A stretch of DNA of 64,000 nucleotides from the IMG/VR virus record IMGVR_UViG_3300021373_003070; one strand, 5' to 3'. A program made the position numbers and the translations under genes. The notes beneath the pieces were generated by a model. That model saw only the letters and a list, made by a program, of their open reading frames with translations. It was not told the origin of the DNA and did not search any database. Source of the stretch: a virus. Below, in pieces: positions 1 through 64,000 of this stretch. How positions within the stretch are numbered: position 1 is the first letter of the stretch; each line of letters starts with the position of its first letter.

Positions 1-2
1 CA

Positions 3-71
3 GCAAACAATTTAGTAGTACACAACAAGTTGTTTACATTTAATCGACTCCGCTTAGGACGTTCAACGTAA
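3..71 (+). CDS. 3' end of an upstream gene (partial) ending in a Hint/intein-like C-terminal motif
   Basis: Frame 3 reads ANNLVVHNKLFTFNRLRLGRST*. ANxxxVHN is the Hint/intein C-terminal splicing motif. The stop at 69-71 lies just before the next ORF. Confidence 0.55.
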   Translation, partial: ANNLVVHNKLFTFNRLRLGRST

Positions 72-86
72 TTTAGAGAAATAGAT

Positions 87-2876
87 ATGGCCCGTAAACG
101 CTTACGAAATAATATGGCAAGATTGAAGAGGAAGGATGATAACTTCTTCGCTCTTCCGGAAGCTGTTAGACTGCCAATGCGTCCACGACAAATGGCTATT
201 AAAGCCCGTGGATGCAAGCCTAATACACGATACAAGGTATGCTTGGATAATTTTCCCGGCCGTGATTTTGAAGACATTCAACACACAGCCAGACCAATAG
301 GGGAATCCATAAAAAACAATCCAAGGCCGTTTGGTAATCGTGTATATGAGTATCTAAAGTCAGATGAAAAAGGCGAGATTGTTTTCTCCTGTTTGCCTTT
401 CGGTTCAGACGCAATCGATATACCAGCTAACCCACAAACTAAAAGGCCAACTCGTACTTGTTGGTCACAGTTTAAGTTGCGAACAAAAGAAAACGACGTA
501 GGTAGAGACAGAGTCTGTTTGATTGAAGCTGGACAAATTACAAATCCGTATACAACAGACAAAATTAAACAAGTAAAGTTTGATTACGAATCATCAACGG
601 TAGCTGATCAAGGTGTTAATAAAGGTACAAATGCTTTACCGCCCGGTGTATTGATACCGTGTTTCTTTCCACCTATTCGTAAGAAGAAAATCAAATCGCC
701 ACAAGAAGTATCTGGTACATTTTATCAAACATTCTATATCAATTCCAAGTCAGTTGGCGGAGCAAAGCATGTAGATATTACAGACGTAATTTTATATCTG
801 CGTCGTAAGCCTAATAAAAGATCCAATAAATCTGGTACAGAATTGCCCGGTATTACAGTATCACTTATGGAAACAAATGCAGATGGAAGTCCACGCGTTG
901 GTTCAGTTTTCCAAGAAGGTGTATCAACCGTTGAATGGCGCGATGTCGATGCATCTCCACTCGCTACAACTGGTACTCGATTTGATTTTCAATCACCAGT
1001 TACAGTTGAAACAAATAAGTCTTATGCTATTGCTGTTGTTCCGGAAAGCGAAGAGTATGTATTCTGGTTTAGTCAAAAGGGTGATCTATTACTTGTAAAC
1101 GGTGATAAGACTGAAAGACGATCTTCAGGTTCTTCTAAGCGTCATCAAGGTGATTACTATCCAGCGAGAACATCTACAACGCCCGGTTCTGGCGTAACTC
1201 GTCGAGAAAAGAAATGGCAGCCAGATCAAGACTTAGATCTCAAATTTAAAGTTAACGTTGCAGAGTATTCCGTAGGCGATACTAGTATACAAATGATTAA
1301 TGGCGATTACGAATTTGTACAATTAACAGCGGCGGCTGACACAGAATGGATGCCCGGCGAAGTTGTATACAAAGAAAATACGCCATTAACAGGTACAGCT
1401 ACAATTGTTGCTGGTAGAAAGTACATTGACAATGGTAATACTGGAGATTATTCTACGCTGCTTGATGGTGATGTTCTTATTGTAGAGAGTTCTGTAGATG
1501 ATACACAGGTTCAAGTATTTACAGTTGATGCGACGTCATTTACACCTACCACACGCCGTGTTTATGTCAACGAGTATGCTGAAACAAGCATGTCTGGTAC
1601 TGTACGAAATACAGTCGTTGGCCAGATTGATCACTTCGATCTTGATTTTAAATTTTTAAGATTGGAACACTCATCTGTATCAATTGATCAATACCTCGCA
1701 GATAATACAATGCGATTTGCGCCCGGTGATACTATTCGAGGTGTAGAATCTCGAGATTCTGGTGTAATTGATTACTTGGACGTATTGGATGTAAGTGTAT
1801 TTAGACCATCATTTGTCGGTGAGATGCCTGATGATTTTAAGATTACTACTTCACACCAATTCTCAGAGTTGGATTCAGGAAGTATCGAATCAGGTACTGG
1901 TAACTTCTCTCTAGATACGACATCACCATTAATGTATCTAAATGGTCCTAACAAACTCGATTATGCTGGCTTAGTAATGTCAAAATCTCTTGAAGTATTA
2001 GACGCTACTGATATGCATAATCCGTCTACTGATACGAAGTCTTCAGTATTAAAAATGAACTTCTCATACACAGGTGCAAATACAAAGGTATTCGAAGCTC
2101 CTTCATTGGATATTGGTCAGTTTCAGGTTGTTGCTCATAGATTTAAAATAAACAATGATTCTACTAATGAGCACACTAATAATGGTAACGCATTGACCAA
2201 GCATATTTCTAAGAAGTTAGATTTTAATGGACAAGAAGCTGAAGACGTACGAGTTATATTAAGCGCATTTAAGCCTCGACAAACTGATGTCGAAGTATAT
2301 GCAAAGATATTAAACTCTAGTGATTCTGCTGAGTTTGATGATAAATACTGGACAAAGCTAGAACAAATTAGTAACTTAAATGGATTTAGTGCGGCCGGTT
2401 CGCTTAACGATTACAGAGAATATGAGTACTCATTCCCTGCATCACCACCTACATTAGACACTGCTGCCGGTGAATTTACGACAACTTTAGATAGTGCCGT
2501 GATCACAGGTTCATCTTCGTCTAACGTAGCTGCATTCTCGGTTGGTCAAACTATTAAGTTATATAGTCCATTGTTCCCGACTAATTATAGTGTTTATTCT
2601 ATTCAAAATATCGATATCGGTAATGATCAAATTACTGTTAATGAAACGGTCAGTAATAATAGTATTGTTGGTACAGGTTTCAAGATCGATACTTTAGAAA
2701 CTGAGCAAACAGCTTTCCATAATCCACAGAATGACGGCATTGTTCGATACTTTGGTGCAAATGGCGAGTCATATGATAACTATAACACTGTTGCCATTAA
2801 GATTGTTTTATTGGCAGAAAACAGAAAACTTACGCCAAGAGTTGATGATTTTAGATTGATTGGAGTTACAGCCTAA
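87..2876 (+). CDS. Large baseplate/tail-associated virion structural protein (VrlC/DUF4815-like, C-terminal part)
   Basis: Motifs ARGCKPNTRY, YQTFYI..DITDVILY and C-terminal AIKIVL..PRVDDFRLIG recall the large structural proteins of marine T4-like phages. It sits in the tail module. Confidence 0.65.
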   Translation: MARKRLRNNMARLKRKDDNFFALPEAVRLPMRPRQMAIKARGCKPNTRYKVCLDNFPGRDFEDIQHTARPIGESIKNNPRPFGNRVYEYLKSDEKGEIVFSCLPFGSDAIDIPANPQTKRPTRTCWSQFKLRTKENDVGRDRVCLIEAGQITNPYTTDKIKQVKFDYESSTVADQGVNKGTNALPPGVLIPCFFPPIRKKKIKSPQEVSGTFYQTFYINSKSVGGAKHVDITDVILYLRRKPNKRSNKSGTELPGITVSLMETNADGSPRVGSVFQEGVSTVEWRDVDASPLATTGTRFDFQSPVTVETNKSYAIAVVPESEEYVFWFSQKGDLLLVNGDKTERRSSGSSKRHQGDYYPARTSTTPGSGVTRREKKWQPDQDLDLKFKVNVAEYSVGDTSIQMINGDYEFVQLTAAADTEWMPGEVVYKENTPLTGTATIVAGRKYIDNGNTGDYSTLLDGDVLIVESSVDDTQVQVFTVDATSFTPTTRRVYVNEYAETSMSGTVRNTVVGQIDHFDLDFKFLRLEHSSVSIDQYLADNTMRFAPGDTIRGVESRDSGVIDYLDVLDVSVFRPSFVGEMPDDFKITTSHQFSELDSGSIESGTGNFSLDTTSPLMYLNGPNKLDYAGLVMSKSLEVLDATDMHNPSTDTKSSVLKMNFSYTGANTKVFEAPSLDIGQFQVVAHRFKINNDSTNEHTNNGNALTKHISKKLDFNGQEAEDVRVILSAFKPRQTDVEVYAKILNSSDSAEFDDKYWTKLEQISNLNGFSAAGSLNDYREYEYSFPASPPTLDTAAGEFTTTLDSAVITGSSSSNVAAFSVGQTIKLYSPLFPTNYSVYSIQNIDIGNDQITVNETVSNNSIVGTGFKIDTLETEQTAFHNPQNDGIVRYFGANGESYDNYNTVAIKIVLLAENRKLTPRVDDFRLIGVTA

Positions 2877-3067
2877 TGAATGATGGATTGACTAAGGTTG
2901 ATCAAAATACTTATATAAATAATTCAAGTACAGATTATCAAAAATTTAAGCAAGAACGCGAAAAACTAAAACAAGCAAGAGACATGTCGAATAGGATCAC
3001 TCAATTAGAAACACAGGTGACCAAGATTATGACCCTCATAGAAGAACTTAATGCTAGGATCAAATAA
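2876..3067 (+). CDS. Small coiled-coil protein
   Basis: 63 aa with a heptad-like C-terminus; TAATG overlaps on both sides. Confidence 0.7.
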   Translation: MNDGLTKVDQNTYINNSSTDYQKFKQEREKLKQARDMSNRITQLETQVTKIMTLIEELNARIK

Positions 3068-6000
3068 TGGCGCTACTTTCAGGTTTCGATGAATTAAATT
3101 CAGCAAATGCAACATTTAGTGATTGGTTAACAAAAACCAATGAGCTAATCTTGCTTATGCGAGGTGCAAATACAGCGCCAAGTATTACCTCAGTCATGAC
3201 GGCTAACTCGCTTCCCGGCGGTTCAATGACATTTGGAAATGCTACACTATTTGGCCAATTTACTGCTAATACGATGGTCGTATTGAACGATGGTGAAAAT
3301 GATGGATCAGACGATAATGTTTTCGCCAATGGTAACTTTGGTGGATTAAGAGGTGGTGTATGGAATAATGCTTCTAATACAATCACTGCTGATACATTAT
3401 ACATCGTTTCCAATACCACGTACACAGATGAATCAGTTGAGGTCTATGTCGATTCTACTTATGGTCTTATTGTTGAGCAAAATATTGAAGCGCGGCATGA
3501 TGTCTTATTTGTAGGTAACGGTGGTTCTAACACAAATCCAAAGATGCATTGGGAAGATGCAGACAATATTCTTAGTTTCAATAACAACGTAAGAGCTGTC
3601 TTTGGTAAGAACGCAGGCTCAGAAGTTGTAGGCGGTACAGGACAAGCAGAATTCTTATTTGTTGATGCAGATAATCGAATGTATGTCAACACGGAGAATA
3701 TGAACATCCGTGCAAATACTGACGTCAACTTTATCACAGACAACTTTGAGCTGAAGTCAGATATAGGCTCAGAACTTTATATCTCAGCTGACGTTGCAGA
3801 TAACAGCACAGTCAAGCTATACTATGAAGGTAACGAAAGACTCGCCACGAACACACATGGTATTGTAGTCACAGGCGATGCCATTGTACAAGACGATCTT
3901 GTTATGTTTGATGGTGGCCGAATCATGATGGGTAACACATATCCATATGACGGCACACAGGATATTGCATCATATAACTTTCAAATTTATACAGACGGCA
4001 CTGACGGTATTATTGTATCTGGTGACAAAGATCTCAATATCTTTGTTCATGAAGGATTCAATCTTACAAATGAACCCGGCACGATAAACTTCATCACAGC
4101 TAATAACGATGGCTCAAGCGAAGTTGTTCTTTATAATAACGGTACTGCTCGCCTCGAAACAACCGGTGCACAGGCTGGTGAAGTTCCGGGTGTAGAAATC
4201 TTTGGTGAAGCGAATACGACTACATTGCGTGTACGTCAAGATGCAAACTTTGACAACGATACTTTAAACTCGAACAGTGTTCATTGGGATGCAACAAACG
4301 AAGTATGGAATTACCGTGATTCAGTTAAAGCCACATTCGGTGATAGCGATGACTGGGAGATGTTCTATACTGCTGCAGGTCGTGCATACTCTAATACAGA
4401 TAATCAAGATATTCGAGCCAGAACTGATCTAAATGTTATTTCCAACATTGTGGAAATGAAATCAGAGACAGGCGGCGAATTGTATATCTCAGCAGATGTT
4501 GCTGACAATAGCACTGTCAAACTTTACTACGAAGGTAACGTAAGACTATCTACAAATACACATGGTATTGAAGTTGATGGCGATGTTGTAGTAAAAGATA
4601 ATACTGTCATCTTCGACAATAACAAGCTGTTGATGGGTGGCACATATCCATATACCGGCGGCGAAGCAATCGCCGATTATAATTTCCAAATTTACACTGA
4701 CGGAACCGATGGTATTATTGTTTCTGGTGATAAAGATCTAAACATCTTTGTACACGAAGGATTCAATCTTACTAACGAGCCCGGCACTGTTAGCTTTATT
4801 ACTGCTAATAATGACGGATCAAGTGAAGTTGTACTATACAATAATGGTACAGCAAGATTAGAAACGACTGGTTCACAAGTCGGTGAAGTGCCCGGCGTAG
4901 AGATTCATGGTGAAGCCAACACTGATACACTACGTGTTGAAGGCGATGTTCGCTTCGATGGTTCTACAGACGGTATAACAACAACACTCAATGCTAACAA
5001 CATCGAATGGACATCATTGTCAAATACAATGAACTTCGATGATAACACATATCTTGAGTTTGGTACATCTGGCGACTTCAAGATTCACCATGATGGATCT
5101 CACACATATATGCAAGACACTGCCGGCGTCGGTAATGTCTACTTAGATACAAATACCTTCATTGTTAGAAATGCAGCTGGCAACGAAAATCTAATTCGTG
5201 CGATTCAAGATGATGGCGTAACTCTTTACTTTAATAATAGTCAGCGATTAGATACTACAAACCTTGGTGTTGACATTGAAGGCGAAGCAAACACCGATAC
5301 ATTGCGTGTTCAAGCCAACGCAACGTTTGAGTCAGATGCAATTAGTCCAAACGAAGCTGCGTTAGAGTGGAATTCGGCATCGCGAGTACTTGATTGGAAT
5401 GATAATGCTCGAGCAAGATTTGGTAATGGTGTAGATCTACAGATCTGGCATAGTAGCGCAGATAATAGTTCATATATTGCAGAATCTGGTGCTGGTAATC
5501 TGAACATATCAGGTACTAACATCAACATCGAAGCTCAAGACGGTAGCAATTATATTACAGCAGTCGACGATGGTAGCGTTAGTATTTTCTTTGCCGGCGA
5601 CGGCGTCAGCGATAACGGTAATATTGCACGACTGACTACAACAGACATCGGTGTTGATATTGAAGGTGAGGCCAATACTGATACACTTCGAGTACAAGGC
5701 GACGTTGCAATTGAAGATGGTACTGGTACTGTAGAAGTTACATGGGATGCATCCAATAGCAGAATGAATTTTGTGGACGAAGCAAGATTACGTTTTGGTG
5801 ATAGTGCAGACCTACAAATATGGCACAGCGGTACAGCATCATGGATAGCAGATTCAGGAACAGGCAACCTATTCATCGAAGGTACAAACTTAGTACTAAG
5901 AGCTACCGATGATACACGTTATCTTGTAGGTACCGATGGAACTGGCGTAGAAATTTATTCACCTGACGATAGTGTTGCATTAACTGCAAATAACAATCAG

Positions 6001-8955
6001 ATTCACATCACCGATCTCGCTAATACAAATACATTGCGAGTACGTGGTACGTCATTGTTTGAGAATGATATCAGTATCGAAGGTTCTGATAGTAACGAAG
6101 CGCTAGATTGGGATAAGTCAGCGAATACATTAAACTTTAATGATGATAACTATGCTACATTCGGTACAAGTAGCGATCTACAGCTTTATCACGATGGCAC
6201 AAACTCGTTTATCAAAGAACAAGGTACTGGTCAACTAAACATTGATGGTAGTGTTGTAGCGATTCGTGATGTCAGCGATGGTACAACGATTGCCAAATTT
6301 ACCGATGGTGCTGGTGCTGATATTTCTTACAACGGCACAGTACGAATGTCAACAGATGACGGCGGTATTACTGTTACAGGTAATACAGTTGCTGATGGTT
6401 TTGTTGCAGGTGATAATGAGAAGTTACAACTCGGTAATGCTCAAGATTTAGAGCTGTATCATGACGCTTCTGATTCACGAATTGATAATAAAACCGGTAA
6501 TCTTGTAATTAGAAACGCTTCCAATGATGCTGACGTAATTATTCAAACAGATGATGGTTCAGGTTCCCAAGCAGTATATTTCCAAGCAGATGGTAGTACA
6601 GGATCAGTTAAACTTTTCCATTATGGTGCAACGAAATTAACAACAACTAGTATTGGTGTTGATCTTGAAGGCCAAGCAAACACAGATACACTACGAGTGC
6701 AATCTACCTCTGACTTCGAAGGTAGTATTAACATTCAAGGTTCTAATGATACTGATACTCTCACTTGGACCAAGTCATCCAATACTCTTAACTTCGACGA
6801 CAATAACTTTGCTACATTCGGCAATGATTCTGATCTTTCTATCTACCACGATGGAGATCATTCATTCATCTCCGATACCGGTACAGGCGCATTACGAGTA
6901 CTTTCAAACGACATTATCTTTAAAGATTCGGCGAATACTGAAACAATGGCGCGCTTTGTACAAAATGGTGCTGTTACACTCTACTTTGATAATTCACAGA
7001 AATTTATTACTACCAATACAGGTGCTACACTTACTGGCACATTAATTGCCGATGGTGTTACTGTTGGTGACAATGAGATTATTCAACTTGGTACAACCAT
7101 GCAGTTGTACAATGACGGCTCAACATCTTATATTAACGAAACTGGTAGCGGATCATTAACTGTACAAGCAAATAATCTTATTTTAGAAGATACAGGTGGC
7201 GATGATTTCGTTACAGGTGTAGCAGGTGGTACTGTTAGACTCTATTATGCTGGTGCATATAAGTTAGAAACAGATCTCGCAGGTGTAAATGTAAATGGTT
7301 CATTGGATGTATCATCGGCTCTAACAGTTGGTGGTGTTACTAGTCTCGAAAACGATATTGATATTCAAGGTTCTACGGGCGCAGACACTCTTACGTGGGA
7401 TAAGTCAGCCAACACATTAAACTTTGACGATAACAACTTTGCGACATTTGGTACCGGCGCTGACATGTCTTTGTATCACAATGGTACAAATTCATTTATT
7501 GAAAACACTACTGGTGAGTTGTTTGTAAAAGCAGATGGTCTCACATTACGAAGTACAACGAACGAAGATTATCTAACCGCTGATTTAGACGGTGGCGTTA
7601 CACTGTACTTCAATAATTCGGAGAAACTTGCAACCACTAATACAGGCGCAACACTTACAGGTACATTGATTGCCGACGGTGTTACAGTTGGTGATGACGA
7701 AATCATTCAGCTTGGTACAACCATGCAGCTGTACAATGATGGTGCTAACTCATACATTACCGAATCTGGTTCAGGCAATTTTAACTTACAGGCAAACAGT
7801 GTTGCATTAGAAAATACTGATGGTGGTAACTACTTCACCGGTGTAGCCAATGGCGCTGCTATCATGTATCATGCCGGCACAGCGCGTGTATCAACTACAT
7901 CATCTGGTGCAAGTATCACTGGAGCTCTTGGCGTAACGACAAATCTGACAGTAACAGGTTCAACATCACTCAATGGTACAGTCGATCTTGGTAATGCCGC
8001 TAGCGACAATATTGACTTCAATGGTCGCGTAAGAACTAGTATTGTACCAAACGCGAACAATACGCGTGATCTTGGTTCGTCCACCCTCGTATGGAATGAC
8101 ATCTATAGTGGCGGCGCATTTAGTGGAAATAATGGTACATTTACCGGCGACCTTACAGTTTCAGGCAATACGGCAATTACCGGTAACACTTCAGCATCAC
8201 ACTTTATTGGCAACGGTTCACAGCTTACTGATCTAAATGGCACCGCAATTACTACCGGCACTGTTGACGCTGCTAGAATTGATGCTGAGCTTACATCGAA
8301 TACGAGTGGTACAGCTGCTACTGCTACACAGCCGGCTGTTACCGACTCATCCACTGATACTGACTTTAGAGTAACCTTTGCATCTAATACCGGCCAATTC
8401 CGTGATTTGTATGCTGATTCTACATTCTTATATAATCCAGCTGACAATGCATTATATGTCGACAACTTAATTGTCAATACGGAGATTACTCTACCAGATA
8501 ATATTACAGCGCAAACAGTATCCGCTGTAGATTTCAGTGTATCCAATACGGCCACAATATTAAATCTTGAAGTGACCTCGCTTGAAGCGAACGGCGTGGC
8601 ATTTACCGGTACGGGTGGTGATGTTACAACAACAGCATCTACGATGATCGATAGCTTCCCAATTGAACAAACACGTGGATATAAGTATTTTGTACACGGT
8701 GAAGTCACTAACGACGATACAAAAGGATACGCTGTTGAAATCAACGTTATTACTACTGACACTGGCGCCGATACAAAGATTTTCTACACTCGATATGGTG
8801 AAGTTGAAAATGGTATGGGCACGGTAGAAGTTGTTCCAGAGCTAGCAAGTAATAACACGCACATTGATTTGATGGCGACATGTCCTGCAGCTACAGCTTC
8901 TGCAATTCACAGATTTAACGTACTTAAGATAGAAACTAGGGATAATGGTGTATAA
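3067..8955 (+). CDS. Long tail fibre / adhesin with internal repeats
   Basis: 1962 aa, rich in G/T/N/D. N-terminal TFSDWLTKTN anchor motif and many FGxxxDLxIYHDGxxSxI and GxVxLYxNxxxxLxTT repeats typical of marine phage fibres. Confidence 0.8.
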   Translation: MALLSGFDELNSANATFSDWLTKTNELILLMRGANTAPSITSVMTANSLPGGSMTFGNATLFGQFTANTMVVLNDGENDGSDDNVFANGNFGGLRGGVWNNASNTITADTLYIVSNTTYTDESVEVYVDSTYGLIVEQNIEARHDVLFVGNGGSNTNPKMHWEDADNILSFNNNVRAVFGKNAGSEVVGGTGQAEFLFVDADNRMYVNTENMNIRANTDVNFITDNFELKSDIGSELYISADVADNSTVKLYYEGNERLATNTHGIVVTGDAIVQDDLVMFDGGRIMMGNTYPYDGTQDIASYNFQIYTDGTDGIIVSGDKDLNIFVHEGFNLTNEPGTINFITANNDGSSEVVLYNNGTARLETTGAQAGEVPGVEIFGEANTTTLRVRQDANFDNDTLNSNSVHWDATNEVWNYRDSVKATFGDSDDWEMFYTAAGRAYSNTDNQDIRARTDLNVISNIVEMKSETGGELYISADVADNSTVKLYYEGNVRLSTNTHGIEVDGDVVVKDNTVIFDNNKLLMGGTYPYTGGEAIADYNFQIYTDGTDGIIVSGDKDLNIFVHEGFNLTNEPGTVSFITANNDGSSEVVLYNNGTARLETTGSQVGEVPGVEIHGEANTDTLRVEGDVRFDGSTDGITTTLNANNIEWTSLSNTMNFDDNTYLEFGTSGDFKIHHDGSHTYMQDTAGVGNVYLDTNTFIVRNAAGNENLIRAIQDDGVTLYFNNSQRLDTTNLGVDIEGEANTDTLRVQANATFESDAISPNEAALEWNSASRVLDWNDNARARFGNGVDLQIWHSSADNSSYIAESGAGNLNISGTNINIEAQDGSNYITAVDDGSVSIFFAGDGVSDNGNIARLTTTDIGVDIEGEANTDTLRVQGDVAIEDGTGTVEVTWDASNSRMNFVDEARLRFGDSADLQIWHSGTASWIADSGTGNLFIEGTNLVLRATDDTRYLVGTDGTGVEIYSPDDSVALTANNNQIHITDLANTNTLRVRGTSLFENDISIEGSDSNEALDWDKSANTLNFNDDNYATFGTSSDLQLYHDGTNSFIKEQGTGQLNIDGSVVAIRDVSDGTTIAKFTDGAGADISYNGTVRMSTDDGGITVTGNTVADGFVAGDNEKLQLGNAQDLELYHDASDSRIDNKTGNLVIRNASNDADVIIQTDDGSGSQAVYFQADGSTGSVKLFHYGATKLTTTSIGVDLEGQANTDTLRVQSTSDFEGSINIQGSNDTDTLTWTKSSNTLNFDDNNFATFGNDSDLSIYHDGDHSFISDTGTGALRVLSNDIIFKDSANTETMARFVQNGAVTLYFDNSQKFITTNTGATLTGTLIADGVTVGDNEIIQLGTTMQLYNDGSTSYINETGSGSLTVQANNLILEDTGGDDFVTGVAGGTVRLYYAGAYKLETDLAGVNVNGSLDVSSALTVGGVTSLENDIDIQGSTGADTLTWDKSANTLNFDDNNFATFGTGADMSLYHNGTNSFIENTTGELFVKADGLTLRSTTNEDYLTADLDGGVTLYFNNSEKLATTNTGATLTGTLIADGVTVGDDEIIQLGTTMQLYNDGANSYITESGSGNFNLQANSVALENTDGGNYFTGVANGAAIMYHAGTARVSTTSSGASITGALGVTTNLTVTGSTSLNGTVDLGNAASDNIDFNGRVRTSIVPNANNTRDLGSSTLVWNDIYSGGAFSGNNGTFTGDLTVSGNTAITGNTSASHFIGNGSQLTDLNGTAITTGTVDAARIDAELTSNTSGTAATATQPAVTDSSTDTDFRVTFASNTGQFRDLYADSTFLYNPADNALYVDNLIVNTEITLPDNITAQTVSAVDFSVSNTATILNLEVTSLEANGVAFTGTGGDVTTTASTMIDSFPIEQTRGYKYFVHGEVTNDDTKGYAVEINVITTDTGADTKIFYTRYGEVENGMGTVEVVPELASNNTHIDLMATCPAATASAIHRFNVLKIETRDNGV

Positions 8956-9362
8956 TGGCAAACGCAATATACGATAAATACAAAGAAGAAATATTGACGA
9001 CTGCAACAAATACTAACTTGTTGACAGAAACGGTGAAAGTGTCTCTTGTAAATTCAGATATCACATTATTTGATAGTACTGACGAATTCTATAGCGACTT
9101 AAATTCTACTGGTGGTATTCTTTCAACTGTAACTCTTGCGAATAAAACACTCGTAGATGGTGTTTTAAATGCAGACGATCTTGTTTTTTCAAGCGTTACA
9201 GGTGCAGAGTCTGAAGCACTATTGATATGGATAGATACCGGAGTCACAACTACATCGCGGCTGGTTTGTTGGTTAGACACCAATATCACTGGTTTTCCTA
9301 TTACGCCTGACGGTTCTAATATAGATATTACATGGAGCAGTTCAGGTATTTTTAAACTATAA
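8955..9362 (+). CDS. Conserved small virion/tail-associated protein
   Basis: 135 aa, coupled to the fibre gene; ends ITPDGSNIDITWSSSGIFKL. Confidence 0.65.
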   Translation: MANAIYDKYKEEILTTATNTNLLTETVKVSLVNSDITLFDSTDEFYSDLNSTGGILSTVTLANKTLVDGVLNADDLVFSSVTGAESEALLIWIDTGVTTTSRLVCWLDTNITGFPITPDGSNIDITWSSSGIFKL

Positions 9363-9372
9363 GAGAAGATAG

Positions 9373-10527
9373 ATGGCAACTTCACAGAAATTTGATGCGT
9401 TAGATGGATTAGAAGTCACAGGTCAAATGACCGTGGGGGCAAATCTTGCCGTTGATTCAGATACTCTTTTTGTAGATAGTGTCAATGATCGTGTTGGCAT
9501 CAACGATTCAACACCATCATATCCGCTTGATGTAAATGGCAATGCACAAGTTACAGGTGGCATATACGTTGGCACTAATATTACTCACATCGGCGACGCC
9601 GATACCACGATCGGATTTACGACAAATCAAATTGATATTACTGCTGGTAACGTAAATGTTGCTCGAGCCAATACTACTGTGCTATCAATTCAAGCCGGCT
9701 CAGGTATTGCAGTTAGAGATGTAACCGGCGGAGCCGCTGCTTCAGAGTTTCAATCTAATTCTAGTAAACCAAACGGCTCAATTGGGGCTAACTTCGTATA
9801 TACACATGTTGTAGAAGCCGCTGGTGAGAAAGCATCCGGTGGAAGTGCAATCGTATTAGGTCAAATTGACTATACTGGTTCGGGTACTTGGTCAAATACA
9901 AGCTCAGACAATATTAAATTTGTTCTAGGTGGTGCCGATAATTATAATTTTTCGACGACCAACGCCAATTTTTACAACAATAATCTAATCAATGTTACTG
10001 ATATCACTGTAGCAAATAGTATTAGTCATGTCGGCGATAATAATACTTATTTCCAATTTAATTCTAATGATTCGGCCCGTATTGTTACTAACGGATCCCA
10101 GAGATTTGTAGCAAATAATAGTGGTGTATTCGTATCAGGCGCTTTAGATGTATCGACAGATATTACGGCTCGACGGCTTACTGTCGAAGATTATTTTATT
10201 GAAACTACTTCAACCGCTCCGGGCGGTACCGCTGTTACAATTGATTGTAACGTAGGATCAGTTGTTGAATTTACTCCATCAGGAGCATATTCAGTAGACT
10301 TTACCAACTTACCGACAAATGGAACATCAGCATTCACATTGGTTATAAATAATAATGGAACTGCTAGAGAAGCAACATGGCCGGGCTCTGGAGAAGATGA
10401 TGCAATATATTGGGCTGAAAGCGTTGAGCCACCAGCATCAGCAGGTTACGACATATATAATTTTATTGTGATTAATGGCAAAATTTATGGTTCGCTTTCA
10501 ATCCGCAATGCTGGTTGGGCACAATAA
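9373..10527 (+). CDS. Tail fibre / fibre-adaptor protein
   Basis: LFVDSVNDRVGIN..P..LDVNG fibre repeat. The C-terminal WP..WAESVEPP..DIY domain is shared with 22451-23089. Confidence 0.7.
   Translation: MATSQKFDALDGLEVTGQMTVGANLAVDSDTLFVDSVNDRVGINDSTPSYPLDVNGNAQVTGGIYVGTNITHIGDADTTIGFTTNQIDITAGNVNVARANTTVLSIQAGSGIAVRDVTGGAAASEFQSNSSKPNGSIGANFVYTHVVEAAGEKASGGSAIVLGQIDYTGSGTWSNTSSDNIKFVLGGADNYNFSTTNANFYNNNLINVTDITVANSISHVGDNNTYFQFNSNDSARIVTNGSQRFVANNSGVFVSGALDVSTDITARRLTVEDYFIETTSTAPGGTAVTIDCNVGSVVEFTPSGAYSVDFTNLPTNGTSAFTLVINNNGTAREATWPGSGEDDAIYWAESVEPPASAGYDIYNFIVINGKIYGSLSIRNAGWAQ
10344..10351 (+). promoter_or_regulatory. T4-type late promoter (possible, intragenic) upstream of the hairpin fibre gene
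   Basis: TATAAATA ~200 nt before 10545. Confidence 0.45.
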
Positions 10528-10544
10528 TATAAAGGAAATGTAGT

Positions 10545-13466
10545 ATGCCAGTAGGTGGCGGTAAGGGTTTTATTGATAAAACCTGGGCACAAACATTTGA
10601 TGAAACACGATTCAAAGATGCTGCGTCAGGTACAACTGATGCAACTCCTATTTCTGTGCCTTATGGAAAGCAAGTAATTGAAATTACTGCAAGGGGTGGA
10701 GCCGCTAGCGCGCCAATACTAGATCCTGCATATTCAATTACAAAGAACGCTTATACAACGTCAAACATTACTTCGTATCCTTCGCGTACTTTCTTTAAGG
10801 ATGTATATACAACTCAGATCAATACCTCGTATCCAACAAGAACATTCTTTAAAGATTCATATACGTTATCTACAATATATCCAGCTAGGAATACTTTTGA
10901 GAATGCTTATACTACTGTAGCATATACGCAGTATCCATCGCGTGTGCAAAAGAATGCATATAATACTGTACAATTCACTGCATATCCTGCTGACGTTGCG
11001 AAGAATGCCTATACCACTCAGGTAAACACTGCTTATCCTGCTGACGTTCAAAAGAATGCTTATTCTACTGTAGCATATACACAATATCCAACCAGATTTA
11101 ATAAAGCCGCTTATAATACCGTACAGTATACGCAATATCCAATTAGATACGCTAAGTCAGCTTATACTACTGTAGCATATACGCAGTATCCACAGCGAAA
11201 CCAAAAAAATGCTTATACGACTGTAGCATATACGCAGTATCCTGCTCGTACTCAGAAAGCCGCATATAATACACAGGTCAATACGGCTTATGGTGCCGAC
11301 GTTCAAAAGAATGCTTATACGACTGTAGCATACACGCAATATCCTATTCGATATTCTAAGGCCGCATATACTACATCGACCATCACTAACTATCCTGCTC
11401 GTACATCAAAAGCAGCATATTCTACAGTAACTAATACTGCATACGGCGCTGACGTGGAAAAGAATGCATATTCTACGGTAACTAATACTGCATACGGCGC
11501 TGACGTGGAAAAGAATGCATATAATACTGTGCAGTATACACAATATCCAGCTGATGTAGCAAAGAATGCATATAACACCGTAGCATATACACAATATCCT
11601 GCACGATTTACTAAGGCTGCATACAATACATCGTCCACCACTAACTATCCCGCGCGGTTTAACAAGGCTGCATACAATACATCAGTCACCACTAATTATC
11701 CTGCACGGTTTAATAAAGCCGCGTATAACACATCAGCTACCACTAACTATCCTGCACGGTTTAATAAAGCTGCGTATAACACATCAGCCATTACTAACTA
11801 TCCTGCTGATGTTCAAAAGAATGCTTATTCTACTGTAACATATTTGTTCTACAACTCTGAAGTTCAGAAATTTTCATATTCGACATCTGTCGTAACGTCA
11901 TATCCAGCTCGTACTCAAAAAGCTGCTTACTCTTTCCAGCAATATCAACTAAGTTCGAGTAACCAAACTTATGTTCTGACAGGATTTGTTTCAGGACCAA
12001 CGCGTTGGCAAAAATCAGCATATAATGCGACTGTCACCACACAGTATCCAGCAAGATTTAATAAAGGTAGTTATAATTTAGCAGTAAATACAGATTATCC
12101 TGCACGGTTTAATAAGGCTGCATATTCTACAGTAACCAATACCGCATATGGTGCTGATGTAGCAAAGAATGCTTATTCTACAGTAGTCAATACTGCTTAT
12201 CCAGCAGCCGTAGCAAAGAATGCTTATTCTACTGTACAAACAACAGCATATGGTGCTGATGTAGCAAAGAATGCTTATTCTACAGTAGTCAATACCGCAT
12301 ATACTGCCGACCAAGAGAAAGCAGCTTATACTACTCAGGTAAACACTGCTTATCCTGCTCGATTTAATAAAAGTGCGTATACAACTCAGGTTAATACGGC
12401 TTATCCTGCACGGTTTAATAAAGCCGCGTATAACACATCAGCTACCACTAACTATCCTGCACGGTTTAATAAAGCTGCGTATAACACATCACAAACAACT
12501 AACTACCCAGAACGGTTCCAAAAAGCTGCTTATTCTACTGTACAAAATACGCAATATCCAGCTGATGTACAAAAGAATGCTTATACTACTCAGGTTAATA
12601 CTTCATATCCTATTCGATATAGTAAAGCTGCTTATAATACTGTACAATATACACAGTATCCACAGAGATTTGCAAAAGGAGCATACACCACTCAGGTAAA
12701 CACTGCTTATCCGCAGCGATTCCAAAAGTCAGCGTATACAACTCAGGTCAATACTTCATATCCTCAGCGTGTGCAGAAAAATGCATACACAACTCAGGTT
12801 AATACTGCATACGGTGCTGATGTACAAAAGAATGCCTATACTACACAGGTCAATACCTCATACCCAACAAGATTTAATAAAGCTGCTTATTCTACTGTAG
12901 CATACACACAATATCCAACCAGATTTAATAAAGCTGCTTATAATACACAGGTAAATACGGCATTTCCACAGAGATTTAATGCTGCATATACAACTCAGAT
13001 CAATACCTCGTATCCAACAAGATCATTCTTTAAAGATTCATATACATTATCTACGATATATCCTGCAAGAAATACTTTCGAGAATGCATATACAACAGTA
13101 GCATATACACAATATCCATCGCGTACATTCTTTGAGAATGCATATTCTACTATACAATATACACAATATCCATCTCGTATAACTAACTATCCGGATAGAG
13201 TTACAGCTGGTACTGCTGGAACCGATAGTGTTGTTTCATGGGTAACAGCAGACGGTTATTCTGTATCGTTTACTGCTGCCGGTGCACAACCAAATATCAC
13301 AAACTATGTAATTCGCACAGCTCAGACTTCAAACAGAAAGATATTTGATCCAACTAAAGTCGATGGTGTAGATGGAACACAACTTAATGTTTCCGTAGGT
13401 AACTCGCCAGCAGGTAACAATACAGCAGCTAATAGAGGGTTTATAAATATAAAGTACACTGGTTAA
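10545..13466 (+). CDS. Tyr/Thr-rich repeat fibre: predicted giant self-complementary beta-hairpin inserted in a glycine-rich-type domain
   Basis: 973 aa. 47 units of KxAYxTxxxTxYPxxxx lie between the N-half (EITARGGA) and C-half (AGTAGTDS..FTAAG..GFINIKY) of a small globular domain. Confidence 0.85.
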   Translation: MPVGGGKGFIDKTWAQTFDETRFKDAASGTTDATPISVPYGKQVIEITARGGAASAPILDPAYSITKNAYTTSNITSYPSRTFFKDVYTTQINTSYPTRTFFKDSYTLSTIYPARNTFENAYTTVAYTQYPSRVQKNAYNTVQFTAYPADVAKNAYTTQVNTAYPADVQKNAYSTVAYTQYPTRFNKAAYNTVQYTQYPIRYAKSAYTTVAYTQYPQRNQKNAYTTVAYTQYPARTQKAAYNTQVNTAYGADVQKNAYTTVAYTQYPIRYSKAAYTTSTITNYPARTSKAAYSTVTNTAYGADVEKNAYSTVTNTAYGADVEKNAYNTVQYTQYPADVAKNAYNTVAYTQYPARFTKAAYNTSSTTNYPARFNKAAYNTSVTTNYPARFNKAAYNTSATTNYPARFNKAAYNTSAITNYPADVQKNAYSTVTYLFYNSEVQKFSYSTSVVTSYPARTQKAAYSFQQYQLSSSNQTYVLTGFVSGPTRWQKSAYNATVTTQYPARFNKGSYNLAVNTDYPARFNKAAYSTVTNTAYGADVAKNAYSTVVNTAYPAAVAKNAYSTVQTTAYGADVAKNAYSTVVNTAYTADQEKAAYTTQVNTAYPARFNKSAYTTQVNTAYPARFNKAAYNTSATTNYPARFNKAAYNTSQTTNYPERFQKAAYSTVQNTQYPADVQKNAYTTQVNTSYPIRYSKAAYNTVQYTQYPQRFAKGAYTTQVNTAYPQRFQKSAYTTQVNTSYPQRVQKNAYTTQVNTAYGADVQKNAYTTQVNTSYPTRFNKAAYSTVAYTQYPTRFNKAAYNTQVNTAFPQRFNAAYTTQINTSYPTRSFFKDSYTLSTIYPARNTFENAYTTVAYTQYPSRTFFENAYSTIQYTQYPSRITNYPDRVTAGTAGTDSVVSWVTADGYSVSFTAAGAQPNITNYVIRTAQTSNRKIFDPTKVDGVDGTQLNVSVGNSPAGNNTAANRGFINIKYTG
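10743..13184 (+). repeat. 51-bp (17-aa) coding tandem repeat array: 23 units, a 31-aa turn unit and 23 units
   Basis: Parsed by hand from the translation: arm 1 = 10743-11918 (392 aa), turn = 11919-12011, arm 2 = 12012-13184 (391 aa). Confidence 0.95.
13442..13449 (+). promoter_or_regulatory. T4-type late promoter for the oxygenase cassette
   Basis: TATAAATA 40 nt before ATG 13489. Confidence 0.7.
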
Positions 13467-13488
13467 AACTTTATAATGAGGTTACATT

Positions 13489-14049
13489 ATGTTATTAGCT
13501 CCATCCACGGAACTTTCTCGTTTCGTAATTGTCGATAATCTTGTTGACACCGTAGATAAAATACGATTCTTTGAGAAGATTATCGGTTTTCAACCTAGAG
13601 ATCCAGAAAGCGAATTTGCATGTGATTTAGGATATCTAGAATCAGACATGAATACAAATAAAATTGTGTATGATCCCTTTCATTCTCTTATCTCTACAAT
13701 AAATTATGAAGCTTTTTTGTATGATATAGAATCTCTTGAAAAATTCATGTACGCTCGACTTACTTCAACTGCTCAAGATCATATCAAACCTCATCGTGAA
13801 ATACGATTATCTGGCTATAGAAAACAAGATCGTAAGATTACGATGCTTAGCTGTCTATCAAATAATAACGAATATGAAGGTGGCGAATTAAAAATTGATA
13901 TCGATGGAACTCTGCAACCGCAAATTATAAATTTAAAGGCCGGCCAAACGGTATTCTTTGATTCACATGTTACATGGGGAATAGAACCAGTGACGAGTGG
14001 CGAAGCAAGATTTCTATTGAACAATGCATGGGGTAAATCACAACTATGA
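13489..14049 (+). CDS. 2OG-Fe(II) oxygenase-fold protein (PKHD/P4H-like), degenerate active site
   Basis: RKITM..L..YEGGEL..G..FFDS..EPVTSG pattern. HxE is present, but the distal His position holds Trp. Confidence 0.75.
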   Translation: MLLAPSTELSRFVIVDNLVDTVDKIRFFEKIIGFQPRDPESEFACDLGYLESDMNTNKIVYDPFHSLISTINYEAFLYDIESLEKFMYARLTSTAQDHIKPHREIRLSGYRKQDRKITMLSCLSNNNEYEGGELKIDIDGTLQPQIINLKAGQTVFFDSHVTWGIEPVTSGEARFLLNNAWGKSQL

Positions 14050-14756
14050 TTTTTAATAATGATCCCGGTCTAGAGTTTTATACATCAGAGCATTTATATG
14101 GCGCACTCATTGAACCATCTAGAATGCAAAAGCATGTGCCAGAATGGTTTAAGAAAATACCTGTTACAAAAAATATTCGTGATCAAGGTGGGTTCCCATT
14201 ATTTACGGCTAAAAAATGTTTACCTATGCTAGATGCTATGACTCTTGGTTGGGTGATTCCATTACAAAGTGATGTACATGTAATTACAAATGACGATTGT
14301 TCTATAATTCAGGCTGCAGGAAGAGAAGGCAATCAAATACAAGCCGTACAAGGCCACGCGTGGGATCAAATTGCATCTGAAAAATGGCCGGGCTTTAAAC
14401 AAGATCCGTTGAAGTTTATTAATCATTGGCGAATCAAAACTAAACCCGGCTGGTCATGTTTATTTCAAGCAATGCCAAATTCAGTGCAATCTGATTTTAC
14501 ATGTTTGAGTGGTGTTGTTGATACCGACACATATATGAATACTATTAATTTTCCAGCTGTTTGGAATACGCCAAATGCAGATATAACTTTAAAAGCAGGT
14601 ACGCCATTAGTGCAAGTTATTCCATTCAAAAGAAATAAGATGGATGCTAAAATCAGAACAGCTACAGATCGCGAAGAAAGAAAAAGAGATATACTTGAAA
14701 AGGCGCAAGGAACAAGAACGGGCGTATACACTCAAGAATTAAGAGAAGTTAGATAA
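14046..14756 (+). CDS. DUF6065-like protein
   Basis: PEWFK..KKCLPMLDAMTLGW..WRIKTKPGWS..GVVDTD..NFP..GTPLVQVIPFKR. Confidence 0.65.
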   Translation: MIFNNDPGLEFYTSEHLYGALIEPSRMQKHVPEWFKKIPVTKNIRDQGGFPLFTAKKCLPMLDAMTLGWVIPLQSDVHVITNDDCSIIQAAGREGNQIQAVQGHAWDQIASEKWPGFKQDPLKFINHWRIKTKPGWSCLFQAMPNSVQSDFTCLSGVVDTDTYMNTINFPAVWNTPNADITLKAGTPLVQVIPFKRNKMDAKIRTATDREERKRDILEKAQGTRTGVYTQELREVR

Positions 14757-15535
14757 TGTGGAAAAAGAATCATAATGAAGAGTTCGTCTTTAATGATATG
14801 TGGGGTTCTGTTTGGGGAACATGGCCGATTGTAGCAGCAAATAAATTTAAAGCGCCGTATGAAAGTTTTCAAAGAGAAAAATATGGGCGACCACATCTTG
14901 TAGATTGTCCCGGCATGTACGACTATAAAAATCAAGGCTGGTTAATGCTAGCTTGGTGTGAAATTGAAGTGCATTGTGATGGAAAAAATACCATGATGTA
15001 TTATGGCCATCGAGATAAAGGTGAATGGCCAACCCCTGTTAATCAAGAATGTCCATATAAGCTTGATCACAATAAACACATCGACGAGCAATGGATAAAA
15101 AGTGCATCTGGCATGTCAGAAAAAATAGCCCATGGTATCGCCGAGCATCGAGACAGCAATCCTACACCAATGCATATTAGTACGCCATGGGCAATAATTA
15201 ATAAAGGCTGTTCGCTAATGGTTCAGCCTCCTGTATATCATAGTAATATTTCAGAAGACTTTTATGTATATCCCGGCATAGTTGATTATGAGAATGGATT
15301 TTCTACAATGAATTTTATATTCTCATGTAAAAAAGAAGGTAAGTTTACAATTAAACCGGGTACTCCTATTTTACATATGATACCTATGATTAAAAGAGAT
15401 TGGAAGGCATACTATACACACGATAGTTTAGGTGAAACAAAATTCTATACTGGTGCGCTGTCTAATGCTAAACAATTTTATAGAAAAATGGTACATAGAA
15501 GAAACAGATTTACGATTGATCGGTGGGATAAATGA
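14756..15535 (+). CDS. DUF6065-like protein (paralogue of the preceding gene)
   Basis: CPGMYDY..GW..PW..PGIVD..NF..PGTPILHMIP aligns with the preceding ORF. Confidence 0.6.
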   Translation: MWKKNHNEEFVFNDMWGSVWGTWPIVAANKFKAPYESFQREKYGRPHLVDCPGMYDYKNQGWLMLAWCEIEVHCDGKNTMMYYGHRDKGEWPTPVNQECPYKLDHNKHIDEQWIKSASGMSEKIAHGIAEHRDSNPTPMHISTPWAIINKGCSLMVQPPVYHSNISEDFYVYPGIVDYENGFSTMNFIFSCKKEGKFTIKPGTPILHMIPMIKRDWKAYYTHDSLGETKFYTGALSNAKQFYRKMVHRRNRFTIDRWDK

Positions 15536-16347
15536 TAAACACAGAAGCTCTAGAAGAAATTAAAATTGCTACAAGCTTTAATGATAGACCGTATCTAATT
15601 AAAAACTTTACTTCATTTCCTGACCAATTTTTAAATCATATGTATTTTTATGAATGTTTCGGTGAATGTAATTATTATGATTGTCATGTATTGCCTATTA
15701 TGGAATGGGGTGATACAGCGTCGTCACTAAAGATATCATTTAATGATCTTGCTTATAAAAATAAAAAGAAAGACATAGATGAGAATGGCGTGCAGAATTA
15801 TAAGTCGCGACAAAGAATGGAAGGGATGGGTAGGAAACGTCCATTAGATTATTTAAAAGATAAGAACACGCTTAGAATTTATAATTATGAAAAATATAAT
15901 AATCTATCGCGTGATATGAGTAATGCTTTATTAGACACCTTTACACTCGATGTAGATATCTTTGGGGTGTGGCCGGCGTTTGTAACACCAGAAAAAGGTG
16001 CTGCGCATGCGACTTTCATAAAAGAGAATGAAATATCTGGTCATCCTCGAGGTGAAAATTATAATTCATTTTACTTACAAACAGTAGGCACATCAGAGTT
16101 TGTCATATACAAAAATCGTGTCAGTGGTTTAGTTGATAAGAATCTACCATTTGACTGGACAAAAGAAAAACGAGTAATATTTTTTGATAATCTTGAAGTC
16201 GAAGAAACCATAGAAGTAAACCCAGGCGACTTACTATACATACCTGAAAGAAAAATGTTTTATGAAAAAGGTGTGGAAGAAAGAATGCATATTAATTTTC
16301 CTCTAATATACAAAGGACCTCAGTCGAGTTATAATCCAACATTATGA
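15532..16347 (+). CDS. JmjC/cupin-like protein, degenerate active site
   Basis: NSFYLQTVGTSEF and VNPGDLLYIP are JmjC/cupin-4 motifs. The HxD and distal His positions read RGE and F. Confidence 0.65.
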   Translation: MINTEALEEIKIATSFNDRPYLIKNFTSFPDQFLNHMYFYECFGECNYYDCHVLPIMEWGDTASSLKISFNDLAYKNKKKDIDENGVQNYKSRQRMEGMGRKRPLDYLKDKNTLRIYNYEKYNNLSRDMSNALLDTFTLDVDIFGVWPAFVTPEKGAAHATFIKENEISGHPRGENYNSFYLQTVGTSEFVIYKNRVSGLVDKNLPFDWTKEKRVIFFDNLEVEETIEVNPGDLLYIPERKMFYEKGVEERMHINFPLIYKGPQSSYNPTL

Positions 16348-16964
16348 TAGAAGTAGAAGACATTTTCATTGAAAGTATTTTTAAAGAAGTATATGACGAT
16401 ATAAATCATCAAGAAATACACGACTATATAAACTTTCTTATGAGTAGAGAAGAGAAAGGTGTAGTCATTTCTAATAAAGGTGGGTGGCAATATCATGTTC
16501 AACGCGATGAGTGTGAAGCTATAGATTATTTGAATGATAGACTGCATGCCACGGCCCATCAAATTTTATATGAGTATTATAGCTTTGATATGAAGAATAT
16601 GGTCAGCGCTGGTATATGGATTAATGTAAATAATTCCGGTGATTATAACGTAAATCATAATCACGCCGGCTCCGTGCTATCTAGTTGTTATTATTTACAG
16701 GCGCCTGAACCTTCAGCCCATATTGAATTTGAACCAAATGATCAATTGTCTAGAACAATATTGAGAAACGAACTCGAAAAAGGTGGATCTGAATTTTTAG
16801 GAGATGATAATCCTCGTATTAGAATGGGCGCGGGCAAAGCACCACAAGAACGGGAAGCATACTTTTTTACAGGACATCTGTCACATCGAGTTGATATAAA
16901 TAATTCAGTCGAGCCTAGAATTTCACTCGCGGCTAATTTCTGTTCGAGCGCAGCTCGCTCTTAG
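16344..16964 (+). CDS. Putative 2OG-Fe(II) oxygenase (TIGR02466-like), intact ligands
   Basis: SNKGGWQ..WINVN..DYNVNHNH..LSSCYY..HRV..N..RISLAAN. Confidence 0.8.
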   Translation: MIEVEDIFIESIFKEVYDDINHQEIHDYINFLMSREEKGVVISNKGGWQYHVQRDECEAIDYLNDRLHATAHQILYEYYSFDMKNMVSAGIWINVNNSGDYNVNHNHAGSVLSSCYYLQAPEPSAHIEFEPNDQLSRTILRNELEKGGSEFLGDDNPRIRMGAGKAPQEREAYFFTGHLSHRVDINNSVEPRISLAANFCSSAARS

Positions 16965-16972
16965 TATAAATA
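16965..16972 (+). promoter_or_regulatory. T4-type late promoter
   Basis: Intergenic TATAAATA. Confidence 0.8.
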
Positions 16973-16996
16973 AAATTAAAATAATAGGGTACACCT

Positions 16997-17344
16997 ATGG
17001 CGCGCACTGAAGATCTAACCATAGATCAAAATACCGATTTTACTATCAAGCTGAACTTGCTTGATAGTAATGATGCAGCTTTAGATTTGACTACAAAATA
17101 CTTCGCAGCATCATTCAAAAAAAGATATAACGATACCGATTCTACTGATTTTACAGTCACCGTTATCGACGCTGCAGCTGGTTCTATACAACTGTCGTTA
17201 TCATCTGCTATTACATCAACATTAGATACTAGCTTACGTTATGTATATGATGTGTTAATGTATGACAATGGAGATGTTAATATAACAAAAGTACTAGATG
17301 GAAAAATATTCGTAAAACCTAGTGCGACTTCTGTAGGAGAGTAA
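16997..17344 (+). CDS. Small beta-sandwich virion protein (BppU/LtfC-like adaptor)
   Basis: DLTIDQ..F...DLT..G.IQLSL..T..L..RYVYDV..KVLDGKI pattern, common in T4-like tail modules. Confidence 0.65.
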   Translation: MARTEDLTIDQNTDFTIKLNLLDSNDAALDLTTKYFAASFKKRYNDTDSTDFTVTVIDAAAGSIQLSLSSAITSTLDTSLRYVYDVLMYDNGDVNITKVLDGKIFVKPSATSVGE

Positions 17345-17345
17345 G

Positions 17346-19523
17346 ATGTCAACAATCAACCTACGCGTAGGCAATGATGCTCTTACATTTCAAGAGTTGG
17401 ATAACAACTTTACCAACCTCAATAACGATAAGTACGAATCAGGTGACAACCCAAGTTTTGTTGGTTTAACACTTACTAAAGAGGGTGATGGTTTAGCTAA
17501 AATCACTTCACCCGCTCCATCGGGTGGCAATGACACACAATTTATCCAATTTGACGAATCGACATCGAACCAAGGCTTTGTCTGGATAGCAGTGTCAGAT
17601 GATATGGATGTTGGATCATCAAATGATATTTTCTATGTTGGTGATAGCAATCTTACCGATTGGAGATTTAAAGTAGACGGCGCCGGTCAAGTTTATACAT
17701 CTACCGGAAATGCAGCAGGCGCAAACTTTGTAGCACAAAGAATCTTTGCAGATAACTACCATCCAAACGCCGATAGATGGACAACAGATCGAACGTTAAC
17801 AATTGGCGGCACCGGAAAAACAGTAAACGGTACCGCAAGCGTTTCTTGGTCGTTGGCTGAAATCGGGGTCGATGCTGCTGGTACTATTAATTACGTACAC
17901 CCTCAACCTACTCGTACTAATAATACCTCTACACAAACTGCGACTGCCGGTGGCACGTTTACAGCAATCGATTCTGTAAGTTCAAATGCAAATGGTCATA
18001 TTACAGCCGTAAATACTAAAACTGTTACACTGCCGGCAGATAATAATACCGATACTCTACAAAGCATTGCAAACGATACATCATCAAGTAGTAGATATGT
18101 TACTTTTGTCAATTCAGCGACTGGAGCCCAAACCGGTAAGAGTAGTGGATTACTTCGCTATAAACCAAATGAGGCAATTTTATCTGTAGGTAATACATCT
18201 GTTAGTGAAGTACAAACAAGCGAAGTGTCTTGTTTATCAAATCAACAATTAGTCTTAAATGCAGGTGAGTCTAGAGGTACTATTTCTTCAGCTGGTGTTG
18301 TACAAAACGCCGAAATCATTTATATGAATGCTGAAAACGGTGTGCAGATTAACTCATCATCAAACAATTGGGTTGACAGTGTAAATGGTAACTGGGCTGG
18401 TACAGTACAAACATTAACACTCAATGACTCAAATGGCAACTCATCGTTCCCCGGCAATATAGTAGCCGGAGGAACTGTTGGTGGTTCTAATCTCAGTGGT
18501 ACAAATACAGGTGACGAACCTAATGCATCTGCTACAGCTAGAGGTATTGTAGAATTAGCAACTGTAACCGAAGTTAATGCTGGAACAGATACAACCCGTG
18601 CGGTTACTCCTGCAGGTATTGCTGGATTTACTGGTTCAGCAAATGTTGTTACAGTAGGTACTATTTCATCTGGTACTTGGCAGGGCGGTATTATTAGTAC
18701 AGCTTACCTAGAAAACCAAAGTGGTACAAACACTGGTGATGAACCAGATGCAACAACATCCGTAAAAGGTATTATCGAAATAGCAGGCCCTTCTGAAGTT
18801 ACAGCAGGCACAGATACAACTCGTGCTATTACACCATCCAGTCTGACTTCTATCACTAAGCTTGGTACAATTGGAACTGGTACATGGCAAGGTAGTGTTA
18901 TTGCTTCTGCTTATTTGGATGCTGATACCGCACATCTTTCTGGTTCACAAACATTTACCGGTGCTAAGACATTTAATGCAAATACTACTGTTGTCGGTAT
19001 ATTAGATGTACGACACACAAATGTACAGATGCGTTTGACCGATACAACGTTTAGTAATAATTACTGGGAGCTTGATCACCAAAATGGGTTATTATCATTT
19101 AGATATAACGGCGGCACGGGTGCATTCACTTTGGCGCATGATACTAGTGATGCTACATTTGCTGCGAATGTTGATATTACTGGTACACTCACTGCAACAT
19201 CTAAGTCATTTGACATTGAACACCCAACAAAAGAAAATATGCGATTGCGCTATGGGTCTTTGGAAGGACCAGAAAATGGTGTCTATGTAAGAGGTAAATT
19301 GAGCAACACCAAAGTAATCGAGTTGCCAGACTATTGGACTGGTCTTGTCCATGAAGATACTATTACCGTGTCACTTACACCTATTGGTTCGAACGTCATT
19401 ATGTGGGTAGATAAAGTAGAAGATAATAAAGTTTACATCGAAGCTATTCCATCTATATTCGAATGCTACTATCACGTATTTGCAGAGCGTAAAGACATCG
19501 ATAAGCTCACGGTAGAGTACTAA
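17346..19523 (+). CDS. Tail fibre protein
   Basis: N-terminal LTFQELDNNF and two ASxTxxGIxExAxxxEVxAGTDTTRAxTP fibre repeats (gp34/gpH type). C-terminal KSFDIEHP..LEGPENGVY..LPDYW domain. Confidence 0.8.
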   Translation: MSTINLRVGNDALTFQELDNNFTNLNNDKYESGDNPSFVGLTLTKEGDGLAKITSPAPSGGNDTQFIQFDESTSNQGFVWIAVSDDMDVGSSNDIFYVGDSNLTDWRFKVDGAGQVYTSTGNAAGANFVAQRIFADNYHPNADRWTTDRTLTIGGTGKTVNGTASVSWSLAEIGVDAAGTINYVHPQPTRTNNTSTQTATAGGTFTAIDSVSSNANGHITAVNTKTVTLPADNNTDTLQSIANDTSSSSRYVTFVNSATGAQTGKSSGLLRYKPNEAILSVGNTSVSEVQTSEVSCLSNQQLVLNAGESRGTISSAGVVQNAEIIYMNAENGVQINSSSNNWVDSVNGNWAGTVQTLTLNDSNGNSSFPGNIVAGGTVGGSNLSGTNTGDEPNASATARGIVELATVTEVNAGTDTTRAVTPAGIAGFTGSANVVTVGTISSGTWQGGIISTAYLENQSGTNTGDEPDATTSVKGIIEIAGPSEVTAGTDTTRAITPSSLTSITKLGTIGTGTWQGSVIASAYLDADTAHLSGSQTFTGAKTFNANTTVVGILDVRHTNVQMRLTDTTFSNNYWELDHQNGLLSFRYNGGTGAFTLAHDTSDATFAANVDITGTLTATSKSFDIEHPTKENMRLRYGSLEGPENGVYVRGKLSNTKVIELPDYWTGLVHEDTITVSLTPIGSNVIMWVDKVEDNKVYIEAIPSIFECYYHVFAERKDIDKLTVEY

Positions 19524-20137
19524 TGAGTACCGTATACGGTCCGAAAATACCGGATTTAGTTTATGCCTTCGATCCTCAGACAGGTAAACAAGTCGGTACA
19601 AAATCAAATGTTACGATTGGAAATTCTGTAGGCACTACTCAAAAATATTATGAATTTAATGGTACCTCGTCTATCATTCGTTTTCCATCTGTAACATTAA
19701 CAGAATGGACTGTAGCATATTGGTTTTACGATACATCAACAGGTACTAACTACAATATGACATTCGGTCAAAACGGTGGTACCAATAATCGTTTCTATCA
19801 CCGTGATGATACAACTTCATATAGATTACGAGTACATAATAATGCTAACGTAAGTGTTGGTGATTTAATAATGGCAAATCGACGAGGAGCTTGGACTTTT
19901 CTTGCTTACAGTATGAAGCCCGGCACAAGAAAAACATGGTTGCAAGGATCTCCAGTTGCTAACGTTGCTGAGACTGATAGCTCAGAATTCATATTCGATA
20001 GTATTGGCAATCCATATACAGGATCTAGTTTTTATTGGTTAGGATATATTGGACCAGCATATCTGTATTCACGGCAATTAGAAGATTCAGAAGTATCTGA
20101 TCTATATAATTTAAATGCATCGAGGTTTGGACAATAA
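19523..20137 (+). CDS. Concanavalin A/LamG-like lectin domain protein
   Basis: YYEFNGTSS..WTVAYW..G.IG..YSRQL..EV..LYN..RFG. Confidence 0.7.
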   Translation: MSTVYGPKIPDLVYAFDPQTGKQVGTKSNVTIGNSVGTTQKYYEFNGTSSIIRFPSVTLTEWTVAYWFYDTSTGTNYNMTFGQNGGTNNRFYHRDDTTSYRLRVHNNANVSVGDLIMANRRGAWTFLAYSMKPGTRKTWLQGSPVANVAETDSSEFIFDSIGNPYTGSSFYWLGYIGPAYLYSRQLEDSEVSDLYNLNASRFGQ

Positions 20138-21045
20138 TGGCGATACCAACAAAATGGCTACGCTGCTTATTAGATGCTCGTAATACGAACAGTTACCCGG
20201 GCACTGGCACTACGTGGACAGATCTATCTGGAAATGGTAATAACTTTACTCTGTCTAATACAACATATAATGCAGGTGGTTGGCTTAGCTTTAATGGCAC
20301 GACAAGCGGCGCAATAGGTAGCCCGACTACGCCAAATAATTTTACAGTCGATAATCATTCTACGACTGTGAGTATGTTAGTACGACCAACATCTAATCAA
20401 GGAAACACAAACAAAGCTTTAATCACGGATAACTTTGGACCAGAATTTGGTATCTGGTATAATGGTGCGACCTATACTGCTTATTGTTATTCATCAGCAT
20501 CATATACTAAAACTTTTAACGAGTGGGCTAACGTAACAATGGTAATACCATATGTTGCCAGACAGCCTGCAGATTTGGCCGTAACAGGTGGATCTCATAC
20601 GAGTGGTACAACGACATTATTACTCAATAACGCATCAGGTACATTTACATATGATGCATCTGGTCCGCTCAACGATAGAGTTACAGTCACAGGAAGTAAT
20701 CCATCAGGCTACAATGGAACTTATGCATTGACTGCTGCGAATACAACATCTATTTCATATGCACAAGGCAGTAATCCGGGTACATGGGTATCTGGTTCAC
20801 GGGCTAAAACAAAAGTCGGTAATACGAAAACAGAAATATATGTAGATGGAGAGTTTATCACATCGGGCACTGGTACTGTGGGTAATGGTGCTAATGACTG
20901 GCCTCTTACGATTGGTTACGATAATCAGAGTGGTACACCTACTGCATACTTTACTGGCGATATTGCATGGGTCGGTATCTGGCAAACTGCACTTAATCAA
21001 GTGGATATCAAAAATATTCACCTCGCACTGAAGGGTAGAATGTAA
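20137..21045 (+). CDS. LamG-like lectin protein with an inserted domain
   Basis: LDA.N.NSYPGTGTTWTDLSGNGNN..FNG N-terminus, IYVDG..IG..F.GDI..AL C-terminus and a ~85-aa insertion. Confidence 0.75.
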   Translation: MAIPTKWLRCLLDARNTNSYPGTGTTWTDLSGNGNNFTLSNTTYNAGGWLSFNGTTSGAIGSPTTPNNFTVDNHSTTVSMLVRPTSNQGNTNKALITDNFGPEFGIWYNGATYTAYCYSSASYTKTFNEWANVTMVIPYVARQPADLAVTGGSHTSGTTTLLLNNASGTFTYDASGPLNDRVTVTGSNPSGYNGTYALTAANTTSISYAQGSNPGTWVSGSRAKTKVGNTKTEIYVDGEFITSGTGTVGNGANDWPLTIGYDNQSGTPTAYFTGDIAWVGIWQTALNQVDIKNIHLALKGRM

Positions 21046-22442
21046 TGGCTGGCAATGCTGTAGCTACAAAAAATTGTATTCTATTCATGGATATGTGGAA
21101 TGATAAGTCATTTCGTGGTGCACCTGCGACAAATATACAAGAACAATTAAACGCAGATAGAAATCCTACACAATCTGATGCATGGACAGATTATTCGAGT
21201 TCAGTATCAAGTCCCGGCAGATGGTCAGTAAATCATCAAGATGCAATTAAAGTTTATAATCGAGTCGGCTCAAACATTTCATCTAAGAATAATACCGGCG
21301 TTCAGAACTGGAAGCAGACGTATCATGGTCATTGGATATATGATGAAGAGTTAGGATATCCCGTACAGATCATGAGAGACATTGGAGATGGTTCATGGTT
21401 GTACGCCGGCGGTGGTTTAAACAGTGCCGTGAATACACCGACAAAATGTGGATTAGGACTCGGTGATCAATACGTGATATCATGGGATCAATGGACGACT
21501 AGTATAAGTAAGTCTGCGAACTGTGGTTTATATGGACAGAATACTACAGGAACACAGAACGCGTTTCACGATGGCCTATCAAATCAGGCAGGTGATACGG
21601 CTTACAATACAAAAGCATATACATGGGAACGATGCTGGGGTATCTTTACGATCAGTGCTAATCGTGGATTAGATGCGACTTGGTCGATGTATAATTATGG
21701 CATGTATCTAGGTCGTGGTATTTTAAAGGTCGCTAACTTTCAAATCGAAGTTGGCAATCATCCATCGAAATATGTGATACCAACTGGTGCTAAAACATAT
21801 AATGCAACAAGAACAACATCAGAATCAGTAGTCGATATTACACGTAAAAACGATCTGACTGTCAGCAATCTATCATTCGAGATTGATAATCGACGAGAAG
21901 CATTTGCATTTGATAACACATTAAATAGCAAAATAAACGGTGTCCAATCATCAGATGCTCAGATCACAGCCGGTGGAGCAATGAGTTTTGACGGATGGGT
22001 ACAAGTGAATTCATCACAAAATAACTCATTCCCTTATATTCTTCAGTATGGTGCATCATGTATTATCCATGTTAGTCAAACACCGGGCACTAATCCATAT
22101 TTAGCATTTAATGCATATACAGCAGCTGGATTAAAGCAACTTACTTTCTCATCATTTTTTAGTGGTGAGCAGGATACTAATTGGGTACATTTTGCATGCA
22201 CGTGGGATGGCACGAGTGGTCAAAAAATATATAAGAACGGTGTACAAGTAGCATCGACGACTCAAACTGCAACGACTACAACCGCAACAGGTTCAGGTGG
22301 TCTTGCGATTGGTGGTAATAATGTCGACAACAATCGAAATTTCAACGGCAAGATTGGAGCAATGAGAGCTTACAATCGAGTATTAACTGCAAAAGAAGTT
22401 TATCAAAATTACCAAGCATCTCGTGGACAATACGGAGTATAA
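21045..22442 (+). CDS. LamG-like lectin protein with an inserted carbohydrate-binding-like domain
   Basis: C-terminal WVHFACTWDG..IYKNG..FNGKIG..YNRVL..EV.QNY. Confidence 0.75.
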   Translation: MAGNAVATKNCILFMDMWNDKSFRGAPATNIQEQLNADRNPTQSDAWTDYSSSVSSPGRWSVNHQDAIKVYNRVGSNISSKNNTGVQNWKQTYHGHWIYDEELGYPVQIMRDIGDGSWLYAGGGLNSAVNTPTKCGLGLGDQYVISWDQWTTSISKSANCGLYGQNTTGTQNAFHDGLSNQAGDTAYNTKAYTWERCWGIFTISANRGLDATWSMYNYGMYLGRGILKVANFQIEVGNHPSKYVIPTGAKTYNATRTTSESVVDITRKNDLTVSNLSFEIDNRREAFAFDNTLNSKINGVQSSDAQITAGGAMSFDGWVQVNSSQNNSFPYILQYGASCIIHVSQTPGTNPYLAFNAYTAAGLKQLTFSSFFSGEQDTNWVHFACTWDGTSGQKIYKNGVQVASTTQTATTTTATGSGGLAIGGNNVDNNRNFNGKIGAMRAYNRVLTAKEVYQNYQASRGQYGV

Positions 22443-22445
22443 ATA
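22438..22445 (+). promoter_or_regulatory. T4-type late promoter
   Basis: TATAAATA overlapping a stop codon. Confidence 0.65.
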
Positions 22446-22450
22446 AAAGC

Positions 22451-23089
22451 ATGGCTGATTCAGATAAAGACATTTTAATTACTCCACAAACTGGCACTTC
22501 TTCGGATCCATCGATACAGTTTAAGAGTGGTGCTACATCCGGTGACCCTATTACGTTGTCAGTAACAGACGATGGGACCACTTCTACTCTTGATTTTAGT
22601 GGCTCAGCTGGCCAGCTATTTTCAATAAGTAACGATTTATCTGGCACAGTTTTTAGTGCAGCAGATGGTTCAGGTATACCAGTTATTGAAGCAGATGCCG
22701 ATGGCACAGTTAGATTAGCACCGTTTGGTGGCGTTATTGAAACCGGCGGACCAACTCGAGAAAATCTAAACACAACATCTGGCACATCAGTATCGATAGA
22801 CTTAGATCAAGGTTCTATGTTTTGGCATACAGCAGGAGCAGGTACAACAACTGTTACATTTAGCAATGGACCAGCTTCTGATCAAACACAGACTATCATG
22901 TTTGTACATCAACAAGATGGTACGGGTAACAGAGCTATCTCATGGCCGGGCGGCGTTTCTTGGGCTGAGAATGTAGAACCACCAGAATCTACAGGCCCTA
23001 ATGATATTGACGTCTACACAATTCAAGTCATAAATAAAGGCGGTACTACATATTATATGATAACATTGGCGGTTAGAAACGCTAGCTAA
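22451..23089 (+). CDS. Tail-fibre-associated adaptor protein
   Basis: MADSDKDILITP..GQLFSI N-terminus; QDGTGNR.ISWP..WAENVEPP..DIDVY C-terminal domain. Confidence 0.65.
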   Translation: MADSDKDILITPQTGTSSDPSIQFKSGATSGDPITLSVTDDGTTSTLDFSGSAGQLFSISNDLSGTVFSAADGSGIPVIEADADGTVRLAPFGGVIETGGPTRENLNTTSGTSVSIDLDQGSMFWHTAGAGTTTVTFSNGPASDQTQTIMFVHQQDGTGNRAISWPGGVSWAENVEPPESTGPNDIDVYTIQVINKGGTTYYMITLAVRNAS

Positions 23090-23097
23090 TATAAATA
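23090..23097 (+). promoter_or_regulatory. T4-type late promoter
   Basis: Intergenic TATAAATA. Confidence 0.8.
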
Positions 23098-23109
23098 AAT
23101 GGTGAATAA

Positions 23110-23283
23110 ATGACTAAGGTGAATGATCATCAAGTAGGCACGGGCTTATCTGGTGTTTTAGAAATTAAGAAGCCTGACGGCTCAGTCGAAAAATTAGTTT
23201 TAAACGGTAAGAGAATATCAACAGGAGATAAATCTCATGGCAACATTAAACCATCCAACAGCGGTTCGGAACGCGATCGCTGA
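23110..23283 (+). CDS. Small hypothetical protein (57 aa, not in the ORF track)
   Basis: MTKVNDHQVGTGLSGVLEIKKPDGSVEKL... directly after the late promoter at 23090; overlaps the next gene by 47 nt. Confidence 0.45.
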   Translation: MTKVNDHQVGTGLSGVLEIKKPDGSVEKLVLNGKRISTGDKSHGNIKPSNSGSERDR

Positions 23284-23632
23284 TACAGTAGTAGATCGTA
23301 TCGACGCCGGTGCCGGTGCTGGTAAATTGAAGTTTTACACATCAGATGGTGGATCTCTTCTGGCGACATTGACATTTAGCGATCCTGCATTTGGAAACGC
23401 TGGTGCTTCAGTTGCTGGCCGAGCAGACGCAGCTGCTATCACTTCTGACACAAACACATCAGCCGGTACTGTTACTTTCTTCGAAGTAACTGATTCGAAC
23501 GATGTTATTGTATTCGAAGGTGACGTAACATCCGATGACGTAGGTACTGGTTCTATCCAGCTTTCATCTACAACCCTCGGTACTGGCGATACTTTGTCAG
23601 TAAGCTCACTACAGTACACCGCTCCAGTATAA
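23237..23632 (+). CDS. Conserved small virion protein
   Basis: GGAG RBS; RNAIAD..GKLKFY..LLATLTFSDPAFG family-like sequence. Confidence 0.75.
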   Translation: MATLNHPTAVRNAIADTVVDRIDAGAGAGKLKFYTSDGGSLLATLTFSDPAFGNAGASVAGRADAAAITSDTNTSAGTVTFFEVTDSNDVIVFEGDVTSDDVGTGSIQLSSTTLGTGDTLSVSSLQYTAPV

Positions 23633-23692
23633 ACTAGTGACTTTCCTGGGTAACTACTCTTTCAGTTACCCGAATGGTAAACTGAAAACTCG

Positions 23693-23716
23693 AATGGGCC
23701 TTCGTGGCCCATTTGT
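23693..23716 (+). terminator. Hairpin terminator-like element
   Basis: AATGGGCC-TTCGT-GGCCCATT followed by a short T-rich tail. Confidence 0.55.
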
Positions 23717-23734
23717 TGTGCGTAGAGGTTATCA

Positions 23735-26700
23735 ATGGCATTAGTACGCACAATCTACCATGTTGACGATTATGTAGCGGTTGGCTATGTAAGAAAAACC
23801 GAAGAGCTGGAAGGTGTAGCTGGTATTGGCGCATCTTCATTATCAGGCGTCGGTGAACGTAAAGCTCCAGCTACTGGCTCACTCGTATCAGCAAATTCTA
23901 GTCTATCAAATGCTGATGGTGAACGTGAAGTTAAAGTATTATCAGGTGTACCACAGGTCACCGTTTCTCTATCTGGTTCTGGTAAAACAAATAGAATTGC
24001 TGTAGGTTCTATTGTATCTGCAAACAGTTCAATCTCTAGTGTTGGCGAAAGAACTATCAGTGGTTCTGGTTCCGTCACAAAATCTAACAACTTTATTGCG
24101 AGCACCGGTGAAAGAACTGTAGTCGGTTCTGGTTCGATGCCACAGGAGACGAATCAAGTTGTTGGTGTCGGTGAACGCAGAGTTACTAAAGTTGGCGCTG
24201 GAAATCTAGTATCTGCAAACTCATCAATATCGAGTTCAGTAAAAAGATCAATTACAGGTACTGGATCTCTGCCACAGGAGACCAATCAGCTTGTTGGTGT
24301 TGGTGAAAGAGGTGCGTCAGGTGCAGGTTCATTACCACAGAAAACCAACACCTTGGCTGGTATCGGCGAACGAGCTTCGGTTGCTGTCGGTCAGCTACCA
24401 CAAAAAACCAATACGGTATCAGGCACTGGTCAACACGGTCTAGTAGGAAATGGATCAATTGTATCAGCCAATAACAGCATTGCTGGTGCCGGCGAAAGAA
24501 TAATAACCTCATCTAGTAATATTCAACAAGGCGATCACAGCCTATCAGGTTTAGGTGAGAAAAGCGCTTCCGGAAGTGGCAATCTACCACAAAAGACTAA
24601 CACACTGGCTGGTGTTGGTGAGCGTGTTATTACGGCCAGCGGCTCATTATCATTAGCAAATAGCAGCGCTACAAGTTCTGGTATAATAGAAAGAGTTGGT
24701 ACCGGTACACTTATTACAACGGCTGCACTTTCTTCCATAGCTGAAAGAACTATATCTGGTCCCGGCCATTTACCAACTCCTGAAGTAACACTTGCAGGTA
24801 TTGCTGAACGTACGATTACTGGCACGAGTTCTTTACCTCAAAAGACTAATACACTCTCAGGTATTGCAGAACGAGAAATCTCTGGTTCGGTTTCTCTTAC
24901 CACATCTGCTTCACTTTCTGGTTCCGGTGAGAGATTAATTACTGGCACAGGCGAGCTGCCGGTTGAAACAAATACTCTATCAGGTATTGGCTTACGAACT
25001 GTTATATCATCAGGTTCGGTGCTATCTGCAAATTCAGCTATTAGTTCTGTTAGCGAAAGAAGCATCACTGGTTCAGGTTCGCTGCCGCAAGAAACAAATG
25101 AATTAGCCGGTGTCGGTGAAAGAATAATCACAGGTACCTCATCCGTTGTAGCTGATAATTCGTCTATAACTGGCACATCGACACGCTTGATTGACAGCGA
25201 TTCAACACTTATTACCACTGCATCTACATCTGGTGTAGGTGAACGAGAAATTGTATCATCTTCGGGCAATTTAGAATCTGATGTTTCAAGTGTCTTCGGA
25301 CTGGCATTTGCAGGACCAGCTTCAACATTCTCTACACTTCAAGCAGCAAATAGCTCGATATCGAGCGTCGGTGAAAGAATCGTAACAGGTTCTGCGACGT
25401 TAAATACATTCGTCTCGATATTCAGCGAAGGTGAGAGATCTGTAACTGTAGTCGGATCACTAGATTCAGCTAATTCAAGCATATCGAGTGTAGGTGAAAG
25501 ATCTATAACTGTCGCTGGTAATCTTACTGCTACAGATGATTCTGCAGTCGGTACTGGTTTACGAACGATAGTCTCTACACCAACATTGACAACCGAAGCT
25601 AGTGTTTCTTCGACCGGTACGCGTACCATAGTTGGTTCTGCTACACTCACAACAACAGGATCAGTACAATCACCAGTACCGGCTGAGCGCGAAGTCAAGC
25701 TTATTTCCGGTGTGCCACAAGTTGAAGTATCGATAAGCGGTGAAGGTTTACGAACAGTTGTTACTGGCACAAATAATGTTGAATCTGAAACGTCTTCACT
25801 CTTAGGTAATGGACAAGCAGGAAAGACTGCATCTGGCAATGTTGTTTCTGCTAACTCATCAATCTCCGGTGATGGTATCAGAGAGATTGTCAGTGATCCT
25901 ATTTCACTGACAACTACAGGCTCTATATCAAGTAATGGTGTTCGAACTGTACCGGGTAGTGGATCACTGATCACAACCACATCAATCGATGGTATTGCTG
26001 AAAGAATAATTACGACAGGTACAAATACATTAGTATCTGCCAACTCATCAATTGCCGGTATCGCTGAAAGAGTCATTGAAGGTAGTGGCGCATTACCACA
26101 AAATAATAGCAGCCTGACTTCAACTGACGGCGAGAGAGAAATTACCGTCGTATCTGGCATATCACCAACAAGCGCTCAAGTTGATGGTGAAGGTATAAGA
26201 CAAACTGTTGGTACTGGTAGCGTTGTTGCAGCTGCCAACCTAGACGGCGTGGTCGAACGTATTATTACATCGACTGGTAACTTACCACAAAATAATTCAT
26301 CGCTTCTTGGTGATGGTGCACGCGGACCGCTAGGTACTGGTTCTATAGTATCAGGTAATTCATCCGTACAATCTCCTGTACCAGCTGAGCGTGAGGTCAA
26401 GGTTGTATCAGGTATATCACCAACCGCAGCAAATGTAGATGGTGCTGGTTTAAGAACTATTATAAGTGATACAAATACACTTGAAACCACATCGACATTA
26501 GATGGTGCTGTTGAACGCATAATCACCGGATTTGACTCGCTTCCACAACCTACTGCATCGCTAGCTGGTATCGGTGATAGAGATATTACTGGTACAGGCG
26601 TGCTGCCTCAAAATAATAGTAGTGTGTCTTCAACTGATGGTGAACGTGAAGTTACACTTGTATCAGGTATCTCGCCAACATCAGCTGAGTTTGCAGGTCA

Positions 26701-28087
26701 AGGTCTCAGAACTATTACTGGATCGGGTCAATTTACAGCAGTCGGAAACGAATTAACTGGCGATGCTATTCGCCAAATTGTCAGCGAATTTACAACATTA
26801 CCACAAAATAATAGTAGCATATCTGGAGTCGGTGAAGCTGAAAAGACAGCGGAGTCTGCAGATCTTATTGCAGGTATATCTCAAGCTTCAGGTTCTGGTA
26901 TACGCGAAGTTAAGTTCATATCGCTATCACAACCTGTAGCTACATTAGATGGTCAAGGCTTAAGATCAATATCTGGTTCAGGTTCAGTAATTGGTGAATC
27001 GTCGATTGATAATGATGCTGATCGAATTATTGTATCTGTAAGTGCAGATCTCGTACTTGATGCATCAGAAGTTTCTGGTTCGGGCGCGAAAGGACCGACA
27101 GCGATAGTATTTAATGTACAAGCTGCTCCATCTTCAGTCGTATCGCCAGCCGTTGGTGAGCGTGAAGTCAAATTAGTATCAGGTATATCTCCAACGTTTG
27201 CGTCAGTAAGTGGTGAAGGTGCTAAAAACTTCAACATATCAGCAACGTTTACTACCACGGCATCAGTATCTGGTTCAGGATTTAGATTTATTGCAGGTCC
27301 GGGCCATCTACCTGAACTCGAATCTACATTAAATGCTTCTGGCTTGCGTACTGTTATTGTTGATCCAATCGATATTACAATATCAAATTCATCTGTTGCT
27401 GGTACTGCACTTAGAGAAATCAGATCGACGTCAACAGAATTACCTCGAAACGATTCGGTTGTACAATCACCTGCTCCTGTTGAACGCGAAGTCAAGTTAA
27501 TCTCTGGTGTACCACAAATTGAGACATCGGTATCTGGTACCGCGAACAGAGGATTAACTGCAACCACTAACTTACCACAGAAAACAAACACATTATCAGG
27601 TTCTGGTGTAAGAACGATCGAGGTTACCACTAATCTTCAAGCTTCGAGCAGTCTTGCAGGTTCAGGTAGCAAAACGGTCAAGGTTATATCTGGTGCGCTT
27701 GTCTCTGGTAATAGTGCAATCTATCCAAATGGTATTGTCGAGAGAAAAGGTACAGGTTCGCTTGTATCCGGTATCAGTATCTTTAGATCTAAAGTCGCCC
27801 GTGATATCGTAGGTGAAGGCTTCTTAGTATCGAGCAATTCGACTTTACTTTCAGACGCAGATACTGGCACCAATGAATCTGTAGTATCAGGACCATCTAC
27901 TGTTGTTGGTGTTGGTTCTATATTAAAAGTAAATCAAGTCATTACAATCAAGAACGTCGATCAAGTCGAAACAATAAGTATTGTAATAGAAGATGGACCG
28001 GGCATCATAATTAAAGATGCCGAAGCAATAAAAACCGTTAATTCGACAATGGAATCAGAATTAATCATATCGTCGAAAGTAGCATAG
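23735..28087 (+). CDS. Ser/Gly/Thr-rich repetitive fibre protein (possible collar/whisker equivalent)
   Basis: 1450 aa of ~24-aa repeats (GxGERxITGSGSLPQxTNxL). It lies immediately upstream of gp13, where T4 has wac. Confidence 0.7.
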   Translation: MALVRTIYHVDDYVAVGYVRKTEELEGVAGIGASSLSGVGERKAPATGSLVSANSSLSNADGEREVKVLSGVPQVTVSLSGSGKTNRIAVGSIVSANSSISSVGERTISGSGSVTKSNNFIASTGERTVVGSGSMPQETNQVVGVGERRVTKVGAGNLVSANSSISSSVKRSITGTGSLPQETNQLVGVGERGASGAGSLPQKTNTLAGIGERASVAVGQLPQKTNTVSGTGQHGLVGNGSIVSANNSIAGAGERIITSSSNIQQGDHSLSGLGEKSASGSGNLPQKTNTLAGVGERVITASGSLSLANSSATSSGIIERVGTGTLITTAALSSIAERTISGPGHLPTPEVTLAGIAERTITGTSSLPQKTNTLSGIAEREISGSVSLTTSASLSGSGERLITGTGELPVETNTLSGIGLRTVISSGSVLSANSAISSVSERSITGSGSLPQETNELAGVGERIITGTSSVVADNSSITGTSTRLIDSDSTLITTASTSGVGEREIVSSSGNLESDVSSVFGLAFAGPASTFSTLQAANSSISSVGERIVTGSATLNTFVSIFSEGERSVTVVGSLDSANSSISSVGERSITVAGNLTATDDSAVGTGLRTIVSTPTLTTEASVSSTGTRTIVGSATLTTTGSVQSPVPAEREVKLISGVPQVEVSISGEGLRTVVTGTNNVESETSSLLGNGQAGKTASGNVVSANSSISGDGIREIVSDPISLTTTGSISSNGVRTVPGSGSLITTTSIDGIAERIITTGTNTLVSANSSIAGIAERVIEGSGALPQNNSSLTSTDGEREITVVSGISPTSAQVDGEGIRQTVGTGSVVAAANLDGVVERIITSTGNLPQNNSSLLGDGARGPLGTGSIVSGNSSVQSPVPAEREVKVVSGISPTAANVDGAGLRTIISDTNTLETTSTLDGAVERIITGFDSLPQPTASLAGIGDRDITGTGVLPQNNSSVSSTDGEREVTLVSGISPTSAEFAGQGLRTITGSGQFTAVGNELTGDAIRQIVSEFTTLPQNNSSISGVGEAEKTAESADLIAGISQASGSGIREVKFISLSQPVATLDGQGLRSISGSGSVIGESSIDNDADRIIVSVSADLVLDASEVSGSGAKGPTAIVFNVQAAPSSVVSPAVGEREVKLVSGISPTFASVSGEGAKNFNISATFTTTASVSGSGFRFIAGPGHLPELESTLNASGLRTVIVDPIDITISNSSVAGTALREIRSTSTELPRNDSVVQSPAPVEREVKLISGVPQIETSVSGTANRGLTATTNLPQKTNTLSGSGVRTIEVTTNLQASSSLAGSGSKTVKVISGALVSGNSAIYPNGIVERKGTGSLVSGISIFRSKVARDIVGEGFLVSSNSTLLSDADTGTNESVVSGPSTVVGVGSILKVNQVITIKNVDQVETISIVIEDGPGIIIKDAEAIKTVNSTMESELIISSKVA

Positions 28088-28123
28088 CATAAATAAAATA
28101 ATAAAACGTTACGAGGATATCCC

Positions 28124-28870
28124 ATGGCTGTACCAACATCTCGAGAAGAATTTAAGGAGTATTGTCTTCGTTCTCTCGGTAAGCCAGTAATCGAAATAAA
28201 TGTTGATGATCTGCAAGCTGAAGATAGAATAGATCAAGCTTTACGTTTTTATTATGATTACCATTTTGATGGAACAGATAAAACATATTACAAAATTGAG
28301 ATGAACGACACCATTCGCGAGCAAAAGTATTTTGACTTGCCTGATAACATCATTGGTGTTGTTCGAGCTTTTCCTATCGGTGATCCTAACACATCATCTG
28401 GCGACATCTTTAACATTCGATACCAGATCGCACTGAATGATCTGTATACGCTAACGAATGTGGCTTTAGTAGATTACTATATGACAATGGAACATCTTGC
28501 CCTTGTCTCTGAGTTGTTAGTAGGGCGTCCACAGATTAGATTCAATCGTCACAGGAATCGTGTACACTTCGATGAAACTACCGGCGATCTTCCACCTAAT
28601 GGAAATTTCATTGTTCTCGAAGCATATGAAGTCGTGAATCCGGATGCATTTACAGATGTGTGGGCAGATAGATGGCTACAATATTACACTTCGCAATTGA
28701 TTAAAAGACAATGGGGAACAAACCTTACTAAGTTTGAAGGTCTGCAACTTCCCGGCGGAGTAACATTTAATGGTAGACAGATATATGACGAAGCTCAAGC
28801 TGAGATTAGTAAATTAGAAGAAGAGATGGTTACTAATTACAGCTTACCGGTTATGGATATGATCGGATAG
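28124..28870 (+). CDS. gp13: Neck protein gp13
   Basis: EYCLRSLGKPVIEINV..YHFDG..QWGTNLTKF..LPGGVT.NG. Confidence 0.93.
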   Translation: MAVPTSREEFKEYCLRSLGKPVIEINVDDLQAEDRIDQALRFYYDYHFDGTDKTYYKIEMNDTIREQKYFDLPDNIIGVVRAFPIGDPNTSSGDIFNIRYQIALNDLYTLTNVALVDYYMTMEHLALVSELLVGRPQIRFNRHRNRVHFDETTGDLPPNGNFIVLEAYEVVNPDAFTDVWADRWLQYYTSQLIKRQWGTNLTKFEGLQLPGGVTFNGRQIYDEAQAEISKLEEEMVTNYSLPVMDMIG

Positions 28871-28918
28871 TTGTTGGCCACAATGGCATTATAAGACATA
28901 ACACAGGATTTGTACACA

Positions 28919-29650
28919 GTGGCAACGAATATATATTTCAATAATTTTACAAACACGGCTGAACAGAATCTTATAGAAGATCTGGTCATCGAGTCAATAC
29001 GCATATACGGTCATGATATATGGTATTGTCCACGTACTGTTGTGTCAAAAGATGATATACTTCATGAAGATACGCTGTCTCAATATAATGATTCGTATCA
29101 GGTAGAAATGTATATAAAGAATGTAGAAGGTTTTGAAGGAGAAGGAGATTTCCTTTCTAAATTCAATATTCAGATTCGAGACGAGATCACATTCACCATA
29201 GCAAGAAAAGTATATCAAGAAACGATTGGAGATGTAGAAAATAGTGAACGTCCTCTTGAAGGCGACCTCATATTCATGCCTCTTACTAACAAAGTCTATG
29301 TGATCAAGTTTGTAGAGCATGAGCCTGTCTTTTATCAGATGGGATCATTGCAGATGTATGATCTAAGATGTGAATTGTTCGAATATAGCAGCGAAGATCT
29401 AAACACCGGTGTACCGCAGATCGATAATCTCGAAGTCGAATATACATTGGCTGCGACTGAAGCCGATGGCTTGATGCGAGATGCAAATAATAATGTCATT
29501 ATAAATGAGGCAACTGGCAGACCAGAAGGTGTAGATAGCGATTGGAATCCGGATGATCCATTCTCAACAAACTCAGAATTTCAGTTGGATGCAGATTCAT
29601 TTGTGGACTTTACTGAAAGAGATCCATTCAGTGAACAAGGTAGATATTAA
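28919..29650 (+). CDS. gp14: Neck protein gp14 (likely GTG start at 28919)
   Basis: EQNLIEDLVIESIRIYG..GFEGEGD.LSKF..RPLEGDLI..FVEHE.FYQ. Confidence 0.93.
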   Translation: MATNIYFNNFTNTAEQNLIEDLVIESIRIYGHDIWYCPRTVVSKDDILHEDTLSQYNDSYQVEMYIKNVEGFEGEGDFLSKFNIQIRDEITFTIARKVYQETIGDVENSERPLEGDLIFMPLTNKVYVIKFVEHEPVFYQMGSLQMYDLRCELFEYSSEDLNTGVPQIDNLEVEYTLAATEADGLMRDANNNVIINEATGRPEGVDSDWNPDDPFSTNSEFQLDADSFVDFTERDPFSEQGRY

Positions 29651-30747
29651 TGTTCGGACGTACTTTTTATCACGACACACTTCGTAGATATGTCATTTTA
29701 TTTGGCACACTCTTCAATGATGTGTGGATCAATCGTGAAGATGAAGATGGAAATGTCAAACAGTCTATAAAGGTACCATTAGCTTATGGTCCTCGCGAAA
29801 AGTTTTTAGCAAGAATCGAGGGCATAGAAAGTCAACGCGATCCATTACAGCAACCATTTTCTGTTGTATTACCTCGAATGGGATTTGAGATAACAGGATT
29901 TAATTATGCACCAGAAAGAAAATTACCAACTCGTAAACATTTTGTTAAGACAGCAAACGCTACTGATTCAGACAAAAATGATTACATGTACAATCCTGTA
30001 CCGTATGATATCTCATTCAGTCTTTCTATCTTTGTTAAAAATACAACAGATGGTACAAGAATCATCGAGCAAATATTACCATACTTTACGCCAGAGTGGA
30101 CATCTACAGTTCAATTGATTGACGATCCGGATGTCACGCTCGATGTGCCTGTTGTTTTAACTGGATCATCACAAGATGACGTATATGAAGGATCATTCGA
30201 AGAGCGCCGTGCCCTTATATGGACACTTGATTTTACAATGAAAGGATTTTTCTTTGGTCCTGTATATAAGAAAGAAATCATCAAGCTGGCCAATACTCAA
30301 GTGTTTGATGCATCACTATATGAAGATGCAATCGATGCCGTAGAATTGCCACCAGAATCAGCTGTTGAACGATACATAAATACTGTAGGACTCGATAGCG
30401 AAGGCAATCCAGTTACTGAAAATCCAGTACAGGCAACTGCTATCGCAACAGTAAATGAAGGCACGGTTTCTGACATAACCATTATTAATTCTGGCGCTGG
30501 CTATTCGACCGCAACTGTTACAATTACCGAAGGCGGCGCTCCATTAATAAATGCTACGGCAACGGTAAATGTGGCAGAAAATGGCACCATTGCTAGCATC
30601 GAGATGGTTGAGGTAGGCACTAACTATACCCAAACGCCTGTCGTTACAATTTCGGCGCCAGATATTGTAAGTGTAGCTGCTAATACAATATCAGTAGATG
30701 ACAATTACGGTATAATATCGTTTACGCAGCGACAAGAATATGAGTAA
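29650..30747 (+). CDS. gp15: Tail terminator / sheath stabiliser gp15 with C-terminal extension
   Basis: FYH..R.Y..LFGTLFN..VPLAYGP.EKF..LPRM..IIEQILPYF.P; extra ATA.ATV..G.V..I.I..G.GY repeats. Confidence 0.92.
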   Translation: MFGRTFYHDTLRRYVILFGTLFNDVWINREDEDGNVKQSIKVPLAYGPREKFLARIEGIESQRDPLQQPFSVVLPRMGFEITGFNYAPERKLPTRKHFVKTANATDSDKNDYMYNPVPYDISFSLSIFVKNTTDGTRIIEQILPYFTPEWTSTVQLIDDPDVTLDVPVVLTGSSQDDVYEGSFEERRALIWTLDFTMKGFFFGPVYKKEIIKLANTQVFDASLYEDAIDAVELPPESAVERYINTVGLDSEGNPVTENPVQATAIATVNEGTVSDITIINSGAGYSTATVTITEGGAPLINATATVNVAENGTIASIEMVEVGTNYTQTPVVTISAPDIVSVAANTISVDDNYGIISFTQRQEYE

Positions 30748-31165
30748 AGATGACATGAAGCATGATATATTGAATGACGTTTTAAATATGAATGGTACTG
30801 AAATCGTCCAAAAAGAAGACGCGCCATTACCTACAACTTATAGACCAAGTTTAGAATCAGATAAAGAATTCGAAAACGATACCAAGTATATCAGGCAGAA
30901 TTTTTATGATCTTATAGAAAAAGGTCATAGCGCCATTGACGAATTATTGGCCGTCGCAGATCAATCACAACACCCTCGAGCATATGAAGTATTAGCAAAT
31001 ATGCTGAAGACAATGGGTGACATCAATAAAGATTTGCTTGAAATGCATGCTAAGAAGCAGAAGATTACAGGCGAAACTCCTACTGAAAACACCGTAAACA
31101 ACAACTTATATGTTGGAAGTACAAGCGATCTACTAAAATTGTTGAATAAAGACGACGATGAGTGA
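30740..31165 (+). CDS. gp16: Terminase small subunit
   Basis: HPRAYEV..NNLYVGST.DL motifs; directly upstream of gp17. Confidence 0.93.
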   Translation: MSKDDMKHDILNDVLNMNGTEIVQKEDAPLPTTYRPSLESDKEFENDTKYIRQNFYDLIEKGHSAIDELLAVADQSQHPRAYEVLANMLKTMGDINKDLLEMHAKKQKITGETPTENTVNNNLYVGSTSDLLKLLNKDDDE

Positions 31166-32810
31166 TATTACAGATATCAAGGATTACCGAGCATATCTCG
31201 GTAATGCTAATCTAAAAAGAAAAGGCGTTGACATTGAATGGACCGAAGAAATGGTTCAAGAATTTGTCAAGTGTTCAAAAGATCCTATCTACTTCTCTCA
31301 ACAATATATTCAGATTGTACACGTTGATCATGGTCTTATTCCTATCAAGTTGTACAAATATCAAAAAGATATTATCAGGAAAACAACTAAAAATAGGAGA
31401 ACATGTGTTGTCACCTCACGTCAGGCGGGTAAGACTACTACTGCTGTATGCCTTATCCTCCACTATATACTCTTTAATGACCACAAGCTTGTTGCTCTTC
31501 TTGCTAATAAAGGAGACTCAGCAAGAGAAATTCTTGACAGAATCAAAACAGCATATGAAGCCTTACCAAAATGGCTACAGCAAGGTGTCATCGAATGGAA
31601 CAAAGGTTCAGTAGAATTTGAAAATGGATCGAAGATTATAGCGGCAGCCACATCATCATCGGCTATTCGTGGTAAGTCTGTATCCTTTCTATACATCGAT
31701 GAGACCGCGTTCGTTGAAGGATGGGATGAATTCTTCGCAGCGGTATATCCAACGATATCATCTGGTAAAACAACAAAAATTCTTCTCACATCAACACCTA
31801 ACGGTCTAAATCATTTTTACAAAACATGTGAAGGCGCAAAGTCTGGTAAAAATGGATATCAGTTTGTTCAGGTTATGTGGAATGATGTGCCCGGCAGAGA
31901 TGAAAAATGGAGACAAGAAACACTAGCATCGATGGATTTCGACTCAGAAAAGTTTGCACAGGAGATGGAGTGTGAATTCTTAGGGAGTAGTGGTACATTA
32001 ATCGCTGGTTGGAAACTCAAAGAATTGGTATATCATGATCCACTAAGAACGATTGGCGGAGTCACGATATACGAAGAACCTGAAGCAGAAAAAAAGTACG
32101 TCATAACCGTCGATGTTAGTCGCGGCAAAGGACTTGACTATTCAGCATTTCAAGTAATCGATACCACTAAAATGCCGTATAGACAAGTTTGTACGTACAG
32201 AAATAATATGATAACACCGGTTGATTATACTGCAGCTGTTCATAGAGCAGCTATGTTTTATAATCAAGCTTCAGTTATGGTAGAAATTAATGATATTGGT
32301 GATCAAGTAGCAGGTATATTATTTGAAGAATATGAATATGAGAACATGCTATTAACGGAAAATAACGGCCGAGAAGGTAAAAGATTAATATCTGGTGTTG
32401 CTGGTTTTAATGGAAGGGCAGATAAAGGTATAAGGACGACTAAACCTGTGAAGGCTTTAGGCTGTTCAATGCTAAAACTGTTAATCGAACAAAATCAGCT
32501 TATAGTAAATGACTTCGAAACGATTAAAGAGCTATCTACCTTTAGTGCGAAAGGCACATCATATGAGGCCGAACCCGGCAATCATGATGATTTAACAATG
32601 TGTTTAGTACTCTTTGGATGGCTCACAAATCAAAGATACTTCAAAGAATTGACTGATATAAATACGGTCATAAATCTGAAGGAAATGAACGAAGAGAAAG
32701 TTTTTAGTGAATTGACGCCCTTCGGTTTGATAGATTCCGGGCATGAAAACTACGAAGATAAGGTGCCTGTGACTGTGAAAGGCGACGACGACTGGGGTTG
32801 GCTGCGCTAA
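31158..32810 (+). CDS. gp17: Terminase large subunit
   Basis: Walker A SRQAGKTT, Walker B YIDE, STPNG, nuclease DVSRG.G.DYS and HDDL. Confidence 0.97.
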   Translation: MSDITDIKDYRAYLGNANLKRKGVDIEWTEEMVQEFVKCSKDPIYFSQQYIQIVHVDHGLIPIKLYKYQKDIIRKTTKNRRTCVVTSRQAGKTTTAVCLILHYILFNDHKLVALLANKGDSAREILDRIKTAYEALPKWLQQGVIEWNKGSVEFENGSKIIAAATSSSAIRGKSVSFLYIDETAFVEGWDEFFAAVYPTISSGKTTKILLTSTPNGLNHFYKTCEGAKSGKNGYQFVQVMWNDVPGRDEKWRQETLASMDFDSEKFAQEMECEFLGSSGTLIAGWKLKELVYHDPLRTIGGVTIYEEPEAEKKYVITVDVSRGKGLDYSAFQVIDTTKMPYRQVCTYRNNMITPVDYTAAVHRAAMFYNQASVMVEINDIGDQVAGILFEEYEYENMLLTENNGREGKRLISGVAGFNGRADKGIRTTKPVKALGCSMLKLLIEQNQLIVNDFETIKELSTFSAKGTSYEAEPGNHDDLTMCLVLFGWLTNQRYFKELTDINTVINLKEMNEEKVFSELTPFGLIDSGHENYEDKVPVTVKGDDDWGWLR

Positions 32811-32827
32811 TTAGAAATGTTGTTTGT

Positions 32828-32835
32828 TATAAATA
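32828..32835 (+). promoter_or_regulatory. Late promoter for gp18
   Basis: Intergenic TATAAATA. Confidence 0.85.
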
Positions 32836-32883
32836 AATGTACGATCTAGATTATATTTAAAATTTTTACAGGGAGAAACAAAT

Positions 32884-35406
32884 ATGCCTTTTCAATTAAG
32901 CCCAGGCGTTAATACTACAGAAATCGATTTGACGACTGTAATCCCTGCCGTGGCTACAACTGATGGCGCCATTGCGGGCGTATTTCAGTGGGGTCCGGTA
33001 GATAAGCCCGTACTAGTTACAGGCGAAGACGACATGGTAGCGCAGTTTGGCAAGCCAAATGCTGGTAATTTTGAAACATTCATGACAGCCGCTAGCTTTT
33101 TGTCTTACAGTAACAGCTTGTATATTTCACGAGCTCATCACTCATTCGGTTCTGATATTCGTCTTTCAGTATTTACTGTCGACGGTGCTGACTACTTTGT
33201 AGTTGCAGATAGCGATTCAACAGGTGTTTCGACTGGCGATGTAGTTGCTGCTCGTGGCTCTGACGTTGCTGAAGCTGTTGTCACTGTTGATGCTTCAGAT
33301 CAAGTCGAAGCTATTACTCAAACCAATATCGACACAGTTGGTAATAAGATTGATCAAACTTTGACTGTTCTTCGCGAAGGCGAGAAAGTCACTGCTACAT
33401 CAGATAACGCATTACCTACTGTACTTGGTGGCGGAACTGGCCCATCAGCTGAACTTTACGTCATTAACGTAAACGCTGGTGACTTCCAGTTAACTACTTC
33501 ACAAGGTTCTACAGGTGATATTGTTGTATTCGGTGATACTGGTAGCGGCACAATGACGCTAACACGCTCCGGTTCAACACGAATCACTATGACCGGCGAG
33601 ACTTTCTCCGGTGGAACTGGTTCAACAATTCTCGAATTCCACGATGCCGACTATTCATTCAACGCTGTTGCTAACTCAAGCGTTCGAGCTGCTTCACTTG
33701 CATCTAACATCGTTAAGAACGAAGACACCTACGACGGTGCTCTTGCTTCATTCGATGATAGTGTAGAGTGGATTGCTAAGTATCCCGGTTCTCTTGGAAA
33801 CAGCTTACAGATTTCAGTTTGCGATTCAGCGAATGCTTTCTCATCCACCGTAACTGTCGCTCAAGGTGCTGCAACTGTACTGGCGATTGAAATTGGTGCA
33901 TCAAATGGTACTATTACTACTGACGGCGCTGATTCACTTATCACTGATGTAACTGCTCAATTGGCAGTAGGCGATAAGATTCTGGTTGGTAATACTACAA
34001 TCGGCGAACAGTACCTCGAAATCTCAGGTATCGATACTACTTCAAACACTTCATCAGGTGTACTTACATTTACTACGCCATTGACTACTACTGAAGACGT
34101 TTCAATTGCATCAACTGCAGGTGCAAATGCTACATTCACACGACTATGGCAACATTGGGATCTTGTAGATGGAGCGCCCGGCACTTCAGAGTATGTTGCA
34201 GAGAAAGGCGGAACTGGTAAAGATCAGGTTCACGTAGTTGTTCTCGATGAAGATGGATTGATTTCAGGTGTCCCCGGCACTGTACTTGAAGTATTCAACT
34301 CACTATCTCGTGCAACAGACGCAAAAGACGAGCAAGGTTCATCTCTTTACTATAAAGATGCGATCAACAGCCGATCTCAGTATGTCTGGTGGGCGAATGA
34401 TCGTACTGGCGCAGCTTCTGCTCCTGCGATTAGCGTTGCATCTTCAACCAACAATGATCCTTCAACATTGTCATTCGCTAGTGGCCGAGATAACGGTACT
34501 GAAACTTCAGCTCCTCTCGGTGATATCCTTCGCGCATACGACGTATTTAAGTCAGCCGAAGATGTTGATATCTCACTAGTCATGGCAGGTAAGGCTCGTG
34601 GCGGTGCACACGGTCAAACACTACCCAACTACATTGTAGATAACATTGCTGAATCTCGTAAAGATTGCGTTGTATTCATCTCGCCAGAGCGTGGAGATGT
34701 GGTTGACAACGTTAGCGATATCGCTGCAGACGTAGTTGAATTTAGAAACGCTTGCCGATCAACTTCATACGGTGTTCTAGATGGCGGATACAAGTACATG
34801 TACGACAAGTACAACGACGTATATCGCTGGGTACCATTAAATGGTGACATTGCAGGTCTCGCAGCTTACACAGATGGCGAGCGTGATGCATGGTGGTCAC
34901 CTGCTGGCTTCAACCGCGGACAAATCCGCAATGTTGTACGCCTCGCTTGGAACCCCAAGAAAGCCCAACGTGATCTTCTATACAAGAACGGTGTGAATCC
35001 AGTAGTTAACTTCCCAGGTCAAGGTGTGGTGCTCTTCGGTGACAAGACTATGCTTGCTCGCCCATCAGCATTCGATCGAATCAATGTACGTCGATTGTTC
35101 ATTGTCCTCGAGAAGGCGATTGCGACAGCATCACAATCAACCTTGTTCGAATTTAACGATGAGTTTACAAGAGCGAGCTTTGTAAATCTTGTAACGCCAT
35201 TCCTTCGCAGTGTGCAAGGACGGCGAGGTATTACCGACTTCGTAGTCGTATGTGATGGAACAAACAATACGGGCGACGTAATTGACCGTAACGAGTTTGT
35301 TGGTGACATCTATGTCAAGCCTTCGCGAAGCATCAACTTCATTCAGTTGAATTTTGTTGCGGTTAGAAGCGGCGTAGAATTCTCCGAAGTTATTGGAAAC
35401 GCATAA
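32884..35406 (+). CDS. gp18: Tail sheath protein (with inserted domain)
   Basis: SPGV..EIDLT..FQWGP..WWSPAGFNRG..FDRINVRRLF..FEFND; 840 aa. Confidence 0.97.
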   Translation: MPFQLSPGVNTTEIDLTTVIPAVATTDGAIAGVFQWGPVDKPVLVTGEDDMVAQFGKPNAGNFETFMTAASFLSYSNSLYISRAHHSFGSDIRLSVFTVDGADYFVVADSDSTGVSTGDVVAARGSDVAEAVVTVDASDQVEAITQTNIDTVGNKIDQTLTVLREGEKVTATSDNALPTVLGGGTGPSAELYVINVNAGDFQLTTSQGSTGDIVVFGDTGSGTMTLTRSGSTRITMTGETFSGGTGSTILEFHDADYSFNAVANSSVRAASLASNIVKNEDTYDGALASFDDSVEWIAKYPGSLGNSLQISVCDSANAFSSTVTVAQGAATVLAIEIGASNGTITTDGADSLITDVTAQLAVGDKILVGNTTIGEQYLEISGIDTTSNTSSGVLTFTTPLTTTEDVSIASTAGANATFTRLWQHWDLVDGAPGTSEYVAEKGGTGKDQVHVVVLDEDGLISGVPGTVLEVFNSLSRATDAKDEQGSSLYYKDAINSRSQYVWWANDRTGAASAPAISVASSTNNDPSTLSFASGRDNGTETSAPLGDILRAYDVFKSAEDVDISLVMAGKARGGAHGQTLPNYIVDNIAESRKDCVVFISPERGDVVDNVSDIAADVVEFRNACRSTSYGVLDGGYKYMYDKYNDVYRWVPLNGDIAGLAAYTDGERDAWWSPAGFNRGQIRNVVRLAWNPKKAQRDLLYKNGVNPVVNFPGQGVVLFGDKTMLARPSAFDRINVRRLFIVLEKAIATASQSTLFEFNDEFTRASFVNLVTPFLRSVQGRRGITDFVVVCDGTNNTGDVIDRNEFVGDIYVKPSRSINFIQLNFVAVRSGVEFSEVIGNA

Positions 35407-35434
35407 ATAGAATAAACAATAGGAGAATAAACTA

Positions 35435-35947
35435 ATGGCTTTTAATTTACAAGAGTTCAAACAAAATGCGATCTCAGCTGGCGGGTTCCGACCCGCCCTC
35501 TTTGAGGTAAGAGCGCCTGCAGTATTGGGTGGCTCACCATTTAGTTTTCTTTGTATGTCGACACAGGTACCAGCTTTTACCCACGGTGTCATTGAAGTGC
35601 CATATTTCGGACGTAAGATCAAGATCGCTGGTGATCGAACTTACACCGAATGGACAACTACACTTATGATCGAAGAAGACTTTGGTGTACGCGACAGCCT
35701 AGAAGCTTGGGCAGATCAAATCAATGATCCAGTTTCAGGTCAACGTACATTTGGTGCACCAGAAGATTACAAGAATGAAATGGAAGTTATCTTGTATGGA
35801 AAAACTGGTGAAGCTAAGCGCACTTATAACCTTGAAGGATGCTGGCCAACAGACGTAGGCACTATCGAGTTGGATTGGAATACAACTGACACGATTGGCA
35901 CTTACACTGTAACTTGGGCGTTTGATAACATGCCTAAGGGCAGCTAA
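35435..35947 (+). CDS. gp19: Tail tube protein
   Basis: RP.LFEV..VPYFGRKIKIAGDRTY.EW..WP..V..IELDW. Confidence 0.95.
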   Translation: MAFNLQEFKQNAISAGGFRPALFEVRAPAVLGGSPFSFLCMSTQVPAFTHGVIEVPYFGRKIKIAGDRTYTEWTTTLMIEEDFGVRDSLEAWADQINDPVSGQRTFGAPEDYKNEMEVILYGKTGEAKRTYNLEGCWPTDVGTIELDWNTTDTIGTYTVTWAFDNMPKGS

Positions 35948-35984
35948 TTTAGCTTTAAGTCAAATTAACAAAAAGTAGTACCTG

Positions 35985-36021
35985 AGGGGATTATAAATAA
36001 ACTTATAATCCCCTTTTTTTT
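35985..36021 (+). terminator. Intrinsic terminator with an embedded late promoter
   Basis: AGGGGATTATAA-ATAAAC-TTATAATCCCCT followed by a T-run; TATAAATA at 35992-35999. Confidence 0.8.
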
Positions 36022-36034
36022 ATCGGAGCATTGA

Positions 36035-37741
36035 ATGGAACTTTTTGGATTTGAAATTAATCGTAAGAAGGAGCAAAAGCAGCAAGAAAAACTGCAATCA
36101 TTTGTTCCTCCATCTAATGAAGATGGTGCGCTTACGGTTGCTGCCGGTGGTGTTTATGGTACGTATGTCGACTTAGATGGATCGGTAAGAACAGAAGCAG
36201 AACTCGTTAATAAGTATCGAGCGATCTCTTTTGATCCTATCATTGATCTAGCAATACAAGAAATATGCAATGAGGCCATCGTAGAAGACAGCGACGAAGA
36301 GACCGTGTCTATTGTATTAGACGACGTAAAAACACAAGATTCTATTAAGAAAACGATTATAGCCGAATTCGAAGAGATACTTAATCTCCTCGAGTTTAAT
36401 CGTTTGAGCTATGACATATTTAAACGATGGTATGTCGATGGTAGATTATACTATCATGTAATCGTTGACGAGAAAAAACCAGCACGTGGCATATTAGAAC
36501 TACGTTATATCGATCCACGAAATATTAAGAAGATTCGTGAAGTTAAAAAAGAAAAAGATAGTAAGACTGGTGTCACCATTGAAAAAATCGTCAATGAATA
36601 TTACATGTACAGCCCATCCGGATTTCTTAAAAGAACGGGCTCGTTAACCGGTTCTACGATGAGCTCATATGGATCTAGTAATCCATCCGCTGCCGAAGGT
36701 GTCAAGATATCTCCTGACTCTATTTGTTTCAACACAAGTGGATGTCAGAGTATGGATAATAAGCTCATATTATCTTGGCTACAAAAAGCAATACGCCCGC
36801 TGAATCAGCTTCGATCTATGGAAGATTCGATGGTTATCTATCGTATCTCACGAGCACCTGAGCGTCGTATTTTCTATGTTGATGTAGGTGGATTGCCAAA
36901 AGCTAAAGCTGAACAATATTTGTCAGACATTATGACAAAGTTTAAGAATAAGACTGTCTATGATTCTGCAACAGGCGAAATCAAAGATGATAGAAAGTTC
37001 ATGACCATGCTCGAAGATTTTTGGTTACCTCGTCGAGAAGGTGGTCGTGGTACAGAAATCACTACGCTGCCTGGCGGTCAGAATCTCGGTGATATTGAAG
37101 ATGTTCAATATTTCCAAAGCAATTTGTATCGGTCGTTGAATGTACCGATTACTCGTTTGCAACCAGAAAACACTTATAGTTTAGGCCGTGCAACAGAAAT
37201 TACGAGAGACGAAGTAAAGTTTGGTAAGTTTATTACTCGACTACGCCAAAAATTCTCTGAATTATTCCTTAAGTTGCTTGAGCGCCAGCTAATTCTAAAA
37301 GGTGTATGTACAGTAGAAGATTGGGATGAATGGAAATCTAAAATTAATTTCGACTTTGCTGTAGATAACTACTTCGAAGAATTAAAGATGCTAGAAATGA
37401 ATCGCGATAGAGTTGGTCTATTGCGTGAAATGGAAGAGTGGGTTGGTAAATACTATTCGCATGAGTATATCAGACGCTATGTTTTGCAACAGTCTGAAGC
37501 TGAAATGAAAGATTTAGATAAGCAAATAACTGATGAAGCAAACGATCCTCGCTATAATGAAGTCGAAGAGGAACCACCTGAAGAAGAAGCACCACCACCT
37601 GTACCACAACAATCATTTAAGTTGGTACCTGACGACTCTGCAGAAAAGGAAGGAGAGGATAAAGCTGATAAGAAAGAAGAGTATGATGCTCTTCAAATGA
37701 ATTTGCTTGAATCTATGACAAGATATTTAGACGATGAATAA
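36035..37741 (+). CDS. gp20: Portal protein
   Basis: WYVDGR..YIDPR..IYRISRAPERRIFYVDVG..EDFWLPRREGGRGTEITTLPGG. Confidence 0.98.
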   Translation: MELFGFEINRKKEQKQQEKLQSFVPPSNEDGALTVAAGGVYGTYVDLDGSVRTEAELVNKYRAISFDPIIDLAIQEICNEAIVEDSDEETVSIVLDDVKTQDSIKKTIIAEFEEILNLLEFNRLSYDIFKRWYVDGRLYYHVIVDEKKPARGILELRYIDPRNIKKIREVKKEKDSKTGVTIEKIVNEYYMYSPSGFLKRTGSLTGSTMSSYGSSNPSAAEGVKISPDSICFNTSGCQSMDNKLILSWLQKAIRPLNQLRSMEDSMVIYRISRAPERRIFYVDVGGLPKAKAEQYLSDIMTKFKNKTVYDSATGEIKDDRKFMTMLEDFWLPRREGGRGTEITTLPGGQNLGDIEDVQYFQSNLYRSLNVPITRLQPENTYSLGRATEITRDEVKFGKFITRLRQKFSELFLKLLERQLILKGVCTVEDWDEWKSKINFDFAVDNYFEELKMLEMNRDRVGLLREMEEWVGKYYSHEYIRRYVLQQSEAEMKDLDKQITDEANDPRYNEVEEEPPEEEAPPPVPQQSFKLVPDDSAEKEGEDKADKKEEYDALQMNLLESMTRYLDDE

Positions 37742-38873
37742 AATTGATCCTATTGTAACATCTTTTGCGATTGCTGCAGCCAAGAAAGAAGCTCAAAAAG
37801 TAAAAGATGCTATTAAAGAAGAAGTACAAATAATAGAAGGACCTCGAGGCGAAGTCGGTCAACAAGGTCCTATCGGTGAACAAGGTCCGAGAGGCTATAT
37901 AGGTCCTATTGGAGACACAGGCGCGCAAGGACCACAAGGAGAAAAAGGACCACAAGGTGAAAAAGGACCACAAGGTGAAACTGGAGAAACAGGTTTACAA
38001 GGTGAAGCTGGCCCTCAAGGCGTTCAAGGAGAACGTGGTGAGAAAGGCGAAAAAGGCGATCAAGGTTTATCTGGACCTGCTGGTGCTGCAGGCAGGATGG
38101 GTCCCCAAGGACCTGCCGGCGAACAAGGTAAAGAAGGACCTCAAGGACTTCGAGGAGCTGATGGGCCACGTGGCGAGAAAGGGGACAAAGGAGATACAGG
38201 ACCCGCAGGACCACAAGGAGAGAAAGGCGAGAAGGGCGATACTGGAGCGCAAGGTCCGCAAGGCGAGACTGGCAAAGATGGCCGAGACGCAGACTCGCAA
38301 GAAATAAAGGAGCAAATCAATACTTTATTTGAAGATGCCAAGACTTATCTCGACTCGCAACAGAAAAATTTACAAGAGCAGTTAGATGCAACGCAATTAC
38401 AAGATCTCACAGAGTTTAAATCTAAGCTAACAAAAGAAGTATCAGAAACGATTGAGAAACATAAGAAGTTTATTGATTCTCAAATATCAAACAAATGGGC
38501 ATCATCAGCAGGTGGTGGTTCAGTAAATATCCTACAGATGGATGACGTCAAATTTCAGAAACGTCATGAAGTCGAAGGTGATGCTATTCTTATCTTCGAT
38601 TCTGTTTCAAAGAAGTTTCAATCAGAATCATTCAACGATATCATAGAAAGGTTACAGGTAGGCATGGAAAAACAATACGATAGACTCGTTGATACAGATG
38701 GCGATTATGTTTATATTGGTGAAGCAAACCCAGGCACGGCACGTGATGCAGCTGGCTGGCGTATTAAGCGTGTCTATGAGTTGCCCGGTGATGATGTAGA
38801 AATCATATGGGCAAACAATACTGCCAACACTGAACTCATCTGGGATAATCGAGCAACTTACGAGTATAACTAA
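37734..38873 (+). CDS. Collagen-like fibre protein
   Basis: 50 uninterrupted Gly-X-Y triplets (37839-38288), then a coiled coil, GGGSV and a C-terminal YIGEA.PG..WRIKR..WA..WDNR domain. Confidence 0.85.
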
Positions 38874-39028
38874 TGAGCAGAAATCGAACAAGAATAACAG
38901 TTGATGGCACAGTAGTTGAGATGCTCAAAGATGGCGTTACTATCGTAACTGATTATGACACCGAATTAGAAGCACTAGAAGCTGCTAAAGCTCTCATCGA
39001 TACAGAAATTGCGGAGCAAAGTACTTAA
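38873..39028 (+). CDS. Small hypothetical protein (51 aa, not in the ORF track)
   Basis: [21 protein letters not shown]...EQST*; TAATG overlaps on both sides. Confidence 0.6.
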   Translation: MSRNRTRITVDGTVVEMLKDGVTIVTDYDTELEALEAAKALIDTEIAEQST

Positions 39029-40773
39029 TGGCTATTACATATAGTACAAACGCTGCTGATAAACGAATGGTTCAGTGGTGGTCAGGCGACACTCTTACTG
39101 GTTGGGGTGGACCAAACGACGGCCTAGATTCTTTCGGTGCTGAGATTGAAGGGACATCGTGCGTTGTAATTGCTGCTCGTAAAAACGAAAATCTTTCTAT
39201 TACATATACGAGTACTCTCACTAGTGTGCCGGCCGGATCACAACTTATTTTTAATACGTATACTATTATTGGTAATGTACTTACATCATTTGATATTGAC
39301 GTAAATGATGGCGCAACAGGTACAGCTAATTTTGATATTCTATCAGAATTTACCGGTGCAACTCCTTCATTAAACCTAGGTTCTTTTGTTGCTATCGCAA
39401 TGGATTTAGAAGCAGGCACTCTTAATGCACCTACAAATAACTTATCAGATATATCATATAATCTAAACGTTCAGAACGTAAACATTCGTTCAACTGATAA
39501 TTTCTTCTTAGACGCAGCTTATGTTGGCGATGGTGTAACACTTATCGGAACAACGGTTGGGGATAAACTCTTTACTGAGGCTCAGGCGCAAGATATTTCA
39601 AACGATATTCATAACGGTGTTTTACAGGCATTTGAGGATGTAATCTTTGCTCAGCATGATATTGATATTGATACGACCACAGGCAATAGCGATAAAGAGT
39701 CTTTGACCTTTATTGAAACAAATAACGGTGCAAACACTTACGAATTAAATGGCACTGGAACTGCGGTCTTTACTGGCACTAATATTCAGACTACCGGCAC
39801 TGTGACATGCACAGTCAATATGAGTAATATGACGTCGTTTAGTATGACTGCTGGTTCGATGAACAACATTACCACGATCACATTCGGATCAGGTCAAACT
39901 ATTACAAGAGCCAATTTCAACGATGTTACTACATTCAACACCGGCGCTTCTACATTTACGAATAATACTCTGAATACTATCACTACTGCTAATATTTCAA
40001 CAGCAGCTTCAGGTTGTACATTTAATAGTGTCACTACTCCGAATGTAACAGCTGCTTTAACAAGTTGTACATTTAATGAATCCGGCGAAGTTGATATCTC
40101 AACAGGCGGTGGTACTCTTACAAGCTGTGCATTTACAAATACGACAGCAGCGATTGCGTTGACTATTGCTGATTTAAACGATATTGATGATCTTTCATTT
40201 ACAGGCGATAACACAAGTCATGCTGTCGATGTTGGTACAATATCAACAAACACGACACGAACTTGGAATCACACAGTTGTTAGCGGCTATGCAGGCACAA
40301 ACGTAGCTGCGAATGCATCCAGCACTGCAGGAGATTCTGAAGTAATATTAGTAAACGTAGCGACTGGTGTAACACTTACAATTAATGTAGCTGCTGGAGC
40401 AACAGTTCCTACTTATCGAAATACTGGCCCAGGAACAGTAGTTGTACAGCAAACAGTTAATTTCGATGTAACGAATATATACGGTGGTACTGAGTTGCGT
40501 TTGTTTACAGATCCTGCACTCGCAGCTCTTGGAGGTGCAGAAGATGTGGCGAACACTTCTACATATGACTCAGGATTTAGTCAGTTATCTGGTCCTGATG
40601 CTTTAGGTAGATATAATGTAAGATATCAATATAATTATACTGCCGACACTGATATATTTGTCGTAGTACATTCACTTGATTATCAATATCTTAGATTGAG
40701 CACGACGTTGGGTTCATCTGATAGCAGTTTACAGATAAATCAAGTCTTCGACAGACAGTATGAGAATCCATAA
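39028..40773 (+). CDS. Putative virion protein with a beta-helix-like region
   Basis: Thr/Asn-rich, with repeated xTxCxFN / xTxNxL beta-helix-like strands. Confidence 0.6.
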   Translation: MAITYSTNAADKRMVQWWSGDTLTGWGGPNDGLDSFGAEIEGTSCVVIAARKNENLSITYTSTLTSVPAGSQLIFNTYTIIGNVLTSFDIDVNDGATGTANFDILSEFTGATPSLNLGSFVAIAMDLEAGTLNAPTNNLSDISYNLNVQNVNIRSTDNFFLDAAYVGDGVTLIGTTVGDKLFTEAQAQDISNDIHNGVLQAFEDVIFAQHDIDIDTTTGNSDKESLTFIETNNGANTYELNGTGTAVFTGTNIQTTGTVTCTVNMSNMTSFSMTAGSMNNITTITFGSGQTITRANFNDVTTFNTGASTFTNNTLNTITTANISTAASGCTFNSVTTPNVTAALTSCTFNESGEVDISTGGGTLTSCAFTNTTAAIALTIADLNDIDDLSFTGDNTSHAVDVGTISTNTTRTWNHTVVSGYAGTNVAANASSTAGDSEVILVNVATGVTLTINVAAGATVPTYRNTGPGTVVVQQTVNFDVTNIYGGTELRLFTDPALAALGGAEDVANTSTYDSGFSQLSGPDALGRYNVRYQYNYTADTDIFVVVHSLDYQYLRLSTTLGSSDSSLQINQVFDRQYENP

Positions 40774-40777
40774 TTTT

Positions 40778-40785
40778 TATAAATA
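40778..40785 (+). promoter_or_regulatory. T4-type late promoter
   Basis: Intergenic TATAAATA. Confidence 0.8.
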
Positions 40786-40822
40786 AAAAGAACAATAACC
40801 CCCCTTAACAGGAGATTCAACA

Positions 40823-42913
40823 ATGGCAGTTTTCGTAGCTACAGACATTATTACTGATCCGGATGATTTGTCCGCAACAGTAAAATTGACAACTGAGACA
40901 CGAGCGGCAGCTGATGAGATTTTTATCGATACTACACCTGCAGGAACTCCTGCCGATCCTCGTACGATCGCTGTAATTATCGATGATGGTAATAATGGTA
41001 TGAAAGAAGCCGGTCTGACACTTAAGTGTCTTTATTCATTCCTCAAAGAAGAATGGCGTACTAACGCCGATCTAATCAAATTCCCTTTCCCCATGACTCC
41101 AATTACGGATGAGCAGTTTGAATTTACACAGGGATGGAACTTAGAAGCCACAACAACATCTGGTACTGGTAATGACGGTTCAGGTGTAACCACTCCCTAC
41201 CTCATCCGTACAGGTGGTTGGGCTGTAAATAACGCACGTGCAGGATACTCTGGTACAGTACGTGATTCAGAGCGTTGGTTTAGTGCGATTACTCTTGGTG
41301 CTCTTGATTCAAATGACCAAGTTTACTATCGTCAGATTGATGATACTACGACTGCACCTACAGATGTATTCCTCGAAGGCACTGTAAACCAAGCAGTACA
41401 ATTCTATCGCAATGACAATCCAGACGCAGACGGTGATACAGATGATACGAACGAATTTGATTATACAAACTTCTTTGAAATCTTTATTCGTACATTTGGT
41501 AAAACATATACGCAGACTAACTTGGCGGATATCGGTGCGGGCGACGGTGTAACATATCAGGCTTATCGTTTCCCACTTGCAAACGCATCGGATCCAAAAG
41601 TTACACAATCCGAAGCAGCAGCATCTGGTGATTCAATCACTATTTCTAATATCGACGGCGATGCTACTACGATCACTGTTGATACTACAGCTGCACACGG
41701 TCTTGCTGTAGGCGATACAGTTGATATCTTTAGTACAACTAACTATAACGCGAATGGCTTCGTAATTGCTACAGTACCTGATGCAAATACATTTACGATC
41801 GCAAACACTGGATTCGATCAAGCTGCAGAAACATCAGGCAACGTTGCTGGCCAGTTCTTCCGCAATATGAGCTTGTCATGGGCTAATACCACTGTTAATA
41901 CACAACAAACAGGATTTAACGACACGTTTGATACTACAGGTGTTTCTGTACCAGAAGCTTACTTCACAGTAAATCTAGATGCTGACGTAGCTGGTAACTT
42001 GTCAACGAAAGCATCTGCAGAATACATTTACATGTGGACTCAGGCGCAGCTGCGAAAGACAACAGACATCAATGAAAATACAAGTGATACTGGTGTACGT
42101 CGTGGTGATATTACTCCTCTTAAAGTACGTTTCGTGGGTGATGACTTATTCACGATTGGTAAGAAAGATGTACCCGGTGCTGTTGATTACGAAGGTGTAT
42201 ACATTACTGACTTCGCAACAGGCGATCAGAACAGATTGCACTTCTTCGGTTATGGTTCAGAGCAAAATGCAGCTGCAACTATTTCAGCTGCAGCACGTGC
42301 CTCAAACATCGTAACAGTTGATACTTCAGGTGATCACGGATTTATTGTTGGTGATTACATTACTATTGCAAACACAGACGCAACTACTGATTCGTTTAAT
42401 GGTAACTTTGAGATTGCGACAGTACCTGATGCAAATACATTCACATTTGCTCAAACTGGAGCTGATGAGTCAGCAACAGTAACTGGTTCATCAGTTGCAG
42501 AACCAGCGGAATTTGAAAACCTCACATTCCCATTCGTATCTACGTTGATTTTAAACTTCAACTCAAACCTAACAGACGACACTGATGCTATCTTCCGTGT
42601 ATTCTTTACAAATGACGACGCTGGTGATAATACCGGCCGAGACTTTGGTACAAAGGATGCATTGCTAGTACAAGATAGTTCTTCTACTGATATCTCAGGT
42701 ACAGTATCTGCTGCTTCGTTAGAGTTCTCATACGCTTATGATTCAAACGTTCAGCGTGGTTCTGCATCAGCTGGTGAAGATGTACCGATTACAGTAGTTG
42801 CAATTGGTCTTAATGATGCGCAGTATGTATCAGCTTCTGCGACAATTCAACGAGCTGACTTAACAGTATCTCTTGTTGCACCGCTCGAGAGAAACTACGC
42901 TAACCCAGCTTAA
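40823..42913 (+). CDS. Putative virion structural protein
   Basis: Own late promoter and GGAG RBS; LYSFLKEEW..FPFPM..GW domain; two TVDT..HG..VGD modules; ends ERNYANP. Confidence 0.65.
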   Translation: MAVFVATDIITDPDDLSATVKLTTETRAAADEIFIDTTPAGTPADPRTIAVIIDDGNNGMKEAGLTLKCLYSFLKEEWRTNADLIKFPFPMTPITDEQFEFTQGWNLEATTTSGTGNDGSGVTTPYLIRTGGWAVNNARAGYSGTVRDSERWFSAITLGALDSNDQVYYRQIDDTTTAPTDVFLEGTVNQAVQFYRNDNPDADGDTDDTNEFDYTNFFEIFIRTFGKTYTQTNLADIGAGDGVTYQAYRFPLANASDPKVTQSEAAASGDSITISNIDGDATTITVDTTAAHGLAVGDTVDIFSTTNYNANGFVIATVPDANTFTIANTGFDQAAETSGNVAGQFFRNMSLSWANTTVNTQQTGFNDTFDTTGVSVPEAYFTVNLDADVAGNLSTKASAEYIYMWTQAQLRKTTDINENTSDTGVRRGDITPLKVRFVGDDLFTIGKKDVPGAVDYEGVYITDFATGDQNRLHFFGYGSEQNAAATISAAARASNIVTVDTSGDHGFIVGDYITIANTDATTDSFNGNFEIATVPDANTFTFAQTGADESATVTGSSVAEPAEFENLTFPFVSTLILNFNSNLTDDTDAIFRVFFTNDDAGDNTGRDFGTKDALLVQDSSSTDISGTVSAASLEFSYAYDSNVQRGSASAGEDVPITVVAIGLNDAQYVSASATIQRADLTVSLVAPLERNYANPA

Positions 42914-42928
42914 TAAATAGTTTATGAA

Positions 42929-42952
42929 GGGCCCTTCGGGGCCCATATTTTG
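42929..42952 (+). terminator. C(UUCG)G hairpin terminator-like element
   Basis: GGGCCC-TTCG-GGGCCC followed by ATATTTT. Confidence 0.6.
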
Positions 42953-42962
42953 AGAGGATAAT

Positions 42963-43511
42963 ATGATTACAAGACGCAATGTAAGAAATACATGCTTTAA
43001 GATGAAAAAAGGAAACACCGTGAAGTTTCCTGAAATCGTGGAAATCTTAGAACCTATGCTTGAAGAAAGAGGCTTTACATGGTTCGGCTTTTCTACGTGG
43101 TGGGATATTGCAATTGTCAAAGGTGAAATCATAATTATACGAGCTATTCATGACTTACAACAAGCTGAAATGGTTTGTGCACAAAAACAAATGGCCGAAA
43201 AAGTCGGCGCCGATCCTGAGTTTAGTGATGAGGAACTCGGTATTGTAGATTCCATCGAATCACAATTTCTAGATGATATTATGACTTGGCAAAATTATCG
43301 AGATGAGTGGGCTTTAACACAGGATCAAGATAATAAAAGAATTTTAACTAAGCTCATAAAAAGAAAGCCGGCGCAAAAAGTAGAAATTACACAAGACGTT
43401 ATCGATGAGATGATTAAGAAGCAATTAGAAGAAGCTTCAGGAGATCCGGACGTCGAAACTGCAAGACGAAATGTCACACCGGTCGAACACGTCGTAAAGA
43501 TATTGGAGTAA
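42963..43511 (+). CDS. Hypothetical protein
   Basis: 182-aa ORF with GAGGA RBS. Confidence 0.6.
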   Translation: MITRRNVRNTCFKMKKGNTVKFPEIVEILEPMLEERGFTWFGFSTWWDIAIVKGEIIIIRAIHDLQQAEMVCAQKQMAEKVGADPEFSDEELGIVDSIESQFLDDIMTWQNYRDEWALTQDQDNKRILTKLIKRKPAQKVEITQDVIDEMIKKQLEEASGDPDVETARRNVTPVEHVVKILE

Positions 43512-43514
43512 TAA

Positions 43515-45599
43515 ATGGCACTCGGAGATAAAAGATTTACACGTATACCACCGGAAAGTACTGGCGATCGTGTATACATGATCCATACTGCCGAGATTGA
43601 GTACAAAACATTCAACTCTGTAGCTGGTGGATCGACCGATCATTCTTGGCAAATAGGTCAGATGTATATGATTGCTGGCTTCGGTGGCAATGGTATGATG
43701 CATGTTCACGGAGTTTATGATAAAGGCGATGGCACTGGCGTTCTTGCTGTTCACTATAATAAGACTGCAAAGTATGAAAATCTTGAGCCAACAGTTGACG
43801 CTAACATCTCTTACAATGGCACTGCAGTTGCTCAAGTAGCCGCATTCTACGATGTCTACATTCCCGCGCAAAACATCATGGGCTACGATAATCCAGAATT
43901 TGGAATGGATGTTGACATCACAGGTTCAGCAAACATTCGATTCGCAGAAGGTCTCCCCCAATTAGACGCATGGGGCAAATTGCGTACATCAGGCGCTACT
44001 CATATCGGTGACTATGTATTTGGTCAAAAAGAAATTCTCGACAATAACTTCTCTCCTACACAATTAAATGGTGGTTCTGTTGTTTACGATAACGATAGAA
44101 ACTCTGTAACAGTTAAAGTGCCGGGAGCTACTGATCCTGAACATGTAACGAACGAAGGATTTGCCTCTTGTTCAAGTAATCTATACCACCACTATGTTGC
44201 GGGTAGTTCACACCTTTACATGGCCACCGCACGACTGAATAATACAGGCGGTGCATCGGGTTGTGTGAGAAACTGGGGTTTATTTGATGCTAACAACGGT
44301 TTCATGTTTAGGCTTGACGAAAACAATAATCTAAGTGTTGTTATTAGGAGTTCCACTTCAGGTAGTAGGGTTGATAATGTAATTGCACAATCTACGTGGA
44401 ACGGCGATAAAGTCAATGGATCTGGTGATTCACAGGCAACATTAGACTTATCAAAAGATAACATCTACTGGATTGACGTTCAGTGGCATGGTGCGGGTCG
44501 AGTACGATTTGGTACCTACATCGACGGCGCTCGTGTTGTAATGCACTCATACTATCATGGTAACAACTATGAAGTTGCTATGTCGCAAACTGCTTCGTTG
44601 CCTACATGTTGGAGTGTAAAAGCAGTCACAGGCCCAACCGATGATACGTCTATTGAAACATGGTCTGCGTCTGTGTGGACTGAGACAACATTAGATCTTA
44701 ATGAGAAAGGTCAGCAAGCAACCTATGCAACGCCACACACAACAGTGACATCAAATATTTCAGATGATTGGCAATACCTCTTTTCTATTTCTCCAAAAGT
44801 AGAACTTCCGAATGGAGAAGTAAACCATACATTGTATATGCCAACATCGGTTACTGCGTACGCATTTGATGCTGGATTCGACGGCGGTACTGCTAACACT
44901 TCCAAAGGTAATAGTTTAGACGCAATAATCGATCTCAAAGCAGAGATTAACTCTGTAGCCTCAGGATTTGACTTTACATCAGTCTCTGGCACTACAGTAG
45001 AAGTTGATAGTTCAGCCACATCTTACCAAAACGGAAAAATTCTTCTTGAAGAAATGTTCGCTGGGCGTTACGAAACAGATACAACCGATACGTTCAATAA
45101 CTGGCAATACGGTTCTGTTAAAAACTTTGCGGATGATGGCGGTACTATTATCAATAATATTCAAACCGTATCAAACGCTTCTCCTGCTGTGATTACAGTT
45201 ACATCTGGTGAAAGAGTCGAAGTGCGTGACCCGATTGCGGCAGGTGTTGCAGAATTTCCACTTAACATTGCAGAGTATGCATCAGACACAGATAAAAACC
45301 AACAGTACGAAGTCTATGATGCACCAGCGGGTTGGGAATCATTTGGTGGTGTTTACTACTATGTGAAGCCAATTGCGGCAAATCAGTTTGAAGTCTACAA
45401 TGACTATGACAGAACTACCGATACATTCTCAAATCCAGTTGATACTTCAGCACTTCCAGCATGGCCGGGTGGTAGCTCATACATCAAAGGATTCAGAGGT
45501 CCACGAGTCATCTGGTCATTCTATGCTAAGACAAGAACGGCTTTACATCACAATGTCAAGTTGATGGTTACTGTAAACTGGAAAGAGATTATTCAGTAA
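43515..45599 (+). CDS. Conserved phage structural protein (lectin-like beta-sandwich)
   Basis: LDAWGKLRTS..WGLFD..NG..WNGDK..G.G.S..LD..K.NIY.ID.QW.GAGRVRFG, a motif set seen in phage virion proteins. Confidence 0.6.
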   Translation: MALGDKRFTRIPPESTGDRVYMIHTAEIEYKTFNSVAGGSTDHSWQIGQMYMIAGFGGNGMMHVHGVYDKGDGTGVLAVHYNKTAKYENLEPTVDANISYNGTAVAQVAAFYDVYIPAQNIMGYDNPEFGMDVDITGSANIRFAEGLPQLDAWGKLRTSGATHIGDYVFGQKEILDNNFSPTQLNGGSVVYDNDRNSVTVKVPGATDPEHVTNEGFASCSSNLYHHYVAGSSHLYMATARLNNTGGASGCVRNWGLFDANNGFMFRLDENNNLSVVIRSSTSGSRVDNVIAQSTWNGDKVNGSGDSQATLDLSKDNIYWIDVQWHGAGRVRFGTYIDGARVVMHSYYHGNNYEVAMSQTASLPTCWSVKAVTGPTDDTSIETWSASVWTETTLDLNEKGQQATYATPHTTVTSNISDDWQYLFSISPKVELPNGEVNHTLYMPTSVTAYAFDAGFDGGTANTSKGNSLDAIIDLKAEINSVASGFDFTSVSGTTVEVDSSATSYQNGKILLEEMFAGRYETDTTDTFNNWQYGSVKNFADDGGTIINNIQTVSNASPAVITVTSGERVEVRDPIAAGVAEFPLNIAEYASDTDKNQQYEVYDAPAGWESFGGVYYYVKPIAANQFEVYNDYDRTTDTFSNPVDTSALPAWPGGSSYIKGFRGPRVIWSFYAKTRTALHHNVKLMVTVNWKEIIQ

Positions 45600-46183
45600 T
45601 GCCTTCTATACACCAGTTTTATGGCAATCGATGGATGTGGGAAGATTACCCTAATCAAAAGGTTGTCTTTGATGGTCCTACGAAAACTATATTCGTAAAT
45701 GAAGGTGTTACAGAGTTAGATGTAAAAGAAGATATCTATTCGGCTTGGAAAGAGTGGAGTATCTATTCAACAGAACAGGGTACTGCAACAACATGGCCAA
45801 AAGCTATTACAGCGATTGGTGGTGACCCGATTACAGCTGATCAAAATGTTGGTACTACATTCTTCCTCGAGAATGGATGGAGAATACAACCGTTTGCTAG
45901 TAAAGATCCTTATGTTTTGACAGTAAACGGAAATATTTACACACGAGAAACTGGAGAGAATCCTTTCCTCTTTGCTGAAGGTGTATCGACATCTCTTGTA
46001 CGATCTAACATCGTAGATTTGATTAGAGTCGAAGCGCTTGGTGTAAATATCACAAATACAGATATTGCTGCGATTGCTGACAGTGTATGGGATGAAGCTT
46101 TATCTGATCATGTCACGGCAGGTACAACCGGTAATAAACTTGGCAAGATCGCAACAAAAATTCAAGATATTGCTTTAAGATAA
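45599..46183 (+). CDS. Putative virion protein, related to the N-domain of 40823-42913
   Basis: IYSAWKEW..GGDP..FFLENGW resembles LYSFLKEEW..FEFTQGW; C-terminal IADSVWDE. Confidence 0.6.
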   Translation: MPSIHQFYGNRWMWEDYPNQKVVFDGPTKTIFVNEGVTELDVKEDIYSAWKEWSIYSTEQGTATTWPKAITAIGGDPITADQNVGTTFFLENGWRIQPFASKDPYVLTVNGNIYTRETGENPFLFAEGVSTSLVRSNIVDLIRVEALGVNITNTDIAAIADSVWDEALSDHVTAGTTGNKLGKIATKIQDIALR

Positions 46184-46189
46184 TTTGAA

Positions 46190-46197
46190 TATAAATA
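46190..46197 (+). promoter_or_regulatory. Late promoter for gp67
   Basis: Intergenic TATAAATA. Confidence 0.8.
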
Positions 46198-46205
46198 GAT
46201 AGAAT

Positions 46206-46472
46206 ATGGAGAATACTATGACAGACGTAACAGATTTTATTCAAGCGGCCGTAGCCGATAAGCCAATTGCTGCACAACATGCATTTGCCGCTGCTATGGA
46301 CGACAGAGTCGATACTGCACTTACTGCCAAGTATGACGAAGTACAACAACAGATCTTCAATGGAGTTGACGAAGTTGAAGTCGACGAGACAGAATATGAA
46401 GCCGTAGAAGCTGAAATGTCCGATGAAGATCATACAGATTTAGAAACAGAAATGGAAGATAACGATGTCTGA
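46206..46472 (+). CDS. gp67: Prohead core protein gp67-like
   Basis: Short protein with a helical N-terminus (DFIQA..F..AM..RV..AL) and an acidic tail; after a late promoter and upstream of gp21. Confidence 0.65.
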   Translation: MENTMTDVTDFIQAAVADKPIAAQHAFAAAMDDRVDTALTAKYDEVQQQIFNGVDEVEVDETEYEAVEAEMSDEDHTDLETEMEDNDV

Positions 46473-47250
46473 TATACTAAACACAGTTCTTGAAAAATTC
46501 AAGAAGGTAGAAGGTGGAATCCTAGATCCACAACGTTCCGGTGCAGACGGTGCTGAAGATAATTTTATCGGTAAGCATATTGATAATGTGCAGGCAACCG
46601 ACGGACCCGGCGTTGAAAAAGAAAAAGGCCATCCACATAATGCCGGTGAGAAAGTAAAGATGGCGGATCGCAAAAAAGATCGTAAAGGTTACGAGCCAAA
46701 AGAAGATGCTGAAGTATATGAATCATCTGATGAAGGTTATGATATCGAAGATTTCTATGTAGCCGAAGAAGACGATCTTGATGTTGAATTCGACATGGAA
46801 ACACTCAAGGAAGATAGTCTCTACTTCATGAACATTTTTGAAGAAGCTGTAGCAGAATTCATCGAAGAAGAAGCCGACGAAGAAGAAAAAGAGATGTTGG
46901 AAGAGATGATGTCTACCGATGAAGGTATGATGGAACTCATTGATTCTTTGTTCGAAGAGAAAGAGTGTGGCGAGTGCGGCAAGGCAATCGAAAATTGTAA
47001 GTGCGACGACCACGATCATGAAGGCACATCTGACGACGATGTCATTGACGCTAAGCCAAGGTTGAAGAAGACTGATAAAGAAACAACAAAAGAAGGCTAT
47101 GGCAAAAAGAAGTCAATGAAGGAAGGCGAAGAAGAAGATGGCGGAGCCACAGTTAACACTAAGCGCGCTGATGTAAAAATGATCAAGACTCGTACACCTG
47201 ATGGCCGTGTTATCTTTCGAAAGGATAGAAAGGACATCAAGGTTAACTAA
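46465..47250 (+). CDS. Acidic head-module protein (scaffold/internal protein-like)
   Basis: Very Glu-rich; contains CGECGKAIENCKCDDHDH. Confidence 0.6.
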   Translation: MSDILNTVLEKFKKVEGGILDPQRSGADGAEDNFIGKHIDNVQATDGPGVEKEKGHPHNAGEKVKMADRKKDRKGYEPKEDAEVYESSDEGYDIEDFYVAEEDDLDVEFDMETLKEDSLYFMNIFEEAVAEFIEEEADEEEKEMLEEMMSTDEGMMELIDSLFEEKECGECGKAIENCKCDDHDHEGTSDDDVIDAKPRLKKTDKETTKEGYGKKKSMKEGEEEDGGATVNTKRADVKMIKTRTPDGRVIFRKDRKDIKVN

Positions 47251-47966
47251 TGGTTGCTCGTTATTATCCTGACGACTTCAGTATAAACATTGCTCGTGGT
47301 ATTGTAAAAGGTACCACTAGCAATCATAAGTTCGGCGCTGTTCCTCAAATGAGTAACGCCGCAACTGGTACTGTATGGGATATTAACGATACTGTTTATC
47401 CATGGTCAGCGTATGACGTTGCGAATACTGCTGTCATTCCTACTGTTGCTAGCGATGATAATGGAAAGACAATTACGGTACAAGGTTTAGATCAAGATTA
47501 CAATTTTGCTGAAGAAGAATTTGTTGTTTCTTCAACAGTAGCAACAACAGGTTCGGTAGAATTTAAAAGAATAAATCGAGCTTTTGTAAGTGCAGGAGCT
47601 GATAATGCAGCGAATGTAAATATAACATATAATGGAACAAACGTAGCAAGAATTGGTGCCGGCAATGGTCAAACACTTATGAGTGTTTACACTGTACCAG
47701 CCGGAACAGATGCTTTTTTATTAAAGTTTGTAGCATCTGCTAGCGCAGATGCTTCTTTGTTTTTTAGACGTAGAGATTTTAATCAAGAAGCATTTAGAAT
47801 CGCTCATACTGGTGAGCTTGTAAACTTTTACGAATACGAATTTGAAGTACCATTAAAATTTACAGAAAAAACAGATTTAGATGTACGTGCCACAACAGGA
47901 ACAAATAATGCTAGAATTACCTGCTGCTTTGACATCGTACTTATTCAACAAGGACTAGGATCATGA
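47250..47966 (+). CDS. Conserved phage protein (probable virion component)
   Basis: IARG..HKFG..TVW..YPW..VQGLD..F.RINR..GQTLM.VYTVPAG. Confidence 0.65.
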   Translation: MVARYYPDDFSINIARGIVKGTTSNHKFGAVPQMSNAATGTVWDINDTVYPWSAYDVANTAVIPTVASDDNGKTITVQGLDQDYNFAEEEFVVSSTVATTGSVEFKRINRAFVSAGADNAANVNITYNGTNVARIGAGNGQTLMSVYTVPAGTDAFLLKFVASASADASLFFRRRDFNQEAFRIAHTGELVNFYEYEFEVPLKFTEKTDLDVRATTGTNNARITCCFDIVLIQQGLGS

Positions 47967-48205
47967 TCGTAAAAATGAAATCAGCTGAAGTAAATCTCGG
48001 CGCAGCGACAACGGTATCAAATGCTAATGTTGTACGAGTGTATAATTCGAATTCATCTACCGATTTTGAAATCACAAATAGCAATGGTAATTCTATGACA
48101 TTACCAGCTGGTGCTATCTCATTCATCGATAAGCTACCTACTGAAACACTAACAGCCGGAAATACTGACGTTCTTGCCGTTTCTGTAGCATACAATATAG
48201 CGTAA
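47963..48205 (+). CDS. Small conserved head-module protein
   Basis: 80 aa, directly upstream of gp21. Confidence 0.6.
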   Translation: MIVKMKSAEVNLGAATTVSNANVVRVYNSNSSTDFEITNSNGNSMTLPAGAISFIDKLPTETLTAGNTDVLAVSVAYNIA

Positions 48206-48215
48206 GGAAATAGCA

Positions 48216-48878
48216 ATGAAACTCATCACAGAAGTAACCGAATCAGTCAAAGTTATTACTGAAGAGAAAGACGGTAAAAAGAACCTTTATATCGAAGGTA
48301 TTTTTCTTCAAGGTAACATCGTAAATCGCAACGGTCGTCGATACACTACAGAAATTCTTGCAAAAGAAGTAGGCAGATATATGGCAGAGACCGTACAAAA
48401 AGGGCGCGCCTATGGCGAGCTAGGTCATCCTGATGGTCCAAGCATCAATCTCGACCGTGTATCACACATTATTACCGATCTCCGCCAAGAAGGCGACAAC
48501 TTTATCGGTAAAGCAAAAATTTCTTCTACACCTATGGGTAAAATTGCAGAGGGATTGCTCTCAGATGGAGCTCAACTTGGTGTATCATCTCGCGGCATGG
48601 GTTCTATCAAAGAAGGTAAAGATGGTGTTGCTGAAGTTCAAGAGGATTTTTATCTTGCAACTGCAGCTGACATTGTCGCCGATCCTTCTGCTCCTGACGC
48701 TTTCGTAAATGGCATTATGGAAGGCGTCGAATGGGTGTGGAATCAAGATAAGTTAGTCGCTATGCAAGTAGAAGAAATGCAGCGTGAAGCTGAAAATGCT
48801 GTACGCAATAGGAAATTGAATGAACGAAAAAAATTGGCTATGTTTGAGCGATTTATCAACGAGATTTCAAAAGTTTAA
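48216..48878 (+). CDS. gp21: Prohead protease
   Basis: MKLITE..IEGIFLQ..NRNGR.Y..GELGHP..LGVSSRGMGS..DIVADPSAPDAFV. Confidence 0.97.
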   Translation: MKLITEVTESVKVITEEKDGKKNLYIEGIFLQGNIVNRNGRRYTTEILAKEVGRYMAETVQKGRAYGELGHPDGPSINLDRVSHIITDLRQEGDNFIGKAKISSTPMGKIAEGLLSDGAQLGVSSRGMGSIKEGKDGVAEVQEDFYLATAADIVADPSAPDAFVNGIMEGVEWVWNQDKLVAMQVEEMQREAENAVRNRKLNERKKLAMFERFINEISKV

Positions 48879-48882
48879 TTCA

Positions 48883-48890
48883 TATAAATA
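48883..48890 (+). promoter_or_regulatory. Late promoter for gp22
   Basis: Intergenic TATAAATA. Confidence 0.85.
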
Positions 48891-48928
48891 GTATTTACTA
48901 GAAAAAAATACCTAGGGAGATATATCTA

Positions 48929-49984
48929 ATGTCTGAAGAAATGAACTACGAGGTAGAAGAGACAGTAGATGTTGAACAAGAGGAATCTCTTGAAGAAGCA
49001 TCAGCTGCTCAAGCTTCGCTTAAGCCTTCAGCGACCAAAACACAGATGCTTGGCGATCTGATGTCTAAAGTTGCTGGCATGACAAAGCAGGACTTATCTG
49101 CTTTTCTAGACAAAACTCTCGCCCAAGTTGGTAAGGAAGCTGATTCAGTTCCTGACACTTCTGGCAAGAATGCGTCTTCAGTATCAAACAGCGGCGCTGG
49201 TGTACCTTCACCACGTGTAGCTGTTCCTGCTAAAGCTATGAAAGAAGATTTGGAAGATTTATTCGGAGATCAAGAAGATCTATCCGAAGATTTCCGTGTA
49301 CGTGCAACTACAATCTTCGAAGCTGCAGTAAACAATCGTGTACAACTAGAAATGGTTCGTATGGAAGAAGAAGCCGAAGCTGCAATTGAAGCTGGCATTT
49401 CTGAGTCTGTATCAGAGCTACACGAGCAAGTAGAAAAGTACATGGATTATGTTGTTGAGAAGTGGATGGAAGAAAATGCCGTTGCTCTCGAAAACAACTT
49501 CCGTGTTCAGGCCACCGAGTCTTTCATCGATGGTCTTAAGAATCTTTTTGCCGAGAGCTACGTTGAAGTTCCCGAAGAAAAGATCGATCTCGTTGACGAG
49601 CTGCAAAGCTATGTCGCCGAGCTCGAAGAATCCTTAGAAGTAATTGAAGCAGAAAATGTCGAATTGACTAAGGTGATCAGCGAAGCAACAGTTGAAGCTG
49701 CTTTTGAAGACGTGTCCGAAGGTTTAGTTGATACGCAAGTTGAAAAACTTCGTACACTAGCTGAAGGCGTTGAATACGCTAATGCTGATGAGTATGCAGA
49801 AAAACTCAAGATCATTAAGGAACAGTATTTCACTGAGTCTAAGAAAGAAAACGAAGGATCTACTGGGCTAATTAATGAAGAAGTTTCTGTAGGTTCTAAT
49901 GATGAGATTTCAGAAAATGAGCAACGTGTCCACCCAGACATGGCGCCATATTTTGATGCATTGTCTCGAACCGCTAGAAAATAA
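48929..49984 (+). CDS. gp22: Prohead core scaffold protein
   Basis: LSEDF..ATTIFEAAV..YMDYVVE.W..EN; lies between gp21 and gp23. Confidence 0.93.
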   Translation: MSEEMNYEVEETVDVEQEESLEEASAAQASLKPSATKTQMLGDLMSKVAGMTKQDLSAFLDKTLAQVGKEADSVPDTSGKNASSVSNSGAGVPSPRVAVPAKAMKEDLEDLFGDQEDLSEDFRVRATTIFEAAVNNRVQLEMVRMEEEAEAAIEAGISESVSELHEQVEKYMDYVVEKWMEENAVALENNFRVQATESFIDGLKNLFAESYVEVPEEKIDLVDELQSYVAELEESLEVIEAENVELTKVISEATVEAAFEDVSEGLVDTQVEKLRTLAEGVEYANADEYAEKLKIIKEQYFTESKKENEGSTGLINEEVSVGSNDEISENEQRVHPDMAPYFDALSRTARK

Positions 49985-49990
49985 CTTTTT

Positions 49991-49998
49991 TATAAATA
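49991..49998 (+). promoter_or_regulatory. Late promoter for gp23
   Basis: Intergenic TATAAATA. Confidence 0.88.
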
Positions 49999-50039
49999 GT
50001 TAACAGTAAATCTAAAAATCCCAATAGGAGTTAAGCCAC

Positions 50040-51356
50040 ATGAATTTAAATGAACAAATTCAATCTAAGTGGGCACCAGTGATCTCGCATCCTGATCTTC
50101 CCGAGATCTCTGACCCCCATCGCCGTGCTGTAACAGCAATGGTTCTCGAAAACACAGAGAAAGCTCTGCGTGAGAATGCTGCTGTCGGCGCTTCACAGCA
50201 ACTTATGGAAGCACCAACCATGACCACCGACGGTGGAATGGGTTCTGCTGCCACTGGTAACATCAAAGGTTTTGATCCTATCCTGATCAGCCTTGTACGT
50301 CGTACTCTGCCTAACTTGATGGCATACGACGTCTGTGGTGTACAGCCAATGACTGGTCCAACTGGCCTCATCTTTGCAATGCGTTCACAGTACGCTGTTG
50401 ATCCTGCAAACAACGATACATGGTCAGAGGCTATGTACGACGAAGCCGACACTGACTTCTCTGGTAACACTACACCTGCTCACGCTGGTAACTCTCAAAC
50501 TGGTGCACACGGTATCGGTATGGAGACTAGCACTGCTGAAGGTCTTGGTGACGGTACCAACCCTGACTTCGGTGAGATGGCGTTTAGCATCGACAAGGTA
50601 ACTGTAACAGCTCGCAGCCGTGCGCTGAAGGCAGATTACAGCTTAGAGCTCGCACAAGACTTGAAAGCAGTACACGGTCTTGACGCTGAAGCTGAGCTTA
50701 GCAACATCCTTGCTGCTGAGATCCTGGCTGAAATCAACCGCGAAGTTATTCGTACAGTAAACAAGTCAGCTGTTGCTGGTTCACAAGGTTCTGTTACAAC
50801 TAACGGTACTTTTGACCTTGACGTTGACGCTTCTGGCCGTTGGTCAGTTGAAAAGTTCAAGGGCCTTATGTTCCACATCGAGCGCGAAGCAAACCGCGTC
50901 GCTAAAGACACTCGTCGTGGTAAGGCTAACATCATCATCTGTTCTTCTGACGTAGCTTCAGCTCTTCAGATGGCTGGTGTCCTTGACTACACTCCTGCTC
51001 TTAACAGCAACAACCTCGCAATCGACGATACTGGTAACACATTCGCTGGTGTATTGAATGGCCGTTTCCGCGTATACATCGATCCATATGCAACTACTAA
51101 CTACATGAACATCGGCTATAAGGGTTCAGGCGCATTTGACGCTGGTATCTTCTACTGCCCCTATGTTCCACTGCAGATGGTACGTGCGGTTGACCAAGAC
51201 ACTTTCCAGCCTAAGATTGGATTCAAGACTCGCTACGGCATGGTCGCTAATCCTTTCGCTCCATCAGTACAGGGTACTCCTGCAGTTGGAGATGGTTCAT
51301 TGTCTGCTGGTACTAACGGATACTACCGTATCTCTACAGTCCAGAACTTGCTATAA
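50040..51356 (+). CDS. gp23: Major capsid protein
   Basis: GVQPMTGPTGLIFAMRS..ELAQDLKAVHGLDAE..FQPKIGFKTRYG. Confidence 0.98.
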   Translation: MNLNEQIQSKWAPVISHPDLPEISDPHRRAVTAMVLENTEKALRENAAVGASQQLMEAPTMTTDGGMGSAATGNIKGFDPILISLVRRTLPNLMAYDVCGVQPMTGPTGLIFAMRSQYAVDPANNDTWSEAMYDEADTDFSGNTTPAHAGNSQTGAHGIGMETSTAEGLGDGTNPDFGEMAFSIDKVTVTARSRALKADYSLELAQDLKAVHGLDAEAELSNILAAEILAEINREVIRTVNKSAVAGSQGSVTTNGTFDLDVDASGRWSVEKFKGLMFHIEREANRVAKDTRRGKANIIICSSDVASALQMAGVLDYTPALNSNNLAIDDTGNTFAGVLNGRFRVYIDPYATTNYMNIGYKGSGAFDAGIFYCPYVPLQMVRAVDQDTFQPKIGFKTRYGMVANPFAPSVQGTPAVGDGSLSAGTNGYYRISTVQNLL

Positions 51357-51404
51357 CAATAATAATAGCAATCGACCTCGCATTGGTCTGAAATGCGAAT
51401 TTAT

Positions 51405-51430
51405 AGGGGATCTTCGGATCCCCTTTTTTT
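51405..51430 (+). terminator. Intrinsic terminator after gp23
   Basis: AGGGGATC-TTCG-GATCCCCT followed by a T-run. Confidence 0.9.
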
Positions 51431-51434
51431 GTCT

Positions 51435-51464
51435 GTGTACCTTGCATAAATAGTACTGTATAAT
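51435..51464 (+). promoter_or_regulatory. Early/sigma70-like promoter GTGTAC-N18-TATAAT with a nested late-like CATAAATA
   Basis: Same geometry as the promoters at 51949 and 58854; CATAAATA at 51445-51452. Confidence 0.6.
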
Positions 51465-51481
51465 CTATTCATGGATATGAT

Positions 51482-51964
51482 ATGACTACATTCAATAAAA
51501 ACATGTTATCTCCTCTTGGCTTTACATTCGAAGTCAAGAAGCTGCCTGGTTTCAATCACTTCGTACAAGCTGTTTCAATACCGGGCGTAACATTAGGTCA
51601 ATCTGAAATACCAACACCGCTCAAAGCAATGCCTATCTATGGCGATCACTTGACATATAGCGAATTGGTTGTAGACTTTAAGGTCAATGAGGATCTGAGT
51701 AACTATATTGAAATCTTCAACTGGATCAAAGGTCTTGGTTTTCCAGATGACTTTCAACAATTCAAAGAGCTCGATCAAAAAGAATCTGACTGCAATCTCA
51801 TGATCATGTCGAGCAATATGAATCCCCTTGTAAGAGTCGACTTTCTCGATGCATTCCCTGTTTCTCTGACTGATATTCGAATGGATTCAAAGGATACCGC
51901 AGTGGAATACATCGAAGCTACGGCTACATTTAAGTTCCTCAATTATACGTTTACAAGTCTATAA
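51482..51964 (+). CDS. gp3: Tail completion protein gp3-like
   Basis: NMLSP.GF..F.Q...PG..G..L.Y..L..F.V.EDL.NY.EI.NW..AFP.SL. Confidence 0.88.
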   Translation: MTTFNKNMLSPLGFTFEVKKLPGFNHFVQAVSIPGVTLGQSEIPTPLKAMPIYGDHLTYSELVVDFKVNEDLSNYIEIFNWIKGLGFPDDFQQFKELDQKESDCNLMIMSSNMNPLVRVDFLDAFPVSLTDIRMDSKDTAVEYIEATATFKFLNYTFTSL

Positions 51965-51978
51965 AAGTATGGTAGAAT
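51949..51978 (+). promoter_or_regulatory. T4 early-like promoter GTTTAC-N18-TAGAAT upstream of uvsY
   Basis: GTTTAC -35 element, TG extension and TAGAAT -10 element. Confidence 0.65.
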
Positions 51979-52004
51979 AGCCTTTTATTGTACGTAAACA
52001 CATT

Positions 52005-52442
52005 ATGACATTAGATGAAATTTTCGAAGAATGGTCAAGTGATACACAAATAGATCATACAGAGTTAGGTAATGCGGCATTAGAGCTAGCCAAATTACAT
52101 CATAAGTATTATCGAATGTTATCACGTGAAAGACTTCATGGCAAAAAACTCGAAGCCGATATCAAGCAACTAAAACTTGAGAAAACGGAGTTTTACCAAG
52201 ATGGACCTACTGAAGAGCATATTGAAAAAGGCTGGAAGCTTCCTGCTAAAGGACGAATACTACGTTCCGATGTTGGAAATTATGTTGATAGTGACAGCGA
52301 TATTATTGCTGCTAACTTAAAGCTAGCCTATCAAAATGAGAAGGTGAATTTATTGCAAGACATTATTAAGACGATTTCTAATCGTGGATTTCATATTAAA
52401 TCTGCGATAGATTGGGAGCGCTTCAAAACGGGATCTATATAA
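52005..52442 (+). CDS. uvsY: Recombination mediator UvsY
   Basis: W..D..ID..L..LH.KY..I.NRGF.IK.AIDW.RF; upstream of uvsW. Confidence 0.9.
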   Translation: MTLDEIFEEWSSDTQIDHTELGNAALELAKLHHKYYRMLSRERLHGKKLEADIKQLKLEKTEFYQDGPTEEHIEKGWKLPAKGRILRSDVGNYVDSDSDIIAANLKLAYQNEKVNLLQDIIKTISNRGFHIKSAIDWERFKTGSI

Positions 52443-52522
52443 TGGAATTTAGTGACATGGTAAGTAAGAGTAGATCTAATATGTCAAGATATCATTTTGA
52501 TAATTGCAAAAATAAATTATGA
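52442..52522 (+). pseudogene. 26-aa minigene, probable homing-endonuclease remnant
   Basis: MEFSDMVSKSRSNMSRYHFDNCKNKL*; the MxRxHFDNCK motif; TAATG and ATGA overlaps. Confidence 0.5.
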
Positions 52523-53964
52523 TTAGAATTCGTAAAGTCAATGAGGTATACAATCAAGTACTCGTTGACGATATGGGCATCGCTCAAGAAATCTCAGACT
52601 ATTTTACATTCCAAGTACCCGGCGCACAGTTTATGCCAGCGTACCGTAATCGTATGTGGGATGGGAAGGTCAGGCTGTACAATACATCTACACAGATGTT
52701 GTATTCAGGTTTAAATAATTACGTTCAGATATTTGCCAAAGAACGCGATTATGATGTCACATATGAATACGATAATTCTGCCAATGAGTTCTCTGTCGTA
52801 GAAGCCAAGCAATTCCTCAAAGATCAGAAGTTTACACTTGAACCTCGCGACTATCAAATCGAAGCATTCGTTGATGCTGTTCGTTATAATCGTGGTCTGT
52901 TCTTATCTCCAACGGCATCTGGTAAGTCGTTTATCATTTATATGATTATGCGTTGGCATCTCAAGCAGACACTACTCATCGTCCCCACGACTACTCTCGT
53001 CCATCAGATGTATTCAGACTTTCAGGATTATGGTTTTAACTCAGAAAAATATTGTCATAAGATTTATTCAGGTCAGGATAAAAAGACAGATAAGCCTATT
53101 GTCATCACCACGTGGCAGTCTATCTACAAACTACGTAAGGATTTCTTCAAACAATTTGATGTAGTCATTGGTGACGAAGCGCACCTCTTCAAAGCTAAGT
53201 CACTGACATCGATACTGACTAAGTTAGAAGATTGCAAATATCGATATGGCTTTACAGGTACACTCGATGGATCACAAACACATAAGCTAGTCCTCGAAGG
53301 TTTATTCGGTCCATGTCAACAGGTCACAACAACCAAAAAGCTGATGGATCAAAAACATCTTGCTGACTTTAAGATCAAAATACTGGCGCTCAAATATCCA
53401 GATGAGATACGAAAAGTCGTTGCAAAGATGAACTATCAGGATGAAATGGACTATCTGGTGGCGTGTGAAGCACGCAACAAATTCATTAAGAACCTTGCTC
53501 TATCGCTTGAAGGTAATACGCTTTTACTGTTTCAATATGTTGAAAAACATGGTAGAATATTACAAGATATGGTCGAGAAAGAAGCAGGTGATCGTAGAGT
53601 ATTTTTTATACACGGAGGTGTCAAAGGTGAAGAAAGAGACGAAATCAGAGGAATCGTCGAAAAAGAAACCAACGCTATCATTATTGCTTCTTATGGGACT
53701 TTTAGCACTGGGGTTAATATCCGAAATCTACATTCTATTATATTCGGATCACCTTCTAAATCCAAGATACGAAATCTTCAGTCTATAGGACGAGGACTAC
53801 GTAAGTCAGATACAAAAGAATCCGCCGTGCTATATGATATAGCAGATGATTTATCATGGAAGAGTACAAGTAACTATACACTTAAACATCTCATGGAAAG
53901 AGTAAAAGTGTATGACGAAGAAAAGTTTGATTATAAACTCTATAGCATAGGAATCAGTGGGTGA
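52519..53964 (+). CDS. uvsW: SF2 DNA helicase UvsW
   Basis: PRDYQ, SPTASGKS, DEAH, GFTGT, QSIGRGLR. Confidence 0.96.
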   Translation: MIRIRKVNEVYNQVLVDDMGIAQEISDYFTFQVPGAQFMPAYRNRMWDGKVRLYNTSTQMLYSGLNNYVQIFAKERDYDVTYEYDNSANEFSVVEAKQFLKDQKFTLEPRDYQIEAFVDAVRYNRGLFLSPTASGKSFIIYMIMRWHLKQTLLIVPTTTLVHQMYSDFQDYGFNSEKYCHKIYSGQDKKTDKPIVITTWQSIYKLRKDFFKQFDVVIGDEAHLFKAKSLTSILTKLEDCKYRYGFTGTLDGSQTHKLVLEGLFGPCQQVTTTKKLMDQKHLADFKIKILALKYPDEIRKVVAKMNYQDEMDYLVACEARNKFIKNLALSLEGNTLLLFQYVEKHGRILQDMVEKEAGDRRVFFIHGGVKGEERDEIRGIVEKETNAIIIASYGTFSTGVNIRNLHSIIFGSPSKSKIRNLQSIGRGLRKSDTKESAVLYDIADDLSWKSTSNYTLKHLMERVKVYDEEKFDYKLYSIGISG

Positions 53965-54341
53965 TAGTAGTTGTAAAAATGAAGAGCGGCGATTTTATTA
54001 TGGGCAATCTTACAATCACTCATGAATCGAGCATCGAACTAAAGGATGCACTGATCGTTGAAATTGGCAAGAATCCTGCCGGTATCACTGTATACTTCTA
54101 TAAGTATTGTCCATTTAATACCTCATTCGATATCTCTTTGCAGAAAACAGAAATATCTAATATATTTGATGATCCTATTCCATCGTTGTCAGATTATTAT
54201 AAAGCGCAATGCAAAATACTAAAGCGCACATATGATTTAAAGCTTGAACAGGATGAACAAGACGAAGAGGATGAGCTAGAGGATGATCCATCTTACGAAG
54301 CCTTTTTTGAAAAATTGAAGACAGACCCGGAGGTACACTAG
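53961..54341 (+). CDS. Conserved hypothetical protein between uvsW and gp55
   Basis: VVKMKSGD.I.G Sm-like start and an acidic tail. Confidence 0.65.
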   Translation: MIVVVKMKSGDFIMGNLTITHESSIELKDALIVEIGKNPAGITVYFYKYCPFNTSFDISLQKTEISNIFDDPIPSLSDYYKAQCKILKRTYDLKLEQDEQDEEDELEDDPSYEAFFEKLKTDPEVH

Positions 54342-54850
54342 TGGCCAATTATATCAACAACAAAGAATTTTATGCATTGCTTGTAGATTACAAAGCAAAG
54401 TGCAATGAAGCTGACCTGAACAGTCAGCCAACGCCTCGTATTCCTGAGGACATTGGCAAATGCTTTATGATGATCGCTACTAAGTTATCGACGAAGGCCA
54501 ATTTCTCTGGCTACACATATAAAGATGAGATGATATGTGATGCTCTCGAAAACTGCATCGTGGCTGTGCATAGTTTCAATCCTGAAAAGTCTAAAAATCC
54601 ATTCGCTTACTTTACTCAAATCATTTGGTATGCATTTCTACGCCGCATCGAGAAAGAAAAGAAACAAACATATGTCAAGTACAAATCTCTCGAGCAATTG
54701 GTTGTCGATGCTGATCTCTTAGAAGACGATAACTATAAGAATTTTGATATCGCCAACGAGAAGATGAAACCTATTATTGATAAATTTGAACAAAAGAAAG
54801 CGAAGAAGCCACCTGAGAAAAAAGGTTTAGAGAAGTTTACAGATGAGTAA
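54341..54850 (+). CDS. gp55: Late transcription sigma factor
   Basis: YINNKEF..NFSGYTYKDEMI.D..ENC..FNPEKSKNPFAYFTQI..AF.RRI.KEK. Confidence 0.96.
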   Translation: MANYINNKEFYALLVDYKAKCNEADLNSQPTPRIPEDIGKCFMMIATKLSTKANFSGYTYKDEMICDALENCIVAVHSFNPEKSKNPFAYFTQIIWYAFLRRIEKEKKQTYVKYKSLEQLVVDADLLEDDNYKNFDIANEKMKPIIDKFEQKKAKKPPEKKGLEKFTDE

Positions 54851-55004
54851 AGCTTGGTTAGTATGGAAGTATGCCATCGGATCATTTTCTGATGACAAGA
54901 CTGAAAACTATGATGACATTGTGGCGATAATTAGGACACTGGTTGTGCTGGTTAACTTCGTCACATGTTTTTTTATTATGAGCAACGTGGTGCATAACTG
55001 GTGA
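54843..55004 (+). CDS. Small membrane protein (53 aa, not in the ORF track)
   Basis: MSKAWLVWKYAIGSFSDDKTENYDDIVAIIRT...NVVHNW*; overlaps both neighbours; one hydrophobic helix. Confidence 0.7.
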   Translation: MSKAWLVWKYAIGSFSDDKTENYDDIVAIIRTLVVLVNFVTCFFIMSNVVHNW

Positions 55005-56056
55005 AGATAGCATTAATTACAGATCAACATTTCGGCGCACGAAATGATTCAATACAATTTCATGAGTACTACAAAAAATTCTACGACGAGTATTTCTTTC
55101 CTATACTTGCTGAAAATAACGTCGATACAATTGTGGAGTTAGGAGATATATTCGATCGCCGTAAGTATGTCAACTTCGATACACTATATCGAGCGAGAGA
55201 ATACTTCTTCGATCCTATCATCAACAATGGATATCAGCTTCATTGCATCGTTGGTAATCATGACATCTACTTTAAGAATACAAATCGTGTAAACGCACCT
55301 ACTCTTCTTGTTGATGAGGCTGGTGATAATATACATGTATATGATGATCCAACTGTTGCCAACTTTGATGGGTTGAACATCTTATTGATGCCGTGGATCA
55401 ACAACGAAAACTATAATGATGCGATGCATTATATCGAGAATAGTGGATGTCAAGTTTGTCTTGGCCATCTCGAGCTGAAAGGTTTCGAGATGTACAAAGG
55501 CGCCGTGATTGATGCTGGATTGCCACACGGCGTGTTTAAAAAGTTTGATATGGTAATGTCCGGACACTTCCATCATAAGTCTACACGAGATAACGTGCAC
55601 TATCTAGGCGCACCATATGAAATGACGTGGTCAGATTATAACGACGATCGTGGTTTTCACATCTTCGATACAGATACTCGCGAACTGACGTACTATAAAA
55701 ATCCATACACGATGTTCAATAAGGTGTACTATGATGATCTAGAAGGTGAGAAAGTATTAGAGCAAACTTTCGGGCATCTTACAAATACCTATGTCAAGGT
55801 CATCGTAAAAAATAAAGATAATCCATATCTATTTGACCTGTTTATTGACAAACTCAATAGTGCCAATCCTGCTCATGCTCAGGTAGTGGAAGACAACTTC
55901 CATCTCGATATGGAAGACGACGACACCATAGTTGATGAGGCTGAAGACACGATCACAATCATCAACAAGTATATCGATAATCTACAACTCCAAAACAGCA
56001 AACCAATGAGTGATCTATTTTACGATCTATATCATGAGGTGATAAGTGCAGAATGA
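55001..56056 (+). CDS. gp47: Recombination endonuclease subunit (Mre11/SbcD-like)
   Basis: DQHFG, LGDIFD, GNHD and GHFH phosphoesterase motifs. Confidence 0.96.
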   Translation: MKIALITDQHFGARNDSIQFHEYYKKFYDEYFFPILAENNVDTIVELGDIFDRRKYVNFDTLYRAREYFFDPIINNGYQLHCIVGNHDIYFKNTNRVNAPTLLVDEAGDNIHVYDDPTVANFDGLNILLMPWINNENYNDAMHYIENSGCQVCLGHLELKGFEMYKGAVIDAGLPHGVFKKFDMVMSGHFHHKSTRDNVHYLGAPYEMTWSDYNDDRGFHIFDTDTRELTYYKNPYTMFNKVYYDDLEGEKVLEQTFGHLTNTYVKVIVKNKDNPYLFDLFIDKLNSANPAHAQVVEDNFHLDMEDDDTIVDEAEDTITIINKYIDNLQLQNSKPMSDLFYDLYHEVISAE

Positions 56057-56489
56057 AGTCATAGCTACCGATGCTGTACCTCACGAATGTGATGGATGCA
56101 TAGGATGTTGTGATGGTACTTTATCACATCGCTATGTGACACAGTCCGGTAAACAATTATATTGTGATAATGATGCCGCGTGCGATTATTGTGGACCATC
56201 AGGTTGTCTAGGATATGACGATAGACCACAAGGTTGTGATGAGTTCCAATGTTACTGGAAACAAGATTCTGGTTTGCCAATGTGGTTGAACCCCAAAGAA
56301 TGTGGATTCATGATTTTACCTTATCCGAAAGACGGTGGCAATTACTTTACGATCAAAGAGATAAAATCATATGACTTGAATTGGTCTTCGTTGTTGTGGG
56401 CATTGGCTTGGGCTAATGAGACTCATAAAAATGTGTACACTATTTTGGCAAAACAAGGTACAATGTACTTTGAAAACGAACGCGAGTAA
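56046..56489 (+). CDS. Cys-rich YkgJ-like metal/Fe-S cluster protein
   Basis: CDGCIGCC..C..C..Y..RP..C..F.C.W. Confidence 0.65.
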   Translation: MQNEVIATDAVPHECDGCIGCCDGTLSHRYVTQSGKQLYCDNDAACDYCGPSGCLGYDDRPQGCDEFQCYWKQDSGLPMWLNPKECGFMILPYPKDGGNYFTIKEIKSYDLNWSSLLWALAWANETHKNVYTILAKQGTMYFENERE

Positions 56490-56491
56490 GT

Positions 56492-58192
56492 ATGTTATAT
56501 TTTAAGAAGATTCGTTGGCAGAATTTTTTGTCAACTGGTAATCAATTTACAGAGATATTGCTTAACAAATCACAATCTACATTGATCGTAGGTGAGAATG
56601 GCGCCGGCAAATCAACAATGCTGGACGCTATTTTGTTTGCGTTATATGGTAAGCCGTATCGAAACATCAATAAGCCTCAGCTAGTCAACAGCATCAATAA
56701 CAAGCATGCACTTGTCGAAATAGAATTTAGTACAAAGGGCAAAGACTACTTAGTTCGCAGAGGTATCAAACCGGCAAAGTTTGAGATCTTCTGCGACGAT
56801 AAGCTTGTTGATCAGAATGCAAGTGTCAAAGAGTATCAAGATTATCTCGAGAAGACTGTCCTCAAACTCAATCATAAGTCATTCACTCAAATCGTTGTGA
56901 TTGGTTCGGCCAACTTCGTACCATTTATGCAGATGAAAGTATGGGAACGACGTGATGTGATCGAAGATCTTCTTGATATCGAGATCTTTACGAAGATGAA
57001 CAACGCATTACGCGACCGCATATCCAAAAACAAAGACGAAGTCATCGAAGCAAAGTATCATATCGATCTGCTCAATGAAAAGATAGAGCTTACACGTAAG
57101 CATATGAACGAACTAGCGTCTATCAAAAAGTCTGATAAAGAAGCAAAAGAAAAACAGATCAAAGAACACAAACAACAACTGTCTGAGCTCACAGAAAAAT
57201 ACGAAGAGGTCAATGGTCAGGTAAAAGAATTACACGAAAGTATTTCTGACTATCAAAAGCTAAAGGATAAGAAGTCGCAACTCAATGAGTTGAAATATAA
57301 GCTTGATCATAAAGTCAAGACATTACACGAAGAGATTGATTTCTTTGAACACAATGACAATTGTCCAGCTTGCACACAACCTATCGATTCACATGTAAAA
57401 CAATGTGCCGTTGATGACAAGAACAGTAAGCGTGTTGAGTTGCAAGAAGCAGTCACACAGATGGATGAACACTTTAGTGAGGTTGAGAATAGACTTGAGC
57501 AGGTCATGGTTGTACAAGAAAAGATTCAAAGTCTCAACTCATCTCTTCTTAGTCTAAATAATGATATGCTATATCATTCCAATACGATCAAGAAATTGTC
57601 AGTTGAAGAGAAGAAACCAGAAGTCAAAGAAAATACAGATGACATGGCAGATTTGAAGGCTAAGCTAACTGCCAGTCAAGCATCTCATGAGTTTCTATTA
57701 TTTCAAAAAGAAACATATGAAATGGCATCATCACTGCTCAAAGACGGTGGTATCAAAGCAAAGATCATCAAACAATATGTACCTATCATCAACAAATTGA
57801 TGAATAAGTATTTAGCTGCCATGGAATTTTTTGTGCAGTTTGAGTTAGATGAACAGTTTAATGAGAAAATCAAGTCGCGATTCCGTGATGAGTTTACGTA
57901 CGACTCTTTTAGTGAAGGCGAGAAGATGCGTATTGATTTATCATTATTGTTTACTTGGCGAGCTGTAGCCAAGTTGCGTAATTCTATTACGACAAACCTG
58001 TTGATTATGGATGAGGTGTTTGACAGCTCTCTTGATAACACGGGTACAGATGAATTTATGAAACTGATTACGCAGTTGACTAGCGACACCAATGTGTTCG
58101 TGATTAGCCATAAAGGTGATCAACTATTTGATAAGTTTCATAGTAATATTAAATTTGAAAAGGTTAAAAATTTCTCGCAGATTGCTGCATAG
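56492..58192 (+). CDS. gp46: Recombination ATPase subunit (Rad50/SbcC-like)
   Basis: GENGAGKST, zinc hook CPAC, FSEGEK, DEVFD. Confidence 0.97.
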   Translation: MLYFKKIRWQNFLSTGNQFTEILLNKSQSTLIVGENGAGKSTMLDAILFALYGKPYRNINKPQLVNSINNKHALVEIEFSTKGKDYLVRRGIKPAKFEIFCDDKLVDQNASVKEYQDYLEKTVLKLNHKSFTQIVVIGSANFVPFMQMKVWERRDVIEDLLDIEIFTKMNNALRDRISKNKDEVIEAKYHIDLLNEKIELTRKHMNELASIKKSDKEAKEKQIKEHKQQLSELTEKYEEVNGQVKELHESISDYQKLKDKKSQLNELKYKLDHKVKTLHEEIDFFEHNDNCPACTQPIDSHVKQCAVDDKNSKRVELQEAVTQMDEHFSEVENRLEQVMVVQEKIQSLNSSLLSLNNDMLYHSNTIKKLSVEEKKPEVKENTDDMADLKAKLTASQASHEFLLFQKETYEMASSLLKDGGIKAKIIKQYVPIINKLMNKYLAAMEFFVQFELDEQFNEKIKSRFRDEFTYDSFSEGEKMRIDLSLLFTWRAVAKLRNSITTNLLIMDEVFDSSLDNTGTDEFMKLITQLTSDTNVFVISHKGDQLFDKFHSNIKFEKVKNFSQIAA

Positions 58193-58200
58193 GAGTCATC

Positions 58201-58377
58201 ATGTATAAGCTATATACAAAACTAAAAGAAGATCAAGAGTGGATTGCTGTTCTTGATGTCAAGCTCAGTCGAGTAAATAAAGTAGATCGTATTTTTATGA
58301 ACCGTGAAGAGGCTGAGGCGTTCGTTAAGCAACAAAACATTCCTGATAACATGTACAAAATTGAAGAACAAGAGTAG
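58201..58377 (+). CDS. Small hypothetical protein (58 aa, not in the ORF track)
   Basis: GGAG RBS; MYKLYTKLKEDQEW...EEQE*. Confidence 0.6.
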   Translation: MYKLYTKLKEDQEWIAVLDVKLSRVNKVDRIFMNREEAEAFVKQQNIPDNMYKIEEQE

Positions 58378-58404
58378 AATAGATACATCATTGAGGAGAA
58401 AATT

Positions 58405-58818
58405 ATGAGTAACGATTGGGCATCAGACATTCGATCTATGCATGACAAATATGGTGTACACGAATGGGTACAGGAAAATCCAGAAAAGCTACGTGAGTTC
58501 CTACAGTTCCGAATGAAGTTTATACAAGAGGAATTTAGCGAGACGCTCGAAGCAATCATCAATAATGATCCTGAAGAAATGGTCGACGGTCTTATTGATC
58601 TATGTGTTGTAGCTATCGGCACAATGGATGCATTTGGTATCGATGCTCATAAAGCGTGGAACGAGGTCTTCGCTGCCAACATGGCGAAAGAACGTGGTGT
58701 AAAAGAAACACGTCCTAATCCTCTCGGTCTACCAGATCTGATCAAGCCAGAAGGATGGCAAACACCATCACATGCCGGCAATCACGGCCTACTGGCTGAG
58801 ATGTCACGATCGGAATAA
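58405..58818 (+). CDS. MazG/PRA-PH-like nucleotide pyrophosphohydrolase
   Basis: EEFSE..EEMVDGLID..V..ANMAK..KPEGW. Confidence 0.8.
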   Translation: MSNDWASDIRSMHDKYGVHEWVQENPEKLREFLQFRMKFIQEEFSETLEAIINNDPEEMVDGLIDLCVVAIGTMDAFGIDAHKAWNEVFAANMAKERGVKETRPNPLGLPDLIKPEGWQTPSHAGNHGLLAEMSRSE

Positions 58819-58853
58819 CCGATTAATTTTGTGTTTTTTTGCTGAAAATAAGT

Positions 58854-58883
58854 GTGTACTTTTTCTTGATTATGCTGTAGAAT
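58854..58883 (+). promoter_or_regulatory. Early-like promoter GTGTAC-N18-TAGAAT
   Basis: Intergenic, with an AT-rich upstream element and the same geometry as 51435 and 51949. Confidence 0.65.
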
Positions 58884-58914
58884 AGACTAGTCAAATGGAA
58901 AAAGGTACACACTT

Positions 58915-59541
58915 ATGGCCTATTATTACGGCTCACTCAGAGACTCTCTGATCACAGAATGCCAGAACCAAGGCATGTCTCCATCTCATATCGAAAAGTA
59001 TGCCAAGTACTACATGGCAAAGCAGAGAGCTGCTCGAGGTGGCGGCCGTTCAAAGACTGGATATCAGGACTCCGATAAGACAAAAGTCTATCGTTCAGAG
59101 TGGGCATTTCAGTCAAAGGTTGACATCCGTCAATTCAAAGATATCGACGAAGCAACACAAAGATTCAAGCAAATCAAGAAGTCAAAGCTGTGGAGTCAGA
59201 TTGGTAAGCAATGCTATCTGATGGACAATCGCCGCATGGGTCGTGCTACTGCAGGTCGTGCACACGTTGGTGGTAAGATCGAGCTAGGTACAACAGGCAT
59301 GGATGAGTATACACTTATCCACGAAATGGCACATCAGACACATAACTCAATGCACCACGGTGTACAATTTCGTATCCACTTGTTAAAGTTAGTATCTAGA
59401 TTTATGGGACGAGAAGCACATGACATTCTCAAAGCAGAATTCAAAGAACGTAAGCTTAAGCTATCAATGCCTAAGCCACGTTCACCGGCTAGCTGGTTCA
59501 AATCATATCAACACATGCAAAAAGTAAGAGGTGAAGCATGA
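58915..59541 (+). CDS. Zincin/SprT-like HExxH protein
   Basis: LIHEMAH...HHG..F. Confidence 0.65.
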   Translation: MAYYYGSLRDSLITECQNQGMSPSHIEKYAKYYMAKQRAARGGGRSKTGYQDSDKTKVYRSEWAFQSKVDIRQFKDIDEATQRFKQIKKSKLWSQIGKQCYLMDNRRMGRATAGRAHVGGKIELGTTGMDEYTLIHEMAHQTHNSMHHGVQFRIHLLKLVSRFMGREAHDILKAEFKERKLKLSMPKPRSPASWFKSYQHMQKVRGEA

Positions 59542-59879
59542 AAGAATCACTTAAAGTTTTACAAGAATGTGCTGAGGTACAAATCAAAAAGTCTAATGAC
59601 TATCAAAATGATTACTCTCGCATTCGTCAAGCAGACTACTATCCTCGTGGTGTAGCTACTATCACAGATCTCATCTATGCTAAAGTTCTTCGTATGCAAT
59701 CAGTCATCGAAGCTAGCGAACGTGATCCAGAATATACACCAAACTTCGAATCAATCGAAGATTCTGCTAAAGATCTAATCAACTATGCATCATTCGTTGT
59801 TGCATACATGCGTGGCCAAATGGATGGCCAAGAAACAAACCGTGACTTCCTTAATCGGGTGATTGATGATTCAGAATAA
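59538..59879 (+). CDS. Nucleotide-modification-associated protein (Nmad1/DUF1599-like)
   Basis: KKSNDY..K..R..SIEDS..DLINYA; adjacent to the hydroxymethylase. Confidence 0.7.
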   Translation: MKESLKVLQECAEVQIKKSNDYQNDYSRIRQADYYPRGVATITDLIYAKVLRMQSVIEASERDPEYTPNFESIEDSAKDLINYASFVVAYMRGQMDGQETNRDFLNRVIDDSE

Positions 59880-60543
59880 AGTACATGATATCCGTTCTTA
59901 TTTCAAAGAAGCTTTACACAAAGAACAATTCACAATTGACAAGACTGGTCAAAAGACTATCGAATTAATTGGTGCATCGTTTATTGCAGACGAGCCATCT
60001 ATCTTTGGTAGACCGGTTCAAAAGTATATCGATGCCGAGATCAATTGGTATATTTCTCAATCTACTAACATTCACGATATCTATGATGAAGGTAGAGCAC
60101 CACCTGAAGCTTGGAAGTATTCGGCAAATGAACACGGTGAGATCAACTCAAACTATGGCCATCTTATTTACAGTGAAAAGTATGGTAATCAATACCATCG
60201 TGTAATGCAAGAACTTCTCGCTCATCCGGATGGCCGACGTGCAACAATGATTTATAATCGTCCATCTATATGGAATGAATACAACGAGAATGGTAAGTCA
60301 GACTTTATTTGTACCAATGCTGTAACTTACTATGTACGTAATGGTAAACTCCACTGTGTGGTTCAGATGCGCTCTAACGATGTGGTTTTCGGTTACAAGA
60401 ATGACTATGCTTGGCAGAAATATATACTAGATATGTTGGCTTATGATATTTCTAGTCATCACACACAAATATTTTCTGGTGATATTATGTGGCAGGTTCA
60501 AAACCTTCACGTATACGAACGACACTTTAAATTGGTGGAATAA
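59863..60543 (+). CDS. gp42: dCMP hydroxymethylase-like enzyme (thymidylate synthase fold)
   Basis: DFICTN..MRSNDVVFGYKNDYAWQKY..NLHVYERHF closely matches T4 gp42 as recalled, including the cytosine-specifying Asp. Confidence 0.85.
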   Translation: MMIQNKVHDIRSYFKEALHKEQFTIDKTGQKTIELIGASFIADEPSIFGRPVQKYIDAEINWYISQSTNIHDIYDEGRAPPEAWKYSANEHGEINSNYGHLIYSEKYGNQYHRVMQELLAHPDGRRATMIYNRPSIWNEYNENGKSDFICTNAVTYYVRNGKLHCVVQMRSNDVVFGYKNDYAWQKYILDMLAYDISSHHTQIFSGDIMWQVQNLHVYERHFKLVE

Positions 60544-61044
60544 ATGTGGATAATGTCCTCTCTTAGAATGATGTTTGTAGGTGCGCTGGCTTCGGCTGGT
60601 GTGCTTGCATATTTTTATTATGTTAATACTCAAGCTGAGTTAGAGTTACTACGCACTGAGATTGAACTATACGAAGTAAAGTTTGCCACACAAACTGAAA
60701 CTATTGATGAGCTAAGAGATGAAATACAAGCTCAAACTGAAAGGCTAAATACTTTAGCCATGGCAAATCAAGAAGCTGAAGTCGAGTTGAACAGATATCT
60801 TGATATTTTTAGACGACACAATTTGCAAAGGTTAGCGGCAGCTAAACCGGACTGGGTGTCGAATATTGTTAATAATGGAACGAAAGATGTATTTGACAGC
60901 ATTGAAGAAGTTAGTCGTGTTATCGACTCTATTGATGGTGACGGGGTGCAGTTGGCTCCATCCGAAGACGGAGATACAGATACAGACGAAACAGGTGAGA
61001 GTGCCAATAGCACAGCCGACACTTCCACGGGAACTGGATCTTAA
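60544..61044 (+). CDS. Inner-membrane spanin (Rz-like)
   Basis: N-terminal transmembrane helix plus coiled coil; overlapped by a lipoprotein gene. Confidence 0.7.
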   Translation: MWIMSSLRMMFVGALASAGVLAYFYYVNTQAELELLRTEIELYEVKFATQTETIDELRDEIQAQTERLNTLAMANQEAEVELNRYLDIFRRHNLQRLAAAKPDWVSNIVNNGTKDVFDSIEEVSRVIDSIDGDGVQLAPSEDGDTDTDETGESANSTADTSTGTGS

Positions 61045-61267
61045 AGAACCAAAGTTCTACGTAGTATCGGATAAAAATCTCGACGATTTTCTCGTAGAAA
61101 TTGAGAAGCGTGCTGGTGGAATTGTATTCGTCGCCATCACTGTTGATGACTACGAACTGATGTCATATAACATGCAAGAGATTAAGCGCTATGTACAACA
61201 GATGAAATCTGTAGTAGTATATTACTATGATATCGTCGAAGACAACAATGCGAAGGCTGAAAAGTGA
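60887..61267 (+). CDS. Outer-membrane spanin lipoprotein (Rz1-like); start likely 60887
   Basis: Signal KKLVVLSTLLMVTG-C lipobox, Pro-rich segment, +1-frame overlap with the Rz-like gene. Confidence 0.7.
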   Translation: MYLTALKKLVVLSTLLMVTGCSWLHPKTEIQIQTKQVRVPIAQPTLPRELDLKEPKFYVVSDKNLDDFLVEIEKRAGGIVFVAITVDDYELMSYNMQEIKRYVQQMKSVVVYYYDIVEDNNAKAEK

Positions 61268-61899
61268 GAGTTGCGTATTACGTCAATGGTAGTATACGTA
61301 AGGTAAATCAAAACAATTTGCCATACGATCCTATTGATGTGCATACAGATTTTGCCAATAAGATTGGTGCAGATCTCGGAATGTCAACATGGGAAGTAAG
61401 TAGTGATCCAAAATCAATATCGCTTCAAGAGCTCATGGAATTGCCATTTGAGAGAAGTAAACAGCCGCCGGGTTATTATCCGGATTTGTTCTGGCAACAT
61501 GTAAATTATTGTGAATGGGCGGCATGCAATTATGAAGTATATGACGTATTAGTCAGAGGTCGTTGGGATAATATTTACAATGAAGATAACATCGACCTGA
61601 TCAGTGAAAGCATTACGGCGTGTTATACTGATAGAATGGCGTTTGGATTTTGCAACAGTCGATATCGAGCATTAGATGAATCACTCAAAAATATCAATGA
61701 TCATGTGATTATTCATCCAGCTAAATCGTTTGATCCGGATTTTACCTCAAATTTCTTTCGTACATTCACCGGCGTATGGGAAGAAATGGGACCAGTAAGA
61801 CAAAGTCAGCATGCTGCATGTAAAGCTGAACATATATGGTGGTGGCTACTATGTGGTCGAACAAATTTACCTTACAAGAATATTAGATTATCTGAATGA
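61264..61899 (+). CDS. Hypothetical glycosyltransferase-like protein
   Basis: RVAYYVNG..R and YDVLVRGRWD..ND pattern seen in phage GT-like proteins. Confidence 0.4.
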   Translation: MRVAYYVNGSIRKVNQNNLPYDPIDVHTDFANKIGADLGMSTWEVSSDPKSISLQELMELPFERSKQPPGYYPDLFWQHVNYCEWAACNYEVYDVLVRGRWDNIYNEDNIDLISESITACYTDRMAFGFCNSRYRALDESLKNINDHVIIHPAKSFDPDFTSNFFRTFTGVWEEMGPVRQSQHAACKAEHIWWWLLCGRTNLPYKNIRLSE

Positions 61900-63065
61900 T
61901 TGAAACTACAAAATATTATGATGAATTCATAAGGTACTTCAACTTAGCCTATAAACAGCAAGAGCTATGTAATGTATCTGATAAAGAACCTTATGGCATG
62001 GTCGCACATAAGGATTCGAATCTCGGTGATGATCTCATGGAGAATGTTGAATTATATGATGTAGTCGAACGCAAATATGCAGGCTTTTCTCAGATCATAA
62101 ATGATTGTTTTTATGGATGGACAGAAGATCATCCATATTGGAAAAAGATGCAGGCGGGCTTGTGTACCCGTCAACGAGAGACCGTCGCCAAAGACTGGAC
62201 CGGTAAACAAGACGTATTCTCTCTTCCTGAATGGCTCTATGTTTTTATCCTTCATAGAGTCACCGGTTCAGCAATTAACTATGCCCAGAAACCATCTGGG
62301 TATTTTAACACCATCCTCTTCAATCTCCATCAGTGTGATACAATAGAAGAGATGGTGCAGCTGGCGAAGCACTACCCGGTACCCTTCTATACCTCAGTCG
62401 GTTACCAGTTCCCAGCGTTTCCAAAACCAGTCGGCGACTATAAGAAAGGCGGTGATTATTACCTCGGTGAATTTGCCCCTCGATTAGCTCGCGATCTCGC
62501 GGACCATTTGACGATGGGTCCTCGCAAGGACCTTCGCGAGATTGGTGAGTTTATGCTGAAGTGGAATGAAGACAATGGTCTTCGACGCTATCAGTTTCAA
62601 TACGCAGCTGTAGTCGCTGACGTCGCCGACTGGTTTCCTCAATACGTTAACCGTGAAAGCATGTTCTATTACGGTACAAATGCAGTAGAATGTATCTCTT
62701 ACTTGGCTAAACCTGTCAAGAAGATGAAAAAAGAGTTGTTCCTTGATGCCGTCATGACGAAAATATATGATGATACAGGAAGTGTACCATATAATGCTGA
62801 AGATGTATGTTGCGACTTCATTCGTTATGTTGAAAATTATGTTCGCCCTGGTCCGGAATATAATCATTTAGATTATGATAATCTGTGGTCGTCATGCGGC
62901 ATCAAGGATCACCCTTATGGAAGACAGAAATATATGTTGGATATGGGGTTGATAGAAACTTTTAATGGCATGAAAAATCATCCATCTGATGATGCAATTC
63001 TAAAAAATAATGAAATGACTGTTGAAGAGTACCAACGTAATGTCGCTAACTTACTTTCTAGGTGA
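61896..63065 (+). CDS. Putative amino acid:DNA transferase-like (aGPT-Pplase-like) base hypermodification enzyme
   Basis: C-terminal F..AAVVAD..YGTNA..EDVCCDFIRY resembles the ExxLCExxKY motif; sits in the gp42 cluster. Confidence 0.5.
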   Translation: MIETTKYYDEFIRYFNLAYKQQELCNVSDKEPYGMVAHKDSNLGDDLMENVELYDVVERKYAGFSQIINDCFYGWTEDHPYWKKMQAGLCTRQRETVAKDWTGKQDVFSLPEWLYVFILHRVTGSAINYAQKPSGYFNTILFNLHQCDTIEEMVQLAKHYPVPFYTSVGYQFPAFPKPVGDYKKGGDYYLGEFAPRLARDLADHLTMGPRKDLREIGEFMLKWNEDNGLRRYQFQYAAVVADVADWFPQYVNRESMFYYGTNAVECISYLAKPVKKMKKELFLDAVMTKIYDDTGSVPYNAEDVCCDFIRYVENYVRPGPEYNHLDYDNLWSSCGIKDHPYGRQKYMLDMGLIETFNGMKNHPSDDAILKNNEMTVEEYQRNVANLLSR

Positions 63066-64000
63066 ACACGAAAATGATATCCAATATCAGAACATTGCTG
63101 AGGTGGATTACAAAAACGGCAAACCTACGTCGTCGTGGTTAAAAGGTTGGTGTCAAGAAGCTCGAACTGAAAAGTTTTTCGAGTTCTGTCGTGGCTACGA
63201 TGCACGTCAAGACTTTTTACTAAAGAACAACTATCAACAATTCTCACATCGATTGCACTGGCACGAATGTCCTTTTGTTGACGAGATGGCACAAGAGAAA
63301 GACAGAGTCAAGGTACTCGAAGCATGCGTTCTCTTCTCATTTAGCAACGAGCATTGGCAAACATTCAGAGCATGGCGTGATCATGGTCAAGACGGTATGA
63401 GAGTAAGATTTACAAGCTATCGTCATGCTCGTAGCGATCTGTTTCAGATCTACTATCCAAAAGATACGAAGGTCAAAGACTGGCTCATCGAAGCGCCAGC
63501 TCGTATTGCACTTGAGCTCGATTCATTATTCGATGGCATGCGTAGACCGTTCACGATGATGGAATTTGCCAAAAAAATGAACATCATCATGGTCCGCGAT
63601 TTTGGTTTTCGTAATGCCATGTACCCGTCAAAGAATGCAGCGCGACATGTAGCGATGAGCCATCCTGAGTGGGTTGATCCTGACTCGTTCTTACATGGTG
63701 GTACAGGATACTTCGATGGTTTGTCGCAGATCTTTGACTGTCCACATCTTATGTCAAGATCAAAGTATGAGATTGATGAGGATGGTGAATACGTACCGAT
63801 GAATAAATGGGCAGAGATGCAGATCCAACACATGGACTATCTCAAAAATCATCCTAGCAATCCTATTCATACACATCAGTATCTCAACTTAGAAGACAAG
63901 CTATGTATGCATTACAAGTTTATGTCAATGAAGCTAGGTTCTAAAAAGCAAACAAAGATGATACCATATAACTGGGTGTATCCAGAGAATTGGTCTCTTA
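63040..64000 (+). CDS. Second aGPT-Pplase-like protein (partial, runs off the window)
   Basis: Open frame from ATG 63040 (MSLTYFLGEHEND...) to the window end; ..GGTGYFDGL..NLEDKLCMHYK. Confidence 0.5.
   Translation, partial: MSLTYFLGEHENDIQYQNIAEVDYKNGKPTSSWLKGWCQEARTEKFFEFCRGYDARQDFLLKNNYQQFSHRLHWHECPFVDEMAQEKDRVKVLEACVLFSFSNEHWQTFRAWRDHGQDGMRVRFTSYRHARSDLFQIYYPKDTKVKDWLIEAPARIALELDSLFDGMRRPFTMMEFAKKMNIIMVRDFGFRNAMYPSKNAARHVAMSHPEWVDPDSFLHGGTGYFDGLSQIFDCPHLMSRSKYEIDEDGEYVPMNKWAEMQIQHMDYLKNHPSNPIHTHQYLNLEDKLCMHYKFMSMKLGSKKQTKMIPYNWVYPENWSL

Follow-up and report, generated by a model that had tools for sequence, protein, structure and literature searches.

A T4-like marine phage gene for a probable out-and-back fibre with mirror-paired repeat arms

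We describe a 973-aa protein of an uncultured T4-like marine phage, encoded by the ORF 10545-13466 (+) within a tail-fibre module of the window (the whole 64,000-nt stretch of DNA analysed here). The protein is likely to be a virion fibre of this myovirus whose chain runs out and back, with its two repeat arms paired as mirror images. The comparative data show that the two arms are paired in mirror register. We infer that this pairing takes place within one chain, that the base sits on the virion while the variable turn forms the host-facing tip, that the protein is a trimer by analogy with other phage fibres, and that the shaft measures anywhere from ~30 nm to 130 nm, the latter being an upper bound.

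In the mechanism we propose, the gene product would be a late-expressed virion fibre protein. Its first ~60 and last ~88 residues would co-fold to form the conserved base, a single beta sandwich of jelly-roll-like fold, and the intervening 825 residues would form an out-and-back shaft in which 23 short beta-rich units go out to a unique 31-residue turn and another 23 return. Unit i would pack against unit 48-i, and side-chain complementarity between the unit cores would specify the contact, with aromatic cores opposite Gln-Val/Ile-Asn cores and Thr-Ser cores opposite Thr-Val cores. At the base, a lone first-half unit on the N side would pair with a lone second-half unit on the C side. By a bolder reading, to which we give slightly better than even odds, the protein is a 'stem-loop' that represents a new fibrous fold class, its arms zipping antiparallel via a code readable in the sequence and its family evolving much as RNA stems do, through insertions and deletions that compensate each other and through exchanges of partners.

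Results

Repeat organization of the protein

A 51-nt period spans the ORF (Tandem Repeats Finder). When parsed on unit starts, the protein begins with an N piece of 60 aa and ends with a C piece of 88 aa, and between them come 23 outward units (392 aa), a unique centre of 31 aa and 23 return units (391 aa, aa 491-881); this independent parse reproduced the unit counts and arm lengths given in the initial annotation, which had read the array as a protein hairpin. The same annotation had named units 3 and 45 as the only short ones. These two (at aa 104 and aa 831, + strand) are indeed an identical 16-aa pair, and unit 43, which went unmentioned, is also 16 aa long. Units 1, 2, 44 and 46 are 18 aa long; the 16-aa unit 43 offsets the 18-aa unit 44. 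The centre (aa 460-490) is the least self-similar segment and lies at 0.502 of the array. It includes a 14-aa insert in which Gly and Pro occur, is divergent in homologues and is the part that varies most between relatives. Coordinates are collected in Table 1.

Table 1. Features of the fibre gene and its surroundings (positions in the window).
Feature	Position	Strand	Remark
N piece, aa 1-60	10545..10724	+	best conserved part of family
Lone first-half unit, aa 61-67 (7 aa), N-side base	10725..10745	+	unit parse
Outward arm, 23 units, aa 68-459, 392 aa, mostly 17 aa each	10746..11921	+	
Unique 31-aa centre unit, aa 460-490	11922..12014	+	proposed turn/distal tip
Return arm, 23 units, aa 491-878 (last unit counted to YPxR end)	12015..13178	+	
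Lone second-half unit, aa 879-885, C-side base	13179..13199	+	
C piece, aa 886-973	13200..13463	+	proposed completion of beta-sandwich base
150-nt block, units 2-4	10794..10943	+	direct repeat of 12975..13124, 90% identity
150-nt block, second copy, units 44-46	12975..13124	+	direct repeat of 10794..10943
T4-type late-promoter-like motif TATAAATA	10344..10351	+	~200 nt upstream of gene; putative function
2OG-Fe(II) oxygenase-like gene	13489..14049	+	Pfam PF13640, E 1.1e-7; motif alignment

Pairing code at the mirror register

Within the window protein, mutual information between paired units, an unsupervised measure, reaches 21.5 when the arms are set in exact mirror register. The values for all shifted or parallel registers fall in the range 9-15, and none of 5000 shuffles attains 21.5 (mean 11.3, sd 1.14, max 16.5). 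Sorting the units into classes, defined post hoc on data already seen, yields complementary classes in 19 of the 23 mirror pairs, as against at most 10 in any other register and with no shuffle in 200,000 reaching 19. Homologue L001 follows a different code, under which 17 of its 20 mirror pairs are complementary (0 of 200,000 shuffles), again with post hoc classes; because the mutual-information test is unsupervised, the objection to such classes is lifted for the window protein only. A same-class test on L007 gave 13/13 at the mirror register but also 9/9 at one parallel shift, and we give it little weight because its pattern is periodic. At the sequence level, then, covariation is found at the mirror register and is found neither between neighbouring units nor in parallel register.

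Equal arms and compensatory changes across the family

Exhaustive searching of representative sequences, together with profile searches based on the N piece, recovered ~18 distinct homologues, every one from metagenomes or uncultured viral contigs; word-indexed searches with the whole protein or with P0001 were overwhelmed by repeat words. Further C-piece and N-piece profile scans of viral contigs added one locus, L028. A tblastn search of 50,697 phage records found no match to the whole protein or to its N or C piece, and none of the cultured phages in that collection has a family member. The N and C pieces are the same in every member, and between them the array ranges from 312 to 827 aa, built of units of 11, 14, 15, 16 or 17 aa.

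The arms keep pace with each other, as the initial annotation had anticipated, with L005 as the exception. Arm lengths co-vary from 154 to 415 aa (r = 0.967), and the N and C arms differ by at most 6 aa in 12 of 18 proteins. Counts of units per arm are 23/23, 20/20, 13/13, 12/12 and 12/12; the 20/20 case, L001, is equal despite having 15-aa units in one arm and 14-aa units in the other. The distances of unit starts from the N-side base match those of YPxR ends from the C-side base, and for 16 of the 18 proteins a scan of +-70 aa puts the best offset between the two at -1 to -3 aa. In 11 homologues the segment that least resembles the rest of the array falls at 0.49-0.51 of its length, and groups G4 and G5 have an irregular stretch of 60-100 aa as their centre. 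L005 has 9 units in its N arm and 12 in its C arm, reflecting a 49-aa deletion relative to L011 that has no partner deletion; because this deletion ends in repeated sequence, L005 may be an assembly collapse or a defective variant. In L016, L018 and L021 the N arm exceeds the C arm by 11-19 aa. Since all homologues come from related phages, independent events are fewer than sequences.

Changes in one arm are matched in the other. L014 bears a 32-aa insert in each arm at mirrored places, a pair reproduced by the independent assembly L028, and L006/P0021 has a 9-aa Pro-rich insert in each arm. Group G1 lacks both the first unit and the last, and the pairing of a lone first half with a lone second half recurs in groups G1, G3, G4 and G5. 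Furthermore, partner units 6 and 6' of L011/L012 trade arms in L019.

Base domain and structure predictions

The full-length single-sequence AlphaFold2 prediction was uninformative (pLDDT 27), as was, on the matter of a trimer, a complex prediction that used alignment A2 and three copies of the 179-aa short form (score 0.01). This short form was found on a contig of 1.1 kb and might reflect assembly collapse; its AlphaFold model reached pLDDT 79.2 and pTM 0.64. In that model the N and C pieces make up one jelly-roll-like sandwich, to which the N piece contributes strands at residues 17-22 and 37-44. Single-domain jelly rolls align to the model over 90-118 residues, spanning its residues 9-179; because this exceeds the C piece alone, the sandwich in the model draws on both terminal pieces. 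The prediction thereby supports the earlier proposal that the two ends of the array meet in space, and a split single-domain base is supported at the level of the model. The same model has short strands with two-residue turns between them, which could mean a meander instead of a straight ribbon.

In fold, the predicted base resembles generic jelly rolls or CUB/TNF-like sandwiches (Z 5-7.5). The best structural match is the CUB domain of complement C3/alpha-2-macroglobulin (8cem_B, Z 7.5, rmsd 4.5 A, 96 aligned), from which we claim no relationship because a Z of 7.5 is common for unrelated sandwiches. BAFF, APRIL, TNF, C1q and PRD1 P5 score Z 5.0-5.8 (rmsd 3.4-4.0 A, 97-118 aligned), the range of a common arrangement, and TNF/C1q-like jelly rolls were returned by Foldseek at E > 0.03. 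The initial annotation had labelled the split domain as of glycine-rich type; two 'glycine-rich domain protein' entries in BFVD reached only TM 0.24-0.38 (E > 0.02). Foldseek searches of the PDB and BFVD and ESM Atlas shape and feature searches gave weak matches only; no PDB family matches the protein, and no Pfam or NCBIfam family matches it even when the 179-aa short form, in which the halves are adjacent, is the query.

Discussion

Alternative explanations

Could short-read mis-assembly over repeats have created the long array or its symmetry? Two short proteins on contigs of 1-2 kb, P0022 (179 aa) and P0001 (352 aa), do resemble collapsed arrays, and L005 may be another. Yet DNA identity among the window units is only 60-86%, divergence enough to make them assemblable, with a single 150-nt repeat at 90%; a 782-aa form was found again in three contigs (L001-L003) and a 636-aa form in two independent assemblies; and complementarity would not arise from mis-assembly. 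We regard such an artefact as extremely improbable. Both copies of the 150-nt block have the class order B-x-A, which is self-complementary under mirror pairing. A search of the gene for inverted DNA repeats found none, and the mirror symmetry therefore exists at the protein level only.

Two other folds deserve consideration. In an antiparallel swapped oligomer, extended chains would lie head to tail so that unit i pairs with unit 48-i of another chain, the C piece of either chain is completed by the N piece of its partner, and the rod carries a knob at both ends. This arrangement predicts equal arms, compensatory indels, the swap and the pairing code exactly as a hairpin does, and covariation fits both because contacts within and between chains are indistinguishable by this means. 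What makes it unlikely in our view is the centre, which is not a regular self-pairing unit but holds the Gly/Pro insert in the window protein and the long irregular stretch in G4 and G5, together with the short-form model, in which both terminal pieces of a single chain are predicted to come together. A rod with two identical ends would, moreover, probably have no virion-to-host polarity. Alternatively, the chain might form a one-way trimeric shaft, for example of triple-beta-spiral type, with the N piece as attachment domain, the C piece as a knob at the opposite end and a mirror pattern of no structural meaning. The short repeats, the conserved Pro/Gly turn and the jelly-roll-like terminal domain resemble those of adenovirus and reovirus fibres, and TNF-like and PRD1 P5 entries are among the structural matches. 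Tandem duplication, however, yields local similarity and no complementarity between mirror positions, leaving the exact-register signal, the mirrored compensatory indels and the swap unexplained, and the predicted model places both terminal pieces in one domain; we consider a one-way shaft very improbable.

Relation to known fold-back and fibrous proteins

The topology proposed here is the same as that of SMC/Rad50 proteins, in which a head split into N and C halves is joined to a long intramolecular antiparallel arm with a distinct fold-back apex. SMC arms are alpha-helical coiled coils on an ABC ATPase head, whereas the phage virion protein has beta-rich repeats and, by prediction, a small beta sandwich. 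A stalk formed by the A-region and P-region of streptococcal antigen I/II was reportedly described by Larson and colleagues in 2010. There, too, the chain folds back and equal-number repeat arrays pair into a long stalk with an apex domain, but the pairing in this bacterial protein is between alpha helix and polyproline II, with 3-4 long repeats from two repeat families.

Among phage fibres, the receptor-binding tip of T4 gp37 was reportedly described, with its 'needle' domain, by Bartual and colleagues in 2010. As in our proposal, the gp37 chain goes to the tip and back, so that the distal end is coded in mid-sequence. The gp37 needle is ~15 nm long and not composed of tandem units, and His-x-His iron sites hold it together, whereas the 973-aa window protein contains no His or Cys, has 23 + 23 units with a pairing code and places both termini in one predicted domain. 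The dimensions given for the needle are about 150 by 25 A (PMC3004832). For a relation to gp37/gp12-type fibres, no Pfam, PHROG or NCBIfam family scored above threshold and the 50,697 phage records gave no tblastn match. Triple beta-spirals (adenovirus fibre, reovirus sigma1, PRD1 P5) likewise have ~15-aa repeats, a Pro/Gly turn and a jelly-roll terminal domain, but their shafts are one-way, with a C-terminal knob only and neither mirror arms nor a split knob. The CUB domain of C3/alpha-2-macroglobulin is also a beta sandwich with halves split in sequence by a large inserted module; that insert is a globular thioester domain, unlike the repeat arms here.

We found no description of such a fibre in the literature, although one may exist, and the design would be new to description. 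If the proposed topology is true, it would be a beta-type addition to the few fold-back fibres represented by SMC arms, antigen I/II stalks and the gp37 needle. It would also be a rare instance of long-range protein contacts that a single sequence reveals directly and that compensatory changes can test, a procedure that is routine for RNA helices. A host-facing tip coded in mid-gene would affect how receptor-binding regions are annotated in the genomes of marine phages. Under the stem-loop reading, the number of matched unit pairs could determine shaft length, and the code could determine register. The family would also offer a natural template for designing rods of set length out of such pairs. 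It also raises the question of how a tandem array can grow if any alteration to one arm has to be answered by another in its partner, hundreds of residues away.

Genomic context

Neighbouring genes match PHROG tail-fibre and sheath families, the sheath being 50-60% identical to those of T4-like phages, and gene order around the fibre gene is kept in 15 loci. The motif TATAAATA occurs 14 times in the window, all on the + strand, compared with 6.1 expected. The oxygenase-like gene, whose functional link to the fibre is purely hypothetical, lies directly downstream of the fibre gene in every homologous locus that reaches that far.

Anatomy of the protein and its family

The 973-aa product of ORF 10545-13466 (+) carries an array with a 51-nt tandem period, flanked by conserved end segments, the N and C pieces. 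When the array was divided at each unit start, it recovered exactly the anatomy proposed in the initial annotation, in which 23 units lead to a 31-aa centre and 23 units follow it. Units 3 and 45, the mirrored short units described there, are both 16 aa long, and so is unit 43, which the annotation did not mention. Units 1, 2, 44, and 46 have 18 aa. Thr (17%), Ala (15%), Tyr (14%), and Asn (10%) are prominent in the array, and both His and Cys are absent from the protein. The units are 60-86% identical at the DNA level, where no inverted repeats were found within the gene.

Segments of the 973-aa protein, from parsing at the unit start
Segment	Position (aa)	Length (aa)
N piece	1-60	60
Lone half unit	61-67	7
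Outward arm, 23 units	68-459	392
Unique centre unit	460-490	31
Return arm, 23 units	491-881	391
C piece	remainder after 881	

The protein had no match in Pfam, PHROGs, or NCBIfam, and no entry in the phage record collection matched it. Searching 1.84 billion representatives exhaustively with HMMER recovered a small family, to which N-piece profile searches of metagenomes and IMG/VR contigs added full-length members and loci. The N and C pieces are common to every member, and the arrays that separate them measure 312-827 aa, with units of 11, 14, 15, 16, or 17 aa.

Matched arms among homologues

The initial annotation had staked the mirrored arrangement on equal arms in homologues, and the arms proved to be matched, with one clear exception. 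Taking the centre as the least self-similar 12-residue stretch places it at 0.49-0.51 of the array in this protein and in the homologues L001, L014, L004, L007, L011, L019, L012, L010, P0006, and P0004. When centres were transferred by within-group alignment to 18 proteins, the two arms agreed to within 6 aa in 12 of them; arm lengths span 154-415 aa (r = 0.967). Outward and return arms have 23 and 23 units here, 20 and 20 in L001, 13 and 13 in L007, and 12 and 12 in both L004 and L011. The case of L001 is telling, because the counts are equal despite 15-aa units in the outward arm and 14-aa units in the return arm. A motif-distance test that did without manual parsing, comparing unit starts measured from the N base with YPxR ends measured from the C base over a scan of ±70 aa, put the best offset between -1 and -3 aa for 16 of the 18 proteins; the match extends to irregular arrays, in which adjacent periods give lower scores.

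Changes in one arm are also accompanied by changes in the other. Two 32-aa inserts set L014 apart from four close relatives, one in its outward arm and the other at the mirrored site of the return arm, and the same 636-aa form was found with five substitutions in an independent assembly (L028). A 9-aa Pro-rich insert occupies mirrored places in both arms of L006/P0021. In most groups, one additional first-half unit lies close to the N base and one additional second-half unit close to the C base, and the group containing our protein (G1) is missing both the first and the last full units of other groups. L011 and L012 each have two distinctive sixth units, one counted from the N base and the other from the C base; these two units are unlike each other, and in L019 they are exchanged. 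In three members of another group (G4), the outward arm exceeds the return arm by 11-19 aa. The sole full-length homologue with clearly unequal arms is L005:4992-6662 (IMGVR_UViG_3300033182_001015), with 9 units against 12. It has a 49-aa deletion in one arm, ending in repeated sequence, and retains the C-arm partner of an absent N-arm unit; it may reflect collapse during assembly, be a defective variant, or stand as a genuine exception.

A pairing code between the arms

With unit i set against unit 48-i, four classes of unit core pair A with B and C with D at 19 of 23 mirror pairs, compared with at most 10 at shifted mirror registers and 7 at parallel registers. In the proposed contact, aromatic cores would lie opposite Gln-Val/Ile-Asn cores, and Thr-Ser cores opposite Thr-Val cores. 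None of 200,000 shuffles reached 19 pairs (maximum 16). Because these classes were drawn after inspection of the data, we also computed a class-free measure, the mutual information summed over all core column pairs, which is 21.5 at the mirror register, 9-15 at other registers, and 11.3 ± 1.14 in shuffles (maximum 16.5). L001 uses a different code, with Gln-Asn-Gln cores opposite Ser-Val-Ile/Val cores, and 17 of its 20 mirror pairs conform (at most 11 elsewhere; 0 of 200,000 shuffles). The comparative data show that the arms are under selection to match at the exact mirror register. A 150-nt direct repeat (90% identity) ties units 2-4 to units 44-46, and its class order of B, odd, A is self-complementary under mirroring, so that a direct copy is able to occupy both arms.

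A proposed fold-back shaft and alternative arrangements

We interpret the protein as a phage fibre with a fold-back shaft, in which the chain would double back on itself. The base, a domain proposed from both end pieces, would attach to the virion, because the N and C pieces are near-identical among G3 relatives while the centre varies, and the unique centre would form a distal, host-facing tip. By analogy with other phage fibres, the protein probably forms a trimer. The mirror-register signals have no explanation under a one-way shaft. Identical covariation would be expected from an antiparallel swapped dimer. We consider this arrangement improbable because the centre, an inserted segment that bears Gly/Pro or is irregular, is not a self-pairing unit, and because the resulting rod would lack polarity. 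An assembly artefact is unlikely, given that the units have diverged and the forms recur in several assemblies.

Within a fold-back shaft, the course of each arm bears on its length. The return arm of L001 has only two linker residues per 14-aa unit and no space for a within-unit return strand, which from sequence favours arms that advance monotonically, whereas the 5-7-residue strands interrupted at Pro turns in the short-form model described below count against this. The shaft could measure anywhere from ~30 nm, with a spiral-like rise, to a fully extended upper bound of 130 nm.

Similar topologies are seen in the SMC/Rad50 arm and the antigen I/II stalk, and phage fibres offer a further parallel in the gp37 needle. 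However, the protein is not a member of these classes: it shows no sequence relation to any of them, has no helices of the SMC/Rad50 or antigen I/II kind, and lacks the His-x-His sites of the gp37 needle. A literature search found no description of such a fibre, and there is a fair chance that its structure would reveal a new fibrous fold.

A predicted base domain

A 179-aa homologue (P0022/L017), probably a collapsed form of L014, has just two and a half units separating the N and C pieces. Its predicted model, built from a 30-row alignment with clean N and C columns, has a pLDDT of 79.2 and a pTM of 0.64. Single-domain jelly rolls, including BAFF, TNF, RANKL, C1q, PRD1 P5, Bdellovibrio fibre heads, Ena pilins, and phage baseplate parts, have 90-118 aligned residues spread across model residues 9-179 (Z 5-6.7). 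As this exceeds the content of the C piece, both pieces fall within one sandwich, and the termini form a single domain as modelled. The best structural match is the complement C3 CUB domain (Z 7.5), likewise split by an inserted domain. Because these Z values lie in the range of common arrangements, the model suggests a fold type and not a family. Foldseek and Atlas searches returned only weak matches, and the 'glycine-rich-type' label initially given to this domain found no confirmation in Pfam or NCBIfam.

P0022/L017 (1.1-kb contig) and the 352-aa P0001 (2.0-kb contig) have no centre; an outward-arm unit runs straight into a return-arm unit almost identical to it, a pattern suggestive of collapse in assembly or of a deletion by recombination between the arms. 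Two metagenomic proteins of 267-268 aa (P0011 and P0025) form a divergent branch with the usual N and C pieces and 11-aa units of another type, three on either side of an irregular ~70-aa centre as judged by eye; the base is therefore home to more than one kind of paired array.

Genomic setting

The window reads as a single long + strand run of structural genes of the T4-like myovirus type. The tail sheath encoded at 32884-35406 shares 50-60% identity with those of Stenotrophomonas phage DLP_6, Pelagibacter phage HTVC008M, Methylophilales Melnitz phages, and Sinorhizobium phiM12, and several neighbours of the mirror-array gene match PHROG tail-fibre families. Across all 15 loci examined, a large fibre protein is followed by a 137-aa protein, a 340-410-aa protein, the mirror-array gene, and a 2OG-oxygenase-like gene, with a different upstream gene in L009 and three loci that stop at the mirror-array gene.

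The large fibre protein here (3067-8955, 1962 aa) has multiple repeated stretches and matches several PHROG tail-fibre and virion-protein families; its homologues in related loci have only 900-1150 aa. The adjoining 135-aa protein (8955-9362) shares ~40% identity with proteins, named 'minor tail subunit' or hypothetical, from hundreds of mycobacteriophages and from Pseudomonas, Shewanella, and Pseudanabaena phages; for so small a product of a fibre module, it is unusually widespread. A T4 late-promoter-like motif, TATAAATA, occurs 14 times in the window, always on the + strand (6.1 expected), with copies at 10344 and, within the 3' end of the mirror-array gene shortly upstream of the oxygenase-like gene, at 13442.

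A cassette of small genes (13489-16964) begins 22 nt past the stop codon of the mirror-array gene and includes the 2OG-Fe(II) oxygenase-like gene (PF13640) and a DUF6065 gene, among others. An oxygenase-like homologue follows the mirror-array gene in every locus reaching that far. Its product might modify the Pro/Asn/Lys/Tyr-rich repeats, but the synteny is accounted for just as well by the common descent of these phages. The H-x-D...H triad is kept in the homologues, while the copy in the window (13489-14049) carries H-x-E, with Trp in place of the distal His, and so may be inactive or use another ligand.

Follow-up and report, generated by a model that had tools for sequence, protein, structure and literature searches.

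A repetitive gene among tail-fibre-like genes

The window analysed here, 64,000 nucleotides of an uncultured T4-like phage (IMG/VR record IMGVR_UViG_3300021373_003070), contains on its + strand, at 10545-13466, an open reading frame for a protein of 973 aa. The gene sits among tail-fibre-like genes, and this order is kept in all loci long enough to show the flanks; together with the homologues described below it marks the whole gene (10545..13466) as encoding a candidate fold-back fibre-like protein. Oxygenases encoded downstream are conserved as well. Thr, Ala, Tyr and Asn are abundant in the fibre-like product, and both His and Cys are absent. The protein can be parsed into 47 units of about 17 residues, 39 of which are exactly 17 aa long, with 23 repeats being followed by an irregular unit 24 and then by another 23 repeats. 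The center of unit 24 is residue 476, and the midpoint of the repeat region falls at 475.5.

The N-terminal segment (aa 1-68; 10545..10748, + strand) is the best-conserved part of the family, with the pattern K7 F9 D11 T13 W14 A15 ... P39 Y40 G41 ... G51 G52, and the evidence on it comes from alignments, an AF2 model of a minimal homologue and VIA matches of that model. The same sources cover the C-terminal segment (aa 883-973; 13191..13463, +), which is likewise conserved and ends in ...GFINIKY-G. Arm 1, comprising units 1-23 (aa 69-460; 10749..11924, +), was recognized by unit parsing and rule scoring, and its strand types read o Q L Y Y Q Y Y Y Y Q Y S N N Y Y S S S S o o. Arm 2, comprising units 25-47 (aa 492-882; 12018..13190, +), was established by the same two approaches and by mutual information; read in reverse, its types (Y Y L Q Q Y Q Q Q Q Y Q N S S Q Q N N N N o o) complement those of arm 1. 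The intervening unit 24 (aa 461-491; 11925..12017, +) contains many aromatic and hydrophobic residues, and the centers of the homologues are also irregular and variable.

The family consists of about 25 distinct proteins, every one of them from metagenomic assemblies of repetitive DNA. Pfam returned no families for the 973-aa protein or for the four homologues tested, and the single match in PHROGs was a 31-residue stretch to phrog_6071, a family of unknown function, rather than to any fibre family. A family profile run against all PDB sequences gave only chance matches to designed propellers (E >=0.05). In the collection of cultured phages neither the whole protein nor the N-terminal domain (tblastn), nor the region as DNA (blastn), had a match. 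Queried with the entire protein or with aa 1-68, word-based homologue searches recovered nothing within the range of 535-1703 aa, and a profile search added only three proteins (P0022-P0024). In a scan of viral contigs homologues were recovered with the N-terminal alignment as query, and the results of the whole-protein query were unconfirmed by tblastn.

A mirror register relates the two arms

The two halves of the 973-aa protein correspond in mirror order, and they do so in a single register only. An earlier note, made by reading the sequence, had paired strand i with strand 48-i and linker i with linker 47-i, and our recount agrees with it throughout: opposite every one of the 12 Q(V/I)NT(A/S) strands is a V(A/Q)(Y/F)T(Q/A) strand, the 7 S-x-(T/I)-TN strands are each partnered with a V-x-(N/T)-T(A/Q) strand, and TLSTI lies opposite TLSTI. 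At the linkers, each of the 20 pairs L4-L23 has exactly one aromatic residue at position 4, and the 13 acidic linkers are all opposite an Arg linker, with no acid-acid pairs. As the note had anticipated, the rule scores peak at the mirror register: the strand rules are satisfied in 20/23 pairs at c=48, and no other mirror register exceeds 10/23 and no parallel shift 14/41. The mutual information between unit types was reached in none of 200,000 shuffles, again in line with the expectation. The one-aromatic linker rule holds in 20/23 pairs at c=47, a value matched in 99 of 200,000 shuffles, and the acid-Arg rule by itself is weak (p ~0.05).

The earlier note had set its unit types after seeing the pairs, and the sequences derive from short-read metagenome assemblies in which two members (L029 and L034) resemble possible collapses; it could hence be argued that the pattern is an artefact of post hoc typing or of a misassembled repeat array. 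We regard this as extremely improbable. Mutual information calculated on raw residues, with no definition of unit types, yields a single peak for each layer: z=8.9 for the strands, at c=48 (runner-up 2.4), and z=4.7 for the linkers, at c=47 (runner-up 1.5). Moreover, misassembly would blur a mirror pattern rather than create one, and identical proteins are encoded on separate IMG/VR and metagenome contigs (L001=L002=L010, L004=L012, L006=L027).

Finer regularities are seen within this register. The Y-type strands with Gln at position 6 face QVNTA in 4/4 cases, and the Q-x-NTS strands lie opposite VAYTQ in 5/5. In the Q/Y zone strand type does not predict linker aromaticity, yet all linker pairs there obey the rule (9/9; p=0.012), which makes the linkers a line of evidence that is in part independent. 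Odd and even strand positions alike covary, so that both faces of the putative sheet are involved, a feature for which a simple two-layer monomeric sandwich does not account. Positions inside a unit are tightly linked, such that residue-level contacts across the arms are not separable by covariation.

Covariation was also predicted for homologues, and the mirror pattern does recur in relatives. In L001 the mutual information gives z=7.0 for strands (c=42) and 5.0 for linkers (c=41), and in L011 the corresponding values are 4.4 (c=28) and 5.0 (c=27). Thus, in three proteins (48/47, 42/41 and 28/27) the linker register is lower than the strand register by exactly one, the offset that an antiparallel side-by-side arrangement demands. 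In L001 unlike units are matched through another alphabet of two letters, with QNQT(N/D) opposite SV(I/V)TN in 17/18 pairs (at most 10/16 at other registers), and the partners of its four PSRQVK linkers are precisely the four PARN(Q/K)A linkers that it has. One arm of L001 is built of 15-aa units and the other of 14-aa units, and the arm counts are equal despite such size differences, being 20/20 in L001 and 23/23 in the 973-aa protein. In L011 the linker lengths are palindromic in 13/13 pairs (9/2000 shuffles, maximised over registers). Of the earlier proposal, the relation between the two arms by one mirror register is thus supported. Partners are not always unlike units, as L011 pairs like with like.

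Other members show comparable symmetries. The linker lengths of P0001 run 5 5 6 5 6 [6] 6 5 6 5 5, with two 12-aa strands at mirrored positions, and in L033 KKPPKKPPK lies opposite PPKKPPKKP. L034 differs from L033 by four units confined to one arm; if L034 is real, rather than the assembly collapse that it may be, strictly matched arms are not obligatory. The linker-length palindrome test was uninformative for L005, L007-L009, L016-L019 and P0004-P0006, the units of which were poorly parsed by regular expressions.

A DNA palindrome as the cause of the mirror order was ruled out, the gene being devoid of inverted 14-mers or other DNA inverted repeats. The Q-L-Y blocks of units 2-4 and 44-46 are direct copies (84-90% DNA identity) that are self-complementary by chance. 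With inverted repeats absent and the blocks shared between the arms being direct copies, the mirror order does not stem from any DNA mechanism. Units have nonetheless been swapped between the arms at the DNA level: unit 20 is identical to unit 33 (100%), and the pairs 2/44 and 7/42 are 96% identical. Such exchange lends something to the view that the arms make no contact and that the pattern reflects another constraint, such as a symmetric third partner, or an accident of duplication. We consider this view very unlikely. Direct duplication yields a translational order and not a mirror order, the shuffles described above never attained the observed value, and the pattern has recurred independently in three proteins with different alphabets, always with the linker offset of -1.

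Structure models and a proposed fold-back fibre

Each repeat in the first half matches its mirror partner by fixed rules, which suggests that the chain doubles back and that its halves pair in the manner of a DNA hairpin. We propose, with a probability of roughly 0.7, that the gene encodes a virion fibre-like protein folded back on itself, with the arms in unit-by-unit contact and the tip encoded in the middle of the gene. Under this proposal aa 1-68 would supply the first strands, and aa 883-973 the rest, of a single beta-sandwich at the base, as in the model of a minimal homologue; 23 units would then lead outward to the aromatic-rich unit 24, which probably forms both the turn and the distal tip, and 23 units would lead back. 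Unit i would lie against unit 48-i and linker i against linker 47-i. Each unit would be made of two short beta strands, with A-Y-x-T-x-x-x-T-x-Y being followed by a Y-P/G turn and R/D-x-x-K-x. Particular unit types would fit particular partners (Q-V-N with V-A-Y, and S-x-T-T-N with V-x-N-T-A), and an aromatic linker would stand opposite a Val or polar linker. Since the types follow one another irregularly along each arm, one register alone would satisfy all pairs. That the arms touch physically is inferred here from sequence covariation. Arg-Asp salt bridges and knob-into-hole packing may provide the contact chemistry, the acid-Arg rule alone standing at p ~0.05, and the tip may have a role in binding.

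Structural evidence comes chiefly from the 179-aa minimal member L029, which derives from a contig of 1.1 kb and is itself a possible assembly collapse. An AF2 model built from 31 sequences (pLDDT 77.9, pTM 0.61) is all-beta, with helical content limited to short turns in the base. In this model a strand of 7 residues, a tight Y-P turn and a second strand of 5 residues make up the unit, so that the 5-residue "strands" and "linkers" of the earlier note may not be strands and linkers in the structural sense. VIA aligned residues ~14-179 of the model, with both termini included, to single jelly-roll domains, with Z of 5.0-5.6 to TNF, BAFF, APRIL and C1q. A phage baseplate protein, nucleoplasmin and a Bdellovibrio fibre domain scored 6-7.2, and every one of these matches (maximum 7.2) lies below the VIA caution line of Z=8. 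The aligned ranges and the pTM lend weak support to contact between the N- and C-terminal segments within a single base domain, and the fold matches are weakly consistent with a chain that returns to its start. Foldseek searches with the L029 model found nothing at E <=0.001 (best E >0.01), and fold searches of BFVD and the ESM Atlas with the base model gave only weak jelly-roll-like or unnamed matches. For the whole 973-aa protein, AF2 from the single sequence produced almost no secondary structure (pLDDT 27), and the ESM Atlas model (pLDDT 0.47) gave no usable look-alikes. A complex prediction of arm 1 (aa 69-290) with arm 2 (aa 662-882) from the family alignment, run without controls, gave no answer (score 0.00) and weighs neither for nor against contact.

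It is also conceivable, if rather unlikely in our estimate, that the pairing takes place between chains, either in two or more antiparallel chains or in a trimer in which arm 1 lies against arm 2 of a neighbor, so that unit i would meet unit 48-i of a different molecule. An antiparallel homo-oligomer predicts mirror covariation equally well, covariation on both putative strand faces suggests more than one arm-arm interface, and the weak matches of the base domain include trimeric TNF/C1q-like and phage fibre-knob domains. Further, the trimer of T4 gp37 is known to form an antiparallel needle with six strands (PMC7291167). Against this, the irregular unit lies exactly at the midpoint and the aligned ranges of the base model include both termini, both of which favor a turn within each chain, and a purely antiparallel dimer would place attachment domains at both ends. 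A trimer of hairpins is compatible with the fold-back model and would be an addition to it.

We further raise the possibility, which we hold more tentatively than the fold-back itself and judge to fall short of probable, that the family represents a natural, evolvable beta pairing code, wherein a small alphabet of units recognizes partners across antiparallel arms and their irregular order sets a single register, as base sequence does in the stem of a nucleic acid. Read thus, the 973-aa protein would have two orthogonal unlike pairs, each in both orientations, and the alphabets would differ by member: Q/Y plus S/N, QNQ/SVI, K/P, and like-with-like by length. The irregular order of units may itself set the register; alternatively, it may be frozen history under a pairing constraint. 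That the code is programmable, as the earlier note has it, is likewise a conjecture.

Significance and comparison with known systems

Register slippage in long repetitive beta proteins is a real problem in protein design and in the study of fibres and amyloids. For coiled coils the rules of heterospecific pairing are thoroughly established, and we know of no natural beta-repeat counterpart. The three proteins, with their different alphabets, same mirror geometry and two partly independent layers (strand and linker), offer a ready covariation data set, and if the pairing code were true the units would be transferable modules for the design of long register-specific beta fibres. The family is also an unannotated phage fibre-like group whose likely host-contact tip would be encoded in mid-gene and not at the C-terminus, which matters for reading the host-range determinants of uncultured T4-like phages.

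Triple beta-spiral shafts, such as those of adenovirus and reovirus, have repeats of 15-17 residues in which two short strands flank a conserved Pro/Gly turn, and are trimers of parallel chains that are attached at the N-terminus and end in a C-terminal knob. The present proteins resemble them in repeat length, in the Pro/Gly turn and in being probable viral fibres; however, neither the mirror covariation nor a base made from two termini is predicted by that fold, and our fold and sequence searches gave no match to these shafts.

The HET-s prion domain is likewise a repetitive beta structure, in which two stacked pseudo-repeats with complementary charges form three salt bridges per monomer; favorable charge combinations are conserved, and the salt bridges are dispensable for basic activity (PMC4055769). 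Its two 21-residue repeats are, however, stacked in parallel in an amyloid, with no mirror, no unit alphabet and no homology to the phage protein.

In SMC and Rad50 proteins, the regions at the N- and C-termini are described as meeting in a globular head, with an antiparallel arm that folds back at a special apex (PMC4255302). There too both halves must match in register, and the analogy is one of topology only. The arms of SMC proteins, which are ATPases, form coiled coils from alpha-helical heptads, whereas the phage structural-module protein is all-beta in the model, has no ABC ATPase head, and belongs to a family with units of 14-19 residues that each carry a Y-P turn.

The chains of the T4 gp37 trimer each extend to the tip and then turn back. 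The needle of this receptor-binding tip (PDB 2XGF) would have in common with the proposed fibre a chain that proceeds to a distal tip and returns antiparallel, a path that covariation and the base model suggest for the latter. Seven iron ions are held by His residues in the gp37 needle (PMC6957217), unlike in the 973-aa protein, which lacks His and hence the H-x-H motif, and the two proteins have no sequence similarity. The gp37 needle is short, whereas the present protein has 47 regular units, the types of which follow pairing rules of a kind not described for gp37.

Mirror complementarity in the fibre-like protein

The window is part of an uncultured T4-like myovirus, with genes for a major head protein, portal, large terminase, tail-sheath-related proteins and several tail-fibre-like proteins. 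Its major head protein has its best identity (64%) with that of Stenotrophomonas phage DLP_6, followed by those of Sinorhizobium, Methylophilales and Pelagibacter phages. The fibre-like ORF at 10545-13466 on the plus strand specifies a 973-aa protein that has neither His nor Cys, no Pfam match and, among the PHROGs, a sole match of 31 residues to one of unknown function. Between an N-terminal (aa 1-68) and a C-terminal segment (aa 883-973) we parsed 47 units with the consensus A-Y-x-T-x-x-x-T-x-Y-P/G-x-R/D-x-x-K-x, 39 of which are exactly 17 residues long. Unit 24 (aa 461-491) is irregular and is centred on residue 476, in effect at the midpoint (475.5) of the repeat region.

The earlier note had proposed that units 1-23 and 25-47 form two arms whose strands and linkers obey a pairing code, and its individual rules held when re-examined. 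All 12 Q(V/I)NT(A/S) strands face a V(A/Q)(Y/F)T(Q/A) strand, all seven S-x-(T/I)-TN strands face a V-x-(N/T)-T(A/Q) strand, and TLSTI stands opposite itself. Each linker pair from linker 4 to linker 23 has exactly one aromatic residue at position 4, and the 13 acidic linkers all oppose an Arg linker, the acid-Arg rule being weak by itself (p about 0.05). Complementary strand pairs amount to 20/23 when strand i is paired with 48-i, as against at most 10/23 at other mirror registers and 14/41 with parallel shifts; none of 200,000 shuffles of units within one arm reached the observed mutual information between types. Similarly, the one-aromatic rule is obeyed by 20/23 linker pairs at i with 47-i and by no more than 14/22 at other registers, and was matched by 99 of 200,000 within-arm shuffles.

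As the types had been set after the pairs were viewed, we repeated the test on raw residues, summing mutual information without recourse to unit types. If c denotes the sum of the two paired indices, the strands gave z=8.9 at c=48 only (runner-up register 2.4) and the linkers z=4.7 at c=47 only (runner-up 1.5). The two layers are partly independent, because linker aromaticity is not predictable from strand type in the zone of Q(V/I)NT(A/S) and V(A/Q)(Y/F)T(Q/A) strands (6/6 and 6/7), and yet 9/9 linker pairs there obey the aromatic rule (p=0.012). Covarying strand positions are both odd and even, and thus lie on both faces of the putative sheet.

The fibre-gene DNA has no inverted repeats. Identity at the DNA level is 100% between units 20 (11721-11771) and 33 (12426-12476), and 96% both between units 2 (10803-10853) and 44 (12984-13034) and between units 7 (11058-11108) and 42 (12885-12935), which indicates recent copying or gene conversion across the arms. 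In each case the copied units are of the same type and have partners of complementary type. Both ends carry the terminal block of Q(V/I)NT(A/S), TLSTI and V(A/Q)(Y/F)T(Q/A) strands in direct copy, and this block is complementary to its own mirror image. Such movement of units between arms is a pattern permitted by a pairing constraint. The irregular order of units may have been selected for fixing the register or may be history frozen under that constraint, and the data accommodate either.

Mirror pairing in related proteins

An exhaustive HMMER search recovered a small number of true homologues, all with the N- and C-terminal segments and, between these, Y-P-x-R repeats. When viral and metagenome contigs were scanned with an N-terminal alignment, 37 loci emerged, which encode about 25 distinct proteins, 179-782 aa in length, all of them from metagenome assemblies of repeat arrays; the family was absent from the cultured-phage collection, the PDB (by sequence) and Pfam.

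Mirror pairing recurs in two of these proteins with other alphabets. In the 782-aa protein of locus L001, units are 15 residues long in arm 1 and 14 in arm 2, on either side of an irregular centre, and there are two strand types, QNQT(N/D) and SV(I/V)TN. In its centre-symmetric register 17/18 pairs are unlike, against at most 10/16 in other registers (77/200,000 shuffles), and the four PSRQVK linkers are partnered by the four PARN(Q/K)A linkers and by no others. In the 624-aa protein of locus L011 partners are instead alike: its linker lengths form a palindrome across 13/13 pairs (9/2000 shuffles, maximised over registers), and its rare SN-type strands at positions 3 and 7 are mirrored at 25 and 21. 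The type-free scan gave single peaks in both, at c=42 for strands (z=7.0) and c=41 for linkers (z=5.0) in L001, and at c=28 (z=4.4) and c=27 (z=5.0) in L011. Elsewhere in the family, the linker lengths of P0001 read 5 5 6 5 6 [6] 6 5 6 5 5, aromatic and non-aromatic units are complementary in part in L036, and L033, with quite different units of 18/19 residues, sets KKPPKKPPK opposite PPKKPPKKP, which is weaker evidence as the pattern is periodic.

In the window protein, L001 and L011 (three proteins, three alphabets) the linker register falls one below that of the strands. This is exactly what antiparallel side-by-side arms need, with S(i), L(i), S(i+1) set against S(c-i), L(c-1-i), S(c-1-i). 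Unit counts are also equal between the arms, 23/23 in the window protein and 20/20 in L001 despite its unequal unit lengths. The mirror covariation thus has one register and two layers and recurs in the family.

Two relatives are short of repeats. L034:1953-3740 is near-identical to L033:54-2063 but lacks four units (74 aa, one K-K-P-P period) in arm 2 only, so that its arms are unequal; it is either a genuine variant tolerating mismatch or a product of repeat collapse during assembly. L029:457-996, on a 1144-bp contig, encodes a 179-aa protein equivalent to that of L025/L009 minus the entire interior, joined inside the unit QPAYYVQTNYPARY, which occurs near both ends; either a natural minimal hairpin or assembly collapse would account for it.

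A predicted fold-back arrangement and its genomic setting

AlphaFold2 (AF2) gave a pLDDT of 27 for the whole window protein. The L029 protein, which retains both termini and about three units, was modelled from a 31-sequence family alignment as an all-beta structure (pLDDT 77.9, pTM 0.61; first 13 residues poorly ordered), in which each unit consists of strands of 7 (Y-x-V-x-T-x-Y) and 5 residues (R-x-Y-x-Q) joined by a two-residue P-A turn. Foldseek, BFVD and ESM Atlas returned nothing significant for this model. In an exhaustive structural alignment, residues ~14-179, and with them both terminal segments, matched single jelly-roll sandwich domains. No match reached Z=8, below which caution is advised; among them are a mycobacteriophage baseplate protein at Z 7.2, a Bdellovibrio fibre end domain at Z 6.0 and TNF/BAFF/C1q at Z 5-5.6, as well as nucleoplasmins and a cyanophage Pam3 fibre. 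The aligned ranges and pTM weakly suggest that both termini might build a single base domain. Together with the position of the irregular unit at the centre and the matching numbers of units in the two arms, they make an excursion out from the base, a turn at unit 24 and a return the simplest reading of the repeat region.

On this out-and-back reading the arms would contact each other unit by unit, with partners matched by size and polarity (Q-V-N against V-A-Y; an aromatic at linker position 4 against Val or a polar residue) and possibly with an added contribution from Arg-Asp charge. The unequal unit lengths of L001 imply a fixed rise per unit, with spare residues presumably held in turns, rather than a single fully extended ribbon. 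Covariation on both putative sheet faces may mean that the arms meet at more than one interface, and it is conceivable, if speculative, that three hairpins form a trimer with alternating arms. The distal tip would be formed by the centre, which is variable and rich in aromatics; strong tip differences among relatives are as expected of a host-contact region. The centre of L033 (aa ~299-352) is a non-repetitive 54-aa segment with four Cys, a residue that the window protein lacks.

The first ~15 residues (MP-GGGKGF-D-TWA; aa 1-13 are at 10545-10583) are among the most conserved of the family and yet have pLDDT below 50 in the L029 model. This N-terminal peptide may serve to dock onto a further protein of the virion; the products of 384 aa and 135 aa conserved upstream are candidates. 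Wherever a homologue locus is long enough to include flanking genes, the order is a large fibre-like protein, the 135-aa protein, the 384-aa protein, the fibre gene, and a 2OG-Fe(II) oxygenase with related genes. The large protein of the window (1962 aa; 3067-8955, plus strand) has multiple tail-fibre PHROG matches and keeps its position upstream of the fibre gene in related loci with 36-64% identity. The downstream cassette (13489-16964, plus strand) encodes a 2OG-Fe(II) oxygenase (186 aa, PF13640), two phrog_7084 proteins, a 271-aa protein and a second 2OG-Fe(II) oxygenase. It also lies 3' of the homologous gene in L001, L004-L014, L016-L017, L019, L021, L025-L028, L030-L031 and L034-L037, its first gene being present wherever downstream sequence suffices. 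One possibility is that these oxygenases hydroxylate the Pro/Asn/Lys-rich fibre repeats post-translationally.

Relationship to known fold-back and repeat proteins

The proposed fold-back topology of the window protein resembles the tip of T4 gp37, a six-stranded antiparallel needle (PMC7291167), to which the speculated trimer of hairpins would be comparable; the iron-binding His of that needle (PMC6957217) is missing from the His-free window protein. SMC proteins offer a likeness by analogy in their fold-back arms (PMC4255302), and charge complementarity among stacked repeats is known from HET-s (PMC4055769). The window protein lies outside the gp37, SMC and HET-s families. A limited literature search found no description of a long beta-repeat protein in which discrete unit types pair by fixed rules across mirror arms, nor of alphabets differing from relative to relative in such a system. 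A fold-back phage fibre is of a known kind; the chance that the pairing code as such amounts to a new principle is substantial.

What the first reader, a model, noticed from the sequence alone, without database searches (positions are those of the whole stretch)
58405..64000. Cytosine-type hydroxymethylase coupled to two amino-acid:DNA-transferase-like genes: possible new cytosine hypermodification
Seen: the thymidylate-synthase-fold enzyme has MRSNDVVFGYKND, with Asp as in T4 gp42 (dCMP-specific) instead of the Asn of dUMP-using enzymes. Nearby are MazG-like, Nmad1-like and GT-like genes, plus two tandem proteins ending EDVCCDFIRY and EDKLCMHYK. Known: characterised aGPT-Pplase/amino acid:DNA transferases modify 5-hydroxymethyluracil, whereas T4 glucosylates hmC. 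Inference: a hybrid pathway that attaches an amine or amino acid to hmC. The transferase call rests on short motifs, and the rest of the cluster lies beyond the window.
Basis: partly seen in the sequence, partly recalled or inferred. Interest (0 to 1): 0.7.

Follow-up and report, generated by a model that had tools for sequence, protein, structure and literature searches.

The report
Amino-acid-type DNA modification built on hydroxymethylcytosine
An uncultured marine T4-like phage pairs a T4-type enzyme that makes hydroxymethylcytosine with two distant relatives of the enzymes that attach amino acids to phage thymine, and a vitamin-B6 enzyme follows in close relatives, so its DNA probably carries an undescribed amino-acid-derived cytosine that is common in ocean viruses.

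Summary
No chemistry was tested.

- **Hydroxymethylase.** ORF 59863-60543 is 52% identical to T4 gp42. It keeps the catalytic Cys and both Asp signatures, and is only 24% identical to the RB69-type 5-hydroxy-dCMP synthase.
- **Proteins A and B.** A (61896-63065) and B (63040 to the window end) match no Pfam, PHROG or NCBIfam model. They are paralogues (hhalign 94%). Both fold with high confidence, and out of 48,161 PDB chains both hit the PaMx11 gp46 amino acid:DNA transferase crystal structure first. HhH DNA glycosylases make up most of the rest of the list. Both keep an invariant E-D-x-x-C motif, with the spacing of the transferase's catalytic Glu/Cys.
- **Relatives.** In 50 related contigs the order MazG, Nmad1, gp42 ... 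A, B is followed by a PLP enzyme homologous to the M6 gp52 decarboxylase and by a GDSH-motif protein. That protein is fused to the A domain in other phages.
- **What is missing.** No 5-hmdU-DNA-kinase-type gene was found, so how the hydroxymethyl group is activated is open.
- **Novelty.** A and B have no homologue in deposited phage genomes, and no paper in the held library describes this pathway on cytosine.

Earlier scan notes cover this same stretch in overlapping windows of the same genome, not other DNA.

The parts
58405..58818 (+). MazG-like nucleotide pyrophosphohydrolase. Inferred role: clearing dCTP, as T4 gp56 does.
   Evidence: PF01503 4.5e-11 and phrog_671 9.8e-24. Conserved upstream of gp42 in many related loci. 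The role is inferred.
58915..59541 (+). HExxH metallohydrolase, weakly SprT-like. Accessory: not found in the other loci.
   Evidence: PF10263 SprT-like E 0.0017, below cut-off. TIGR04338 HEXXH E 1.2e-4, below cut-off. No tblastn match in the 50 loci.
59538..59879 (+). Nmad1 (DUF1599, nucleotide modification associated domain 1). Biochemical role unknown.
   Evidence: PF07659 5.5e-5 and phrog_1485 2.2e-11. Next to gp42 in nearly all loci with enough flank.
59863..60543 (+). T4 gp42-type dCMP hydroxymethylase (5hmdCMP synthase).
   Evidence: 52% identity to T4-like gp42 by tblastn. PDB 1b49 E 8.9e-69, with Cys148, Asp179 and Asp145 equivalents kept. Only 24% identity to RB69 gp48 5-hydroxy-dCMP synthase.
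60544..61044 (+). Rz-like i-spanin. Interposed lysis gene, not part of the pathway.
   Evidence: phrog_739 2e-11. Present only in the window and the L001 clade.
60866..61267 (+). Rz1-like o-spanin, overlapping the end of Rz. Not part of the pathway.
   Evidence: phrog_812 2.8e-13.
61264..61899 (+). 211-aa ORF of unknown function. Its stop overlaps the start of A. Absent from all 50 related loci.
   Evidence: No Pfam, PHROG or NCBIfam hit. No INPHARED match. Atlas shows viral hypothetical clusters with a weak WavE/DUF7796 lead. Found only in the window.
61896..63065 (+). Protein A, 389 aa: divergent member of the aGPT-Pplase/amino acid:DNA transferase superfamily with invariant Glu302 and Cys306 and near-invariant Asp303 (E-D-x-x-C).
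   Evidence: Model pLDDT 96.5. Best PDB match 8z2m_A, Z 9.4. BFVD hits. Invariant residues. 929 metagenomic homologues.
63040..64000 (+). Protein B, about 330 aa, with the last ~10 residues beyond the window. Paralogue of A with invariant Glu285, Asp286 and Cys289.
   Evidence: 91% identical to L001:11404-12396. hhalign of A family against B family: probability 93.9%, E 1.6e-7. Model pLDDT 90.6. Best PDB match 8z2m_A, Z 8.8.

Best explanation
The stretch is the front half of a DNA hypermodification module of a marine T4-like phage. Inferred steps before replication: the gp42-type enzyme turns dCMP into 5-hydroxymethyl-dCMP, the MazG enzyme probably removes dCTP, and the polymerase then builds DNA with hydroxymethylcytosine. 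Inferred steps after replication: proteins A and B, remote relatives of the amino acid:DNA transferases known from thymidine hypermodification, flip the base out. Their conserved cysteine attacks C6, the C5 substituent leaves to give an exocyclic methylene, and an amino acid or amine adds to it. The PLP enzyme encoded just after B in relatives then trims the adduct, for instance by decarboxylation as M6 gp52 does. No 5-hmdU-DNA-kinase-type gene was found. Activation of the hydroxyl therefore either falls to the GDSH-motif protein that is fused to the A domain in other phages (for example by O-acylation), or is not needed for cytosine. Shown here: the identities, folds, motifs, paralogy, synteny and fusions. 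Inferred: the substrate (hmC in DNA), the donor, the order of steps and the product.
For: 1. The gp42-type enzyme: 52% identity to T4 gp42, E 8.9e-69 to PDB 1b49, with the Cys148, Asp179 and Asp145 equivalents kept. It is 24% identical to the RB69 5-hydroxy-dCMP synthase. All 23 neighbouring homologues keep both Asp residues.
2. A and B each hit the AADT crystal structure 8z2m first among 48,161 chains (Z 9.4 over 207 residues; Z 8.8 over 223 residues), with HhH glycosylases making up most of the rest of the top rows. BFVD matches to Pplase1, HMUDK_hel and AADT models have probability 0.9-1.0.
3. E302/C306 in A and E285/C289 in B are invariant. They have the E-x-x-x-C spacing of Glu243/Cys247 of PaMx11 gp46 and M6 gp51, residues whose mutation kills activity (PMC8989533, PMC11472151). 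The only hhalign alignment found between the A family and AADT puts these residues on each other, although it is not significant.
4. A and B are paralogues, like the paralogous pairs described in T-hypermodification clusters.
5. The synteny MazG, Nmad1, gp42 ... A, B, p293, p367 holds over loci whose A is 63-92% identical.
6. p293 is a PALP-fold enzyme homologous to M6 gp52: hhalign probability 96.3%, E 2e-9, 221 columns. Its cultured-phage homologues pass the Pfam PALP cut-off.
7. Seven proteins of 640-790 aa fuse a p367-like N-terminal part to an A-like C-terminal part. All seven keep GDSH and five of them keep the ED..C pattern. This parallels the kinase-AADT fusions reported for the thymidine pathway.
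8. The region has no late-promoter motif and sits among replication genes.
Against: No sequence method links A or B to AADT significantly. There is no PF18724 hit for 53 family members, nor in the relative's whole contig. hhalign against an AADT profile gives probability 0.8% for A and 0.2% for B. Z scores of 9 are in the range that helical proteins can reach by common arrangement (tool note). DUF2419, which acts on a nucleotide and not on DNA, scores nearly as well (Z 8.7). The E-x-x-x-C motif also occurs in M6 gp55, the clade-1 'kinase helical domain', so it does not by itself mark a transferase. The kinase that makes the leaving group in every characterised pathway was not found. p293, p367 and the rest were read in relatives, not in this genome. 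No nucleoside data exist.
Confidence: 0.6

Rival explanations
1. A and B are DNA-binding or base-flipping helper proteins without transferase chemistry, like the clade-1 aGPT-Pplase helical domain that accompanies the kinase. The actual decoration of hmC would be made by the downstream GDSH protein, the C5-methyltransferase-like protein or the weakly GT-like protein.
For: BFVD hits to HMUDK helical-domain and Pplase1 models score about as well as hits to AADT. One A-family member touches PF18723 at E 0.01. M6 gp55 of that clade also carries E-x-x-x-C. The A domain is fused to the GDSH protein, as the helical domain is fused to the kinase in SP10.
Against: The best solved-structure match for both proteins is the catalytic transferase. 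Glu and Cys are invariant in two paralogous families over wide divergence. A homologue of the PLP enzyme that processes the transferase's product follows directly.
Confidence: 0.17
2. A and B work on free nucleotides (hm-dCMP or hm-dCTP) before replication. They would be nucleotide-level transferases or hydrolases, as the HhH-fold queuosine-monophosphate hydrolase DUF2419 is, so the modified base is built before incorporation.
For: DUF2419 structures 7ugk and 7u07 score Z 8.7 and 8.6 for A. The genes sit with nucleotide-metabolism genes (MazG, gp42). The known hmC carbamoyltransferase also accepts hm-dCTP (PMC8670742).
Against: PUGT ranks above DUF2419 for both proteins, clearly so for B (8.8 against 6.8). 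The partner protein p367 carries a weak T4 beta-glucosyltransferase-like part.
Confidence: 0.1
3. A and B are repair or anti-defence DNA glycosylases, ordinary HhH enzymes that excise a base and are unconnected with hypermodification.
For: HhH glycosylases (AGOG, AlkA, EndoIII, OGG) fill the fold lists at Z 5-8. In one clade a true HhH-GPD gene lies directly upstream of A and B.
Against: No Pfam HhH-GPD match for A or B even at E 10. The invariant residues are the Glu/Cys pair of the transferase superfamily, not a glycosylase Asp/Lys. There is tight synteny and fusion with modification-type genes.
Confidence: 0.05
4. The module modifies thymine or uracil-derived bases, as in the known pathways, and the cytosine call is wrong.
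For: Every characterised member of the superfamily acts on 5-hydroxymethyluracil derivatives (PMC8989533).
Against: The only TS-fold gene next to the module is the T4 dCMP type, with Asp at the specificity position in all 23 loci examined. No 5-hmdU DNA kinase family was found. The residue after the catalytic Glu, which with a metal contacts O4 of thymine in PUGT (Thr244), is Asp in both A and B.
Confidence: 0.04

Closest known systems
[quoted passage not shown]
   Same: Helical HhH-glycosylase-like fold, and the best PDB match for both A and B. A Glu and a Cys four residues apart in a C-terminal helix, both invariant. They occur as a paralogous pair, next to a TS-fold hydroxymethylase, and in relatives next to a fold-type-II PLP enzyme homologous to M6 gp52.
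   Different: No significant sequence match to PF18724 and longer chains (389 and about 330 aa against about 290). The partner hydroxymethylase is the dCMP type. No 5-HMUDK kinase was found. Asp replaces the Thr that follows the catalytic Glu. A GDSH-motif protein is the fusion partner, not a kinase.
T4 hydroxymethylcytosine pathway (gp42 dCMP hydroxymethylase, gp56 dCTPase, alpha/beta-glucosyltransferases)
   Same: gp42 homologue at 52% identity with the same catalytic and specificity residues. A pyrophosphohydrolase lies next to it. The genes sit among T4-type replication and recombination genes: UvsY, UvsW, gp46/47 and, in relatives, gp45.
   Different: No full T4 glucosyltransferase. PF09198 rings only weakly (E 0.009, below cut-off), inside the GDSH protein of the relative. 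The tailoring genes are AADT-like and PLP-type rather than sugar transferases.
5-hydroxymethylcytosine carbamoyltransferase pathway (5cmdC; MetaGPA study, PMC8670742)
   Same: A metagenome-derived phage pathway that couples a TS-fold dCMP hydroxymethylase and a MazG-type PRA-PH domain to a non-sugar decoration of hmC.
   Different: The tailoring enzyme there is a TobZ-type carbamoyltransferase that adds to the hydroxyl oxygen. Here the candidate enzymes are of the type that replaces the hydroxyl through a C6-thiol adduct.
RB69/DLP3 5-hydroxycytosine arabinosylation (PMC13326640)
   Same: A T4-like phage, a TS-fold enzyme with the same two Asp/Glu signature positions, and a tailoring cluster near gene 43/45.
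   Different: The window's enzyme is only 24% identical to RB69 gp48 and lacks its altered motif. No sugar-nucleotide genes are in the window.

Membership tests
aGPT-Pplase / amino acid:DNA transferase superfamily | HhH DNA-glycosylase-like all-helical fold | tested here: met
   The A model (pLDDT 96.5) and the B model (pLDDT 90.6) have 8z2m_A as top match of 48,161 chains (Z 9.4, rmsd 3.9, 207 aa; Z 8.8, rmsd 4.4, 223 aa). HhH glycosylases make up most of the rest of the top rows. BFVD probability is 0.9-1.0 for Pplase1, HMUDK_hel and AADT models.
aGPT-Pplase / amino acid:DNA transferase superfamily | Conserved catalytic Cys with a Glu four residues before it (Glu243/Cys247 of PUGT and M6 gp51) | tested here: met
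   E302/C306 are invariant in 53 A sequences and E285/C289 in 48 B sequences. The motif is kept in all loci. hhalign places them on E243/C247, but without significance. The end offsets of the VIA alignment ranges fit: 317-306 equals 258-247.
Pfam PF18724 (ADDT), the curated family of characterised AADTs | Sequence match to the family model above its cut-off | tested here: not met
   No hit for A or B at E up to 10. None among 53 A-family members at E up to 1. None in the whole 163.7-kb relative contig. Positive control: M6 gp51 at 1.4e-46. BFVD nevertheless carries the UniProt name 'Amino acid:DNA transferase domain-containing protein' for 65% and 60% identical homologues.
Thymidine-type hypermodification cluster (5-HMUDK + AADT + PLP enzyme) | P-loop 5-hmdU DNA kinase that makes the phosphate leaving group | tested here: not met
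   PF18748 and PF18723 give no match at E up to 10 in the 91%-complete contig of the 92%-identical relative. The window's own genome is not held, so a kinase elsewhere in it cannot be excluded.
Thymidine-type hypermodification cluster (5-HMUDK + AADT + PLP enzyme) | Fold-type-II PLP enzyme next to the transferase | tested here: met
This was shown in relatives. The p293 family against M6 gp52 gives hhalign probability 96.3%, E 2e-9, 221 columns, with the Lys of G-T-K-A-R on the gp52 Lys. Homologues in Microcystis and Erythrobacter phages pass the PALP cut-off.
T4 gp42 dCMP hydroxymethylase | TS fold with catalytic Cys148, Asp179 at the E. coli Asn177 position and an acidic residue at the Leu143 position | tested here: met
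   PDB 1b49 at E 8.9e-69. S-D-F-I-C-T-N aligns with S-D-F-M-C-T-N, and K-N-D-Y-A-W-Q with R-N-D-Y-A-W-Q. The signature positions are as described in PMC13326640.
T4 gp42 dCMP hydroxymethylase | Hydroxymethylating type, not the flavin-dependent 5-hydroxylating (RB69 gp48) type | tested here: met
   52% identity to T4-type enzymes against 24% to RB69 gp48. The product itself is not testable here.
HhH-GPD DNA glycosylases | Match to PF00730 and the glycosylase catalytic Asp/Lys | tested here: not met
   No PF00730 hit for A or B at E up to 10, whereas the neighbouring gene in L038 hits it at 9.3e-10. Catalytic residues were not mapped.

The most novel reading that the evidence does not exclude
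Ocean T4-like phages replace every cytosine by an amino-acid- or amine-bearing 5-methylcytosine derivative made without any DNA kinase. A GDSH (SGNH-type) enzyme carrying a T4 glucosyltransferase-like DNA-side half would acylate the hydroxymethyl group to create the leaving group. Two cytosine-adapted transferases (E-D-x-x-C) would then install the side chain, and a PLP enzyme would decarboxylate it. This would be a second, independent route to C5 amino-alkyl pyrimidines and the first for cytosine.
Probability: 0.3. Interest if true: 0.88.

Novelty: new variant of a known kind. Interest (0 to 1): 0.76.

Why it matters
All characterised amino acid:DNA transferase pathways decorate thymine. Known decorations of hydroxymethylcytosine are sugars and a carbamoyl group. 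A cytosine version would add a new class of natural DNA base and show that the Cys-C6 substitution chemistry has been adapted to cytosine. The missing kinase would also make the leaving-group question directly testable.

The genes are abundant. There are 929 clusters at 90% identity for A alone, on 150-170 kb contigs of uncultured marine myoviruses, and none in deposited phage genomes. If the reading is right, a large share of ocean T4-like viruses carry DNA that would resist many restriction enzymes. Such DNA could also bias enzymatic library preparation, deamination-based methods and nanopore base-calling. The enzymes would be candidates for site-selective labelling of hmC.

Tried and rejected
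- **Window genome and neighbourhoods.** The downstream genes were therefore read in IMG/VR relatives, chiefly L001 (A 92% identical).
- **Sequence routes from A and B to known families that gave nothing:**
  - Pfam at E up to 10, PHROGs and NCBIfam.
  - phmmer and profile searches of PDB sequences.
  - PF18724 against the relative's contig.
  - hhalign against an AADT profile, probability 0.8% and 0.2%, and against M6 gp55.
- **Foldseek against PDB.** It gave no hit at E up to 0.001 for A. Only the exhaustive VIA search found 8z2m.
- **Other dead ends.** Megablast of the region and tblastn of A, B and ORF 211 against INPHARED found nothing. PF18725, guessed as a third aGPT-Pplase clade, turned out to be an unrelated HEPN family. 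A profile of the GDSH protein found nothing in PDB sequences.
- **Considered and rejected.** That the TS-fold enzyme is an RB69-type 5-hydroxy-dCMP synthase. That the spanin genes belong to the pathway: they occur only in this clade.
- **A clade with no answer.** In the clade L024-L042, A and B lack gp42, p293 and p367 nearby. Those contigs are fragments (6-31% complete), so nothing follows from that.

Full report
**What is in the stretch.** Between 58405 and 64000 all sizeable ORFs lie on the + strand:
- MazG-type pyrophosphohydrolase, 58405-58818 (PF01503 4.5e-11).
- HExxH protein, weakly SprT-like, 58915-59541.
- Nmad1/DUF1599, 59538-59879.
- Thymidylate-synthase-fold protein, 59863-60543.
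- Rz/Rz1 spanin pair, 60544-61267 (phrog_739, phrog_812).
- Unknown 211-aa ORF, 61264-61899.
- Protein A, 61896-63065, 389 aa.
- Protein B, from 63040 to the window end.

Upstream lie UvsY, UvsW, a gp55-like sigma factor and the gp47/gp46 nuclease pair. The module therefore sits in the replication and recombination block of a T4-like phage. The T4 late-promoter octamer occurs 14 times in the window, always on the + strand and always before position 50,000, with none in 50-64 kb. That fits early or middle expression. I therefore used IMG/VR relatives found with protein A. The closest is L001, from a 163.7-kb contig rated 91% complete, with A 92% and B 91% identical.

**The hydroxymethylase.** The 226-aa TS-fold protein is 52% identical over its whole length to gp42 of T4-like phages. 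It matches the T4 dCMP hydroxymethylase structures at E 8.9e-69, against about 1e-7 for true thymidylate synthases. In that alignment three T4 residues are kept:
- the catalytic Cys148;
- Asp179, at the position of E. coli Asn177 that sets dCMP against dUMP;
- Asp145, at the position of Leu143 that lets water in.

A 2026 paper shows that RB69-type homologues with the same two signature positions make 5-hydroxy-dCMP instead (PMC13326640). I therefore compared the window's enzyme with RB69 gp48. Identity is only 24% and the motif region differs. The T4-type reading, 5-hydroxymethyl-dCMP, is the best supported. All 23 homologues that lie near an A gene in related loci keep both Asp residues.

**Proteins A and B.**
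- *Sequence searches.* Neither matches any Pfam, PHROG or NCBIfam model, even at lax thresholds. Neither matches any PDB sequence or any deposited phage genome.
- *Abundance.* A has 929 cluster representatives at E up to 0.001, many on 150-170 kb contigs and all unnamed. It has 144 representatives at the 50% level.
- *Conserved residues.* In 53 A-family sequences of 23-90% identity the invariant residues include Glu302 and Cys306, with Asp303, Asp307 and Arg310 nearly invariant. In 48 B-family sequences Glu285, Asp286, Lys287 and Cys289 are invariant.
- *Paralogy.* The two families are homologous: hhalign probability 93.9%, E 1.6e-7, 132 columns, with the two E-D-x-x-C motifs aligned.
- *Fold.* AlphaFold2 gives confident, mainly helical models, with mean pLDDT 96.5 for A and 90.6 for B. 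An exhaustive structural comparison with 48,161 PDB chains puts the same entry first for both. It is 8z2m, the 5-phosphomethyl-dU glycinyltransferase gp46 of phage PaMx11, the solved amino acid:DNA transferase. Scores are Z 9.4, rmsd 3.9 Å over 207 residues for A, and Z 8.8, rmsd 4.4 Å over 223 residues for B. Below it come DUF2419 and a run of HhH DNA glycosylases.
- *Predicted viral structures.* Foldseek against BFVD returns aGPT-Pplase clade 1, 5-hmdU-kinase helical-domain and AADT models at probability 0.9-1.0. It also shows that UniProt already names 65% and 60% identical homologues 'Amino acid:DNA transferase domain-containing protein'.

**How far the likeness goes.**
- In PaMx11 gp46 and M6 gp51 the nucleophile is Cys247. 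Glu243, with Thr244 and a metal ion, contacts O4 of the flipped thymine. Mutating the Cys or the Glu abolishes activity (PMC8989533, PMC11472151).
- A and B have the same Glu-x-x-x-Cys spacing in the corresponding C-terminal helix.
- The only local alignment hhalign finds between the A family and an AADT profile puts Glu302 on Glu243 and Cys306 on Cys247. It is not significant (E 0.07, probability 0.8%).
- The motif is also present in M6 gp55, the clade-1 helical domain. It marks the superfamily rather than the transferase clade.
- The residue after the Glu is Thr in the thymine enzymes and Asp in both A and B. A carboxylate there could accept hydrogen bonds from the 4-amino group of cytosine. 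That would parallel the Asn-to-Asp switch of the hydroxymethylase. This is my inference and is untested.
- I file A and B as a new, divergent clade of the superfamily, not as members of Pfam family PF18724. They fail that model, while the positive control M6 gp51 scores 1.4e-46.

**The neighbourhood.**
- *Gene order.* tblastn of the module's proteins against the 50 related loci shows a conserved order: MazG, Nmad1, gp42, then A, B, a 293-aa protein (p293) and a 367-aa protein (p367). Some loci have A, p293, p367 or only A, p367.
- *Accessory genes.* The spanins, the HExxH protein and the 211-aa ORF are confined to this clade or to the window.
- *p293.* A profile of 14 sequences aligns with M6 gp52, the PLP-dependent decarboxylase of the thymidine pathway, at probability 96.3%, E 2e-9, over 221 columns. 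The alignment includes the PLP-lysine motif. Its homologues in Microcystis phage Mae-JY30 and Erythrobacter phages pass the PALP gathering score, and there they are fused or adjacent to an N6/N4 DNA methylase.
- *p367.* It has an invariant G-D-S-H motif and a weak language-model lead to GDSL lipases. It also shows a weak, sub-threshold ring of the T4 beta-glucosyltransferase model in its N-terminal part.
- *Fusions.* Seven proteins of 640-790 aa join a p367-like N-terminal part (BLASTP 1e-25 to 2e-51) to an A-like C-terminal part. All seven keep GDSH and five of them keep the ED..C pattern. This is a Rosetta-stone link. It mirrors the kinase-transferase fusions reported for the thymidine pathway.
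That leaves room for just one p293-sized gene after B, so the order probably holds here too.

**What is missing.** The 5-hmdU DNA kinase families PF18748 and PF18723 give no match at E up to 10 in the relative's 163.7-kb contig. There are two ways out. The first is that the GDSH protein, fused to A in other phages, provides the leaving group, for instance by O-acylation. The second is that the enzyme-C6 adduct of hydroxymethylcytosine loses water without prior activation. From my own recollection, not checked here, C5 DNA methyltransferases can exchange the hydroxyl of hmC for thiols in vitro. I cannot decide between these.

**Comparison and novelty.** The logic matches the thymidine hypermodification clusters: a TS-fold hydroxymethylase, a paralogous pair of HhH-type proteins with Glu/Cys, and a PLP enzyme. 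It differs in three ways: the base (cytosine), the lack of the kinase, and the GDSH partner. Known decorations of hmC are glucose, arabinose-type sugars and a carbamoyl group. Five full-text searches bearing on this question found no paper on an AADT/PLP route on cytosine. The library does not cover all journals. I rate it a new variant of a known kind, with high interest because of its abundance in marine viromes and because the experiment is straightforward.

**Confidence.**

| Claim | Confidence |
|---|---|
| The TS-fold enzyme is a T4-type dCMP hydroxymethylase | about 0.9 |
| A and B belong to the aGPT-Pplase/AADT superfamily | about 0.85 |
| Together with the PLP enzyme they convert hmC in DNA into an amino-acid- or amine-derived base | about 0.6 |

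The main rivals are a helper rather than catalytic role for A and B, action on free nucleotides, and plain glycosylase activity.

Noticed in passing
L054:7001-7798 (Microcystis phage Mae-JY30) and L055:4816-7236 (Erythrobacter phage vB_EliS_R6L gp1): The PLP (PALP-fold) domain related to p293 is annotated 'DNA modification methylase' in cultured phages. In R6L it is fused behind an N6/N4 DNA methylase domain. In Mae-JY30 it follows a methylase annotated ParB/sulfiredoxin. These may be unrecognised DNA hypermodification enzymes in cultivable phages.
   Followed up: partly
L038:9166-12138: In a clade where A is about 64% identical, a true HhH-GPD family gene (PF00730 9.3e-10) lies directly upstream of A and B, giving three HhH-type genes in a row. 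A segE-like homing endonuclease and a GT6 glycosyltransferase are nearby, with no p293 or p367 within 10 kb.
   Followed up: partly
L001:8902-9318: The closest relative has a cytidylyltransferase-like gene (PF01467 2.9e-13) between the hydroxymethylase and the spanins. The window lacks it. It could make an activated donor.
   Followed up: no
window 58915-59541: An HExxH metallohydrolase, weakly SprT-like, sits inside the module and only in this phage. SprT-type proteases remove DNA-protein crosslinks, and the Cys-C6 chemistry proposed for A and B passes through such adducts. This is speculative.
   Followed up: no
window 60544-61267: An Rz/Rz1 spanin pair with the usual embedded arrangement lies among replication and nucleotide genes, far from any late-promoter motif.
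   Followed up: no
window 2914-49998: TATAAATA occurs 14 times, all on the + strand and all before 50 kb (expected 6.1; none of 100 shuffles reached 14). This marks the late region of the window.
   Followed up: partly
L001:14357-16592 and L001:17712-19654: Downstream of p367 the relative has a C5-cytosine-methyltransferase-like gene (PF00145 4.6e-16), odd for a phage whose cytosines would already carry a C5 substituent, and a weakly GT-like gene. After gp45 come an isocitrate lyase (1.5e-94) and a PhyH dioxygenase.
   Followed up: no
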